Source: Prorocentrum cordatum
Lineage: Eukaryota
Direction of reading: 5' to 3'
Assembly (NCBI GenBank): GCA_963575745.1
Contig: CAUYUJ010000034.1
Coordinates: forward strand, 1 to 64,000
DNA length: 64,000 bases
A model generated the notes under the pieces. It searched no databases, was not told where the DNA came from, and saw only the letters and a program-made list of their open reading frames with translations. Of the stretch, positions 1-64,000 are shown one piece after another (position 1 is the first letter of the stretch; each line of letters begins with the position of its first letter). A program made the position numbers and the translations under genes.

Positions 1-30
1 TCCTCCTCCTCCTCCTCCTCCTCCTCCTCG

Positions 31-590
31 ATCAGCGCCAGAGCCCGCTGCCACTGCTCGCCCTGCTCGAGCGCGTTGCTGGCCCCAGCGATGTCTCTAT
101 CGACACTGGGCTGCAGAATGGCCTCCAGCATCTCCCTCACCAGCGCCCGAGCCCACAGCAACTGCACGTCCTTCTCGCACAAACTGGCCCCAGCGCTGTA
201 GCAGATGACTTTGGGTTCCAATTTCAAATCCCACATCTCGCCGTGCAGCGCCGGAAGCTGCTGCCATTGCTCTCCCCTGCCGCGCGTGCTGACCCCAGCG
301 TGAAAGCGGATGGCAGTGGGTTCCAGCTTCGCGCTGTTCCAATCCGTGTAGCTGATGGCACTGGGCTGCACTATCTTCTCTCTCGCGCCCCTGAGCAGCG
401 CCAGAGTCCGCTGCCACAGCCCCCTTGCCGTGCACGCAACGACCCCAGCACTGTAGGTGACGGCGTTGAATTCTATCCTCGGCCCCCGCATCTCACAGGA
501 CGGCGCCAGAGAGCGTTGCCACAGCCTGCCCTTCTCGCCCGCGCCGATCCTGGCACTGCGGCTGATGACGGTGCTGGGCGCGATTATCTT
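31..590 (-). pseudogene. Degenerate pentatricopeptide-repeat (PPR)-like units (~5) embedded in (GAG)n tracts
   Basis: Minus-strand translation gives repeated ~35-aa units such as VTYSAGVVACTARGLWQRTLALL, EMWDLKLEPKVICYSAGASLCEK and EQGEQWQRALAL. The frame runs off the left edge of the window. Confidence 0.6.
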
Positions 591-594
591 CGCC

Positions 595-920
595 CCTCCT
601 CCTCCTCCTCCTCCTCCTCCTCCTCCTCCTCCTCCTCCTCCTCCTCCTCCTCCTCCTCCTGCTCCTCGTCCTCCTCCTCCTCCTCCTCCTCATCCTCCTC
701 CTCCTCATCCTCCTCCTCCTCATACCGCCTCCTCGCCTCCGCTCTCCGACCCTCTCGCCTCCCTCCTCCTCCTCCTCCTTCCTCCTCTCCTCCTCCTCCT
801 CCCTCCTCCTCATCCTCCTCCTCCTCCTCCTCATCTCTCCTACTCCTCCACCTCCTCCTCCTCCTCCCCCTCCTCCTCCCTCTCCTCCTCCTCCTCCTCC
901 TCCTCCTCCTCCTCCTCTTC
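595..920. repeat. (CCT)n microsatellite
   Basis: Directly visible trinucleotide run. Confidence 0.95.
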
Positions 921-1658
921 TTGTTCCTCGTGGTGCCTAGCCCTTCTCCTCAATTTTCCTCTGACTCTCCCCTTGGGCTTCCCCCACAGGGCCTGCGCTG
1001 GCGCTGTTTGGCTAGAGAATGTACGATGTGGATCTGATTTAACAAGAGGTGGCGACACTGCCGGATGTGCACGGCGTCGCGTTTAAACTTGATTCGACTG
1101 ACACTATGACACTAGGGGAATTGAGTTTCTAAGCCATCAAAGCGTGTGCGAACACGGCTTTCAAGCACCTACGTTTTTAACAACGCAGGGGCGGCATTGC
1201 AACACTTTTGCCAGCAGAACGCGCGCGCGCATCAACGCATTTTGTGACGAAGCCAACATTTCGGAACGATCTGCGCAACACTCTAACCAACACTGACGCC
1301 ACAAACAAGGCATGTTGCAAAACATGTCCTTCGCGCAATAAAACTGAAACTTTTTGGACTGAAGCGACAACCATCAACGCATTGAGAAAACGCGCGCTTC
1401 GAAAATCGACACGTCGACACACAGCACAACCCCAAAATCTACACAGATCCCAACGATGGAGAAGGCGTGATCCACCGCCGCTTTACTGTGGAAAATCGTC
1501 GCTCTTTTCCTCTGGAACCCGGGGTCCCCCCCCCCCTTCTCCGAAAATCCCCCGCTCCCCCCTCCGGGCTGCCCCCCCCCCCCCCTGCTTCCGGCAAAAC
1601 CCCCGCCCTCCCCTAACCCCTACCCCCCTCCACCCCCTCGAACTAGAAAACCGGAGAG

Positions 1659-2303
1659 GGTCACTACCAGTTCGAACCCCAACCCCCTCCCCCCCTCGAA
1701 AACTGGAGGGGGGTCACTACCGATTCGAACCACTGAGCTGTCCCACTGTTCCCACCACTGCCCCCACTGCCCCCACCACTGTCCCCACTGTACCCCTGTC
1801 CCACTGTCCCACCGCCGTCTTCGCCACCGCCTTCACCACTGCCCCCACCACCACTGTACCCTCCACTGTCCCACTGTTCCCAGCACATTCCCCTTGTCCC
1901 CACACCACTGTCCCCACCACCACCGTCCCCACCACTGCCCCACTGTCCCCACTGTCCCCACCATTCTCCTCACCATTGTCCCCACCACTACCGCCCCCAC
2001 CACTGTCCCACTGTCCCCACCACTGCCCCGCTGTCCCCTCACCACTGTCCCCACCACCACCGTCCCCACCACTGTCCGCACCTCCCCTCAATTTTCGAGG
2101 GGGCGGGGGGTGCGGAGGGGGTTCGAACCGGTAGTGACCCCCCCCCCCCAGTTTTCGAGCTCGAGGGAGGGAGGGGTTCGAGGCGGTAGTGACCCCCTCC
2201 TCTTCTCATGATGAACTGGGGAGGGGGGGGGATCGAACCAGTAGTGAACCCCGCCGGTTTTCCGGAGGGGCGGGGGGGGGAGGGGTTTGAACCGGTAGTG
2301 ACC
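1659..2303. repeat. Foldback-like structure: ~55-bp modules in inverted orientation around a (CCACTGTCC)n core
   Basis: GGTCACTACCNNTTCGAACC at 1659 and 1712. Its reverse complement occurs at 2120, 2175, 2230 and 2284. Minisatellite at 1735-2080. Confidence 0.6.
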
Positions 2304-2889
2304 CCCCCCGGTTTCCCGCCAGCAGCGGTGAAATACGCTCTTTCCAACGACATTATTCAAAATGATGTCCGCGCAGCGCTCAAAAAAATTGTAGTTATGC
2401 TGGTCCTAATTGTGGTGCACCTGGTCGCCGTCGTGGTGGTGACGGCGCTGCTGGCGGCAGACGTGGTGGTGGCTGTTGGTAGCAGTGGTGGCGGTCTTTG
2501 TCGCCGACGTGGGGGTGGCGCTGCTGGTTGCTACTGCGGGTCGCGATTATGGTAGTGGTGCTGGTGGTGCTGGCAGCGCTGCGTGTCGTAGTCGTGGTGG
2601 TGCTGCTGGTTGTTGTCGCGGCACTGCTATCCGCACTCGTACTGGTGGCGCTGCTGGTCGCAGCTGTACGGTGGTGCTGCTGGTGGTGCTGCGAGCCGCC
2701 AGAGTCGTAGTGGCGCTGCTTGTCGCCGTCGTGATAATAATGCTGTTGGCCGCAGTCGTGGCGGCGGTTCTCTTGGTCGCAGTTGTAACGATTATGGTCG
2801 CCGTCGTTGGTGGCGTTGCTGGTCGCAGTCGTGGTGTGGTTGCTGGTCCTGTTGTGCGTTGTGGGCAACGGCGCTAGTGTCTCGCAGCA

Positions 2890-5880
2890 GTTGTTGTTGG
2901 CTTCCCCTGCGACCCTCGCCCATGCTCGTTCGAGCGGCTTCGCGCGTCTGGCGAGAAGCCCCGCGTGGAGGCATGTGGCCTGGTGGTCTCTCCCAGCGTG
3001 CCCCGCAGGGCCCAGCAGCCCAGGCGGCCGTTGACTCCGCAGCTGCGCGGGAAGTCTGGGGCGCCGGCGCAGGGCTGCCTGGAACCGCGCTGGCTGGAGC
3101 GCGCGCCCACTGGGTGGCGGGCTGGGCTCGCAGCCAGTAAGCGACCCTCGGTCCTGAGGCTGACGTTGGCCTGGCTGGATTGGCCCTGGCGAGGCTGGCC
3201 CTGGCGAGGCTGGGCGTGGACACGCTGTCCCTGTAGTAGGCGCTGCGCGCGGGACACGCATGGGACTGCCAGCCGTGCCGCCATCAACCTGGCTCGGCGG
3301 CCTCCTTGCGCGGCGGCGGCCCTGGGCGCAGCCCCCAGAGCAGGTAGGTCCAGGATGGTCTTCGGGAGCCCTCGGTCTCGAGCGCCTGAGCGGCCGCGGC
3401 AGCCGCAGCGAAGTTGCCCCTGCGGCAGGGCCTGTCGCCGTCAAGAAGGTTCCTGGTGACTGGTTCCTAAAGTGGCTGGGTGGTTGCCGCTTCGACAGGG
3501 CGCTGTTAGTGGAGCACGCAGAAGACTTTTGCCCACGCGCCCCAGTCAGCCGCCGAGGACGCGCGCGTAGAGCTTTGGAAGCCGAGGGGGGGAGAGGCCA
3601 CTCACCCCCCCAAAATTGCGTCGCCCGGGCACTGCTGCCACTGCGCGCGCCCATCGCTCCGCCCCCTCCTCTTGCGACACTGCGGGGCCCCACAGGAGGC
3701 GGCGCCGGGTGGTCCACATGTCGTCGACGCGGCCTCTCGCGTACACGGCGGTGTCTTCGGGCGGCAACGTTTGTAGCAGGGCAGGCCGTGAGCACCTGGG
3801 GGGGCGCAAAGAAGGAGGAGCTAAGTGCATTGTTGGTCAGGCAAAGTAGCGCGCCACTTCGTCCACGAGCCTCCTCCCAACCTGGAGCCTGCTCACCCAA
3901 GAAGTGCCGCGAGGAATTCTGGGAAGTCTGGGGGGCCCTCCACCCTCCAGGGCACCCGGGACTCTGATCCCTTGGTCGGGTGGCGCTCCGTCGCCCCTCC
4001 AGACGTCGCGCCCCAGCTCGCCCATTCCAGGTGGCGCCGCGCCTTCGTCCTTGCTGTAGGCCCAACGCTTGCCGAGGTGGCCATCCACATTTGCGCGGAA
4101 GTGAACTGCGCCCGTGGTAGTCTCAAAGGCGGCTCTGGCCCTGGCACTGGTACTCTAGATAGACACGTCGTCCAAGAAAGCGACCAGGCAGTCCCCTTGC
4201 TCGAGAGCGCTGGACGCGCTCACTAGCTCTCCAAGCAAGGCGGGCGAAAAAATTGCTAGGACCAGCGCGCCCCTTTGTCCCACCCCCCCTCCCGGGTGCA
4301 CGTCGAGCACACCCCTCGCTTGTCGTGCCAAAGGTAAGTGGGGTCTTCCCCGTGTCACATCGTCAACGAGGGAATTAGACCGGCCAGCTGTGGGCGAGCA
4401 CGGAGCTCTTGAAGAAGGCGGACCTCGAGACCTGAGCGACGGCCCCGATTTTATTAATGCTTACACCCACTGCGTGGCCATCGTGGTCCCGCACTGACCT
4501 CAGCAGCATGGCGGCGCAATCTGTCCTTGCCCGCGTCGTTAGGCCGAACTGGGAGGGCGCGGCTACGGCCGCGAACTGCTCGGCGAACTGCTCAGCGAGC
4601 GCCCTTGCGACCAGTCGGCGGAAGACGCCTGCCGCGGCGATGCCCTGCATAATATCGCCCGGCCCTCGAAGCGCCGTCAACTTGCAAGAAGGGCGAGCGC
4701 GCGGGCAATCGGGGCGAGCATCGTCCAGGGACTCGTCGCGCTCCAGCAGCGAAACCAGGTGCTCGACTGGGACCCCGGACGGCCCTGTTGCCAGGCCCTC
4801 TTTAGCGGACCGGGGGCAAGCGAGGAGCATGGTCTTCTCGAGTCTCGCTCAGTCGACTGCGCGGTCCAGGTCGGCAAGCCAGGTCGGCGGCTCAGGGTGG
4901 GCGGTCAGCGGGTGGGGCGTCGCAGCCTGCGCAGTCTCTCCCAGTTGCCGGGCGCAGTCGCCGCCGCGGTCAACACCTGTCGCCCTCGCGACGGGCTGCC
5001 CTTGCGGACGCGCGTGCAGGCTTGTTCTCTCCGTCTCTCCTGTTGCTCTTCTGTGGCTGGCCTCGGCGCTGCGCGCGCGCCCGTTGTGGTGTTGGTCTCG
5101 CGTGGCAGGGCGCGCGCTCCAGGAGCTCGCGTCGGCTCTCGGCGTTGAGGGCCCTGCGCTTGCTTAGCAGGAGCCTCGAGGCGAGGAGGAGCAAAGTCCA
5201 TCCCTGCTGGATTGTTCCCTGGTTGCCTTGGTCGTGTCCTCGTCTGATCCTCCTCCAGGGCGAGGTGGACGCCATCCAGGTCCCCGCGCGCAGGAAGCGC
5301 GGCACGTTCGGCAGCGTCGGCACGACTCACCGAAACTCGCGTTGGAGATCGATGCCCCGTAAAGCTGCCCAGGACTCCTCGGTGGGCCCGTCGCGCTGGG
5401 CTGGGGGTTGCGCTGGCTCGGCCTCGCGATCGGTCTCTTCGGTGCTGGTGCTGCTCTCGCTGGAGTTGCCGTCGCCGTCGTTGGCGCCTGGCGGCGGGAG
5501 CGGCGGTGGGAGCGCAGCAGCTGCCCAGAGAGCTGGGTTGCGCAGTTCATCTGCGCGTGCATCAACTCCTCTTGCAAGTGCGCTGCCGCCGAATACCTCG
5601 AGGAGGAGGTACTGCACCAGCGGCTGTATGCAACTGGTGCTGCTGTGCGCCACGGACGGAACGACAGCTGCGACGGACGTGTCCCGGCCAGCCGGGCCAG
5701 CGCACAGCAGCACGATACCATGGCCAGCCCACGTCGCGCCAGGAAGCGCGCGCGTCAGGCCCGCGCAGGCCCACCGGCTCACCGCGCTGAAGCCTCCCAG
5801 GGCTGCGTGACCAAACTGGCTAGCCCAGCGCTCCCAGATCCCACCTATCCTCAGGAGTCTAAAATGCAAAAACAAATGTA
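2890..5880 (-). mobile_element. Decayed CRE-clade (RLE-type) non-LTR retrotransposon
   Basis: Frameshifted RT fragments LTALRGP..QGIAAAGVFRRLVARALAEQF..QFGLTTRARTDC (4375-4830) and GVGQRGAL..VAFLDD (4155-4358). C-terminal DHQATC..GLLARRAKPLERAWARVAGEA (~2900-3050) resembles the CRE Zn-knuckle/RLE region. Confidence 0.75.
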
Positions 5881-5881
5881 A

Positions 5882-5901
5882 CCTGAAAACCAAAGTGGCT
5901 G
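5882..5901 (-). other. Candidate relic dinoflagellate spliced leader at the 5' end of the CRE relic
   Basis: Minus strand reads CAGCCACTTTGGTTTTCAGG versus the DinoSL 3' part TAGCCATTTTGGCTCAAG. Confidence 0.35.
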
Positions 5902-5944
5902 TAGAAGGTGGACACACGGGCTGACCGAACTGTCAAGATGATGT

Positions 5945-7845
5945 GTCAGTGTGTGGTGTGTGTCGTGTGTTTGTGTGTGTTGTTGCATGTTGTGTTTTGT
6001 GCGTTGTCTTGCTTTGTGCTGTGTTGTGTTGTGCTGTGCTGTGTTATGTTGTGCTGTGTTGCTTTGTGTCGTCTTGTGTTGTGCTGTGTTGTGATGTGGT
6101 GAGTGTGTGGGCTGTGTGTTGTGTGTTGTGTGTTGTGCGTTGTGTGCTGTGTTGTGAGTTGTGTGTTGTGTGCTGTGTGTTGTGATATGTGTTGAATATT
6201 GCGTGCTAGGTGTTGTGTTGTGTTGTGTGCTGTGTTGTGCGTAATGGGTTGTGTTGTGTGCGTGTTATGTGTTGTCTTGTGTTTTGTGCCTTGTGTATTG
6301 TATTGTATGGATTGTGTCTTGCGGTTTCTGTCTTGTGTCCTGTGCTGTGTGCTGTGTGCTGTGTGTTGTGTGTTGTGTATGATCTGTGCTGTGTGTTGTG
6401 TGTGTTGTGTGCGTGATGTGTACTGTGTGCTGTGTGTTGTGTGTTGTGTGTTGTGCGTTGTGTTGCATTGTGTGCTGTGTGTTGTGAATTGTGTTGTGTG
6501 TCGTGCACTGCGTGTTGTGGGTTGTGTGTGCCGTGGTGTTGTGTGTTGTGTGTTGTGCGTGGTGTGTGTTATGTGTGCTGTGTTGTGTTGTGTGTTGTGT
6601 GTTATACGTTGTGTTCTGTGGTGTGTGGTGTGTGCTGTGTGTTGTGTTGTGCTATGTCTCTTGTGTGTTGTGTGTTGTGTGTTGTGTTGTGTGGTATATG
6701 TTGTGTGCTGTGTGGTGTGTCGTGTGTCGTGTGTCGTGTGTCGTGTGGTGTGTGTTGTGTTGTGCGTTGTGTGCTGTGTGGTTTGTGCTGTGTGTTGTGT
6801 TGAGGTGTGTGTCTTGTGGGTTGTGTGTTGTGTGTTGTGGTGTGTGTTATATGGTGTGTGCTGTGTGGTGTGTCGTGTGTCGTGTGTCGTGTGGTGTGTG
6901 TGTTGTGTTGTGCGTTGTGTGCTGTGTGTTTTGTGCTGTGTGTTGTGTTGTGGTGTTTGTCTTGTGTGCTGTGTGTTGTTTGTTGTGTGGTATATGCTGT
7001 GTGTTGTGTGGTGTGTCTCGTGTGTTGTGTGTTGTGGTGTGTGTGATGTGTCGTGTGTCGTGTGTCGTGTGTTGTGTGTTGTACGTTGCGTGTTGTGTGT
7101 TGTGTGTTGCGTGTTGTGTGTTGTGTCTTGTGTGTGTGATATGTGAAATGTGTTGTGTGTTTTTGTGTGCTTGGTGTGTAATGTCTGCTATTTGTTGTGT
7201 GTTGCGCGTTGTGTTGTGTTGTGTGCTGTGTGTTGTGAATGTTGTGTTGTGTCTTGTGCACTTCGTGTTGTGAGTTGTGTGTGCCGTGTTGTTGTGTGTT
7301 GTGTGCTATGCGTGCTGTGCGTTGTGTGTGTGCTGTGTCGTGTTGTGTGTTGTGTGTTCTGTGTTATACGTTTTGTGTTGTGTGGTGTGTGTTATGTGCT
7401 GTGTGTTGTGTCTCTTGTGTGTTGTGTGTTGTGTGTTGTGTGTTGTGTGGTATATGTTGTGTGTTGTGTGGTGTGTGTGTCGTGTGTCGTGCGGTGTGTG
7501 TTGTGTGTTCTATGTTTTGTGCCGTGTGGTGTGTGTTGTATGCTGTGTGTTGTGATGTGGTGTGTCTTGTGTATGGTGTGTTGTGTGTGATGTGTGGTAT
7601 ATGTTGTGTGTTGTGATGTTTGTGCCGTGTGTCGTGTGTTGTGTGTGTTGTGTGTGATGTGTCGTGTGTCGTGTGTCGTCTGTTGTGTGTTGTATGTTGC
7701 GTGTTTGTGTTGCGTGTTGTGTGTTGTGCGTTCTGTGTTGTGTGTTGCGTCTTGTGTCTCGTGTATTGTGCCTTGCGCGTTGTGTGTTGTGTGTTCTGTA
7801 TTATGTGTTGTGTGTTGTGTATTGTATGCGTGTGTGTGGGTGTGC
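5945..7845. repeat. Degenerate (TGTGT)n/(TG)n microsatellite
   Basis: Directly visible. It generates the spurious C/V-rich ORFs. Confidence 0.95.
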
Positions 7846-8659
7846 GAAACCATCGCCAGTTGTCAATCTCTGGAACGCCACGATGCGAGCCACAACGCCC
7901 AAAGTGGAGCCATCAACACCTCAACCATCAAACGCACGCAGGCAGGAACGCATGAGACGCAGGCGCGCAGGAGCAGGCAACGAGTGAGGGAAGAAGGAGA
8001 AGCATCCGCGCACCCCCGCCATCGCATATCCCTGCTGAGAACTTTCAACAGCAATTGCGCAGCAGTCTGCCCGTGCGGCTGTCAATGAAGCGGGCGGAAC
8101 GGCCCGCGGGTAGACGGTCCACGGCACTGTCAGACACGCCCCGGCGCAAGGGAAGCTCAGCGGTACCTGCACTATTACCCCTGAGTGGTGTTGAAAATTG
8201 CCCTTCTTCCCATGTTCATACGCGCCGGAACATAGATGTATCCAGACGACTGGACACCACACCCGCTTGGCGGCCCGATGAGAAATCCTCTAAACACGTC
8301 CGGGTGTGGAAATTGGCAGGCCAAACTTCGAAGTCAAAGAAGCAGCAACGACAAGGTCTTAAAAGAAAGCCCGGAGAAGACGAGGACGAAGATATGATAG
8401 ACAAAACTGGAGGCTGGAGTAAGCAGTAGAGTAAAAAAACAAACCCAAGGAGATGGAAGTGGAGAACAAGCCAAGCGATGTGCGCCCGCGCCGTAACTGC
8501 GGACGCGTTTCGTGGCCGAGCTAAAACCTTAATAAATCAGAATGAAAGGACCCAACGGTCATCCACTGTCCCTGGGTGCGCGCCTGAAGTGGAACTCCAC
8601 GGCGCGGCTTCTGCTTGACATTGTTGCGTTTCGTTGTTGATGTTGTTGTCCACCCCTAC

Positions 8660-8880
8660 CCGGCCCGCGAACCACCCGCGACCCACCCGCGACCCACCCG
8701 CGACCCGGCCGCCACCCACCCCGCGACCCACCCGCGATCCACCCGCGACCCACCCGCAACCCACCCCGCGACCCGCCGACGACCGACCCGCCACCCACCC
8801 GCGACCCTTCCGCGACCCGGCCCGCGACCCACCCGCGACCCACACGCGACCCACCCGCGACCCACCCGCGACCCACCCAC
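8660..8880. repeat. 11-mer minisatellite (CGACCCACCCG)n
   Basis: Directly visible. Confidence 0.85.
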
Positions 8881-9009
8881 ATTGCTTGAAGAAAATCGGC
8901 GCTTGCGGCGGGCTCGTTGTATAGTTTGCGAAAATTAAACGCCTGCGGCGGATTTCTTCAAGAAGTCTGCCCACGTCCCCGCCGCCCTTGATCCGCAACT
9001 GCGGGGCGT

Positions 9010-9650
9010 ATAACATATATATATATATATGCACACACATATGTATACACATATACATACATACTAACGTATACATACATACATACACATACACATAGAC
9101 ATACACATATACAAATATACATGCAAATACGAATACATATGCAACTACAAGTACATACACATGGACATATGCATATACATATACATATATACGTAAGCAT
9201 ATACATATACATATACCTATACCTATACATATACATATACATAGACGTAGACATAGACACTACATGTACATATTGGTCTGTTATTATATATATATACACA
9301 TACACATACACATATGCATATACATTACAATCACCTGCACAAATACATATACACATACATAAACATACACAAAAAACAATGTATATATGTATACGTATAG
9401 ACATATATGTATATAAATGCATATACAAATGCATCAACATAGACCTATACATTTACATATACATATACATATACACATACATATACATATACAAATACAT
9501 AGACATATACATATGCAAGTACATACACATATACAAATACATCTACACAGATAGAAAATATACACAAACATATGCAAATAAATATACGTATACATAGGCA
9601 TATGGATGTACGTATACATACACATATGCTAATACATCATTATTTTACAT

Positions 9651-9689
<39 letters not shown>

Positions 9690-10225
9690 CTACACATACA
9701 TGTACATAGACAGATACATGAACATTTACATATGCATATACATAAAATGCTCATACGTATACACATGCATGCATACCTATACATACACGTATACATATCC
9801 ATGTATACATGTACATATGTACACAGACGTATACATATATATATATACATGTATACATGTATATACGTATACGTACACATTTACATATACATATACGTAG
9901 AAATATACATACATATAAACATATATGCATGCACATATGCATAGACATATACAGCTACACTTACATGTACAGAATTACGCATGTATACATTCCACACATA
10001 AATACGCATATACCTACGTTTGTACGTATACACACAAATAAACCTACACACATACATACACATACATACAAATACACATGTCTAAACATGTACTGTACAT
10101 ATGTATATATACATACACATACATAATTTGTTCATTTCATGTGTATACTTGTTATATATGAATATAACATGTTCTGCTTCGGGTAAATACATTATACATA
10201 TAAATATAATATATATATATATATC
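9010..10225. repeat. Degenerate (TA)n/(CATA)n microsatellite
   Basis: Directly visible. Confidence 0.95.
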
Positions 10226-10669
10226 GTCTTGCGCGAACGGACACAGAGAGCTGCGCACGCAGGAGGAAGAAGTGGTGGCGCTGTTAACTGGACGACGGGC
10301 GCCAAGAGGAGGAGGAGAATGAGAGGAGAGCCAGCGCAAACCCAAAGCACACCAACAATGTTGCAACATACCCTCCCAGGTTCCTTCTTCAGTAGGTCCC
10401 TGAAGGAATTTCTGTTCATTGCTGGGAAAGGCCCGTCAGACGACAATCATTTGAGAACCCCCACCCGTGCCAGAACACAGTTCCTGGGATTTCAGCGCCG
10501 CGAATCTACAAAGTTGTGGCGTCCTGGTAATCCAAAATCGTGCCAGAACGCCGTTCCTAGGACTTGGCCCCGCATGTCAGGTCACTACTAAGTCCTGGCA
10601 ATCCTACGTCGTGCCCGCACAGAATTTGAAGACTTCGGCCATACGACTTTTTTTCTCCAAACTGCTGCA

Positions 10670-12490
10670 GACTTTTATAAAACGAATGTGCGCGGCGATA
10701 CATCGAAAGCCACCTGTTAGGCAGGAGCCGACACCATTCTTGAACTGTTGGAAACTTTGAAACCAGTTGTGCGCGGCCCTCGGGCGATACCCACATTTTG
10801 AAAACAACCCAGCCCAAGGAAAATCTCATGCGCGCGGCGCGAAGGAGAGAGCCACATGTTGAAAACCGCCCGCCGTTCATCCTCGAACTGTGGCATACTT
10901 TCAAAAGAATGTGCGCGGCGTTACGGCGAAAACGCCCCTTGTTGGCTCCGCGGAACTGTCTTCATAGTTCTACCTTCGATATCGCAAACGACAAAACAAT
11001 GTCAAGCGAAACGCCCGGCCCTCCCTACCGGCACGACTGGGGGGGGTGACAGAGAAACATCGCGTGTTCATACGAAAATATGACAAGGAAGATGGGGAGG
11101 TAGAGGAGAACCAATGTAAACGCAAGACGCATCAACGATATTAGAAGAAACCTTCTCTCCGAGCTCCCTTTTCATAGGCCCCTACAAAGACTCATGTCCA
11201 CTGAGGGAAGCGAACATCCTAAGGCGTGCCAAAAAAAAACACTCTCGGGACTTCCACGCTACAAGTGCACCTGATGGTTGCCTCTTGACGATCCTGCATC
11301 GTGCCAGAGAGTCGCCCCTGGGACTTCAACACCGCAAACCAACGCAACCGCTGCGCCCTGACAATCCTGAGTTACTCCAAGCCACAATTCTGGAAAGGTA
11401 ACCCTGGGAACCCGTGAAACTGCTGCGAATGATTAAAACGAGTGCGCGCGGCATCAATGCGAGAGCCACATTCTGAAAACCACCCGCCATGAATCCGTGA
11501 AACCCTCGCACAATCTTAAAACACGTGTGCGCGGCGTTAAGGCCCTGAAAACCACCCGCCATCCATCCGTGAAACTCTTGCATTGACTAAAAAGAAAAAT
11601 GCGCTGCGCTAAAGTGAGAACCACATGTTGAAAACGACCCGCCCTCAATCCGCGAAACTCTTGCAAATTGTTGAAAAAAACGGGTGCGCGCGACGCTAAA
11701 GGCGAGAACCACATTTTGAATCACACCCGCTCTTAATCCGTGCAAGTCTTGCATTGTACAAAACCAACGTACAGGAGGAAAAGGAAGACGAGGAGGAGGA
11801 GGAGGAAGAGGAGGAAGAACCAGCGTTAACACAAGACTCATCGACGATATTGCGATAAACCCTCCCTCCAAGGTCCCTTCTCATAAATCCCTGCGAAGGT
11901 TCATGTTTTTCCTTGAGGGAAGGGCCGACTTGGAAAACAGCCGTTTGAAAATCCAGAACTGTGCCAGAACACCGCTTCTGGGACGTCAACGCCGCGAATC
12001 ACCGGTGCTGTTGCCTCTTGACGACCCCGAATCGTGCCAGAGCACCGTCCCTGGGACTTCAACACCGCGAATCCACATGACTGTTGCGCCCTAACCTTAC
12101 GACATCGTGTCAAAGCATAACTTCTGGGACGTTAACCCCCTGGGAACCCTTGAAAATATGGCAAACTCTGAAAGCGAATGCGCGCGGCGCTAAGGCGAGA
12201 GCCACATTTTGAAGAGGAACCACCCTCCAGCCGTGAAACCCTTGCAGTAAACCCTTGCAATTGCTTGAAACGAATGCGCGTAGCGCTGAAGCGAAAGCCG
12301 CATTTTGAAAACGGCCCGCCCTCCATCCGCGAAACTCATGCCCATGTTGACTTAAAACGAATGCGCGCGGCGCTGAGGCGAGAGCCGCATTTTGCAAACG
12401 ACCCGCACTCCATCCGTGAAACCGTTGCCACTTGTTTAGACGATTGTGCGCGGCGCTAAGGCGAGAGCCAGATTTCGAAAATGACCCGCC
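10670..12490. repeat. Three clusters of a diverged ~85-bp tandem repeat
   Basis: Recurrent AAACGAATGCGCGCGGCGCTAAGGCGAGAGCCACATTTTGAAAAC..CCCGCC..CATCCGTGAAAC at ~10680-10930, 11435-11750 and 12170-12490. Confidence 0.8.
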
Positions 12491-13179
12491 CTCCTCCTCC
12501 TCCTCCTCCGCCTCCTCCTCCTCCTCCTCCTCCTCCTCCTCCTCCTCCTCCTCCCCCAGGACGATGATGAAACTGTTGCAAATTGCAAGCTTCAGGATCG
12601 CAAGTGGTGGGGGAGCTCCGGGCGGAACGCCCAGCCCGCCCTCTCGACCAGCCTCGGGGTGCGACAGGGAAGACTTACGTGTGAGGAAGGTAAGGGAGAT
12701 CGATAGAGAAGGAGGAGGAGGAGGAGGAGGAGTAGGAGGAGAAGATAGTGTGGCTTCTGTCTCCGCCACACTGTGCTGCAGGAGGAAGAGGAGGAGGGGA
12801 GGAGCAGCAGGAGGAGGAGGACGAAGAGGAGGAGGAGGCGGACAAGGAAGTGAAGAAGGAGGAGGAGGAGGAGGCGGAAGAGGACAATCACGAACAGCAA
12901 CAGCAAGAACTGGAGCGGAAGGAACGGGGGGGGGGAGCAGGAGGACCAGGGCAAGGCAGAGGAGCTGAGCCAGAGGAACAGAGGGAGGATGTGGAAGGAG
13001 GAAGAAGATGATGACGCACAGCGGCAGAGGGGAGTGGAGTGGAAGGACCGGGGGGGGGGGCAGGAGGACCAGGGGAAAGCGGAGGAGGGGAAAGGAGGAG
13101 GGCGACAACGATGAGGAAGGACCCGGATCCAGAAACATTGCCCATCCTGGGGCAAGACACCACTACCCCAACAAAAACG

Positions 13180-13860
13180 CCGACCCACCGACCGACCACA
13201 CGACCGGCCCACGACCGGCGCACGACCGACGCACGACCCACGCACGACCCACGCACGACCCACACACGACCGACGCACGACCGACGCACGAACGACGGCC
13301 GACCGACGCACGACCGACGCACCACCGACGCACCACCGAAGCACGACCGACGCACGACAGGCCGGTCCGACGTCTGCGACCCCCTCCCGAAGGAGTAACC
13401 ACCAGCACAGCCATCAGCACGACCACGCGCCGAACACCCAGCGCACCCGCCACCACAACCACCAGCACGACCACCCGCACAACAGCCAGCACGAACACCC
13501 GCACCAAAACCAGCAAGACAACCACCAGCAAAACCACCAGCAGAACCACTGGCACAACCACCAGCGCGGCCGAAACACGACCACCAGCACAACCGGAAAC
13601 ACGACCACCAACACAACCAGCACTGACGCAAGCACAACGACGTGAACCGCCACAAACCTGAGCAACAGCAAAACAACCAGCACAACCACAGACGCGACCA
13701 GCAGCACCAACACCAGAGCCGCCACCGACACAACACCACCACAACGGCCAAGACCACTAGCACAACCACCACCTCAGCCGCCAGTGCAATCGCCCACACA
13801 ACAATCAACACAACAGCGAGCACAACCGCGAACATAATCACCAGCACGAACCACCTGCAC
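13180..13860. repeat. (CGACGCACGAC)n minisatellite followed by an ACC/ACA-rich low-complexity tract
   Basis: Directly visible. Confidence 0.85.
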
Positions 13861-14990
13861 GACCACCCTCCCACATCAGCCTTCCCTCATCCACCTTCTC
13901 CTCCTCCGCCTTCTCCTCCTCCTCATCTTCCTCTTCCTTGTCCGTTTCCGCCTCATCCTCCTCCTGCCAGCCTGGTCCCGTTAAAGCCTCTCCTCCCCAC
14001 CTCGCTGGCTCCCTTCTCGCCCCCCTCGTTCCCCCACCCGTCGCCCCCCCGCCCGCCCTTTCTCACGACCGCAGACGTACGATGCCCCGCAGAAAGCTTC
14101 AAGATACAACACGACGGCCAGGGCCTTCCGGGACCGACGCCTCGGTGACCAGCACGCGGGCGGCATTTCCAAGGCGCCCTACCAGCCACTGGGTTCATTT
14201 CTCGGGTGTTCTTGGGAACGCCGCACACACCGAAAGCGAGGTGACAATCCGCTTGCCAGAACATAACACTCCATGACTTAACCCGCGAGGATCTGGCAAA
14301 GGAACACGCCCACTCGAGATACTGCCGCGCCCCCCAACCTCCCCGCAGGATGCCAATGCCAGGTGGAGCGCGTGGATCCCGAGCCCCGCGGCAGAGGGTC
14401 GGCAACGAGGTCGCCCTCACACCAACGCCAGTAGACGCAGATCTGATTCAACCGCCCACCCCATAGCCAAACAGGCCCATGCGCGGAGCCAATTCTGTTC
14501 CCACGAATGTTCTCACCTTGCATGCAGCGCGCAGCCTTTGCAAGCAGCGATGGCCCCGGAAAGGCACGAGCCCGAACGCCGCGCTGGCCACTCGCACGGA
14601 CCCCCCCTGCCCCCAGACACACAACACACAACACACACATCCCTTTGAGACCCGCATATTCACAACTGCGGAGAGCCAGCGAACAACAACTATTGACGTC
14701 GCAATACTCGGGCAACTCCGCAAAACCTGGCGCTTGCCCCAGCGCCCGCAACGTCACACACAAATCAAGGACAGGAACATCCACATCACGATTCCGCCCA
14801 GAAGAGCGTAGCCTGACGAACGCCGAACACTGACTAGCCCCCCAAACCAACGAGCACAGAAGCAAATGTTCCTGACGATCGCCGCCTGCGAACACGCTAC
14901 ATATCAACAGACCTCGGGATCCCAAGCTCCATCGGAAAAACGTAAATATATACATACACTCATTCAGACAGACGACCAAAGACACACGAT

Positions 14991-15425
<435 letters not shown>

Positions 15426-16144
15426 CTGTTTCGTTCGCGCGCGGTGGGGGCCGAGATGCCGCCGGCCCGTTCGGAAAGCACGCCCAGAGGCGTGAACCAC
15501 CGCTGGGCGAAGCGAGGCACAAAGGCGTGCCCCTGAAGGCCAAGAGGTGAAAACGGGGGGAGCGCCAGGTGGCGGGGGGCCGCGGGCCGCGGCGGGGAGC
15601 AGCGGGCAGCGGCGCCCGACGAGCGCCCGCGGGGAGGGCCCGAAGATGGCGGCGAGCGGCGGCCGCAGGCGGCAGGCGACGGCGCGGCACCGAGGGGGCG
15701 ACGCCGAACGGGCGTGGGCACGGATGGGCAGCGAGCGGCGGAAGCCAGGCTCCGACACCGCAGGAAGGTGCCAGGAGAGGGCCTGCGCGGGACCACGACG
15801 CGTGTTCAGAGGAAGCCAGCGGCGAGGCGGGAGTGCACGGAGCCGCTTCCAGAGATCGGCACGCATTGTTCTCCAGTAGACGTGAAGATCTGTTGGAACA
15901 CCATGTGGGACCTGCTCGAAAGCAGAAACCTACCGTGAACGGATCTGCCTTTTCTCCGACCCTGTCCTGCGCCGAACGCAACGGTCGCGTGGTCTATAGA
16001 CGTGTCCACAGACGCTTGCGGCTAGAAAGAGAAAGCGATATTTGGCAAAGGCCAGGAGCTTGGTCTTCTGGACTTGGCCCTCCACAATATTCGAATACGA
16101 CAACGGGGACCGGGAGCAGAACGGAAAAGAAGGAGAAGAGGGGA

Positions 16145-16195
<51 letters not shown>

Positions 16196-16488
16196 GAGGA
16201 CGACCATCTCGCGAATATGTGATCTGACTTATTTTGTTTCTCCCTCTCCCCTGCACCCGCCCGCGAGGTCTACGAACCAAGCCCATTCTTAAGAGGCTTC
16301 TTCTCACACCAGCTCCTGGGAGAAATACTCGGCAGTGCACTCTATTTCTGCACACCGCGCCGCTGCGGCCGTCATGCGAGCAAACTGCGGGGAAGCCTCG
16401 GGAGAGAGCGCCACTTCTGAATTTGGGGGGGCTCCAGGGCGTAACGGAGTGAACTGTGTGGAAGGCTTGGCCTGGGCGGTGGCTGAGT

Positions 16489-16679
16489 CTCGGGGGCGCG
16501 CAAACATGGATTAGCGATCCATGCATTTGGCGCGCGGTCGCCAAATCCATGGATCGGGGCCCCCTCCCCGAAATGCAGCCAGTGTCGCCTCGTTCGGCGG
16601 CGGAAATCCGCGATTTCAAATGGAAACGGGACCCGTCGCTAATCCACGCCCCCTTGATCCATGTTTGCGATCGCCCGAG
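16489..16679. mobile_element. Candidate MITE (191 bp)
   Basis: Imperfect ~24-bp TIRs CTCGGGGGCGCGCAAACATGGAT / ATCCATGTTTGCGATCGCCCGAG, flanked by AGT on both sides (possible 3-bp TSD). Confidence 0.55.
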
Positions 16680-18142
16680 AGTCGGGGCCCAGTACCTTCA
16701 CCCCAAGACCCAGGGATTCCCCCTGCACGACGGGAGAAAGGGACCCACTCGGGCGCCCCCAGGACGGAGGGGGGGGGGGAAGCAGCCAGGGCAGGAGCAG
16801 GATGGAGCAGGAGGACGCGCGCACGACTCGGGGCAGGGGGCCGCGGCATACGCCTGCCCCCTTGCCAGCCTGCCCCCATCGGAGAAGCCCCACCGCCTGA
16901 AGTCAGAAGAGGCGAAATCAAGGGCTCCCAGCTTCGCGCTTCGCGCTGCGCGAAGCGCGAAGTGCGAATAACTTCGCGCTCTCGCGCCGCCTCCCAGGGG
17001 AGAAGAGGAGGATGAGGAATCGGAGCCGAACCGCGAAGCGCGAAGCGCGAATAACTTCGCGCCCTCGAGGGCGCCCTTGAATCCAGATGGAGCAAGCCCA
17101 GGCGGAGGCCGAGCACTCCGTGCGGACTTGCTCCGCACGGGCTCGACATCCAAGCAGGAGAGGCCGAGTCCAGGCGGAGTACAGCCCAGACTTGGATCGA
17201 GCACCCCGAAACTGACAGCAAGGCTGCGCGATGAGGATGCGAGCCCCGTGGACGCCCCTGCCGAAGCTCTCCGAGCGGGGCTGGCCTTCGCAGGCGGTTG
17301 GAGCGCGGACCCGAAGAGGCGAGGATGCAGGGGTGCCCTTGGGAGGGCTGCCTATCCGTGCCGTCGCTCTCGCCATGCAGCACCCTCCGGCGCAGGAGCC
17401 CCCCCGTCGGGCGCCCGCGACCGGCCGCCCCGCGCCCCGTCCGGGGCGGCCCGCCCGCGGACGACCCCCCCCCTCGCCCCGGCCAGGGCGAGGCCGCCCA
17501 CGGCCCGGGCCCGGTTTGGGGGGCGCAGGGCGCGGCCGTGCGCGCTCGGCGCTCGCGGGGCCCTGCGCGCGCGGGGCCCCGGCCGCGCGGCGGCCGGATC
17601 GCGACCGGCTCGCGGCCGCAGTGGTGCCTCCGGGCCTCTCGGGCCCCCGATCGGGCCCCTCTCGCCCAGCCGCCGCGGCGGTCTCCGACGGGGCACCGTC
17701 GAGGCGAGGAGCAGCCCGCGCTTCCCCGCCGTTCGGCGAGGTCGAGGTGTCCGGCCGCCTCCAGCGCAGGCGTAGGTCGAGCGACGTCGTGTGCAGGGCA
17801 TGGTTCGGTGGCAACTCACGGGAGCCTCCCGTGCCATCTGGCCGGCTCTGGCGAAACAACGCCAGCCGACGCTGGTCGACGCCAACCGACGCTAATCGGC
17901 GCTCAATCGACGCTGATCGGCGTTAACTGGCGCTTATCATCGATTACCAGACGCTAGCGCGCTAGTGCACTCTGAAGACGCAATTACGATGATATACGAA
18001 GCACGGGGCGTCTCAATGCAGTGAAGGCGGCAAACATTACAGGACTTCCAAGTGCGCCTCGTCTTGAGCCGAGCACTGACGGCGCAAAAGCTCAGATGCT
18101 GTATCCACGGGCACGGGGGACTCACGAAGCCTGTACACCAAA

Positions 18143-19555
18143 TCAATTCAACTGTGTGTACAGCGTCCACGGATAACGTGGGAAGTAGTTTTCCTTATAC
18201 CACTTTCCCATAGAGGCCGACCATGTGCCACCACTTACAGAGCTGACAGTTTCGTCCCAACGCTGCAACGCCAATCGCGGCATGTTGATTACGCATGCCC
18301 CCCTCTCCTCTGAAAGCTGCATCAAATAAGATTCTGCACTCGAACCAGGCTTTGAAGAACTGCGTCGCAAAAGCCACCGTGCAGCATCCGGAACGAGCGC
18401 ATAGGCGCTGCTAAAAGCCACCCCGTTTGCCAAATGCACGCCTTCATCTGTGGGGCCAAGCCAGCCATTCAATGCAGATGTAAGGCCACGCACAAAAATC
18501 CCATCCAGATAAAACAAGTCGACGTTTTTGCCGAGGTTGTGCGCTGCCATCGCCCATGATGCCTGCAGAAGATCCTTCCAATGCCGATGCAGAACAACAT
18601 CATCTTCAAGCACGAGCGCGCAGGCATCGTCAGGCAGGACAGCGATGCGACGCCATGCCAAGACATGTGACGCAGTATTTGCTAGCACGCCGCTCGGAGC
18701 GACCTCAAGCTCTTCAGCCAGCTCAGCAACCACGGCGTCAGAGGGCGTGCAGGCTGACAGCCTTTCTAAATAAATTCCGTGTAGAACTGCAGTTTCTTCC
18801 ATCTGGGCGCGGCGAACCTGGTGAGAATCTAAGTTGATGTAAAAAGACGCAGCAAGGTCAGGTTGGCCGAACCTTGTCAACGAGACTGGGTCCGCTTTGT
18901 CGTGCTCCAAATTGAACGGGTGCAGTGTAGCGATACAAATCTCCCGTGACTCACTAACAGATCGCCAAACGGTCGATATCTCGCCGAGGTAACCGAGCTG
19001 CGAAACGAAGTCATCCTCACCTTGATCAGCATCCTCCCATGCAAAAATGCATGCGTAAAAACGTAAATGCGATAAGCATGCCCGCAGCGTATGCTCAAAT
19101 GGCCGATGATTTACACGGTCGTAAAACGCGTCTGAAGCTACAATGATCCGGGGTGAGGCGTTGCTATCGTCCAAAAAAGATAAAGCTGTCTTCAAACATG
19201 ACAAGTTCCAGTCACCCCATTCCAAGGGGAAAGCCGTCATCAAAATATCCGAAGATATGCGGTTTCCTGCAGCGTTGGCCATGCACAAGTCTAGCGCAAC
19301 AGGGTCTCCATCTGTGGCTGCTACCCGAGACGCACCCAAGCAAGCACAGACAACAGCACACAAACCAGCTCCACTACCAAGTTCCAACACTGATGCACAT
19401 TGTGGAATTCGGTCTGGATTCTCACAGAGCCAAGAAGCTAATGCTTCCCCAGCTCTAGAAACGATACCACCCGTCTCGTTGCAAGCCATGCAACTCTGTT
19501 GTATGCGGACCGGTCGCAAGCCAGCGAGAGAAAAGTCTCGACATGATTCCAGCAT
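18143..19555 (-). CDS. Intronless 470-aa fusion: Methyltransf_16-type (METTL21-like) SAM-dependent protein methyltransferase plus GT25 glycosyltransferase
   Basis: N-terminal half has VLELGSGAGL, VAATD, LEWG and IIVASDAFY (DxxY-like). C-terminal half has FYINL...RRAQM, G...SH..AW and ALVLEDD. ATG to stop is intact in non-repetitive sequence. Confidence 0.85.
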   Translation of the reverse strand: MLESCRDFSLAGLRPVRIQQSCMACNETGGIVSRAGEALASWLCENPDRIPQCASVLELGSGAGLCAVVCACLGASRVAATDGDPVALDLCMANAAGNRISSDILMTAFPLEWGDWNLSCLKTALSFLDDSNASPRIIVASDAFYDRVNHRPFEHTLRACLSHLRFYACIFAWEDADQGEDDFVSQLGYLGEISTVWRSVSESREICIATLHPFNLEHDKADPVSLTRFGQPDLAASFYINLDSHQVRRAQMEETAVLHGIYLERLSACTPSDAVVAELAEELEVAPSGVLANTASHVLAWRRIAVLPDDACALVLEDDVVLHRHWKDLLQASWAMAAHNLGKNVDLFYLDGIFVRGLTSALNGWLGPTDEGVHLANGVAFSSAYALVPDAARWLLRRSSSKPGSSAESYLMQLSEERGACVINMPRLALQRWDETVSSVSGGTWSASMGKWYKENYFPRYPWTLYTQLN

Positions 19556-19575
19556 GGACTACTGTTTTATGATCA

Positions 19576-19591
19576 CTGAGCCAAACGTGCT
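19576..19591 (-). other. Candidate relic spliced leader 20 nt upstream of the ATG
   Basis: Minus strand reads AGCACGTTTGGCTCAG versus DinoSL AGCCATTTTGGCTCAAG, sharing the TTTGGCTCA core. Confidence 0.5.
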
Positions 19592-20799
19592 TAGAACACG
19601 TCAAGAAAAGTCTGCATTCAGGTAATTCGGCCGCTGCTAAAGTTTGGTTCGAGAATCTCAAAAACCACCCACTGGGTGCGATCAAAACTTTACTTTTAAT
19701 TATGTCACTTCCTCACATGGGCACCCTGCGGCAACTGGACCGGAAATACAAACTACACCTACAGCTCATGAGACCGAATGGGCTCACAGTCACTGCGGGT
19801 GCAACTTTGAAAACACAACATTCCACAGACACAAAAACTGGGCTGTCGAAAAGAACGCCATGCTCTAAAAATGGTGATTGGGGAGGTGCTGGGGTACTGG
19901 GCACGAGGAAGCATCGTCACTCAACATCGGGCAGCCACCACGGATTCATACCAGAAGAATTGGACAACGAAAGGTATATCAGAACCATTGCATCGTGCAT
20001 GTTGCGGACGCTCGCACGGAGTCTGCACTATCCGCCCAACCCCAAGGGAGGCTTTAGGGAATGTTCCATTTCTCAAAGAGCATGCTATGCATAGATACGT
20101 TCGGGAAGACAAGACCTCCAACATCCTTCGTTGATGAGGACGCTCCAAAGAGAGGCGAGACTCGAATAGCTAGACTCTCTGGTGATGCGTCCAGGAAACT
20201 TGGCACAACTCAAAATCGAAATGGGAACTCATCTGTACCCTGTCCCACACGTGCCCGCACCTACGCCATCCCCAAGTTTGCCTCTGGCTGCCGTGGGACC
20301 AGGCCATCGGACTGTCGGGCCAAAAGCGAAGAGAAGCATACCGTAGGCTCCGATGGCGGCATTGACTCGATCTTGCCTGAAATGCTGGCCAAGACACGAC
20401 AGAACGGAGTCAAGACGAAGACGACATGTATAGAAACTGCAGAGGTATAGCCGAATGAAAAGGCAAAGTATGCTCTTTCATGATATCCAACCATGCGAAC
20501 TGCTTTATGATCAGTTGTGTAACTGCTTTCACACCGCTGTGAAGCACATGTGTGAAAATATTGTGTTTACGAGCCCGATTGCACATCGACCTTATCGACT
20601 CGAGCTGATACTGACATCCGTTCCGCTCCGAAATTGATCGTTAATGTTGTTTCCTCTTCCTACATATCAAAAGTTGACGCTAAATGTAACTAAGATGTTG
20701 ATGACCAGCTTCGTCAAACAACTCCCGAACCCCAAGGGTTTTTTGAGAAGGGCCGGCTATGGTGCCGCGCCGGTAAACGCGGTGTCCGCGGGCTACATT

Positions 20800-21720
20800 C
20801 CTGCCTCGGAATGACGCCCTCGCCTCAGCGCTGGCCACCTCCCTGCCTCGCGGAGCGAAGCTTTCGCACTGGCGCCAGCCGCACCCCCAGCCACGGAGCG
20901 GTGCGCTCGCCACCGCGCCAGCCACGGTATTGCCTCAGACTGGTGGACCCGCACGAACGACGCTCATACCCCTGCCTCTAGGGGAAGAAACAGCGGCACA
21001 AATATGAATTTTCGGTGCCACTAGCGGCCCCAGGGGCGCCGCCAGGGGGGCCTAGCGCAGATCCAAAAAATCCTCGCAAAGCTCGAAAGTGGATGCCTCG
21101 GAGCGGCGCTCTGGCCACAGCATTTCAGCCACGCTCCTGCCTCAGAGCGGTGGTCCCGCCTGAACGCCGCTCACACTCCGGCCTCTCGGGAGAGAAACAG
21201 TGGCATGAATACGAACTGTTACTAATCCGTGCGGATTCCTTAAATAGGCGCTGAGCACGCCAAGCGCGCCACAGGCGGCGCCGGGGGCGCCGCCATCGGG
21301 GCCTAGCGCGGATCCAAAGAAATCGTCGCGGAGTTCCGAATGTTTATGCCTCGGAGCGGTGCTCCCGCCACCGCGCTGACCACGCTCCTGCCTCAGATCG
21401 GTGATCTCGCCTTGGCGCTGGCCACGTGTACGCCCCGAAATGTGCCGCTTGCGCCCAGAGCGCTTGCCGAAGCTAGGTAGCGACACCCGATCCGAATACC
21501 CACCAACCATTGATTCTCCTGAATCGAAGGGAGGCGGAAGTAGGGTTCAGGTTTTGCCACGTGTTCGAAGAATGCCGAACCCAACCCCCGCCGCCCATCG
21601 AGTCGCCTGAAACGTTCATCGGCGAGACTAGGGGTCAGATTTCGCCGCCGAAAAGCCCTGCCTCGGAGCGGTGCTCTTGTCCGTGGAGCTGGCCGCACCT
21701 CCTGCCCCCACAGGAGGTGC
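20800..21720. repeat. Diverged modular repeat
   Basis: Recurrent CCTGCCTCGGAGCGGTGCTC, plus two copies of GGGGCGCCGCCA..GGGGCCTAGCGC.GATCCAAA.AA(A)TC (~21030 and ~21285). Confidence 0.6.
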
Positions 21721-22344
21721 TCTCGCCCTGCCTCTGGCCACTGCCCTGTCTCGCAGTGGTGCTCTCGTCCTGGCGTTGGAGTGGAAGGTGGGGGCACAGG
21801 GCTGGACCACGAGGTAGGAAGCTGAGAACCCTACTCTCAGGATAACGTCGGCGACGTATCGAAGCACCCCACAACTCATCCGTTGATGGCAATCAAGAGG
21901 ACAGATAAGAGAGGAGCCATGGGAAGGAAAGATGCACCATAAAGGGACATGGCCTACGTCCGTTGCTAAGATCCCAATTGAGGCGATGTCTTGGGCCAAG
22001 ACAGCGCCGGATATAGCGTTCGCTATACAGCCCCCCCTCCAAACTCGTCGAAAGTCGGGAGGGGAGGGACCGAACGCTGGATCAAAGTCCTGATTAATGA
22101 AGTTTCGACAGAATAAAGGATAGGCACGTTGTTATTCAAAACCCCTACCAGCATACAGTACCAAGGCACAGAAGAAGAAGCGCTAAGCATTAGGGTTGGT
22201 CATGGCGCGGCCACGGTCAGCCGCAGACGATTATGGGTAGTCACGGGCAAATCCACATGACTGACCACCCACAGACGATTAGAAGGGGACGCCCAGCCAG
22301 TGGGCTGGTCGTGAAAGCGTGCAGCTGGCACGGGGATATGATGA

Positions 22345-22504
22345 TATATGTATATCTACACACATACATACATACATACCTACCTACCTACATACATACA
22401 TACATACACACATGCATGCATGCATGCATGCATGCATGCATGCATACATACATACATACATACATACATACATACATACATACATAAATACATACATACA
22501 TACA

Positions 22505-22535
<31 letters not shown>

Positions 22536-22590
22536 TTACATACATACATACATACTACATATACATATAAATATATATATATATATATTA
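22345..22590. repeat. (CATA)n/(CATG)n microsatellite
   Basis: Directly visible. Confidence 0.95.
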
Positions 22591-22639
22591 TCATACGGTC
22601 TGAATTAAGCCTTCAAACCAATTGTTCGCATGAAATTTT

Positions 22640-25600
22640 TAATAAACAAAATCCTCCCCCCCCCCCCAAAAAAAAGAGGCCCAGGCACTCGGGCACTCAT
22701 GGTAGCTGCGTCGCCACGGGCATCTATGCCCGTGGCCGGGCCAAGATGACCACACTGTAAACATTCATGCCCGTGTCCGCGCAAAGATCAATACTTGTCT
22801 GAGTTTGAGTAGTCGTCCCCATTCGTGTCCACTGGCCCTGGATAGGGCGCCCCTGTGTTGGCGCTGTTTTTCTTGCGTCGATTGGGCATGCACGTCTTCA
22901 CTTCGTAGCTGAAGGGTTGGTTTCCATCAGTTGCAGCAGCAACGCACGGTCGATACAAGCTCTGGCATGGCCGTCCACGGTCATATATCGCGCATCACAC
23001 CCGTGTACGCGATGAACTATGGCACGGCCCATCATCTGTCTCATCCGGCTGCTATGCCCCAACAGGATACGTTCGGTCGACTTCTGCATGTCCTTACTCG
23101 GCAAGAACTTGAAGACCAACTCAGCGTCTGTAGCAAGGATGATCTTACTGCTGAGACCACCTACCTCCGACATGTCCTGAAGTAAACTAGGTGTTAAGGG
23201 GTCCAATATTAAGCCCATGCAGCGTAACTACAGTAGGATAGCAGTCCACAAAATGATGAGCGGCTGCCAGTGCTTCAGCTGAGTAGCCGGAGCGCACCTG
23301 CGAGCGATGCGACTTGCAGCATACATCCATCAGGTGTACTACTGCTTTGCAGTTGGGCGTGTCCACGCAGTAAAAAGGGAGCTCCTCGGACGCCATACCC
23401 CTTTACGTCGGAATATTCGTCCCCTTTAAGGCGACGGTATCCTGAGTCACCACGAAGGTCCACTTCCTGTCGGAGTCATCAGTTAGTACATTCTTATATT
23501 CGGACCGTGCTGCAGTTTGCGCGTGGCAACGCTAAGTATTCGCACTTGGGGGCTTGTGGGTTCCTGTACACGCTGCAATAACTTCTACACATCTGACGTA
23601 TTTGTCCGTGGTTTCCCCCACTCCTGCCATGTTGATATCGTCAACGTGGTTGGCTGTCAGGAGGTTTGGGCATGTTTCAAAATTGTTCATCATATGATGT
23701 GGGCTTCAGTCCGAAACCTCGCAGGATGTTCTGAGCTTCAGTGAGACTTCCCTAGTGGCGTCTTTGGTACGTGCGCCTGGTTTAAGGCACTGAAGGCAGC
23801 GCTTTGACTCGCCAAAGGACAGAACCAGGCAGCTCACGAAGAACCGAGGCTGAGACAGGTGGAAGAGTGAAGCATGCCATGCGCTCTTTCTCGCAGGTGG
23901 CCTCTGCCAACTCACGGCTAGTCAGACCATTCAAGAAAGCCTTGTCGACGTCCATGGATGCTGTGACCCACTGTTTCTTGCACGCGGCCGCGCTGGCGAG
24001 CCGTCTCTGGGTTGCTCGCCGAGCTGTGCCTGAGAAGGTTTCTGCGTCGAATGCTTCGGGGCCCATAATTACAGCCCCCGAGAACAAGGCGGAGTCGCAT
24101 GGATCGCTCCTTTTCGCCTTTGCCGTTCTTGGCCAACTTCCACTTGTAGACACATCTAGAGGCCATGATGTTGGTAGCATTCCTGATGTCTTACATCCTG
24201 AAACATCTTTTGTCATACCATATGTTCAGCTCGGTGTACAAAGCCTTAGATGCATTTGTCAAGTTGGCTTGAATTCTGCCTGATCAGGAGAGCGTCATTC
24301 TTGACAACTGCAGCTCTTCTTGCTGCGTCCGAATCATATACACACATATTGGTTACTTGGTCGCTGTGCAGTGACTCTATTTTTGCTCTGATAGACCGAC
24401 CTTGGCCACGTCAGCTGTAAATCACATCTCGACATACCAGCCGTGGTCGTCCGATTCGAGATCGTAAGTCTCCTCGTATTCAGCGGTCCAAGGTACCAGC
24501 AAGGTTTCGTCGGTGTCGCGATCCCAAACATAAGCTATTCCTCGCAGGTGTCTTTGCCCTTCACTGGCCACAGCCACGAGCACGTGGTTGTCGGTAACCA
24601 TGTCTGCGGGAACCGAACACAAGGACTCCCATGAGGGGGTCTCAAGTAGTTCCGTCTCCTTTTGGAGCTTCACATACTACATGTCCAAAATATGTGCTTC
24701 CCGATATGTATCTGGCTCTTCAATGATAGACGGTAGTCCACCGTCAAGGACGGCCGGTGCTGGAGGTCTGTCCTTCATTTGGACGCGGCCTCCTGTCGCT
24801 GGCGTGTCCGCCAGGTCCTCAAGCCTTGAGGGGGCATCATCAAAGGCTGCTCAAGGGTTTGATGACTTTAAGCACTCCCGTGCTTGCGCGGTGCCAGTGA
24901 TGTCACAAGTATCGAGCGCGGTACCTTGCAATTCGTAATAGTGGGATCCTGATGTAACGTCGTTATCATAATATACCAGGGCACAGCTGTCAGCGCAGGG
25001 TGCTGCCAGTAACCTGCGGATGCTTCTAACCAGACGCACAGTTACAGTGGCTGCGATCCGAAATGAGTTTCTCATGCGAAACTGCAGGGTTAAGCTTACT
25101 TCGGGCGAGAGACGGCTCGCTCTAGATAGCCGCCGGTTTCCCTGCTTGGTCGACGGGTAGCCAAAGACCATGACAGGTTTCCCCGATGGGCAAGCTCGCG
25201 ATAAAGGCCAACACCGTTCGCAGCGCCGTCGTGTCAGGGCCGGCCTCGCAGATCATGAGTACTTCAATACTTACTGTGTGTCGTAAGTCTGGGCATTGCA
25301 CCAAGACTTCCCGACCTCCTACCTGCGCCGCTGCTTAACTACGGTCAGGGCCGTTACGGGCGGTAGTGCATGGTCCGTTCCATCCGCCCCAATCGTCCTT
25401 GGCAGGCGGTCGGACGATGGTAGTCCACGAGATCCCCTGGCCGATGGTTGTGGCGTCCCGCTGCTGTCGCTTTCGTGCGTAGGGCTCTATTCGTTTTGGC
25501 TACAGCTGTGGCGTGTCATGGCCTCAATGTTTACTGATATGATGATTTGCTCTCGTTTGTGATCGGACGGTTCCGTCACCTGTTGGTGTATCAGCACAGG

Positions 25601-28600
25601 CCGGACTGGTAAACAGGCCGGTTGTCGTCCGCACAATGCTTTGTCTGGGGATACCCCGTTATGAAACGCACAAGCACTGCAGACAAATAGGCCTTCTTGC
25701 AGTAGTCGAGTAAAGACAAATGGTTTGTTGTGTCGTTTTAGTTCTTACATACCATGTAAGGTGTACCTTGGGATGCCGCTGCGCACTTCGATGACGGCGA
25801 CATACTGGCCTCAAGTTCGCACACGAAGTCCTTTGCCTTTCGGCTGCAGGGCAGCTTTGGCAGCACCGTTGCTCAGAATACCCTCATCTTCGGAGTACAA
25901 CACGGTGGCCAGACCGTGCTGCAACCAGCAGTTGTGGCAGGCGTCTCATATAGCATGCATCGCCCTGTCGGCAATCTCTTGGCCTGCAGCCCATCGAATG
26001 CACGGGTCGATGATGTGAAACAATGTCGTTTGTAAAAAACATCAAATTACACCCGAATTCCTTGTTGAATTTGCCAGAGAGACCTATCGAAGGCATGACA
26101 GCCTTGCCATGTTCCTCCCAGGCTCTGCACTCACGGCAAGAAACAACTCCACCTTCTATCATGCTTTATCGTACAACATCAAGTCCTACGCGAGGCAGAA
26201 GTGCACGCATCTTTGCATCAGAGGCGTGATACCAGAGGACGTGGAGCTTTCGTAGCTCTTTCAGCACGGTGGTCGGATCGTAACTCCGTAACTTCTGAAG
26301 GCTTATCGGAATGTCAAACCTTGACCAATCAGGCAACCTTGCACGCGGCCGCGTGTCCGCTGGAGGCGGGGGAGAAGGCGGCGCAACGCCGCTTTCCTCT
26401 CGCACGCGTCGTCCTGCGACACGCGGAGGGTCAGTAGAGCTGCCACCCCAGAGCCGCTGCGTGCGCCTCTTGTCATGTCGTAACTGCTGGCGCCCACGGT
26501 TCGGTCCTGGGGTTTCCTGAGTGAAGGTGGAGGTGCACGTGGCCGTTCTTCTCACCAGGGTCTCTGTCGAGCTGGTGGCAGCTCCGCCGGCGCAGGTTCC
26601 TCATGAAAGCGGTCGTCGGACGCCGCTGCTGGCGAAGCGGTAGCAGGCGCAGGCGCCCCTTCCGCCGGTGCTGGCGCAGCCGGTGGAGCTTGTCCGTCGC
26701 TGTCTGGCCGTTGCCACTGTTGGACAAACCCACACTTGCCTGGCGTCAGCTGGTGGCCGCGCTTATTTTTGCCATTGTCCTTTTTACAATTTGGGCATAC
26801 CCAGTGATAGGGTTCCTTGGCATACCAACGGCATTGACGTGGGTCTCGGTTATGACTTGGTGAGTTCATTTGAACGTTGTCGATAAGAGCTGGGCAACCA
26901 AGTCACCCCGATGGCGGTCGTTCGATGCACCCTCTCTCTTCGTGTGGCATCGCGGGGTCATCGAGATCGAATCCAGCACTGTTGGCCACAAGGGTGTCTG
27001 TGCAATGCCTATCTGCCAAGGTTTGTTGCCTCGTGCATCGAGGGACTTCGCATCGCAATCTGTACTGAATCTACGACCAACAACTGCATAGTTGGATTGC
27101 ATGGGGCCACCTGCGCCAGTTCTCGGTTGCACGCTTGGGCGTGTTCACGATTGCCAGAACATCTTCTGTCGTCGAACGGTTTGAGAATGCCGAGCTGATT
27201 GGCCATACTTTCCATAGGTTCCACGTAGCCTTGTCGGGCACTTGTCTACTATCTGCTTGCAAGTGGCCTTGCGTTTGACTGTGTCGCCCAGGGCGCATTT
27301 CGCCCCCCCAGGTGCCAAACGGCTGTTCCCTGAGGAGCATGCGTTGGAGGTCGTCTTGCATGAAGGCTGCCTCCCAACAGAAGGCGATGCGGGGAAGGTC
27401 CTCCCTGCGGTGTTTGTACCACGTGTCGTAGTTGACTCGTGAGCTAAAGTGCGAAGGCAAACCTGCGGTTCTGCAGTTGGGTTGCAGTAATACTATTGCG
27501 ACAGAGCATGTATACAGATGGTGCTCCACGGCCGGATGTACTCGTGGACTGCACAGGTCAACATTGGCACCTTTGTCTAGGTTACCTCCAGAGCTACGAT
27601 TGCCTTGGAATGCTAGTTGTGAGATGCCGCCAGTGCCTCTACATGGTTCTAACATATCTACACAGCTGCCCCTTCCATAAAAGAGGGCAGGGACAATGGT
27701 AAATACGCCGGCACGCGCGTCCGCAATGTCACTTGGGAGCGTTAAGACGAGGCTGTCGTCCTTGTCTGACTCCAGCATTCCTACTAGAACGACGGCGAGC
27801 AGTGCGGCATCTCCTAGGCCTTTGAGGTCGTCACCACAGTCGTCGCTGTCATCTTCAACGCGCGTGGGTCTCTTCTTTGGTTTGATGCCAGCTTCCTTAT
27901 CATATGTTTGATTCTCTTCTTGCTTAATCTGGCCATCGGTTGGCAATGCTGATCGCACGTTTGGCGCGTCCGCCAACATCGGCGAAGTCGGAAAGTCGGG
28001 CAGGCCCCCGTCGCCAAGCCCAATCGAGAGGGGGGGAGAACCATCATCTACGATGAACGTACCTCGTTTCTGACGGCTTGGCGGCGCACGCCCGCGCCCG
28101 AGAAACGCCTGGGGAGCTACTTCCCGGCATTGTCTCGCACATATACTGCGGACTCCGTTGGGTAGCAGCGCCTCCAAATTGTAGCGGGTCGGTTGGTCCT
28201 TGACTTTCATAAATGAATCCGACCTTCTTTTTGTCATGGTCATGTGTAAACCGGCGCACAACGTCGCCCCAACGTGGTCCGCTGTCGCTGGACTGCATGT
28301 ATTTAAGGGCGTTCGTATCGGTGCGAGTGGACACTTGCGAGTAAGCTTGCGATCTGTCTTTGCTTGTATCCTTGACGAGTTGGTCCACACGTTGTGCGGT
28401 CAGGAATTTCATTATCTTGTTTCGCCATTCGGCAAGTTGCTGGTCGTGTCCGTACCAGTCCAGCACGTGCCCCTTCGGAATTGTACACTTACATATCCAT
28501 AGTGGTCTCGGAAATTTCGTGCAAGATGTAAATATCGGTATGTAAGAGCCACTGGGCCTCTTGTTGACCTGATCGAACTTGATGTCGTTACGGCATGCGC

Positions 28601-29750
28601 GCATCCGGATGCCTCTGACTTTCAGCTTGCATTGGAGCCTACTTCCAGAAGAATCGGGGGGTCCTATCAAGACAGTTTGCATTATGAGAGCTTGTGCTTT
28701 GGTCAGGAAGTTACGTGTTATCTCATCGTGTGGCCCAGCCCGTTTACTTGGCAATCTGATATACCAGTGGGCGGGCATGGCGACCCAGAGCAGCGCGTAA
28801 TCTCCGGATGTGACTATTGCGAGATAGTGTGTTCCCATCGACGTCATTACCTCGTTATGTGCGATGCAATCGCACATATATCCTCGACGGCGCTGTCCTG
28901 CGGAAGCCGTGCGAATATCTTCCTTATATAACTAAGGCTTGAGAGTGATATACTTCCGCGTTGGTTATGGAGCGCCTGTCCACGCTGTTCTTCGCCATAA
29001 GGCACGCGCCGGGGCCTTTGGCCCCCTTGGGGCGGCAAGCAGGCTTGGCCAGAGGGCCCGCCTGGCCCCGTCAACGGGGGTCATCTATGCGGGGTAGAGT
29101 GCCCGGCGTCTCGTCGCTCGAGTACGACCCAACCCCGGTGGTGCCCTGCTCGGCGGTGATGCGCGACGACGAGCCAGGGTCTCCGATGTGGAAGATCTGT
29201 GGCCTGTCCTCGAATCGGGATAATGCCCCAGTCTTCTCTGGGCGCGGTCGCCCTCGACACATCGGGGGCGCCTGCGAGCCAGGTCCATAGCCTCCTCCAG
29301 GCGTGGATAGAGGAGGTTTGTCCTTGGGTCTGGATCCCTCTGTCAGCTGCTCTTGCACTTTTCGGTGGACGCCTGCAAGCAGCATCCTGGTCATCTCATC
29401 GCGATCCACTGGGCGATCAGACAGACACCAGCCGTCTATTGTCGAGCTGACAATCATGGCGGGTCGCGTCGTCCACGGCCTGATCCACGAAGCAGTTCAA
29501 CGTTTCATGATTATACTCGCCAGTGTCCTGGCACGCATCGAAAGCCTGTCCACGGTTGGCCTCCGTCTCGTGCTGGGGTGAGCTCCCTTCACTGACGCAA
29601 GTGAAAGTCGCGGCTGCTGACTCGCCCTCTGTTCTGGGAGTGCCCCCCCCCCCCCCATAGTTCGAACATGGGGTGGCTAGGTGCCCCAAGGGCGTCTTTT
29701 CCAGCATCAGAACCTGCGCGCCCTTGCCAATCTGCACCTTGCACGCGTGA
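22640..29750 (-). mobile_element. Decayed, 5'-truncated Ty1/copia LTR retrotransposon
   Basis: Copia domain order on the minus strand: protease-end-like TPLGHLA (~29700), integrase Zn finger LHVLWYH..CREC (~26120-26260) and core, RT motifs VYKWK..RLRLV..DVDKAFL..HVDD (~23600-24200), RNase H VRSGYSAEALAA..TDAE (22900-23400), and a G-rich polypurine tract at ~22652-22666. Many stops and frameshifts. Confidence 0.85.
27000..27670 (-). pseudogene. C5 cytosine-methyltransferase-like domain inside the copia polyprotein
   Basis: EPCRGTGG (motif I-like, 27626-27649), LQPNC (motif IV PC-like, 27473-27484) and REQP (motif VI-like, 27320-27328) occur in the expected order. Confidence 0.5.
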
Positions 29751-31130
29751 GCACCTACTTTTTCAGTCGCAGCTCTGGTAGCGATCTCAGACGTCTCGAT
29801 ACTCTAGGCGAATGTTCCTGGTCGTCTCTCATTGAAGACTTTAGTCGCAGCTCTGGTGGCACACCGATCTCAGGCGCCTAGATACTTTAGACCAGCGTCT
29901 GTGATAATTTCCTGTCGATTGGCGCGCATCTCAGCTCCGTAGATTGTCTAGAGCTCGAAGTAAATCGAGAAAAAAAGAATCACCTCTTACAGAAAATTAC
30001 AGAGTGCGAATAGTTTTCGAATCACAGCTCTGGTAGCAGAATTGATGCTGCAAGCGAATATTCATAACCATGCACTGTCGATGGGTGTGAATCGCAGCCC
30101 CGTAGCTCGCCTACAGCACTAGTGAAGTAGAGAAACCAACATTCTCTCTCAAAAAGTAGAAGGGTACAAATAATTTGTTTGGTAACAGCTCTGGTAGCAT
30201 ACCGATCGGAGGCGTCTAGATACTTTATCCTGATGCATTCCTATCGATCGGCGTCCTTCCTAACTCTGTGGCTGATCTACAGACGATTGCGTAGAGGAAC
30301 AAACCTTCCTCTCTGAAAATTTGCAGCAGAGCCAGAGTTAAAGTTTGAATCGTAGCTCTGGTGGCAAACCGATCCCAGATGTCTCGACACTGTAGGCGAA
30401 TGTTCCTCAATTACTGTTGAACGCTATGCTTCCCAGCTCCACAGCTTGTCTGCTGCTCGAATTAAGTTGAGCAGCATTGCCACTTAAAAAGCATTACAGA
30501 TTGCACATAGCTTGCTTGGTTGCAGCTCTGGTAGCAGACCAATATCAGGCGTCTAGATACTGTAGACCAGCGTTCCTGATCATGTCCTGCCTGCTCCTGT
30601 GCCCAACAGCTCTGTAGACCAGCACCTGCCAAGATGACACTCAACCCGCGATCCAGCCTGAATGCTTTTCGCTAGTAAGGTCCACCCGATCGACCTGATA
30701 TCAAAATGGCGAGCGGAATAAGATCAAAGATGGGAGACAAAATAATAGAGCTCTAACGAATTGTTGAGTTTTGAGAACATAACTTTTAACCAACCAAAAC
30801 TGGGTGCCGGCAGTAAACCGTCAACCAGGCTACCGCCAGGGACCTCGTAGAGCTCCTGACTCACGTACAAGTGCTGTCGACGCGGGCAGTAAGATGCCTG
30901 GAATATCAGCTTGGAAGCTAGAGACATCTCTACTTTCTCTGAAAAAAATTTTGAACCTGGGACGGAAATGTCGCCGCTACAGCGCTCTCGATGCGGAAGG
31001 TAAGCTCCCTGGAACATCAGCTTGAAAACCGAAAGGAAGTCATTATTGGGAATTCTAACGGAGAGTCAGTTACAAATACTTTTCAATATTTGACCTGCTG
31101 GAGATCTACGAATATATTTTTTTTTTTTTA

Positions 31131-31209
<79 letters not shown>

Positions 31210-32165
31210 GGGACATAAACCTCTTCGGTTGCAAATGAATTGCACTACAAACGGATCACTGAATTTCTCAACAACTTTTTTCAGATCGGTCTCTCGAAGT
31301 GAATAGATGGAAAGATTGCAGCTACAGCCCCGAGACGACTTTCATCAGCAAACGCAGCGTAATTGGATGCTCACTGGAAGAATCTTATAATTCGAAGCCG
31401 GTGATCGACTCTCTCTAAATCTTGCAAAAACAACATAACTTAAGTTTTCTCATCAACTTCAAGTTTTATTCCTCCACGTCTTATTCCACGGGCAGACGCA
31501 GCATAACCCATTAAACATGCAAAAATATTGGTTTTCAAAACTGGACGCGGGCGGAAAGCCGTCATGCTGGCTACCGCCGGGGACCCCGTAGAGCCCCCCA
31601 CGCCCCCATCCGACGCCATCGACGTGCTCCTGCTGCTCCTGCTGCTGCTGCTTCTGCTACTCCTCCTGCTGTTGCTCCTGCTGCTGCTCCTTCTGCTGCT
31701 CCTCCTGCTACTCCTCCTGCTGCTGCTCCTTCTGCTGTTCCTCTACTCCTCCTGATGTTGTTCCTGCTGCTTCTCCTCATTATGCTTATCCTGCTTATGC
31801 TCCTCCTTCTGCGCCGCCTCTTCCTCCTTCTGCCGCTCCTGCTGCTGCTGCTGCTCCTCATCATGATCCTCCTCCTCTCCTCCTCCTCTCCTTCTTCTTC
31901 TGATCCTCCTCCTCCTCACATTCAGAAATCTTGCGAAAACCGAAGAACTTAATTTTGTCATACCTATTTGAAGTCGGTCCCCCTACGTCGCTGCATCCTA
32001 TTATTGCAGCTACGGACCCCAGAAATTGGCAGGCAGACGCGGCATGACCCACTACACGTTAGGAACACACTGGTTCCCAAAACGAGTTGTCAAAACGCTC
32101 ACAATATCAAAAAAAACGACCCCAGGTCATCACACTGGAAGCTGGCGGCAAGCCGTCATCCTTGG

Positions 32166-33942
32166 TTTTTGCTCTGCGCAGAGCCACGGGCCTGAGCCCA
32201 GGCCCGCTCGGGTCACAGCCACGCGCGAGGGGGGGCAGCGAAGCCGAGGGCTTCCAGCAACGCCACGACACCCCGCAGCAGGTCCTTTGCAGCAAAAAGC
32301 TCGGCTTGAGTCATCGCGCAGGCAGGCGGCAGAGAGAAGGCTTCAGAGGCGGCATCACACCACCAGCACGAGGCAGGTGGGCTAACAGAAAGACATTGGA
32401 GGTGAAGAGGAAGAGAAGGTTGCGCAAACAAATCAAGACCCCAGCCTCCGCCACAGCCTTCGGAACTGCGGCCACCGTCCATGTTACCACGGAATCCTCG
32501 GATGGTCACCTGCCGCAGTATATATACGCGGGTCGAATGCGTATTGACTCTGGCCCATGCGGGCCAGCCATATCTGATGATCAGCTCGTGTGTTACCTTC
32601 GCAATAAAACCGCTTAACAAGATCACAACCGTGGGGTAGGGCTCTCAGCTGCACAGGAGGGGACACAGACAATTCGCACAATACCTTCTGAATCGCAGCA
32701 ATCGTCGTCGCACACACATCCGTCGCACACTGCAATATACCGTTGATCCAGTTGCACGCCACCACTGAGTCCCCGAGGATCTCCGGAGGCATCCCAGGGG
32801 CAGCGTGATTCCAGCATGTATGATGGTCGTCGTTATACTGCAGTCGCTTTGATTTCCTCTCCTCCTAGGCCTCCTTGCTACGTTTCCTGACCTCCTCCAT
32901 CACATCCTCCTTCTCCCCACTCCAAGGTCCTCTGGGATCTTTCAATACAATATACTATATACTCCAGGATATGAGTAAGCTCCAAGACACCCAAGACCGC
33001 CCTCGCAAAATGCTTCCATGCATACTCATCCCACCGCAAGTTACTATACCAGTACGCCCCTCCCACCACTTCAAGCGGCGGGGTCCAAGGTCTGCACCCC
33101 GCAGCCGATCCTCCCTCACGACGCCAAGTGCGAGCTCTGACCTCTCTAGTCGGCCGCGCACGGACGAACGCAGCCATCTCGTCCGTCCAAGGCAAAGCCG
33201 CATGCTACATAGTAACCCAGGTCCCAGCGTGCACGCTGGCGTTTGTAATCGCGATTCTGCGGGGCATGCATGAAGGTGGTCCAGTCCTTCTCTGGAGGCT
33301 TGCGTTGCCACATCATCCTAGCTAGCAGCTTCCCCTCACATCTGTGCAAGGCCCCAAAGCTACTCTCAGCCGCAGTCATACCCTCCACCGAAGAGCATCT
33401 TGCTTCGCACCCTGCAGTCGCACCGTCGCAAGCGCCGGATAGTGGAAATATCGCGGCAGCAAACTGGCAGCCGGCGGTAGACCGTCAACCAGGTCACCGC
33501 CGGGACCCTCGTAGAGCTCTTGAAACGCGAATTAGTGCACAGAGTACGACGAGAGAGCTCACTTCAGTATCAGCTTAAAACTCCAAAAATCATTTTCTCT
33601 GTGTTATATGAGTTGGTTACGTCAAGTGTGCCAATCATAACATTAGAGCTACAGAGCTGAGATTTTAACAGGCTGACGTTCCACAACCTACTACAGGTAC
33701 AGAAATTACTGGAGATGTGTAGCTTGCTCCCTGCTTGAGTTCAGTGCACGAGACCATTATCACCTCAGAAAGTGCATCCCAACGGCCGATGGTTCCCCCA
33801 AGTTTTTTGGCAGCAATACTGGAGATGGGAATATCGCGGCAGCAAAAAAATCGTTTGTCCTACCAAAATGCTCGCTCCCCGTACTTGTTCCGACGTAACA
33901 CATCAACAGTGTCTTCATCCCACCGTCAATGACCACCCCCAA
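32166..33942 (-). mobile_element. 5'-truncated decayed LINE, same family as 58.2-64 kb, interrupted by a family-A fragment (33464-~33823)
   Basis: ILGDS..EGNTRAD, MDGG..TQAEL, PWTPPLEVVGGAYW and EGMTAAESSFGALHRCEG are collinear with the C-terminal part of the 1409-aa ORF2. The 3' end abuts a half hairpin motif (32135-32165). Confidence 0.85.
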
Positions 33943-34510
33943 CTGGAAGCCAGCGGTAAACCGTCAACCTTGGCTACCGCCGGGAACTCGTAGAGCTTCC
34001 TGGCGATATACATGAAAATCATGCGGGCGCGGCAATCTCGCGTTCCGCGCGCGCAAGGGCGCGTTTTCATGCAGGGGGACGTGGAGGGGAAGAACGAATG
34101 CGAAGGAGGAGAAGGAGGTGGAGGTGTCTGAGGAAGAGAAGCAGGAGGAGGAGAAGGAGCAGAAGAAGGAAAAGGAAAGGGAACAAGGAGAAAGAGAAGG
34201 AGGATGGCGAGCAGGAAGAGGGGGAAGGATGGAAGGGGGGATGGGATTATGATGAGGAGGAGGAGCAGGAGGACGAGGAGCAGGAAGAGAAGGAGGAGGA
34301 GGAGGAGGAGAAACAGGAAAGAAGCATATGGTGAAAAAAAACAGGAAGAGGAGGAGGAGAAAAAGGAGGAGAAGGAGGAGGGGAAGGAGGAGAAGGAGAA
34401 AGTGGAGGAGCAGCAGGAAGAGAAGGGAAGTTGCTGTTCAGCGGTCTGCTTCCAAGCTCCCTAGCTTCCTATAGCTCCAATTAATTGAAACCAAACACCG
34501 GCTCTCACAA

Positions 34511-36205
34511 TTATCCTGGCGAAGGACCCAACCATAAGCAATTGTTCGTGACGCGTCGTAGGGCCGCTTGCGGTGGGGCTCCCTATGGGGCCGCGAAACG
34601 CTGCCTTGGGTGAGGGAACCGCATGCGAACACCCCCACTGGGGCGGGCCTTCGATGGAGCTTCCTATGAGGCCACGAAACGCTGCCCTGGGTCGGGGAAC
34701 CGCATGCGAACACCCCCACTGGGGCCTTCGGTGGAGCCCCCCTATGGGGCCACGAAACGCTGCCCTGGATGGGGGAACCGCATGCGAACTGCGCCACGGT
34801 GGCCTTCGGCGGAGCCCCCTATGGGGCCACGAAACGCTGCCCTGGGTGGAGGGAAACGCATGCGAACACCCCCACTGGGGCCTTCGGTGGAGCTCCCTAC
34901 GGGGCCACGAAACGCTGCCCTGGGTGGGGGAACCGCATGCGAACACCCCCACTGGCGCCTTCGGTGGAGCTCCCTATGGGGCCACGAAACGCTGCCCTGC
35001 GTGGGGACAGAACCGCATGCGAACTGCGCCACGTGGGCCCTCGGTGGAGCTCCCCGTGGGTCCATGAGACGCTGCCCTGGGTGGGGGAACCGCATGCGAA
35101 CACCCCCGCTGGGGCCTTCGGTGGAGCTCCCTATGGGGCCACGAAACGCTGTCCTGGGCGGGGGAACCGCATGCGAGAGCAGCCACACTGGGGCCTTCGG
35201 TGGAGCTCCCCCTGGGGCCACGAAACGCTGCCCTGCGTGGGGGGGGACCGCATGCGAACACCCCCACTGAGGCCTTCGGCCTATGGGGCCACGAAACGCT
35301 GCCCTGGGCAGGGGAACCGCATGCGAACACCCCCACTGGGGCCTTCGGTGGAGCTCCCAATGGCGCCACGAAACGCTGTCCTGGGCAGGGGGAACCGCAT
35401 GCGAGAGCAACCACTGGGGTCTTCGGTGGAGCTCCAAGGCCCCCATGGGACCACGAAACGCCGCCCTGTGTAGGGGAACCGCATGCGAACACCCCCACTG
35501 AGGCCTTCGGTGGAGCTCCCTATGGGGCCACGAAACGCTGCCCTGGGTGGGAAGGGAACCGCATGCGAACTGCGCCACGGGAGCCTTCGGTGGAGCCCCC
35601 TTATGTGGCCACGACACGCTGCCCTGGGTGGGGGAACCGCATTCGAACACCCCCACTGAGGCCTTCGGTGGAGCCCCCTATGGGGCCACGAAACGCTGTC
35701 CTGGGCGGGGGAGCCGCATGCGAGAGCAGCCACACTGGGGCCTTCGGTGGAGCTCCCCCTGGGGCCACGAAACTTTGTCCTGGGTGGGGGGACCGCACGC
35801 GAGAGCAACAACTGGTGCCCTCGGTGGAGCTCCCTATGGGGCCACGAAACGCTGCCCTGAACCGCGTGCGAACACCCCCACTGGGGTCTTCTGTGGAGCT
35901 CCCTATGGGGTGCGAACACCCCCAGTGGCGCATTCGGAGGAGCCCCCTATGGGGCCACGAAACGCTGCCCTGGGCGGGGGGACCGCATGCGAACACCCCC
36001 ACTGGGACCTTCGGTGGAGCTCCCTATGGGGCTACGAAACGCGCGAGAGGTGCGCCGAGAGCAAGGGTAAGGAGAGGGAGGAGGGAGGAGGGGGAGGAGG
36101 GAGGGGGGAGGAGGGAGGAGGGAGGAGGGGGAGGAGGAAGGAAGGAAAGACGCGGGGCACCGTCACTTCAAAACGAGGACCCAACACCACAGGATGGTTG
36201 GGAAA
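34511..36205 (-). mobile_element. Helentron-like non-autonomous element, family B, copy 1
   Basis: Asymmetric inverted repeat CCCAACCAT/ATGGTTGGG and a 5' hairpin CCCAAC..GTTGGG. The flanks rejoin to match the empty paralogous site at ~46055-46095 with no TSD. Confidence 0.7.
34575..36045. repeat. ~77-bp tandem repeat, ~19 units, internal to family B
   Basis: Unit GGGGCCTTCGGTGGAGCTCCCTATGGGGCCACGAAACGCTGCCCTGGGTGGGGGAACCGCATGCGAACACCCCCACT. Confidence 0.95.
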
Positions 36206-36515
36206 AATGAAAGAATGCAAATAATTATTCTGCTGCAGCTCTGGTAGCAGACCGATCTCAGGCGTCTAGACTGTGGACTGATGTTTCGCAGCAATCCCTG
36301 CCGATGAGGGTGCATATCGGCTCCTTAGCTGGCCTAGATCTCGAAATTATTTCAGGGAACCCACATCAACTCTCGTAAAATATTTGCAGTGCGAACACTT
36401 TTCTGGTCGCAGCAACGATTGCAGGCCAAATCCAGACGCCCCGATGCCTATGCGAATGCAACTGACGACCTCATCTTTCGCAAAGGTATTTCAGCTCCAT
36501 AGAAGCCTACAGCTC

Positions 36516-36644
<129 letters not shown>

Positions 36645-36769
36645 TTGGGAAAACGAATACGTGGTTGCCCTACCTAGCCTCCGCCCAGAAGGGCTCTCAC
36701 TCGCTTGAAAGGGGCCGGGCAGCGCAAACCGCCCCGGGCGGTTCCCCCAGTTCCCTGAGAGCCAAGCAA

Positions 36770-37730
<961 letters not shown>

Positions 37731-38483
37731 ACGATGAGGAGAAGGAGGAGGACGGCGTTTACCGCTCGTACTAATGTTGCTTTCCTAGATGCTCCAACTC
37801 CTAGGTAGGGTCGCACTGGGATGCTTAATTCCAGCTCTGGTAGCAGACCAAGTCGAGGGATCTATACACTTCGGACTAGCCCTACTTATGATTTCCTTTC
37901 GAGCGATGTGCCAAGCAGCTCTGTAGCTCATCTGAAGCCCGAGTTCAGTTAAAGTGATCATCATCTCATAAACAGTCGCAGGGTACAAATAGTTGTTCCG
38001 CCCCAGCTGTGGTAGCAGACCGAGTTCGGGCATTGATACTCAGCACTAGCACTCCTACAGATGTCCTTACGATTGCTGTGTCGAACATTGAAATAGCTTA
38101 TCTGCAGCTCGAGTTCAGTTAATAAAATCAATCATAGATCTTGATAAAATTAGCCGAGTACGAATAGCTTTTTGGTGCCAGTTCTGGAAGCAGACCGCAT
38201 TCGGGCGGCTCGATACTTGACACTAGCGGTCTTGCTAATTTCATTAAGATCGCTGTACCAAACAGCGCTGTAGCTCATCTGTAGCTCGAGCTCAATTAGG
38301 AAAGCCGACAGCACCTGCCAAGAGGACACTCAACAGCTGATCCCGCCCACATGCTATTAATATCTACCCGATCGACCTGAGATCAAGATGATGAGCGGGA
38401 ATATGATCGAATAGGGAGAAAATATTAATGCTCTAACGAATGGATCAATGACGAGAAACAAATTTTCAATAAGCCCAAAAAAA

Positions 38484-38998
38484 CTAGCCTGGCGAAGGAC
38501 CCAACCATGTGCAATTGTGAGTACCGCAATGTGACTCCCTATGGGGCCGCGAAACGCGTGAGGGGAGTGCCGAAATGGGTGCGGCGGGCGCATGCTAACG
38601 CAGACACTGGGGCCTTCGGTGGAGCTCCCTATGGGGCCACGGAACGCGTGAGGGGCGTGCCGAAATGGGTGCGGCGGGCGCATGCTACCGCAGCCACTGG
38701 GGCCTTCGGTGGAGCTCCCTACGGGCCACGAAACGCTTGAGGGGTGTGCCGACATGGGCGCGGCGGGCGCATGCTGACGCAGCCACTGGATGATTCGGTG
38801 GAGCTCCCTATGGGGCCGCGAAACGCGTGAGGGGTGTGCCGTAATCGGTGCGGTGGGCGCATGCGAACGCAGCCCCAGGGGCCTTCGGTGGAAGAAGGAG
38901 GAGGAAGGAGGGGGGAAGGGGGAGGCGGAGAGGAGGAAGGAGGGAACGCGGGGCACCGTCTCTTCAAAACGAAGCCCAGCACCACAGGATGGCCGGGA
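38484..38998 (-). mobile_element. Family B element, copy 2 (short)
   Basis: Same termini as 34511-36205 with ~4 variant internal units. The element strand ends ATGGTTGGGTCCTTCGCCAGGCTAG followed by a T run. Confidence 0.7.
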
Positions 38999-39881
38999 GA
39001 AAAACAAATCTTCCGTCGAGATTTTCCGGGCAAACTAGCCTGCCAGCACGCCGGAATTACTCTCTAGCTTCGCCGCCACGCTCTTAGGGTAGCTCTACGA
39101 ATGATATAGTAATATGTGGAACCTGCTGCAGGAAAATCATAATAGAGTACACCCCGTCGACACGCAGGCGCTTCACCTGATCCGACAGTGCGTCGAGAGG
39201 CACTCTGAACGTCACCTCAAGGGGGGTCGACATCGACATCTGAAGCCCGAAACACATGTACTGCAACGAGCTCGGCTTCCAAGAATTGACTCTCAAATGC
39301 AACGCAAGAGTCACGTCGAGAACCATGGCACGCAACAATGGGAGCCGGCGGTAAACCGTCAACCAGATTACCGCCGCAGCCCTCGTACAGCTCGTGACAC
39401 GCAAAGTAGTGCTCAGAATACTACGCGAAAGCTTCCATAAATCTCAGCTTAAACTTGGAAAATTTACTTTCTCGATTGTACGAAAATGATTTTGCCCAGT
39501 GTTTCCATGGTAGTACGAACTTAAGATTTCGACAGGCTGACGCGTCAAAACCTAGTACAGGTGCAAAGAAGTATGTGTAGCTTGCTTTGGACCTTGAAGT
39601 AAGTCTGCAAGACTATCTGGTAAAAAGGCATCCCAGAGGGCGACGGTTCCCCTACCTTTCGAGAGCTATGCTGCAGCGACAGCCCTGAGGATTTCGCCAT
39701 CAAACGCGTCATGATCGACGACAGAGAGTAAAATTCTGCGCTGTCAAAACGAATAGTCAGATCATTGTCCGCTGGGGCCGGGTGGGCGAACAGCTCCAAC
39801 CCGCGCCCGAATTCCTCTGGCTCATCGATGCCGAGGACCTCTACGAGGTTCTGGGAGCCGGCGGTAAACCGTCAACCTTGG

Positions 39882-42800
39882 TTTTGCGGTCTTTGCGGTC
39901 GACTGCGCGGGCCGTCTGGCCCAGTCGCAAGCAAGAAACGGGCATCATACAGGGTGAGCCAAACCGCCCACCACAGCGAGTGCGGCAGCTTGGGAGCGAA
40001 GCTCTTATAAAGGACCAGTGACAGTCAAGGGAAGCTCTTATTCAACACACGTGCATTCATGAGAACACACAAGTATGAAGAAAACAACGCATTCACAAGT
40101 CACAAAAGTTCAAACTCGAAGTATGTGTGTACAACCCGTGGAAGAACATCAATGATATGTTCAATCGCCGACATCTCGGCATCGGTAACTGTAGCATTGT
40201 TGTCGATAGAGAAAGCAGCACTGCACACCTCCGTCAACACTATATTTCTGGAGCTCGGCTTACGACATGTCCGCGAGACACGACCAACATCAATCCAGCA
40301 ACCGACTCCGACACCAGCCGTCGACACGCCACCATCGAAGCCACAATCAATGGCACAATACCTGTATAGACTCGAAATATCATTGGGCTCCTGCCCTATA
40401 CGATCCTCAAATATGTCGTTGCCCTCACGGGCAATATGAGTGAGCACGTCCGCCCTTGTATTCCATTCCCTGAAGCAGCGTTCGATCAAATCTCGTCCAG
40501 GAGCAGAGGGGCGTATATAGAACATAAAAGACGTACCATCCAGACGGTTAATAATCCTGTCAACTCTTCTCTGGAAGTCCTTATTGATCACTTGCCAGTA
40601 TCCCTGGCACCATGATACAACCAAGAGACTATCACCATGAATACTTATGGGGACTCCGAAGGCTTCAAGATCCCAATCGGCATTCTCTCATTTGGATGTG
40701 TGTACAGCAAAAAGTTTTAGCAAGACGATCGCTGGCGAGTTGCGAGCCCTCCGTAACTTCATACTCCCGAAGTTCCTGCTGGGTTTGGACGTGGACCTCA
40801 CCTGCAAGCCGAGGATGACTAAGACCTTTAGCACGAATCTGGAAACAATCGAGCATATCCCGTGAGCAGGCATGTGCTGCGAACTGTTCAAAGGCCCCAG
40901 GCGTAGCACGAAAACCTTCCCACCACTTGGGCCCGGAGAACTCCGAGAACGTGTGGGTCCAATGCCGTTGTCCGATGGCCAGGCCCCCTCCTCTCTGGCG
41001 TTTCATCTGACTGGGTTCCCGAAAGCAGAAATTCATGCGCAGGAACTCCGAAGCATCCGTACGAATACGATCCCACATCACACCATATGCACACAAGCAA
41101 GCACGCACATCACGCCATGTCCGATCTGCACTCCTCCACTCATCGGATATATCCGCATCGAGGACATGGATGAACTCGCACATATCTTTGGCCAGGTTCC
41201 AGGAAACACAAAGAAACCTCTGCACCATGGAAGCAAGCCCCATGTCCTGAAACTTCCTCCTAGCCTCCGCATACCTGCTCCGACTCCATGTGGAAACATC
41301 CTTCTCAGGTGCCCTGGGACATGTGAACAGTTTGCATAAACAGAACCCCATCGAAGGAGTGCATACGCTGGAGAGAAGGATTGTCGAGCGTTACACCCTC
41401 AATACCGTGCATGGCAATCCCTTGGACCTTCACCTGATACCTCCAGGATTTATCACGAATACTTACAGCGAAACATCAGAAATAGTTAGCCATACCGAAG
41501 AAACTCGTACGTGCCATGGACAGACGGTAATCTACATCGGGATGGGTAAGAGTATTGAACGCAGAATGGATCTCGACGCCGAGCACATTCATCGAAGAGA
41601 CTCTGCGGAAACGCAAGACCTCTGGTGTGACAACAATGAGGTCTTCCTCGGGTACGATCACGCCGTCTGCATCACAGCGCGGTGCTAGCCCACAGGACAT
41701 GAACAGCAATGATGACGCTTTCCACGCCATGCCGAACGGGAAAAGTGGTAATGTTAGATCATGAATCATGGCCCTGGGGTCTGGAACAGAGCCGGCCACA
41801 AGATAGACGTTGTCCGCCCAGAAAAAGTGACTGACGAGGAGCTCCTTACGTGCGGACCCGAAGAGCCCTTCGACTCGGTAGCCCATTCCCTCCACATCCC
41901 ACGATCTGAAGACATCGGCCCACATTCCCACGATAATCAAGTTGAACACCAGAGGCCCCTCGGGGCCCCCCGTACGTATACACCTATCCCAATGGAGCCC
42001 AGGAGTTTCCATCCCTTCGACAATCACTGTACCTATTTTCCCACATAACGGAGCCAGGAGAGCAAATTGAAGATATGGAGATACATGTGCGTGTTGTAAT
42101 ACCTTCTTCACGTTAGCTAAACTACAATGATCGAACGCCTGTTTAATATCAGCATTCACGATGTACACACTCTCACTCATACCCCACGTATCCCCATGTT
42201 GAGCCAGTGTTTTTAGACTGCTAGAAATTTCCCAAGTCTCACGTGCCTCCTGGGACCCATAGATACCCAAGTTATGGAATATTCCAGAGCGCTGCACAAA
42301 GTTCTCTGTAAGGATAACCACACAGGCCGAATACCAACGAGAAATAGCATTTTGAATAACAAGGTAGCGACCCTCAGACCACGTCGTCAGGCAAGGGACC
42401 TTGGGCATAAACGAAATCAAGACCTCCCTCCACCCGTCAGGATGGTACTGAGAACACGTGAATATCCGATCACAGAGCATCTGGATAGAGCGGAGGGCAG
42501 ACCAGGGGAGAGCAAGAAGTATTTCCGTTGGCACACGGTCGGGCCCAGTCGCCCGCAACGTCTTCAGGCGGCTTCGCGCCCAGCATAGAATAGCCATGCT
42601 GATTTCCTCCGTACACCGCCCGTCCTTGAAATTGGACACAGCCTCCTTCCTCAGCTCCTCCAACATCTCGACGCTCTCACCCCCAAACCTCCTCCGACGA
42701 ATACTTGGCAGTAGAGTGCCCCTTAATCTCCCGCCTCCACTCCTCCCTGTCCTCCGTCACCATCCCGTCTATCACACGGTGCTTGATGCGGCGGCGAACA

Positions 42801-45398
42801 TTGCGCCTCGAAATGGGACTGTCCCACTCGGCAAGTGCTGCGATACCGACTGCAAACAACCCGGAGCTCTCTACGCTCCTCCTCAGATAAGACTGGCACT
42901 GCACGGCGCAGCTTCTCTACGCCACGCTGCAGCTCAGGTGGGCGGACGGGCGGCAATCCACGACCCAACTTAGCCGTCGCGAAGCTCACGTTCTCTGCAT
43001 TCGTGAAAGCGCTCAAGAACTTTTCAGAAAGATCCCCAGGAGAGCACGATACAGTGGCATCCCCAAGAAACCCATCAATACGTCTCCGAGCCATATCCTC
43101 ATCCTCCCATGTAAGACATTCAAACCCGACAAGAGAACGTTCACGAGCGGCAACACTAGTAAAGGAGCGATGGATATCCACACCTGGTTTGGAGAAAGCA
43201 CCCTGCACCAACGCATGGTCACTCAGTCTGGAACGGTTCGAAGACCCCCCCATTGTGGAAGATTTTTTTGACCGGGAGATCCGTACAATTCCACTCCCCC
43301 GGAATCAGGATATAGTCCAGGACGGTACCCGATCTTGTGGCGCCGTACGCTTCCCAGGTATGGAGTCTCGCATCTTGAAACGGGTTCGCCGAAGCCGTTC
43401 TCTGCAATCCCTCCGTTCCCGTTGAGCTCCTCCTTCGTTCACGATCCTCTTCGCCTCCTTCGTAGCTCCACCCACCGCCTCGAACTCCTCCCCCGTACGT
43501 GCACACGTGACACGAGCGCGCGGTGGCAACTCGACGTTGGCATCCGCAAGAAAGACAAAGCTGGCCTTGCACCATCTGCCTCTAAGAGAACGCACAACAC
43601 TCCCCAGCTGCTCAAACACGGATGTCTGGATATCCTCACTATTAGGAATACTTGGATCAGGAAGGTACATCCTGAAAACAACCAGTGAATATTTGCCACT
43701 GCCGAAAACTACTCCGCAGAAACGATCGAACTCACATATACAATGTCGGATGGACGCTGCCCACTCATCTCCAAAAAGAATAGCACATCTTGGGCACATG
43801 CTGGATCTAATACCCAGACGTAGTCTAGCAAGTACTGCATCGAATTTACTCCCAAAGAGATTATGCGTCTCCTGCAAGCCGAAGAGCGACACCCTGATCT
43901 TCAAAGCCCCCAGGATCTCCTTCCCGCAAAAATTTGCAGTACCAGCCCTATTCAGATTCCGATATCCCACCTGGAGTCCTACAAACGAACTGGACCTGGA
44001 AGCCTGTCGTCAGGAACGCCGGTTCACTTCAGCTTCGACCTCTGAACGATCTCGAGAGAAGGCTGGGCACGCACGCTGAAGCTTCGCGAAAACATCCACG
44101 CTGACATCCCACAAGGACTTGGCGGTAGTGAACTCTGCGAGCATTATGGGACGTTCGCCCGAGTTCTGAGGAATAGTCCAGATCGTGGAGCGAGGAGGCC
44201 CATCTCGCCTTTGATCGCAAGCGTGGGCATACGAAGATCGGTGCATATCGAGCAAATCGTAACCACAGAAACGGCCAACAGCTTTGACATGATCACGTTT
44301 CCAACTCGGACACTCCACCGTCACACGAATCGCGACAAGCACCTGAGGTGGTTAAATAATGACCCCTGGAGGTGGCGGAACACGATTCTCGACGGCAGCA
44401 GCAAAGCGATCAATGTCACGTTTCACACGCCAGATCACATCACGGTCAGTGCCATGTTTGAACTTACAAGAACCAAACATTTACCTGCCTGCATTCGCCC
44501 TCTCAATAGCATCAGGACAAATGTACGTGGCATCACCTTCTCCGAGGATCTTGATAGCATCATGACCAATCTGCTTACAGTCCGACCACATGAGCAACTG
44601 TTCCGAACGAGTCGTGCGATCATTCCAGTTAGTGACCCAACCTTTCAGCTCAATACATGTAGGTGTGAAATATAATGGATTCACAACAGAGCCTGGACGA
44701 GATGGGGCCCCTGGAGCACCGCCACAGCTGGGCCCTGACGTGGTCGAAGCACTCTTCTGGAAGTTATTGACGAGAGTCTCAAGTGCTGTCTGTCGATTCT
44801 CTAAATTGGCGATGGCCGAACCTTGCTTCTCAACAATTGTCTCGACACGTTTGAACTGCTCCTTCTGACCACCAATGCATTATTTGATGGATTCTGTAAA
44901 ATCCCAATACATATACATCAGGTTCTGGAACATGGCCTCAACACCCTCTTTCCCCGCAAATTCCTGAGCCCTACTCCTCTCCTTCCCTTCCCGATTCCGT
45001 TTCTGCGGGGGGGGGGCTGGTCGCGCATAGCAACATCAGCGGCAGCCATCTCGGAAGATCTCTGAGGAGGGGCACCCCACGATTCAAGCCAGTCGTCGTC
45101 TGTCTGTGGCTTGACGCCCCACTTACTGAGCCAATCCGCGTCTACAGACTCGACCCCAACAGCTTCAGAAACCAAATGTTTGCAATGTCTGGATAAGACC
45201 TCTCGAAACTGATAAGGAGACACAACATTCACCGTGCAGTAAGAAGCAAGCAACAATCAAACAAAGAGAGGCAGCGGCGGCTGGAGGCGTGGAAGTCGTC
45301 GGCGATCCACCACGGCGCCAGGGCGCCCCGCAGCACGCCCCACGACGAGGACGACAGACTCTCCAGGCCACGGGGGCCCTGGGCCGAGATTTTCTCGA
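39882..45398 (-). mobile_element. Near full-length decayed LINE (ORF1, APE, RT, RNase H)
   Basis: ORF1 remnants at 44010-45050 (FTPTCIELKGW), APE at 43305-43970 (GLQET, YLP, ADAN), RT at 41476-42666 (ADIKQAFD, IRTGGPEGP, WADN) and RNase H at 40100-40640. It splits one family-A hairpin into 39851-39881 and 45399-45420. Confidence 0.92.
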
Positions 45399-46327
45399 GC
45401 CGGGAACTCGTTGAGCTTCCTTGCGGCATACGTGAATGGGACGCAGGCGCGGCAATCTCGCACTCCGCGCGCGCGAGGGCGCGGTTTCACGGAGGAGGAC
45501 GCGGAGGAGAAGAGGGAGCGAGGGGAGAAGGAGGCGGGGGGGGCAGAAGAAAAGAATGAGGAGGAGGAGAGGGAGAGGGAGGAGGAGAAGGAAAGGGAAG
45601 AGGAAGAGGTGGATGACGAGCAGGAGAGGGAAGGGTGGAAAAGGAAGAAGGGGGACGATGATGATGAGGAGGAGAGGAAAACGAGGAGGAAGAAGGAGGA
45701 GCAGAAGAAAGACGAGAAGAAGCAGATGGAGAAGGGAAAGGAGGAGGAGGAGGGCAAAGAGGACGCGCAGGAGGAGAAGAAGGAGGCCAACGAGGAGGAA
45801 AAGAAAAACGTGACGAGGTAGGAGAAGGAAAAGGAAGAGGAGAAGGAAAAGACAAGGAAGGGGGAGAAGCAGCAGGCTACACCTCGAATTGAATACAGAA
45901 AACATGTTTCATCTCTCGCCAAATTGCACAGAGTTGTAGCTCTGGTAGCAGACCAATCTCAGACGTCTCGATACTATAGGCGACTGTCTGATGAGATCCT
46001 GTTGAGCGGTGTGCTTCCTAGACCCCTAGCTTGCCTATAAGTCGAATACAGGAACCCAACACCGTCTCATAACATGAAATAATGCAAACTATTATTGCGC
46101 TTCAGCTTCGTAGCAGCCCGATCCTAGGCGTCTAGATGTAGACTCATGTTTCGCAGATTCACTGTCGATTCGCGGGCATACCAGTTCCTGACCTGGCTTG
46201 GGTCTCGAATTGAATTCCGGAAACGCGCATAATAACGCTCCTCTAGATTTCCTTTCGAGTGTTCTGCCGACCAGCTCTGTAGCTCACATGCAGCTCGAGC
46301 TAAGTTGAGAAAATCGTTATGACCTCT

Positions 46328-46393
<66 letters not shown>

Positions 46394-46401
46394 AATAATA
46401 A

Positions 46402-46481
<80 letters not shown>

Positions 46482-47339
46482 GAGTTCGAATATTTGTTTG
46501 GTTTCAGATCTGGAAGCCGAGTTCAGGCATCTACATACTTTTAACCAGCGCTTTTCATGATTATCCTCCGACTGCTGTGCCGAACAGCTATGGAGCTTAT
46601 ATGAAAAAGAACGAGTACGAGTAGTTTGTTGGTTATGGCTCTGGTAACAGACCAAGTTCGGACATCTAGATGCTTGAGACTAGTGCCCCTGATGATTCTG
46701 TATGGATTAGGCGTGTCTGTCAGCTCTCTTGCTGTTCTACAGCTCGAGTTAAGCTGAGAAAACCGATAGTATCTGCCAGGATGCCACTCAGCCGATCCCG
46801 CCTGAGTGCTTACTGCCAGTACTATGTATCCGATCGACCTGAGACAACGATGGCTAGCGGGAACGAGATCGAATATGGGAGAAGAACCATTGAGCTCCAA
46901 CGAATGCTCAAATTTCGAGAACAATGTTCAGACGACCGAAAGTATGCAAAACATCCGTCAATATTTTTCGGGCCAACTAGCCCCCCAGCGCGCCGGAACT
47001 GGAATCCGGCGGTAAAACATCAACCAGATTACCGTCAGGACCCTCGTAGAGCTCTCAACACGCAAATCAGCGCCGAGATAGCGAGGAGAGAGCGTTCTCG
47101 AATGTCAGTCCCGCCGGTGTGCTTTTTTGGCAGTAAAAGGTACCCGATCGAGCTGAGATCAAGACGGCGAGCGGGAAAAATATCGAATATCACGAGAAAA
47201 AACTACTAGAGCTCAAACGAATTGAGGAATTTCGAAAACAAAACTGGGCGCCGGCGGTAAACCGTCAACCTTTCTTACCGCCGGGGGACTCGTAGAGCTT
47301 CCTGACCATATATTACGTCAAAAAAATAGCAGAGAACGA

Positions 47340-47870
47340 ATAGTTTTTCAGCCCGAGCTATTTCAGATCTCTCGATGCAACAGCCGAACGCCCCTGATGC
47401 TTCTGCAGCTCTGTAGCTCTCCCACAGGCCGAGTTACGTGCGAAAATCGACAGCACCTCTCAAGATGACTCGAACAATACGATACGAATAGTTTCGCGAA
47501 CCTAGCTCGAGTAGCAGATCGAGTTCAGACCTCTGGATGCAACAGACGAACGCGCCTGCTTATCCTGCATCGGTTTCTGTGCGTATCAGCTATGTAGCTA
47601 ACCTAGAGCTCGAGTTGAGCACAGAAAACCGACAGTCCCTGTTGAGATGACTTGAGCGATACGAATAGTTTTGCGGACCTAGCTCGAGTAGCAGACCGAG
47701 TTCAGAACTCTCCCTGCGACAGGCGAACGCGCCTGATGTCTTCGAATCAGTTTCTGTGATAATCAGCCCAGTAGCCGCCCTACAGCCCGAGCTAAGTGCA
47801 GAAAACTGACAGCACCTCTGAAGATGACTCGAACAATACCAATAGTTTCGCGGACCTAGCTCGAGCAGTA
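47340..47870. repeat. ~177-bp tandem repeat array (also ~56100-56700 and 56930-57600; older diverged arrays at 29770-30650, 37800-38350 and 45930-46800)
   Basis: Anchor TAGTTT.GCG.ACCTAGCTCGAG at 47489, 47666 and 47843, an exact 177-bp spacing. Confidence 0.85.
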
Positions 47871-48485
47871 AAAGATACCGGATCGAGCTGAGATCAAGAC
47901 GACGAGCGGTCGGTTTTCGCACGTAGCTCGGGCTCTAGGACAGCTATCGAGCCGATATGCACAGAATCTGATTTGGAACGCAGGTGCCTGTTCTAGAACC
48001 ATTGAAATGACCGACATGGTCTTTCAGGGCACTGTGCTCGGCCCACCTTTTTGGAATTTATTTTTCAGTCACGCTCGGGAGGCTACAGAATGTTGTTTCA
48101 AGATTTTATTTAGCTGATGATCTGAATGCTTTTCGTCCCTTTCCTCTTTCCAGCTTCGATGCTGATGTGGTTGCGTCGGTGCAGCAGTGCCGGAGCTGTT
48201 GGCCTGAATGGGGCCGTGCAAACGCATTTCGGGACTTCTAAAGAAAGTTTGCACATCGTCTCACGGAGCCGGCCGGACGGTGGTGGTGCCCGCCAGCAGT
48301 CCATCTTCGCCGGTCCACGATCCTCGCAGCCGCTCGCCCGTGCCGGCAGTGGGTCCGGGGGCGCTTCCGGCACTCGCCCACGCGTGCCTACACGCGCGCC
48401 TACACGCGTGCAGGCACGCGTGGAGGCGTGCCTGGCAGCCATGAAGTTGACAACGGAAAATGAAAATTCTACGTTTTTCTAGAAA

Positions 48486-48641
48486 TACCTCGTAGAGCTA
48501 TTCGTTAACGATGAGCTACTTCGAGTTTTTTGTTTCTTGCCCCAGAAGCTTCCTTCATGTGTTCCGACCATCGCCGTGCAAGAAAAGAGCTCTACGGGTT
48601 CCCGGCGGTAACCTGCTTGACGGTTTACCGCCGGTTCCAAG
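48486..48641 (+). mobile_element. Minimal complete family-A element (156 bp)
   Basis: TACCTCGTAGAGCT...GAGCTCTACGGGTT-hairpin-TTCCAAG. Flanks rejoin as TTCTAGAAR|TGCTCC, matching the empty site at ~51731-51746. Confidence 0.8.
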
Positions 48642-49079
48642 TGCTCCAATAAGCTGTCTACTTTAAATCTAAGCACTCTTACGCGTGCAAAGAGCTCTAC
48701 GAGGTTCGCGGCGGTGACCACTGGCGCCGGCGGTGAACCGTCAATCTGGTCACCGCCTGGAACCTCGTAGAGCTCCTTGCACGCGTGAGAGTGCTTAGAT
48801 TCACAGCAGACAGCTTATCGGAGTAGTTTTAAGAAAACGTCGAAATTACATTTTTCGGCGTGAACTTGACGTCGGTTCCTCCTAATTTTTCGATCGTAAA
48901 ACTGGCTCTAGAGAGCTGAGCTGTTCTGCTGACAAATTGTATATGCCAATGCTCGGCGTAAAAATCTGTTTTCTCAAGCTGAATGGTCAAATATATGTTA
49001 AATTACTTGCAAAAACAACCAAAAGTTGTCACTTTGTCTCTTCTGAACTTTGGGTCGGTTTTGCTAAGATTTGAAAATA

Positions 49080-49374
49080 TTCCCGGAGAGCTCTCTGAGA
49101 GCTAGAGGGCTTCAGATTAGAAGCCGGACGGTGGTGGTGCCCGCCAGCAGCCCATTTCCGCCGCCCCACGATCCTCGCAGCAACTCGCCCGTGCCGGCAG
49201 CGTGTCCGGGGGCGCTTCCGGCATGCGTTCACGCGTGCCTGCACGCGAGCAGGCACGCGTGGAAGCGTTCCTGGTAGCGCTTCGGAAGCGCTGCAAGGGG
49301 GCCCCCCAGAGCTCTCAGGAAAGATTTCCCGCCCCTGAGGGTCTCTTCGCTCTCCGGGTTTTGGACGCTATCAA
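49080..49374 (+). mobile_element. Helentron-like non-autonomous element, family C, copy 1
   Basis: Asymmetric inverted repeat CCCGGAGAG/CTCTCCGGG and a 5' hairpin AGCTCTC-T-GAGAGCT. Flanks rejoin as GAAAATA|TTTGAC (cf. ~51565-51580). Confidence 0.65.
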
Positions 49375-51445
49375 TTTGACAACTGGGGTCCGGCGGTAAA
49401 CCGTCAACCAGGTAACCGCCGGAAGCCTCGTAGAGCTCTATTCTCGCGCGGCGCTACTCGGAGAGAGGAGCTTTCTCCAGCATGAGCAAAAAAGCTCGAA
49501 AAATACTTTTTTCATTTTGCATCTTCGTTTCGTGGACCTGGCTCGAGTGCCAGACCGAGTTCAGACCTCTCGACAAGAAAAGACGCGCTGGGTGATACTG
49601 GATCGGTTTATATGCGCACCAGCTCTGTAGCTATTCTAAATCCGCAATTTAGGGAAACCGACAACACCTGTCAAGATCACTCGTATAATACGACTAGTTT
49701 CGCAGATCTAGCTCGAGTAGCAGACCGAGTTCAGACCTCCCGATGGAACAGACGAAAGCACCTGATGATTCTAAATCGGCTTCTTTAAAATTTGAGCTCT
49801 ATAGCTGTCCTAAATCTCGATTTAAGTACAGAAAACCGTGAACGCGCGTTAAGATGACTCGAAACGGCCGACGGTTCCCTCAAGTCTTTTAATAGTAATA
49901 GTGCAGCTACGGACCTGAAAATTTAACTGGCAGACGCGACATAAACCACTACAGGTGGGAAAAATACCGGTTCTCAAAAGGAACTTTCAAACTTTGCACA
50001 AAGATAGAAAAACCGACCCCAAGTCGTCACATTGTCTCTTAAGGTCGGGTCGGCCAACTAGCCCTACCCTGCGCCTGAATTCCTCTTAGCTCATCTTGCC
50101 GAAGAGCTCTGTATTAGAAGCCGGACTGGGATCCGGCGGTAAACCGTCAACCAGGTAACCGCCGGCAGCCTCGTAGAGCTCTGTTCTCGCGCGGCGCTGC
50201 TCGCAGCACACGAAAAAAGCATTCTCAAGCGCGAAGAATAAACGTCGGAAAATGTGCTTTTGTGGACCTAGCTCGAGTGCCAGACCGAGTTCGGACCTCT
50301 CGACGCGAGAAAAGAATGCGCAGAGTGATATCGGATCGGTTTATACCCGTACCAGCTCTGTAGCTCTAAATATTCAGTTAGGGGAAACCGACAGTACTCG
50401 TCAAAATGACTATAATTACGAGACTGCCGGCGGTTACCTGGTTGACGGTTTACCGCCGGATCCCAGTCCGGCTTCTAATACCTCGTAGAGCTCTTGGGCA
50501 AGATGAGCTAAGAGGAATTCGGGCGCACGGTAGGGCTCGTCAACTTAGTCACCGCCGGGAACCTCGTAGAGCTCCTTCCACGCGCGAGAGCGCTCAGAGT
50601 CGAAGCAGAGAGCTTCTGGAGGCATTTCCCAAAAAAAACAAGATTCATTTTTTTCATGTCGACATAAAGTTGGTTCCCCCAAGTGTTTTGATAGTACAAG
50701 TGCGCCTACAGAGCTCATATTAAGACGGAGAGGCCCCCACAGTCGTCTACAGGTGCGAAAAATCTGGATTCTCAAAATTAATTGTCATATATGTTTCAAA
50801 TCTTAGCAAAGACGACCCAAAGTTATCACATCTTCTTTTCTGGCCGGATCGACCAACTAGCTCCGCCCCGCGCCGGAATTCCTCTAGCTCATCAATAACA
50901 AATAGCTCTACGAGGTATTCATTTTAAGGAACCAGATTTTTCGCACCTGTAGTGGGTTATGCCGCGTCTGCCAGTCAAACTTGGCAGCGCCCAATGGGAG
51001 CCGGCGGTAAACCGTCAACCAGGAAACCGCCGGGAGCCTCGTAGAGCTCTTATCTCGCGCGGCGCTGCTCGGAACAAACAGAAAAAAGCTTTCTCGAGCG
51101 TGAAGAAAAAAACTCGAAAAATACGTTTTTCCCGTTTTCATCCAACGTCGGCTCCCTTGATAGTAGCATTGCATCTATGGACCTGAGAATTGGACTGGCA
51201 GACACACGTGAGAAAGATATGGTTCTTTCTGATTTATGTGCAAGAGAGCTCTCTAGCTCATTTGCAGCGCGAGTTAATTGAAAAAACATCATCAGTTCGA
51301 AAAAATGGTCGCATACGAAGGGTTTTGCGGACCTACCTCGAGTAGCAAACTCTGGTCAGAGCTCCAGATACTTCAGCCGTGCGCCCCTGATGATTCTGAA
51401 TCGATTTCTGTGGCAACGAGCTCGCTAGCTCAACTACAGCTCGAG

Positions 51446-51846
51446 TACCTCGTAGAGCTCTTCGTTATCGATGAGCTAGAGGAATTCCGGCGCGGGGTGG
51501 AGCTAGTTGGTGGACCCGACTTGAAAAGAATATGTGGTAACTTTGGGTCAGTTCTGCTAAGATTTAAAAGATATTTGACCATTCATTGTGAGAAAGCGGA
51601 TGTTCACGCCGAGCATTAGTGTCTAAACTTCCTTCTGGGAGAAACTCAGCTCTCAGGAGAAGAGTTTTACTATCCAAACATTTCGAGGAACCGACATCAT
51701 GTTGACAACGAAAAATGGAAACTCTGTGCTTTTCTAGAAGTGCTCCGAGAAGCTGTCTGCTTTACATCAGAGCACTCTTACGCGTGCAAGGAGCTCTACG
51801 AAGTTCCCGGCGGTGACCAGGTTGACGGTTCACCGCCTGGCACCAG
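51446..51846 (+). mobile_element. Complete family-A element (401 bp)
   Basis: TACCTCG...CACCAG inserted at GCTCGAG|TT of a 177-bp unit with no TSD (empty unit e.g. 52586-52610). Confidence 0.85.
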
Positions 51847-52132
51847 TTTAATACAGAAAACCGACAGCGCCTGTAAAGAGAACTTCAGAAATACGAATAG
51901 TGTGTCGCGGGCCTAGCTCAGCAGACCGAGTTCAGACCTCTCGATGCGACAGACGAACGCGCCTGGTGACACTGAATCAGTTTATGGGCGCACCAGCTCT
52001 ATGGCTCCTCTGAATCTTGAATTTTGTACAGAAAACCGACAGCACTGCCCAAAATGACTCGAAAAATAGAAATAGTTTGAGGACCTAGCTCGAGTAGCAG
52101 ACCGAGTTCAGACCTCTCGATGCAACAGACAA

Positions 52133-52529
52133 CTGGCGCCGGCGGTGAACCGTCAACCTGGTCACCACCGGGAACCTCGTAGAGCTCCTCCCACACGTAA
52201 AGTGCTCAGAGTCGAAAGAGAGAGCTCCAGGAGGCATTTCTCGAAAAAAACAACATTCATTTTTTTCATGTCGAGATAAAGTTGGTTCCCCCAAGTGTTT
52301 TGATAGTAAATTTGCGCCTACAGAGCTCATATTAAGACGCAGAGGCCCTCATAGTCGTTTACAGGTGCGAAAAATCGGCTCTCTTAAAATGAATTGTCAC
52401 ATATCTTTCAAATCTTGGCAAAACCGACCCCAAGTTGACACATCTTCTTTTCTTGCCGGGTCGACCAACTAGCTCCACCCCGCGCCGGAATTCCTTTGGC
52501 TCATCGATAACGAAGAGCTCTACGAGGTA
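52133..52529 (-). mobile_element. Complete family-A element (397 bp)
   Basis: Both termini present. Flanks rejoin as ACAGACAA|CACGCCTGA, matching the 177-bp unit, with no TSD. Confidence 0.85.
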
Positions 52530-52656
52530 CACGCCTGATTTTTTCAATCGGTTTCTGTAAGTCAAGCTCTGTAGCTTTTCTGAATCTCGAGTTAAGTACA
52601 GAAAACCGTCAACGGGTGTCGAGATCACTTGGAACAGTCGGTTCCCTCAAGTGTTT

Positions 52657-52990
52657 TTCCCGGAGAGCTCTCTGAGAGCTAGAGGGTTTTAGATTAGAAG
52701 CCGGACAGTGGTGGTGCCTGCCAGCAGCCCATCTCCGCCAGTCCAGGATCCTCGCAGCGCCCTGTAAAACCTCGCAGCGGGTCCGGGAGCGCTTCCGGCA
52801 AGCGTCCACGCGTGCCTGCACGCGTGCAGGCACGCGTGGAAGCGTTCCTGGCAGCGCTTCAGAAGCGCTGCAGGGGAGCCCCCAGAGCCCCAGCAGAGCT
52901 TCACGAGAGCGTCCGAGGGCTCGCCAGCAAAGCTTTCCGTTTTGTGTTGCTTTCGCCCTCCGGTCTCTCCGGGTTTTGGACGCTACAAAG
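52657..52990 (+). mobile_element. Family C element, copy 2
   Basis: Same termini as 49080-49374. Flanks rejoin as CAAGTGTTT|TGATAGTAAT (cf. 53323-53341). Confidence 0.7.
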
Positions 52991-53159
52991 TGATAGTAAT
53001 ATTGCAGCTACGGACCTGAGAATTGAACTGGCAGACGCGACATAACTCACTGCACGTGAGGAAAATCTGGTTCTTCAAAATAAATGGTCAAATATCTTTC
53101 GAATTGTAGCAAAACAGACCCTAGGTCACCACATTGTCTCTTAAGGTCGGGTGGTCCAA

Positions 53160-53559
53160 CTTGGAACCGGCGGTAAACTGTCAATCAGGAAACGGACGGG
53201 GCCCTCGTAGAGCTCTTTTCTCGCACGGCGCTGCTCGGTACACATAAAGCAAGCGTCTGGAGCAAGACCCGAAAAAACTCGAAACATCACGTTTTTATGT
53301 GTTTATCCAAAGACGGTTCCCCCAAGTGTTTTGATAGTAATACTGCACCTACGGACCTGAGAATTTGACTGGCAGACGCGGCATAAGCCACTGCAGGTGC
53401 GGAAAATCTGGTTTCTCAAAATGAATTGCCAAATATCTTTCAAATTTCCGCAGCACCGACCCAAAGTTCACATCTTCTTTTCTGGTCGGGTCGACCAACT
53501 AGCTCCAGCCCGCGCCGGAATTCCTCAAGCTCATCGATGCGGAAGAGCTCTACGAGGTA
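53160..53559 (-). mobile_element. Complete family-A element (400 bp) joined head-to-tail to the next copy
   Basis: Hairpin end at 53160. The other end GAGCTCTACGAGGTA is followed directly by CTGGCGCCGG at 53560. Confidence 0.8.
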
Positions 53560-53590
53560 CTGGCGCCGGCGGTGAACCGTCAACCTGGTC

Positions 53591-55333
53591 TTTTTGCGTC
53601 TTTTGCGAAGGCAGGCCTAAACACAAAGAACCTAAACAGCGAAGCTGTACAGGAAGACAGCGAAGCTGCAAAGATTAAAGCAGAGGTGCAACAAACAGCG
53701 AAGCTGCACAGATATGCACAAGACTGCCAATACACGAGAAGACAAATAAAAGTAGAAAGAGGAAAGCAAAGCAGTGCGAGACCATGCAGTAACCACATAT
53801 AGCGATTACCGTCTCAGCACCACTGAAAATAAAAGCAGTGTAGTGTCGACTAGATCAAAGGCCTACTTTGAGGCACCACGTGACAAATCACGGAAAGTCA
53901 CGTTCGAAGGTCAATGAGCACTCAAATCAAGGAAGCAACGAATGACCTACTTTGAGGGAGGAATCATCCTCCTCGGATCTTTCAATTCCCAATTGCAGCC
54001 TGTATGCATTAAGAGCCTCAGTCCTACGCTGAAACTCCTGTCTCGGGAGTCGGTGTAGCCCACGCCAAAGAGCACTGACATCGACACCGGCAAGGGCCCA
54101 GTCCCTGGCAGCTTGACACTCGTCCTCCGTCACTGCTGAACTCACAACTGCATTAGATAAACTCCCAGTCGTGGAACTCCCAGGGTGTGAAGTCATAGAA
54201 TCTTTATAATGAGAATAATGCAACTGTTCATTCCGCAACTCCTCATTCTGCAACTCCTCACCCTACAACTCCTCATCATGCAACTCCTCTTTCAGAACAC
54301 CTGGATCAACAGAAACAGAAACCACTTCCGAGTTTTTGTTGTTGGTGATAGTTACTGAAGAGCTCCAGTCAACCGCAGAATCAGACTGAACATGCCCGAC
54401 CTCATCGTCCATCACCTCATTAAGATTTTCCTGCCAATCTTCATTCAGAACCGCAGGGTCACTAGAGACAGAAACCAGTATCGACTGCAGCACACCCTCC
54501 GAAGACTGTAGCACATCTCGAGGCTGCACCACATCAGGAGACTCCTCCACCTCCTTCCACACCTTAAGATCTTCCTGCCCAGCCTTCCCAAGACAATCCG
54601 ACGGAGCGTCCGGAGATGAAGCGCGGCAAACTTCAGAGCTGGAATCCAAAGAAACAATATGCTGAGAATAATGCAACTGCTCATTCAGCACCTCCTCACT
54701 CTGCAAATCCTCATTCTGCAACTCCTCGTCCTGCAACTCCTCATTCTGAACGCCAGGAAGAAAAGAAACAGAACCCAGCACACCATCTGGAGACTGCACC
54801 GCATCTGGAGAACAAGCAACAGAATAGGACGACAAAGCTTTCCCACGATCAGTTGGCCCATCGGGTTTAGCGACTCCGTCGAAAGACTCAGTCATCACAC
54901 CCAGAGCCTCTAGCACACGGATCTCTGGAGATTGCACCACGGCTGGAGACTGCACCACCTCTGGAGACTGTATCCCCACCGGAACGCACTGCAGAGTATG
55001 GATGTCAAAGAGGGCTTGTCGAAACATGGCGAGTCTCAGCCTTCTCGCTCGCCGCCGCCACGACGAGGATGGGGAAGAAGAAACGGGATACGAGATGGCA
55101 TACAGAGTAGAAGTCGACGAGGTACAAAATTGCGTTGTCACGGCACCACACAGCAAGGAGTACTCACACAACAAATCTGGCTCCACCCACTGCAGAGACA
55201 AGAGGTGCTCAAGCCGCCATCGCACGGCCCGCCCGCGCGCACACGGCCGCCCAGGGGGCAGCCTGAGGAGACAGGCTTGAGGAGGCCCCCGACGGGCCAG
55301 GCCACCGCTGAGATCCCCGAGGAGGGACAGCGG
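53591..55333 (-). mobile_element. Non-autonomous retroposed element (1.74 kb) with a 10-bp TSD
   Basis: CAACCTGGTC is duplicated at 53581-53590 and 55334-55343. The 3' tail reads CGCAAAAGACGCAAAAA. No RT or endonuclease motifs are visible. Confidence 0.88.
53927..55027 (-). pseudogene. Acidic, internally repetitive ORF (~366 codons) of unknown function with one in-frame TAG
   Basis: ORF-track entries 54263-55396 and 53927-54253 are in the same frame, separated by TAG at 54263-54265 inside a QNEEL repeat (likely CAG>TAG). First in-element ATG is at 55027. Confidence 0.5.
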
Positions 55334-58300
55334 CAACCTGGTCACCGCCGGGAACCTCGTAGAGCTCCTTGCACCCGTAAGGAAGCTCAGGATCAAAGCG
55401 GAGAGCTTCTGGGAGCTTTTCTAGAAAAACGTCAAATTGAGATTTTCCGGAGTCAACATGAAGTCAATTCCCGGAAGTGAACTGGCACTAAAATTGGCTC
55501 TAGAGAGCTGAGCTGCTGAGACAACGAAGTTGATATGCCAATGCTTGGCGTAAGAATCTGCTTTCTCAGAATGAATTGTCAAATATCTTTCAAATCTCAG
55601 CAAACCCGACCGAAATTTGTCACATTGTCCTTTCTGGTCGGGCCGGCCAATGGGAGCCGGCGGTAAACTGTCAACCAGGTTACCGCCGGGGCCCTCGTAG
55701 AGCTCTTTTCTCACACAGCGCTCCTCGGTAGACATGAAGGAAGCGTCTGGAGCAAGACCTGAAAAAAAACTCAAAAGATCACGTTTTTCTGTTTTTATCC
55801 AAAGTCGGTTCCCCCAGTTTTTTGATAGTAATACTGCAGCTACGGACCTGGGAATTTGACTGGCAGACGCGGCATTCCCCACTACAGGTGGGAAAAATCT
55901 GGTTGCTCAAAATAAATAATCAAATATCTTTCAAATTTCCGCAGAACCGACCCAAATTTACCACATCTTCTTTTCTCGCCGGGTCGACCAACTAGCTCCA
56001 CCCCGCGCCGGAACTGGGCGCCGGCGGTAAACCGTCAACCTTTCTTACCGCAGGGGGACTCGTAGAGCTTCCTGACCATGAATAGTGACGAAAGAGAACG
56101 AATAGTTCAGCCCGAGCGATTTCAGACCTCTCGATGCAACAGCCGAACGCCTCTGATGCTTCTGGATCGTTTTCTGTGCGTACGAGCTCTGTAGCTCTCC
56201 TACAGCCCAAGTTACGTGCGAAAATCGACAGCACCACTTAAGATGACTCGAACAATACGAACAGCTTCGCGAACCTAGCTCGAGTATCAGACCGAGTTCA
56301 GACCTCTGAATGCGACAGGCGGACGCGCCTGATCTTCCAACTCGATTCCTGTGATTACCAGCCCTGCAGCTCCCCTACAGCCCGAGTTAAGTGCAGAAAA
56401 CTGGCAGCACCTCGCCTGATGTCTCGAAATCGATTCCTGTGATTACCAGCCCTGTAGCCCCCTAGAGCCCGAGTTAAGTATAGAAAACTGACAGCACCTC
56501 TCAAGATCACTCAAACAATATGAATAGTTTCGCGAAACTAACTCGGGCAGCAGACCGAGTTCAGAGCTCTGGATTCAACAGACGAACGCGCCTGATGATT
56601 CTCTATCGATTTCTGTGAGTATGAGCTCTGTAGCTGTCCTATAGCTCGAGTTAAGTACAAAATACCGAGAGCGCGTAACAAGATAACTCGAAACGGCCGA
56701 TCCCGCCCGCGTGCTTTTTTGGCAGTAAAAGGTACCCGATCGAGCTCAGATCAAGAGGGCGAGCGGGAATAAGATCGAAAATCACGGGAAAAAATACTAG
56801 CTCTAACGAATCATTGAATTTCGAGAACAAAACTGGACGCCGGCGGTAAACTGTCAACCTTTCTTACCGCCGGGAGACTCGTAGAGCTTCCTGACCATAT
56901 ATAATGTCGAAAAAATTGCAGAGAACGAATAGTTATTCAGCCCGAGCGATTTCAGAGCTCTCGATGCAACAGCCGAACGCCTCTGATGCTTCTGGATTGT
57001 TTTATGTGCGCACGAGCTCTGTAGCTCTCCTACAGCCCGAGTTACGTGCGAAAACCGACAGCACCTCTCAAGATGACTCGAACAATAGGAATAGTTTCGC
57101 GAATCTAGCTCGAGTATCAGACCGAGTCCAGACCTCTCAATGCGACAGGCGGACGCGCCTGATGTCTCGAAATCGATTCCTGTGATTACCAGCCCTGTAG
57201 CCCCCCTACAGCCCGAGTTAAGTCCAGAAAACCGACGATGACTCGAACAATACGAATAGTTTCGAAGACCTAGCTGGGGCAGGAGACCAAGTTCCGAGCT
57301 CTGGATTCGACAGGCGGACACGCTCATACTTTGAAATCGATTTATGTGATTACTAGCCCTGTAGCCTCCCTGGAGCCCGAGGTAAGTGCAGAAAACCGAC
57401 AGCACATCTCGAGATGACTCGAAAAATACGAATAGTGTCGCAAACCTAGATCGGGCAGCAGACCGAGTTCAGAGCTCTACATTCAACAGACAAACGCGCC
57501 TTATCATTCTGAATCGATTTCTGAAAGTATCAGCTCTGTAGCTGTCCTGTAGCTCGAGTTAAGTACGAAAAACCGACAACACCTCACGAGATGACTCGAA
57601 AAGGCCGATCCCGCCTGCCTGCTTTTTGGCAGTAAAAAGTATCCGATTTGACGGCGAGCGGGAATAAGATCGAATATCATGGGAAGAAATACTGGAGCTC
57701 TAACGAGTTCTTGAATTTCGAGAACGAAATTTTCAACCGAGCAAAAGTCACCAAAAGGTCCGTCGATATTTTTCTTGCCAACTAGCTCTCCAGAGCGCCG
57801 GAACTGGCGCCGGCGGTGAACCGTCAACCTGGTCGCCGCCGGGAACCTCGTAGAGCTTCTTTCACGTATAAACGTGCTCAGAGTCCAAAGGCAGAGCTTC
57901 TGGTGGCATACGTCGAAAAATTCAACATTAAATTTTTTCATGTCGGAAAAAAGTTGGTTCCTCCAAGTGTTTCGATAGCAAAAGTCCGCCCAGAGAGCTC
58001 ATATTCAGATGCAGAGACCCTCATCGTCCACAGGTGCGAAAAATCTGGCTTCTCAAAATGAATTGTCGAATATCTTTCAAATCTTTGGAAACCCGACCAA
58101 AAGTTACCATATCTTCTTTTCTCACCGGGTCGACCAACTTAGCTCCACCCCGCGCCGGAATTCTTCTTAGCTCATCGATAACTGGCACCGGCGGTGAACC
58201 GTCAACCTGGTCTGCGGTCTGCGGGGCCCGATTCGAGCCCCCTTAGGGGGCAGGGCCAGCGGTAGGATTACCTACAGGCAACCTAAGCACTAACAGCGGA

Positions 58301-58444
58301 GCTGTGCGAATATACAAGTCAGCGTAGCTGTGCAGATATGATACAACAGCGTAGCTGCACAGGAATATACACACATCGAAGAAACAGCGGGGCTAAGCAT
58401 GTATCTTACAACAGCGGAGCTGTGCAGATATAGTACACAAACAA

Positions 58445-61400
58445 TCACCGCCCAAGCTGTACGTGTATACACATCTCGGCAATGCCATTGAGAAGCGAAT
58501 GTGCAGCTGCCAACTCAGCCTGTGTGATCGTGCAGTGGCTAGGGACCATGAAACCTCTGCGGCCAACTCCAGGGTGCCATCCGCCCTGCACAAGTCCAGG
58601 GGGAAGCTGGTGAGGAGGAAGAGAGGGAACAAGATAAGCATCCATAACCCAGCCACACGAAGTGCCACGTTCACACCGCCCGCCGTCGAAAGCTCCTCTA
58701 AGTGCACGAACACTATAATGACCCGATCTAATATGATAAAGAGTGTTATGATTCCAACGAACATCAGAAGTAACTTTACCCTCACGTGCAAGATGTGTCT
58801 CATGGTCCGCCTCATCGTTGCCCTCCCTATACACAAATTTCCACATATCCCTTCCCACTTCTGCCGTGACAAGATGATGGTCCTCACTCATTCTGTGAAG
58901 GCGGTTCTGCATTCCCTTGATCGTGCGGCGATATACTTCATTGTGACAGCGATATCGTCCATTAAGCCAGCGCACAACACACTGGCTATCCCCACGGAGC
59001 TCCAAGCCATATCCACCCCCTTCCCCACGCCAAGTGGTTTCATCATCATTTATCGCGGCCAGTCGTTTCGCCACCCGTTCATTTTCCCGTCGTTGCTGCT
59101 CCTCTGACTTCTCCTCCCCCTCCTCCTCCTGCTTGAACTCACCCGTGAAAGGATCCCGAAGAAGGCAGAACTCGAGAAGATCATCCAAGTCCAGGGCGGC
59201 CAGGGTACCCACCAGGAAGGAACGCCAGCCAGTTTCATTCCAGACCATCGTGCGATCCCAATGAACCCCGCGCGTGTGCTCGAAGACCTCGAACCAAGGC
59301 CTAAGTCCCGTCAAGACTCGATGACGACAAGCTCTAGTAAACCGTCGGCCCCCAGGGAGAGCTCTAACATGTACGTCACGCCGCTCAGTCCACTCCCCCG
59401 ACGCGTGCATCATCGTCAAGGCGCTCTGCATACTGGCAGTGGGCAATCCTCCTTCCTCCTCCCGTGCATAGGTATGGCGTACCCGCTTACGAACAGGCTC
59501 ATGTGCATGTTGTGAATCATGATGCTCATGTGCCGTGTTCTCCGATATACGTCTGCGAACTGACCTATTCTCCAAGGGAGACGCGCTCTGTGCCTTTCTC
59601 CTACACGAACTGTTACGCTGTCTGGCATTCGGGGTAGGCGAGGGAACCGATGACTCCAAGGAGCGCTGCGAGCCGCCAAAAATATCAGGATCTCGTGGCT
59701 CATGATAAAGAATGCCCTGACTGAGTGCGTCCTCATCCACCCGACTATGCTCCTCATGGATCGTGCTCACAACATGTTTGGCGAAGAGCCACTGGCGATG
59801 AAGGGCGAGCTGGACCATCGAAGGCTTACGGGCCCACTTCAATAAGCGACGACCACCTTTAATCCTCCTGCCCCAGTACTCTCTCCAGGACTCCGTGATC
59901 TTCATTTTGAGACGTCTCATGGTGGACAAGAAGTTGCCTTCAGCTGCATGTATCTGCTGGAGACTACCCGAATCCAAAGTCGTACCCTCCAAACCGTACA
60001 GAAAGCAACTTCTGACCCTGCTATCATAACGCTGAAACTTACAACGAAGCGGAACCACGGGCGACGAGTAAAAAGAAATCTCACTCATAAAGACCCGTCG
60101 TGCCTTCTCCAGTCGGTGCTTAATGTCTTCATGATCCTGAAATCGTACGTCCAATAGCGTGCCAAGAACCTCCATCCTCTCCACCTGCCTTACTATCATC
60201 TCCTCCGAAGGACCTGCGGCGCTCTGGGAAGCCCCACAAGAACGCTTCCTACCCACCTCAGCAGGCAGGAGCCCCGGCACAGGCAGGCGGATATCCTGCA
60301 ATGGACCTTGGACGCCACAAGCCAAGAACTCCATCGAAGATGCTTTCCAGTTGAAACCGAAGCGGTGGAGGACCCCAGTCAAGTCCTCGAGCATATGGGT
60401 CAATTCTCGCCTGGAAGCTGCTGCCAGCAAAATATTGTCTGCCCACAACCAGTGGTTGACCAAGAGATTGGATGCCTCATCAGTGAGCCTGACGCCGTAT
60501 CCAGACTGTCTCCAACCTGCCGTCACTGGTGCAAGCATACGAAGGGTCTGGGCAACAAATAGCAAAGGCGCCTCCAAGGAACCTGTACGAATGCAAGTAT
60601 CCCACGAGATGGTCGTAGAACACTGTTGGAAGATGATCTCTGCCGTGTTACAAGCATAACTCTCAAAGACAGCATACACAAGGGCAGGATGGACATGATG
60701 GAATAAAAGCGCCTCTGCTGCACATCTAACCGTGAAATTATCAAACGCCTTTTCAATATCAGCACTTGCAAGGTAAAGACTCTCCTCCTTCCCCCACACA
60801 ACGCCGTGTTGAGCAAGACGTTTGAGGGGGGCCGTGACCTCATAACATTTGTGACCCGCGTTAAAGCCATATAAGTTGCAACCTGGCGGTGCAGCCTGCC
60901 GAACGCGGTGTTCTAGAAGTATACATAGACAACTGCTATACCATTTACCAAAATGAGAAAGAAGTGAAAGGGCCCGCGTTTCTTCAAAATCACGAGCTTT
61001 GGGATTCTTAGGCATCAAGCATACCAAGATCTCTCTCCAGGACTTCGGTGAAACATGTTTCTGATCATACAGCAAACGGAATAAGGTAAGTATGTGTCGG
61101 AGGGCTTCCCATGGCAATGCTTTGAGCACCGATGACGACACCCCGTCTGCACCTGTTGCCCGTCCTTCCCTGAGTCTAGACCGTGCCTCCAGCAAGAGAC
61201 CCATGTTGATCAGGTTGCGGTGGGGCTCTCCAGAGTCTCGCAGGGCCTTACACTGGTTCTTAAGCTCATCCAAGCACGCGTTGGTGTCCTGTCGGTGGGG
61301 ATCGCTAGAGTACCTCAGGAGCCCATGACGCCGAAGGCCCTCAATCCACTTTTCCTGGTCACGCGTGAGGACCCCGTCCACATACATGTGCGTAATAACA

Positions 61401-62713
61401 GGCCTACGACGGACACCGTCACGAATACGATAAAGCTCACATGCACGATCATGACGCCTACGAACTCGACGCCACCGCTTAGCTGTCCCCTTATACTCCT
61501 CCTGGACTCTCTCGTACTCCCCCTGTCCCACGTTAGCCCCGCCATACCGCGCCAACCTCCACCTCTTCCTGACCTTAAAGAACTCCTCCTTAATCAGTAA
61601 ATCCTCCTCCGAATATCTGGGATAATCTGAAACAGGCTGACCATGAGAACGGGAAATATCCAAAGTCTCGCTGGCACCTTCAAGTATACTCTGTGTCATG
61701 ACCTCAAAACCTACGTCCGTGTGGATCTGATTCACGAGCTCGGGCTGGCAGATCGCTCTCTCCAAGCCGGCTGTCTGCTGGAGCTCGAACCCTGGCTGAA
61801 GCTTCCAAGTCTTGAGCTGAGGCCGACGTCGATACCTCAACTGAGCATGCTGGGCGGGCATCTCGGCACACAAGAGCTTGTGGTCGCTAAACGCCCTTTC
61901 CGTCGCCTCGGACCGTGGGACCTGGGACGGCACAACCCAAGAACAAGTCACCTCTGGAGTCATCCAAGAAGCTGGGACCGCAAGATAATCATAAACGTGC
62001 TCGTATGTGCTTGAATTGTGTCTCCAAGTAGGCTGACGATTCCCAAAAGTGTTAGCTAGCTGCAACTTGAGGGCCCCCATGGTCTTCAGAAAGGCCCCCG
62101 AGTACATCTCCCGCATCCTGTTGGCTCTACTTTCGTCACCTCCACTAGACCTCCCCCTCTTACGTATAGGCCCATTCACCGCCTCCCCCGTAACCTCCAC
62201 CCCATTGATCCTGTGGTGCGGGAAAACCTCCACGTTGGCGTCAGCCGAGATAACAACCTCCTCAATGTGAAATCGCTTTTTGGCCGCAGAGACATGTGCA
62301 ACAAGATCCGATAACACGTCCGTATAGAGCTTGAAACTAGCGAGAAACCCTTCAGGAGAACGGCGTGCTTCACCCTGTGCACCCCGCTCAGACTCCTTAT
62401 GAGGGAGATAGACAGAAACGAAGATGAGCTTGCGAAAGATCGCAATGACCCAGCGACGACCACACACAACATCGATAAGCAGATGTCTCCATACACCTCG
62501 GCACAAGATGGCAGCCCGTCTCCCCGCGTTCTCCCCCTCATCTGCCGAGCGATGTATATCCCAACCCGCATCTGCAAGATCCAAGTCGTGTAAGAACTGG
62601 CTCTCTTGGACCCCGACGATGGAAATCTTTAATTCGGCAATGTGATTCATGCACTCGGAGGTGTATCTTCCCAACCTCCGAACGTTCCAACCTCCAACAG
62701 AAGCTGGGCACCG
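58445..62713 (-). CDS. LINE ORF2: APE endonuclease, reverse transcriptase, permuted RNase H
   Basis: APE motifs GGWNV, VQES, SVYLP, ADAN, YDY and SDH. RT motifs TGADG, MPK, ADIEKAFD, IRTGSLEAP, WADN and VLG. RNase H motifs GDS, REGNDEAD, FDGG and AEL. The frame is open from the ORF1 stop and the true start is uncertain. Confidence 0.95.
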   Translation of the reverse strand, partial: RCPASVGGWNVRRLGRYTSECMNHIAELKISIVGVQESQFLHDLDLADAGWDIHRSADEGENAGRRAAILCRGVWRHLLIDVVCGRRWVIAIFRKLIFVSVYLPHKESERGAQGEARRSPEGFLASFKLYTDVLSDLVAHVSAAKKRFHIEEVVISADANVEVFPHHRINGVEVTGEAVNGPIRKRGRSSGGDESRANRMREMYSGAFLKTMGALKLQLANTFGNRQPTWRHNSSTYEHVYDYLAVPASWMTPEVTCSWVVPSQVPRSEATERAFSDHKLLCAEMPAQHAQLRYRRRPQLKTWKLQPGFELQQTAGLERAICQPELVNQIHTDVGFEVMTQSILEGASETLDISRSHGQPVSDYPRYSEEDLLIKEEFFKVRKRWRLARYGGANVGQGEYERVQEEYKGTAKRWRRVRRRHDRACELYRIRDGVRRRPVITHMYVDGVLTRDQEKWIEGLRRHGLLRYSSDPHRQDTNACLDELKNQCKALRDSGEPHRNLINMGLLLEARSRLREGRATGADGVSSSVLKALPWEALRHILTLFRLLYDQKHVSPKSWREILVCLMPKNPKARDFEETRALSLLSHFGKWYSSCLCILLEHRVRQAAPPGCNLYGFNAGHKCYEVTAPLKRLAQHGVVWGKEESLYLASADIEKAFDNFTVRCAAEALLFHHVHPALVYAVFESYACNTAEIIFQQCSTTISWDTCIRTGSLEAPLLFVAQTLRMLAPVTAGWRQSGYGVRLTDEASNLLVNHWLWADNILLAAASRRELTHMLEDLTGVLHRFGFNWKASSMEFLACGVQGPLQDIRLPVPGLLPAEVGRKRSCGASQSAAGPSEEMIVRQVERMEVLGTLLDVRFQDHEDIKHRLEKARRVFMSEISFYSSPVVPLRCKFQRYDSRVRSCFLYGLEGTTLDSGSLQQIHAAEGNFLSTMRRLKMKITESWREYWGRRIKGGRRLLKWARKPSMVQLALHRQWLFAKHVVSTIHEEHSRVDEDALSQGILYHEPRDPDIFGGSQRSLESSVPSPTPNARQRNSSCRRKAQSASPLENRSVRRRISENTAHEHHDSQHAHEPVRKRVRHTYAREEEGGLPTASMQSALTMMHASGEWTERRDVHVRALPGGRRFTRACRHRVLTGLRPWFEVFEHTRGVHWDRTMVWNETGWRSFLVGTLAALDLDDLLEFCLLRDPFTGEFKQEEEGEEKSEEQQRRENERVAKRLAAINDDETTWRGEGGGYGLELRGDSQCVVRWLNGRYRCHNEVYRRTIKGMQNRLHRMSEDHHLVTAEVGRDMWKFVYREGNDEADHETHLAREGKVTSDVRWNHNTLYHIRSGHYSVRALRGAFDGGRCERGTSCGWVMDAYLVPSLPPHQLPPGLVQGGWHPGVGRRGFMVPSHCTITQAELAAAHSLLNGIAEMCIHVQLGR

Positions 62714-63826
62714 TCACGAGCTGCTGTTCACCTGCCTCTCCCAAGTCTTGCAGTCCAGACCTGAATCGATGTGCTGGACCCGCTCGGCCACGAACTTCCA
62801 TCCCACGGTATCCGTCCACGTACCTACACACACTTTATCACTCTGGCTATCCTTCTGCAGGTATGCCCAAGCCTTCGCAGGCCCTTCAGGCTCAAAAGTG
62901 ATGAGAGCGGTGGCAACAGTCTTGAGCTTATGAAAGATCGCAGTCGCCTTGCGAGTCTCCCCAACTCGACGTCGGTCCTGTGGTGCAGGTTGGACAAACC
63001 AACCGAGGTGTCGATCTTTGTATGGTCCAAAACTGTTCTGGCAACCGACCAAATCAGGGCAAGAACTGGACCAGGCTGAGGCCCACTCGTTGCGTACTTC
63101 CCAGACCGTCCCTTTCGAAGTCCCTGGCATGAAGTATATGCGAAACTTGGTCACACCAAATCGATTGGAAGCGATATCCCCGTCCGTCCTACCCCTGTCG
63201 AAGATCTTAATAACGTCACTCTCCCGTGCTTGCGATAGTGTGTACAACTTACCTATCATGTTCCTAACCGTGGCGACCTGGATCTTGGCCTTATCTCGAG
63301 TTTCTACCTTTCGGGGGTCCTCTTGCGCGAAGCCGCCCACCTGGATCCAAGTCGGGACATGTGGTACAAAGGGCCTCTGGAAGTCAGCATTACGAGAGTC
63401 ACGAGTAGACGCACCTCCCAGAGATGATGAATCTGCCCAGGGACCCCTAGAGTTCATCTGAGCCTGAAGTGCTTTTATCTCTTTCGCCTGGGCCTCCTGA
63501 GCTGAACGAATCTCCTGCACCGACGAAGCAATAGGGGCAACCTGCTCTGATACCCTCGTTTGAATCTGCTCTTTGATGTCAACAGAGCTCTGCATAAGCA
63601 TCCTCTGCATATCTTCACGCATGGCATCGAACTGTGCACGGAGCATAGTGGCCAGATCTCCTGCTTCACCTCCTCCTCCTCCACTACTACCACTTCCATT
63701 CCCACTGACTGCCCCTCCTCCACCACCCTCGGCATCACCAAGAAGATGTCTATCTTCCAAGAGCTTCCTCTGTCGCTTCTCTCCGTTGCCCTCGGTTCCC
63801 ATATCATCATCAGAAGTCGGAACCAT
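62714..63826 (-). CDS. LINE ORF1 (370 aa, coiled-coil N-terminal half)
   Basis: Lies upstream of ORF2 and contains a heptad-like helical stretch. The VPTWIQVGGF segment matches FTPTCIELKGW in the 39.9-45.4 kb copy. Confidence 0.85.
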   Translation of the reverse strand: MVPTSDDDMGTEGNGEKRQRKLLEDRHLLGDAEGGGGGAVSGNGSGSSGGGGGEAGDLATMLRAQFDAMREDMQRMLMQSSVDIKEQIQTRVSEQVAPIASSVQEIRSAQEAQAKEIKALQAQMNSRGPWADSSSLGGASTRDSRNADFQRPFVPHVPTWIQVGGFAQEDPRKVETRDKAKIQVATVRNMIGKLYTLSQARESDVIKIFDRGRTDGDIASNRFGVTKFRIYFMPGTSKGTVWEVRNEWASAWSSSCPDLVGCQNSFGPYKDRHLGWFVQPAPQDRRRVGETRKATAIFHKLKTVATALITFEPEGPAKAWAYLQKDSQSDKVCVGTWTDTVGWKFVAERVQHIDSGLDCKTWERQVNSSS

Positions 63827-64000
63827 CTTTCTCTTAAGATCACACTGCCAACAACTGGAAGTAGAATACCGATAAGCTCGACAAGTAGGGCACCTACTAG
63901 CCTCCAGATCACGATAGTGTTCGTCCTCGAGTTCTTCAAGAAACTTATCCCAACCCCGTAAAGGTGAATGTCGGTACGTGATGAGATCTGCTGCAACAAA

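Follow-up and report, generated by a model that had tools for sequence, protein, structure and literature searches.

ORF2 of a non-LTR retrotransposon in Prorocentrum cordatum ends in ~190 residues that are, with a probability of roughly 80%, a circularly permuted archaeal/plant-type RNase H (type 1; aRNH, Pfam RVT_3), in which the canonical C-terminal half would be encoded before the canonical N-terminal half. The element was found in a window of 64,000 nt, by which we mean the whole stretch of DNA that was analysed. The features of the element and its domain are listed below, where residue numbers (Asp87, Arg141, Asp148, Asp188 and Glu245 among them) are positions in the 267-aa C-terminal fragment of ORF2.

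62714-64000 (-), ORF1, same element as ORF2, runs past the window end
58445-62674 (-), ORF2 of the non-LTR retrotransposon, 1409 aa; from N- to C-terminus: endonuclease-like motifs, reverse transcriptase, spacer, putative permuted RNase H
59045-59104 (-), conserved helix E..AKRLA...E..W immediately upstream of beta4, predicted at H49-68
58784-59011 (-), first-encoded half, assigned from sequence to the canonical C-terminal half (beta4, alphaB, alphaD, beta5, alphaE), residues 80-155
58985-58993 (-), GDS, with the Asp87 codon at 58988-58990
58805-58828 (-), REGNDEAD, with the Arg141 codon at 58826-58828 and the Asp148 codon at 58805-58807
58718-58783 (-), new linker of ~22 residues from the old C-terminus (alphaE end) to the old N-terminus (beta1 start)
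58463-58717 (-), second-encoded half, putatively the canonical N-terminal half (beta1, beta2, variable loop, beta3, alphaA), residues 178-262
58679-58690 (-), FDGG, with the Asp188 codon at 58685-58687
58511-58525 (-), TQAEL, with the Glu245 codon at 58514-58516
58445-58462 (-), short tail and stop, the protein terminating where the canonical beta4 would start
58445-58447 (-), stop codon of ORF2

At the end of ORF2 the motifs follow each other in the order GDS, REGNDEAD, FDGG, QAEL and stop. Asp87 of GDS, which closes strand beta4, corresponds to the canonical third carboxylate (D in 66 of 69 alignment rows), Asp148 of N..AD to the fourth in helix alphaE (81 of 84), Asp188 of FDGG to the first in strand beta1 (77 of 79), and Glu245 of QAEL, with which helix alphaA starts, to the second (E in 63 of 68), and each of the four carboxylates falls in the expected predicted secondary-structure element. 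Besides, N144 is conserved in all 85 alignment rows and G189 in 78 of 79. Arg141 of YREGN, an archaeal-type RNase H marker, is found in 82 of 85 rows, and as part of YREGN..AD it is matched in 3u3g and 3aly by the motifs PREKNARAD and PREENKEAD. According to the accessible text of PMC5348765, the archaeal type is marked by Arg instead of His at a semi-conserved position of the active site, ahead of the last Asp.

Two further copies of the domain were located in the window by tblastn, which are 26-27% (40-kb copy) and 35-36% (32-kb copy) identical to the 58-kb copy.

40103-40687 (-), 40-kb copy, putative permuted RNase H core, open over 195 codons, with a stop shortly before it
40628-40642 (-), IHGDS of the 40-kb copy
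40448-40471 (-), REWNTRAD of the 40-kb copy
40328-40339 (-), FDGG of the 40-kb copy
40172-40186 (-), TDAEM of the 40-kb copy
32258-32933 (-), 32-kb copy, putative permuted RNase H remnant
32766-32780 (-), ILGDS of the 32-kb copy
32580-32600 (-), EGNTRAD of the 32-kb copy
32471-32482 (-), MDGG of the 32-kb copy
32297-32311 (-), TQAEL of the 32-kb copy

The 32-kb copy, in which the Arg of the REGN motif is replaced by Cys, is decayed owing to a frameshift between the halves and in-frame stops. The sequence-only reading had already proposed the motif order at 58 kb, its recurrence in these two copies and the retention of all four acidic residues. It turned out that the coordinates at 58 kb are exact to the base and that the motifs can be placed in both other copies, decay of the 32-kb copy included; for the acidic residues, D-D-D-E stands in 47 of the 51 rows of alignment A2 that hold all four catalytic columns.

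The permuted order is a family-wide trait. A search of representatives returned 108 matches at E<=1e-3 and 37 at <=1e-10, part of which are labelled Pyramimonas, and three relatives share 57% identity. Every database relative that spans both halves has the permuted, collinear order, and N..AD precedes DGG in all seven relatives examined that hold both motifs. Seven metagenome loci were found in all, and the three that reach the 3' end are all permuted. In the alignment of 20 sequences (A1), R141, E142, N144, A147, D148, D188, G189 and E245 are invariant. The linker varies in length and sequence across the family, most members have a long variable beta2-beta3 loop, and the proteins terminate a median of ~25 residues past the Glu. 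The permuted domain is under purifying selection; for instance, 15 of the 20 listed coding differences between the window and a 1564-nt metagenome contig from an independent run (X2) are synonymous. The family of elements probably has a green-algal source.

Linear profiles recognise mostly the first-encoded half, which in every case corresponds to the C-terminal half of RNase H of the archaeal/plant type. For the window domain, Pfam RVT_3 aligned over profile positions 63-117 of 123 (13.8 bits vs a cut-off of 21.6) and NCBIfam NF041175 over positions 71-134 of 143 (20.8 bits vs a cut-off of 140). Of 13 cores, 9 had an RVT_3 match, which never began before profile position 61, and the best member reached 20.1 bits against the cut-off of 21.6; RNase HI models were listed for 10 of 14 cores, and NF041306 scored 27.4 at most (cut-off 300). 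All Pfam and NCBIfam RNase H scores are under the curated cut-off, and only half of each profile can be aligned. The expectation that a linear HMM search would return two partial hits was optimistic: there is usually one, and it is sub-threshold. Searched against PDB, the A1 profile matched 3u3g_D (LC11-RNase H1; profile 54-133 on chain 68-137 of 140, E 9.3e-6) and 4e19_A (profile 58-132 on chain 134-197), with a sub-threshold match of its DGG to 3u3g residues 9-34. At the level of sequence, these matches establish that the first half is homologous to the canonical C-terminal half.

The second-encoded half was recognised by a sequence profile in one member only (P0042). Its match to NF041306 (E 6.6e-6) consists of two stretches in permuted order, in which residues 111-155 align with profile positions 47-93, the start of the RNase H part of the profile, and residues 89-109 with positions 176-196, the profile end. 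The window's own second-encoded half had no RNase H profile match, none of the 19 pieces searched with Pfam or the 17 searched with NCBIfam matched an RNase H family through the N-half, three typed N-half pieces gave no profile match, and the N-half profile A3 found zero RNase H in PDB. When A1, A3 and A4 were compared by hhalign with bacterial-type RNase HI, only motif matches of 11-14 columns (N..AD, DSQ) were obtained at a probability <3%, and this set of 85 sequences, none of which is below 79% identity to E. coli, is too shallow and too distant. A tblastn search of the C-half against plasmids gave noise only. Taken with the motifs and the predicted structure, the match of P0042 suggests that the second half is homologous to the canonical N-terminal half.

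As the sequence-only reading had suggested, the structure of the domain was predicted, and AlphaFold2 gave a single confident domain in two diverged copies, with pLDDT 92.1 and pTM 0.81 for the 267-aa 58-kb fragment and pLDDT 96.2 and pTM 0.91 for the 40-kb core; by these pTM values the two halves are confidently positioned relative to each other. Both models have the element order beta4-alphaB-alphaD-beta5-alphaE-linker-beta1-beta2-beta3-alphaA, and the canonical linear order beta1-beta2-beta3-alphaA-beta4-alphaB-alphaD-beta5-alphaE was seen neither in the models nor in any of the relatives. The first-encoded half is predicted as E80-86, H89-95, H104-124, E126-128, E136-138 and H141-155, and the linker, which lies between H141-155 and E178-192, as coil with a short helix (H167-174). 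The second-encoded half is predicted as beta-beta-beta-alpha (E178-192, E195-208, E223-235, H241-262); in both models the first strand carries the conserved Asp, and the Glu lies where the helix begins. We infer the canonical sheet order (3-2-1-4-5) and the convergence of the four carboxylates from these predictions. The halves were also folded as two chains (residues 72-166 and 172-267), and the score of 0.01, obtained with the alignment unused and the partner's fold uncertain, has no bearing either way.

In structure comparisons with VIA-align, the first-encoded half matched 3u3g, 3aly and 4e19 with 19-26% identity (residues 91-199 of 4e19_B, for example, align to model 70-158) at Z 3.4-3.8, which for a half-domain is under the tool's warning level for a merely common arrangement. 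The N-half has one structural match, present in one of the four VIA-align lists, where model 180-263 lies on 4e19_A 67-133 with Z 3.4, rmsd 3.0, 65 aligned residues and 23% identity. Sequential whole-domain searches of both models with Foldseek and VIA-align reached Z 5.3 and 4.9 at best, the top Foldseek matches for both models had rmsd >11, and no known fold with permuted connectivity was among the matches of either tool; RNase H came up in these sequential searches as half-domain matches only. Small ribosome hibernation factors superimpose completely on the model, such as 4v4g_Aa with 90 of 90 residues. Since these factors presumably have a beta-alpha-beta-beta-beta-alpha topology, the superposition hints at a single sheet that contains both beta4 and beta1-3.

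The faint recognition of the N-half by sequence profiles, and whole-domain structure searches no better than Z 5.3, are what could be expected if the end of ORF2 held two tandem partial domains, relics of two RNase H copies that form no single fold, have no nuclease activity and serve at most as a structural or nucleic-acid-binding appendage. We consider this very unlikely, because members as diverged as ~25% identity retain the four carboxylates and the archaeal-type Arg (47 of 51 rows), which is not expected of relics, both models place the two halves together with confidence, and synonymous changes predominate between close copies. The sequence-only reading had named a canonical DG/E half upstream of GDS as the sign of tandem domains. 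Such an RNase H N-half is absent upstream of beta4, where the prediction shows helices only; in 19 aligned members there is no DG or E motif upstream of beta4, and the helix at 59045-59104 is itself conserved and follows an acidic linker and a helical region rich in Trp. A natural circular permutation of an archaeal/plant-type RNase H, as originally put forward, is thus supported by the profiles, the models and the family-wide order.

For the parent element, Pfam RVT_1 matched residues 563-778 of ORF2 with E 4.4e-7 and 30.2 bits, above its cut-off of 29.6, as expected for the reverse transcriptase of a LINE ORF2. The motifs GLQE.Q, D.N.E and SDH at the N-terminus of ORF2 are kept in five full-length relatives and are taken by us to be endonuclease motifs (apurinic-like, EEP); a Pfam search of residues 1-313 gave zero matches with the threshold relaxed to E 10. 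ORF2 has no CCHC-like or CxxC pattern over its whole length, and phmmer of ORF2 against PDB returned zero matches. Canonical RNase H was not found among the 35 other ORFs of the window.

In the permuted RNase H that we propose, the chain would most likely fold as one ordinary RNase H-like alpha/beta domain, in which the four carboxylates meet and bind two divalent metal ions. The active-site geometry and the enzyme activity are extrapolated from the retained residues and the models. During target-primed reverse transcription, the reverse transcriptase of the element makes an RNA:DNA hybrid, whose RNA strand the domain would cut, and the removal of RNA would free the first DNA strand for second-strand synthesis. 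Compared with a canonical domain, the permutation would shift the tether of the nuclease to the rest of ORF2 from beta1 to beta4.

A permuted RNase H-like fold could also have kept its metal site and changed its substrate, such as DNA, structured RNA, or the target site or second strand as the place of cleavage. Many nucleases use the RNase H-like fold, the domain is tethered to the reverse transcriptase at a new point, an extra conserved helix lies upstream, and the putative N-terminal endonuclease is too diverged for Pfam, all of which would fit such a change. However, the nearest matches by sequence are without exception bona fide RNase HI enzymes, and the signature Arg and N..AD of archaeal-type RNase H are retained, so that a changed substrate appears quite unlikely. 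The permuted order would fit intermolecular complementation as well, i.e. a domain-swapped dimer whose halves pair between two ORF2 molecules, so that each active site is built from two polypeptides; this is very unlikely, as the linker of ~22 residues suffices for an intramolecular fold and AlphaFold2 gives a confident monomeric domain in two diverged copies. An assembly artefact, or an order undone by splicing or rearrangement, has a negligible probability, because the order is common to three window copies, 108 database proteins and 3 metagenome loci, lies within one open frame that ends in a stop, and is crossed by the independent X2 contig, which is collinear over 58310-59400 with no joints.

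RNase H is among the best-studied folds, and its retroelement domain has been used to trace the evolution of retroelements. Circular permutants of E. coli RNase H have been engineered as laboratory constructs of the bacterial type and used in folding studies. These constructs would show that the fold tolerates joined termini, whereas the case in the window is natural, family-wide and archaeal-type. A family-wide permutation with a full active site would show that the encoding order can change even in a tethered, processive enzyme. It would also offer a natural experiment on how it matters where the nuclease sits with respect to the polymerase, and a test case for the duplication-and-truncation route to permuted proteins. 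As for annotation, Pfam and NCBIfam see half a domain at most, below threshold, so that surveys of RNase H-bearing non-LTR elements will miss the clade.

The best sequence and half-structure matches of the permuted domain are the archaeal-type RNase HI enzymes, i.e. Sulfolobus tokodaii RNase HI (2EHG/3ALY), LC11-RNase H1 (3U3G/4H8K) and Halobacterium RNase H1 (4E19). Shared with them are the D-E-D-D carboxylates, Arg for His before the last Asp, the motifs R(E).N..AD and GDS..V..W.nG, and the same predicted elements, with no helix predicted between alphaB and alphaD. The permuted domain differs from them in its reversed halves, its new linker, its fusion to a reverse transcriptase, a long beta2-beta3 loop in most members, and scores under the cut-offs. 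Among retroelements, plant Ta11-type L1 and oomycete L1/Utopia carry an aRNH at the ORF2 C-terminus in canonical order with a CCHC upstream, as far as the accessible text of PMC5348765 describes them. On that description, they resemble the window element in having an archaeal-type RNase H at the very end of a non-LTR ORF2 in a green-lineage or protist host, with template RNA removal as the presumed role, whereas the window ORF2 is permuted and is without CCHC or CxxC.

In the literature that was searched, a permuted RNase H is not described for any retroelement. The nearest case comes from the CIRPIN study (PMC13552848, Fig. 5D), in which an unnamed RNase H-like pair was found computationally; by its description in the accessible portion of that paper, the RNase H-like fold is likewise circularly permuted there by nature, and that portion mentions no retrotransposon link, unlike the window family. 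We lean towards regarding the window domain as the first described natural, catalytically competent permuted true type 1 RNase H, fixed in an unrecognised clade of green-algal non-LTR retrotransposons. If so, the tether moved from beta1 to beta4 would mean that the nuclease is held differently over the hybrid, and a domain hidden from profile annotation would mean that elements of this clade are scored as being without RNase H.

Several minor observations were made besides. ORF1 (62714-64000) had no family match. A spliced-leader relic, sought as a sign of dinoflagellate origin, was not found within the window, and no RNA run is among the listed sequencing runs that contain the sequence. A relic of a tandem-duplication intermediate was sought by comparing alphaA and the tail with the upstream helix and beta4, and this candidate was rejected at an hhalign probability of 0.1%. 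The 40-kb element retains a reverse transcriptase remnant, as given below, and both extra copies in the window, at 40 kb and at 32 kb, are decayed.

41347-42808, reverse transcriptase remnant of the 40-kb element

The element consists of two ORFs with a reverse transcriptase (RVT_1 above its cut-off in ORF2) and a C-terminal domain, which carries the complete archaeal-type RNase H residue set in permuted order: the canonical C-half (GDS to N..AD) is encoded first and the canonical N-half (FDGG to AEL) second. The sequence-only reading had proposed a circularly permuted archaeal-type RNase H here; the observation is confirmed, with all four motifs exactly at the positions it gave, and the interpretation is supported.

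Features of ORF2 and its copies (residues numbered along the last 267 aa of ORF2, the tail)
58445-62674, minus strand: ORF2 (P0001), 1409 aa
62714 to beyond 64000, minus strand: second ORF, preceding ORF2
58985-58993, minus strand: G86-D87-S88, ORF2 tail
58805-58828, minus strand: R141-E-G-N-D-E-A-D148, ORF2 tail
58679-58690, minus strand: F187-D188-G-G, ORF2 tail
around 58514, minus strand: Q-A-E245-L, ORF2 tail
58445-58447, minus strand: ORF2 stop
40148-42808, minus strand: 40-kb copy (tblastn with ORF2)
32258-33216, minus strand: 32-kb copy (tblastn with ORF2)

Searching the window with ORF2 (tblastn) gave two further copies on the same strand. For the 40-kb copy, identity is 35% over the reverse transcriptase and 27% over the tail, an open stretch of 195 codons. 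The 32-kb copy (32-36% identity, spread across three frames with stops) is decayed, with a frameshift between the RNase H halves. As had been claimed, both copies keep the motif order of ORF2, and both stop shortly past the AEL/AEM helix. In the 32-kb copy the archaeal-type Arg is replaced by Cys (YCEGNTRAD; 32580-32600, minus strand).

Three relatives with 57% identity carry the same tail (word-indexed search), and with the 267-aa tail as HMMER query against 1.84 billion representatives, 108 proteins were found at E<=1e-3, 37 at <=1e-10 and 6 at <=1e-30. Relatives spanning the region give a single collinear match to the tail, while the shorter matches are fragments, and N..AD precedes DGG in all seven printed proteins having both motifs. 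R141, E142, N144, A147, D148, D188, G189 and E245 are invariant in a 20-sequence alignment. In the 89-row family alignment, D-D-D-E is present in 47 of the 51 rows with residues at all four catalytic columns (the exceptions are P0084, P0086, P0088 and P0093), R141 is retained in 82 of 85 rows, and family members end about 25 residues (median) beyond the Glu. A contig scan with five full-length relatives gave seven metagenome loci, and the three reaching the 3' end are all permuted. Besides, near-identical DNA is present in aquatic metagenome runs, and 6 of 15 matches of another search bear the source label “Pyramimonas sp.”, which points to a prasinophyte green alga as the probable host. The permuted order is thus a family trait and no local accident.

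Linear profiles detect only the first-encoded half of the ORF2 domain, and what they match it to is always the C-terminal half of an RNase H of archaeal/plant type: RVT_3 at profile positions 63-117 of 123 (E 0.056) and NF041175, an RNase HI model, at 71-134 of 143 (E 2.7e-4). Among member cores, RVT_3 is listed in 9 of 13, always at profile positions of at least 61 and with scores under the cut-off, and RNase HI models in 10 of 14. The family profile matched LC11-RNase H1 (3u3g_D, residues 68-137 of 140, E 9.3e-6), S. tokodaii RNase HI and Halobacterium RNase H1 (4e19_A, residues 134-197) in PDB.

The second-encoded half is far less detectable: it produced no match in Pfam (0 of 19 pieces) or NCBIfam (0 of 17), and its profile found no RNase H in PDB. 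For one member, P0042, the haloarchaeal RNase HI model NF041306 matched in two stretches (E 6.6e-6), residues 111-155 with FDGG at profile positions 47-93 and residues 89-109, immediately upstream, at 176-196 of 197. The profile end is therefore followed directly by the profile start, so that the sequence of this one member shows the permutation signature directly. P0042, P0043, P0063, P0070, P0073 and P0107 form a subgroup in which the beta2-beta3 loop is short and the motif reads GDN or GDS; this subgroup scores best against RNase HI models from archaea and bacteria and may be nearest to the unpermuted ancestor.

AlphaFold2 predicted the tail with pLDDT 92.1 and pTM 0.81 (89-row alignment) and the 40-kb core, 26% identical to it, with pLDDT 96.2 and pTM 0.91. 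The element order is identical in both models; names were assigned onto the predicted secondary structure.

Predicted elements of the ORF2 tail, in order (AlphaFold2)
E80-86: beta4, with Asp87 at its end
between beta4 and alphaE: alphaB, then alphaD, then short beta5
H141-155: alphaE, containing Arg141 and Asp148
between alphaE and beta1: linker with a short helix
E178-192: beta1, containing Asp188
between beta1 and alphaA: beta2, then a variable loop, then beta3
H241-262: alphaA, with Glu245 close to its start

Since pTM reaches 0.91 across 195 residues, the relative placement of the two halves is predicted confidently. The sequential aligners Foldseek and VIA-align gave no whole-domain match for either model (leading Foldseek matches at rmsd above 11; top VIA-align Z 5.3 and 4.9). 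RNase H entries were half matches only, yet had the highest identities in the VIA-align lists: 20-27% against 2-15% for other rows in the two all-PDB lists, and 18-27% across all four, where one other row reached 17%. Model residues 70-160, the C-half, aligned with 3u3g, 4h8k, 3aly and 4e19_B (Z 3.4-3.8, low), and residues 180-263, the N-half, with residues 67-133 of 4e19_A (Z 3.4, low; rmsd 3.0, 65 residues, 23% identity), a single observation. Two chains of one entry thus take alternative registers, which, at low Z, is what permutation of the modelled domain would predict.

A canonical N-half upstream of GDS, which would imply tandem partial domains, was looked for and not found. The prediction shows nothing but helices ahead of beta4, and in 19 aligned members this region comprises a helical stretch rich in Trp, an acidic linker and an “AKRLA” helix that is conserved, with no DG or E motif. 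The GAG/GAA-rich DNA coding for the acidic linker (59077-59150) shows word depth up to 100x its flanks in two runs, probably as low-complexity DNA common to many sequences. A search for tandem-duplication relics as the origin of the permutation gave nothing, and no close relative of canonical order was seen among the family search matches.

We also compared contigs of four public runs over 58300-59400. The 1564-nt contig of X2, a public sequencing run, covers this region fully and collinearly, with 22 differences, no joints and one gap, within the 3' untranslated part. Among the coding differences listed, 15 of 20 are synonymous and the remaining 5 affect 4 codons; of these, the RNase H core holds 10 synonymous changes and 4 non-synonymous nucleotides, the latter spread over 3 codons (four further differences lie beyond those listed). 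The collinear contig and mostly synonymous changes speak against an assembly artefact and in favour of recent purifying selection on the permuted domain.

The C-terminal domain probably folds into a single RNase H unit whose carboxylates would bind two metal ions and which would clear the template RNA from the hybrid once target-primed reverse transcription has taken place. With the permutation, the nuclease would be attached to ORF2 through beta4 instead of beta1, and this may change its access to the hybrid.

Excerpts of PMC5348765 describe an archaeal-type RNase H (aRNH), defined by Arg rather than His at a semi-conserved position, at the ORF2 end of plant Ta11-type L1, oomycete L1 or Utopia elements, with a CCHC motif upstream in the Ta11-type and oomycete L1 groups. 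Compared with the latter two groups as described there, the window element shares the Arg but differs in its permuted order and in an ORF2 without CCHC. Our literature search turned up no retroelement with a permuted RNase H. The CIRPIN study (PMC13552848) notes a circularly permuted pair within the RNase H-like fold, detected computationally, and its authors state that they had come across no prior report of permuted ribonucleases except T2/BECR.

Taken as a whole, the element represents a lineage that has diverged very far. ORF2 residues 1-313 (61775-62713, minus strand) contain conserved motifs GLQE.Q, D.N.E and SDH, which resemble apurinic-type endonuclease motifs; Pfam finds nothing in these residues even at E 10, and phmmer gave no PDB match for ORF2. 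In the 3' untranslated part directly past the ORF2 stop (58300-58440, minus strand), several copies of a short motif, ~CTGCACAGCT[A/C]CGCTG, were spotted by eye, which could be a 3' end repeat for reverse-transcription priming.

We also scanned 35 other ORFs of the window. Two, at 54263-55396 and 53927-54253 (both minus strand), have internal short peptide repeats (VQSPE/AVVQSP, NEELQ/DEELQ) and no family match. The sole non-retroelement match is a 471-aa ORF (18146-19558, minus strand) that pairs Methyltransf_16, a lysine methyltransferase domain (E 1.3e-10), with a domain of glycosyltransferase family 25 (E 2.7e-7).
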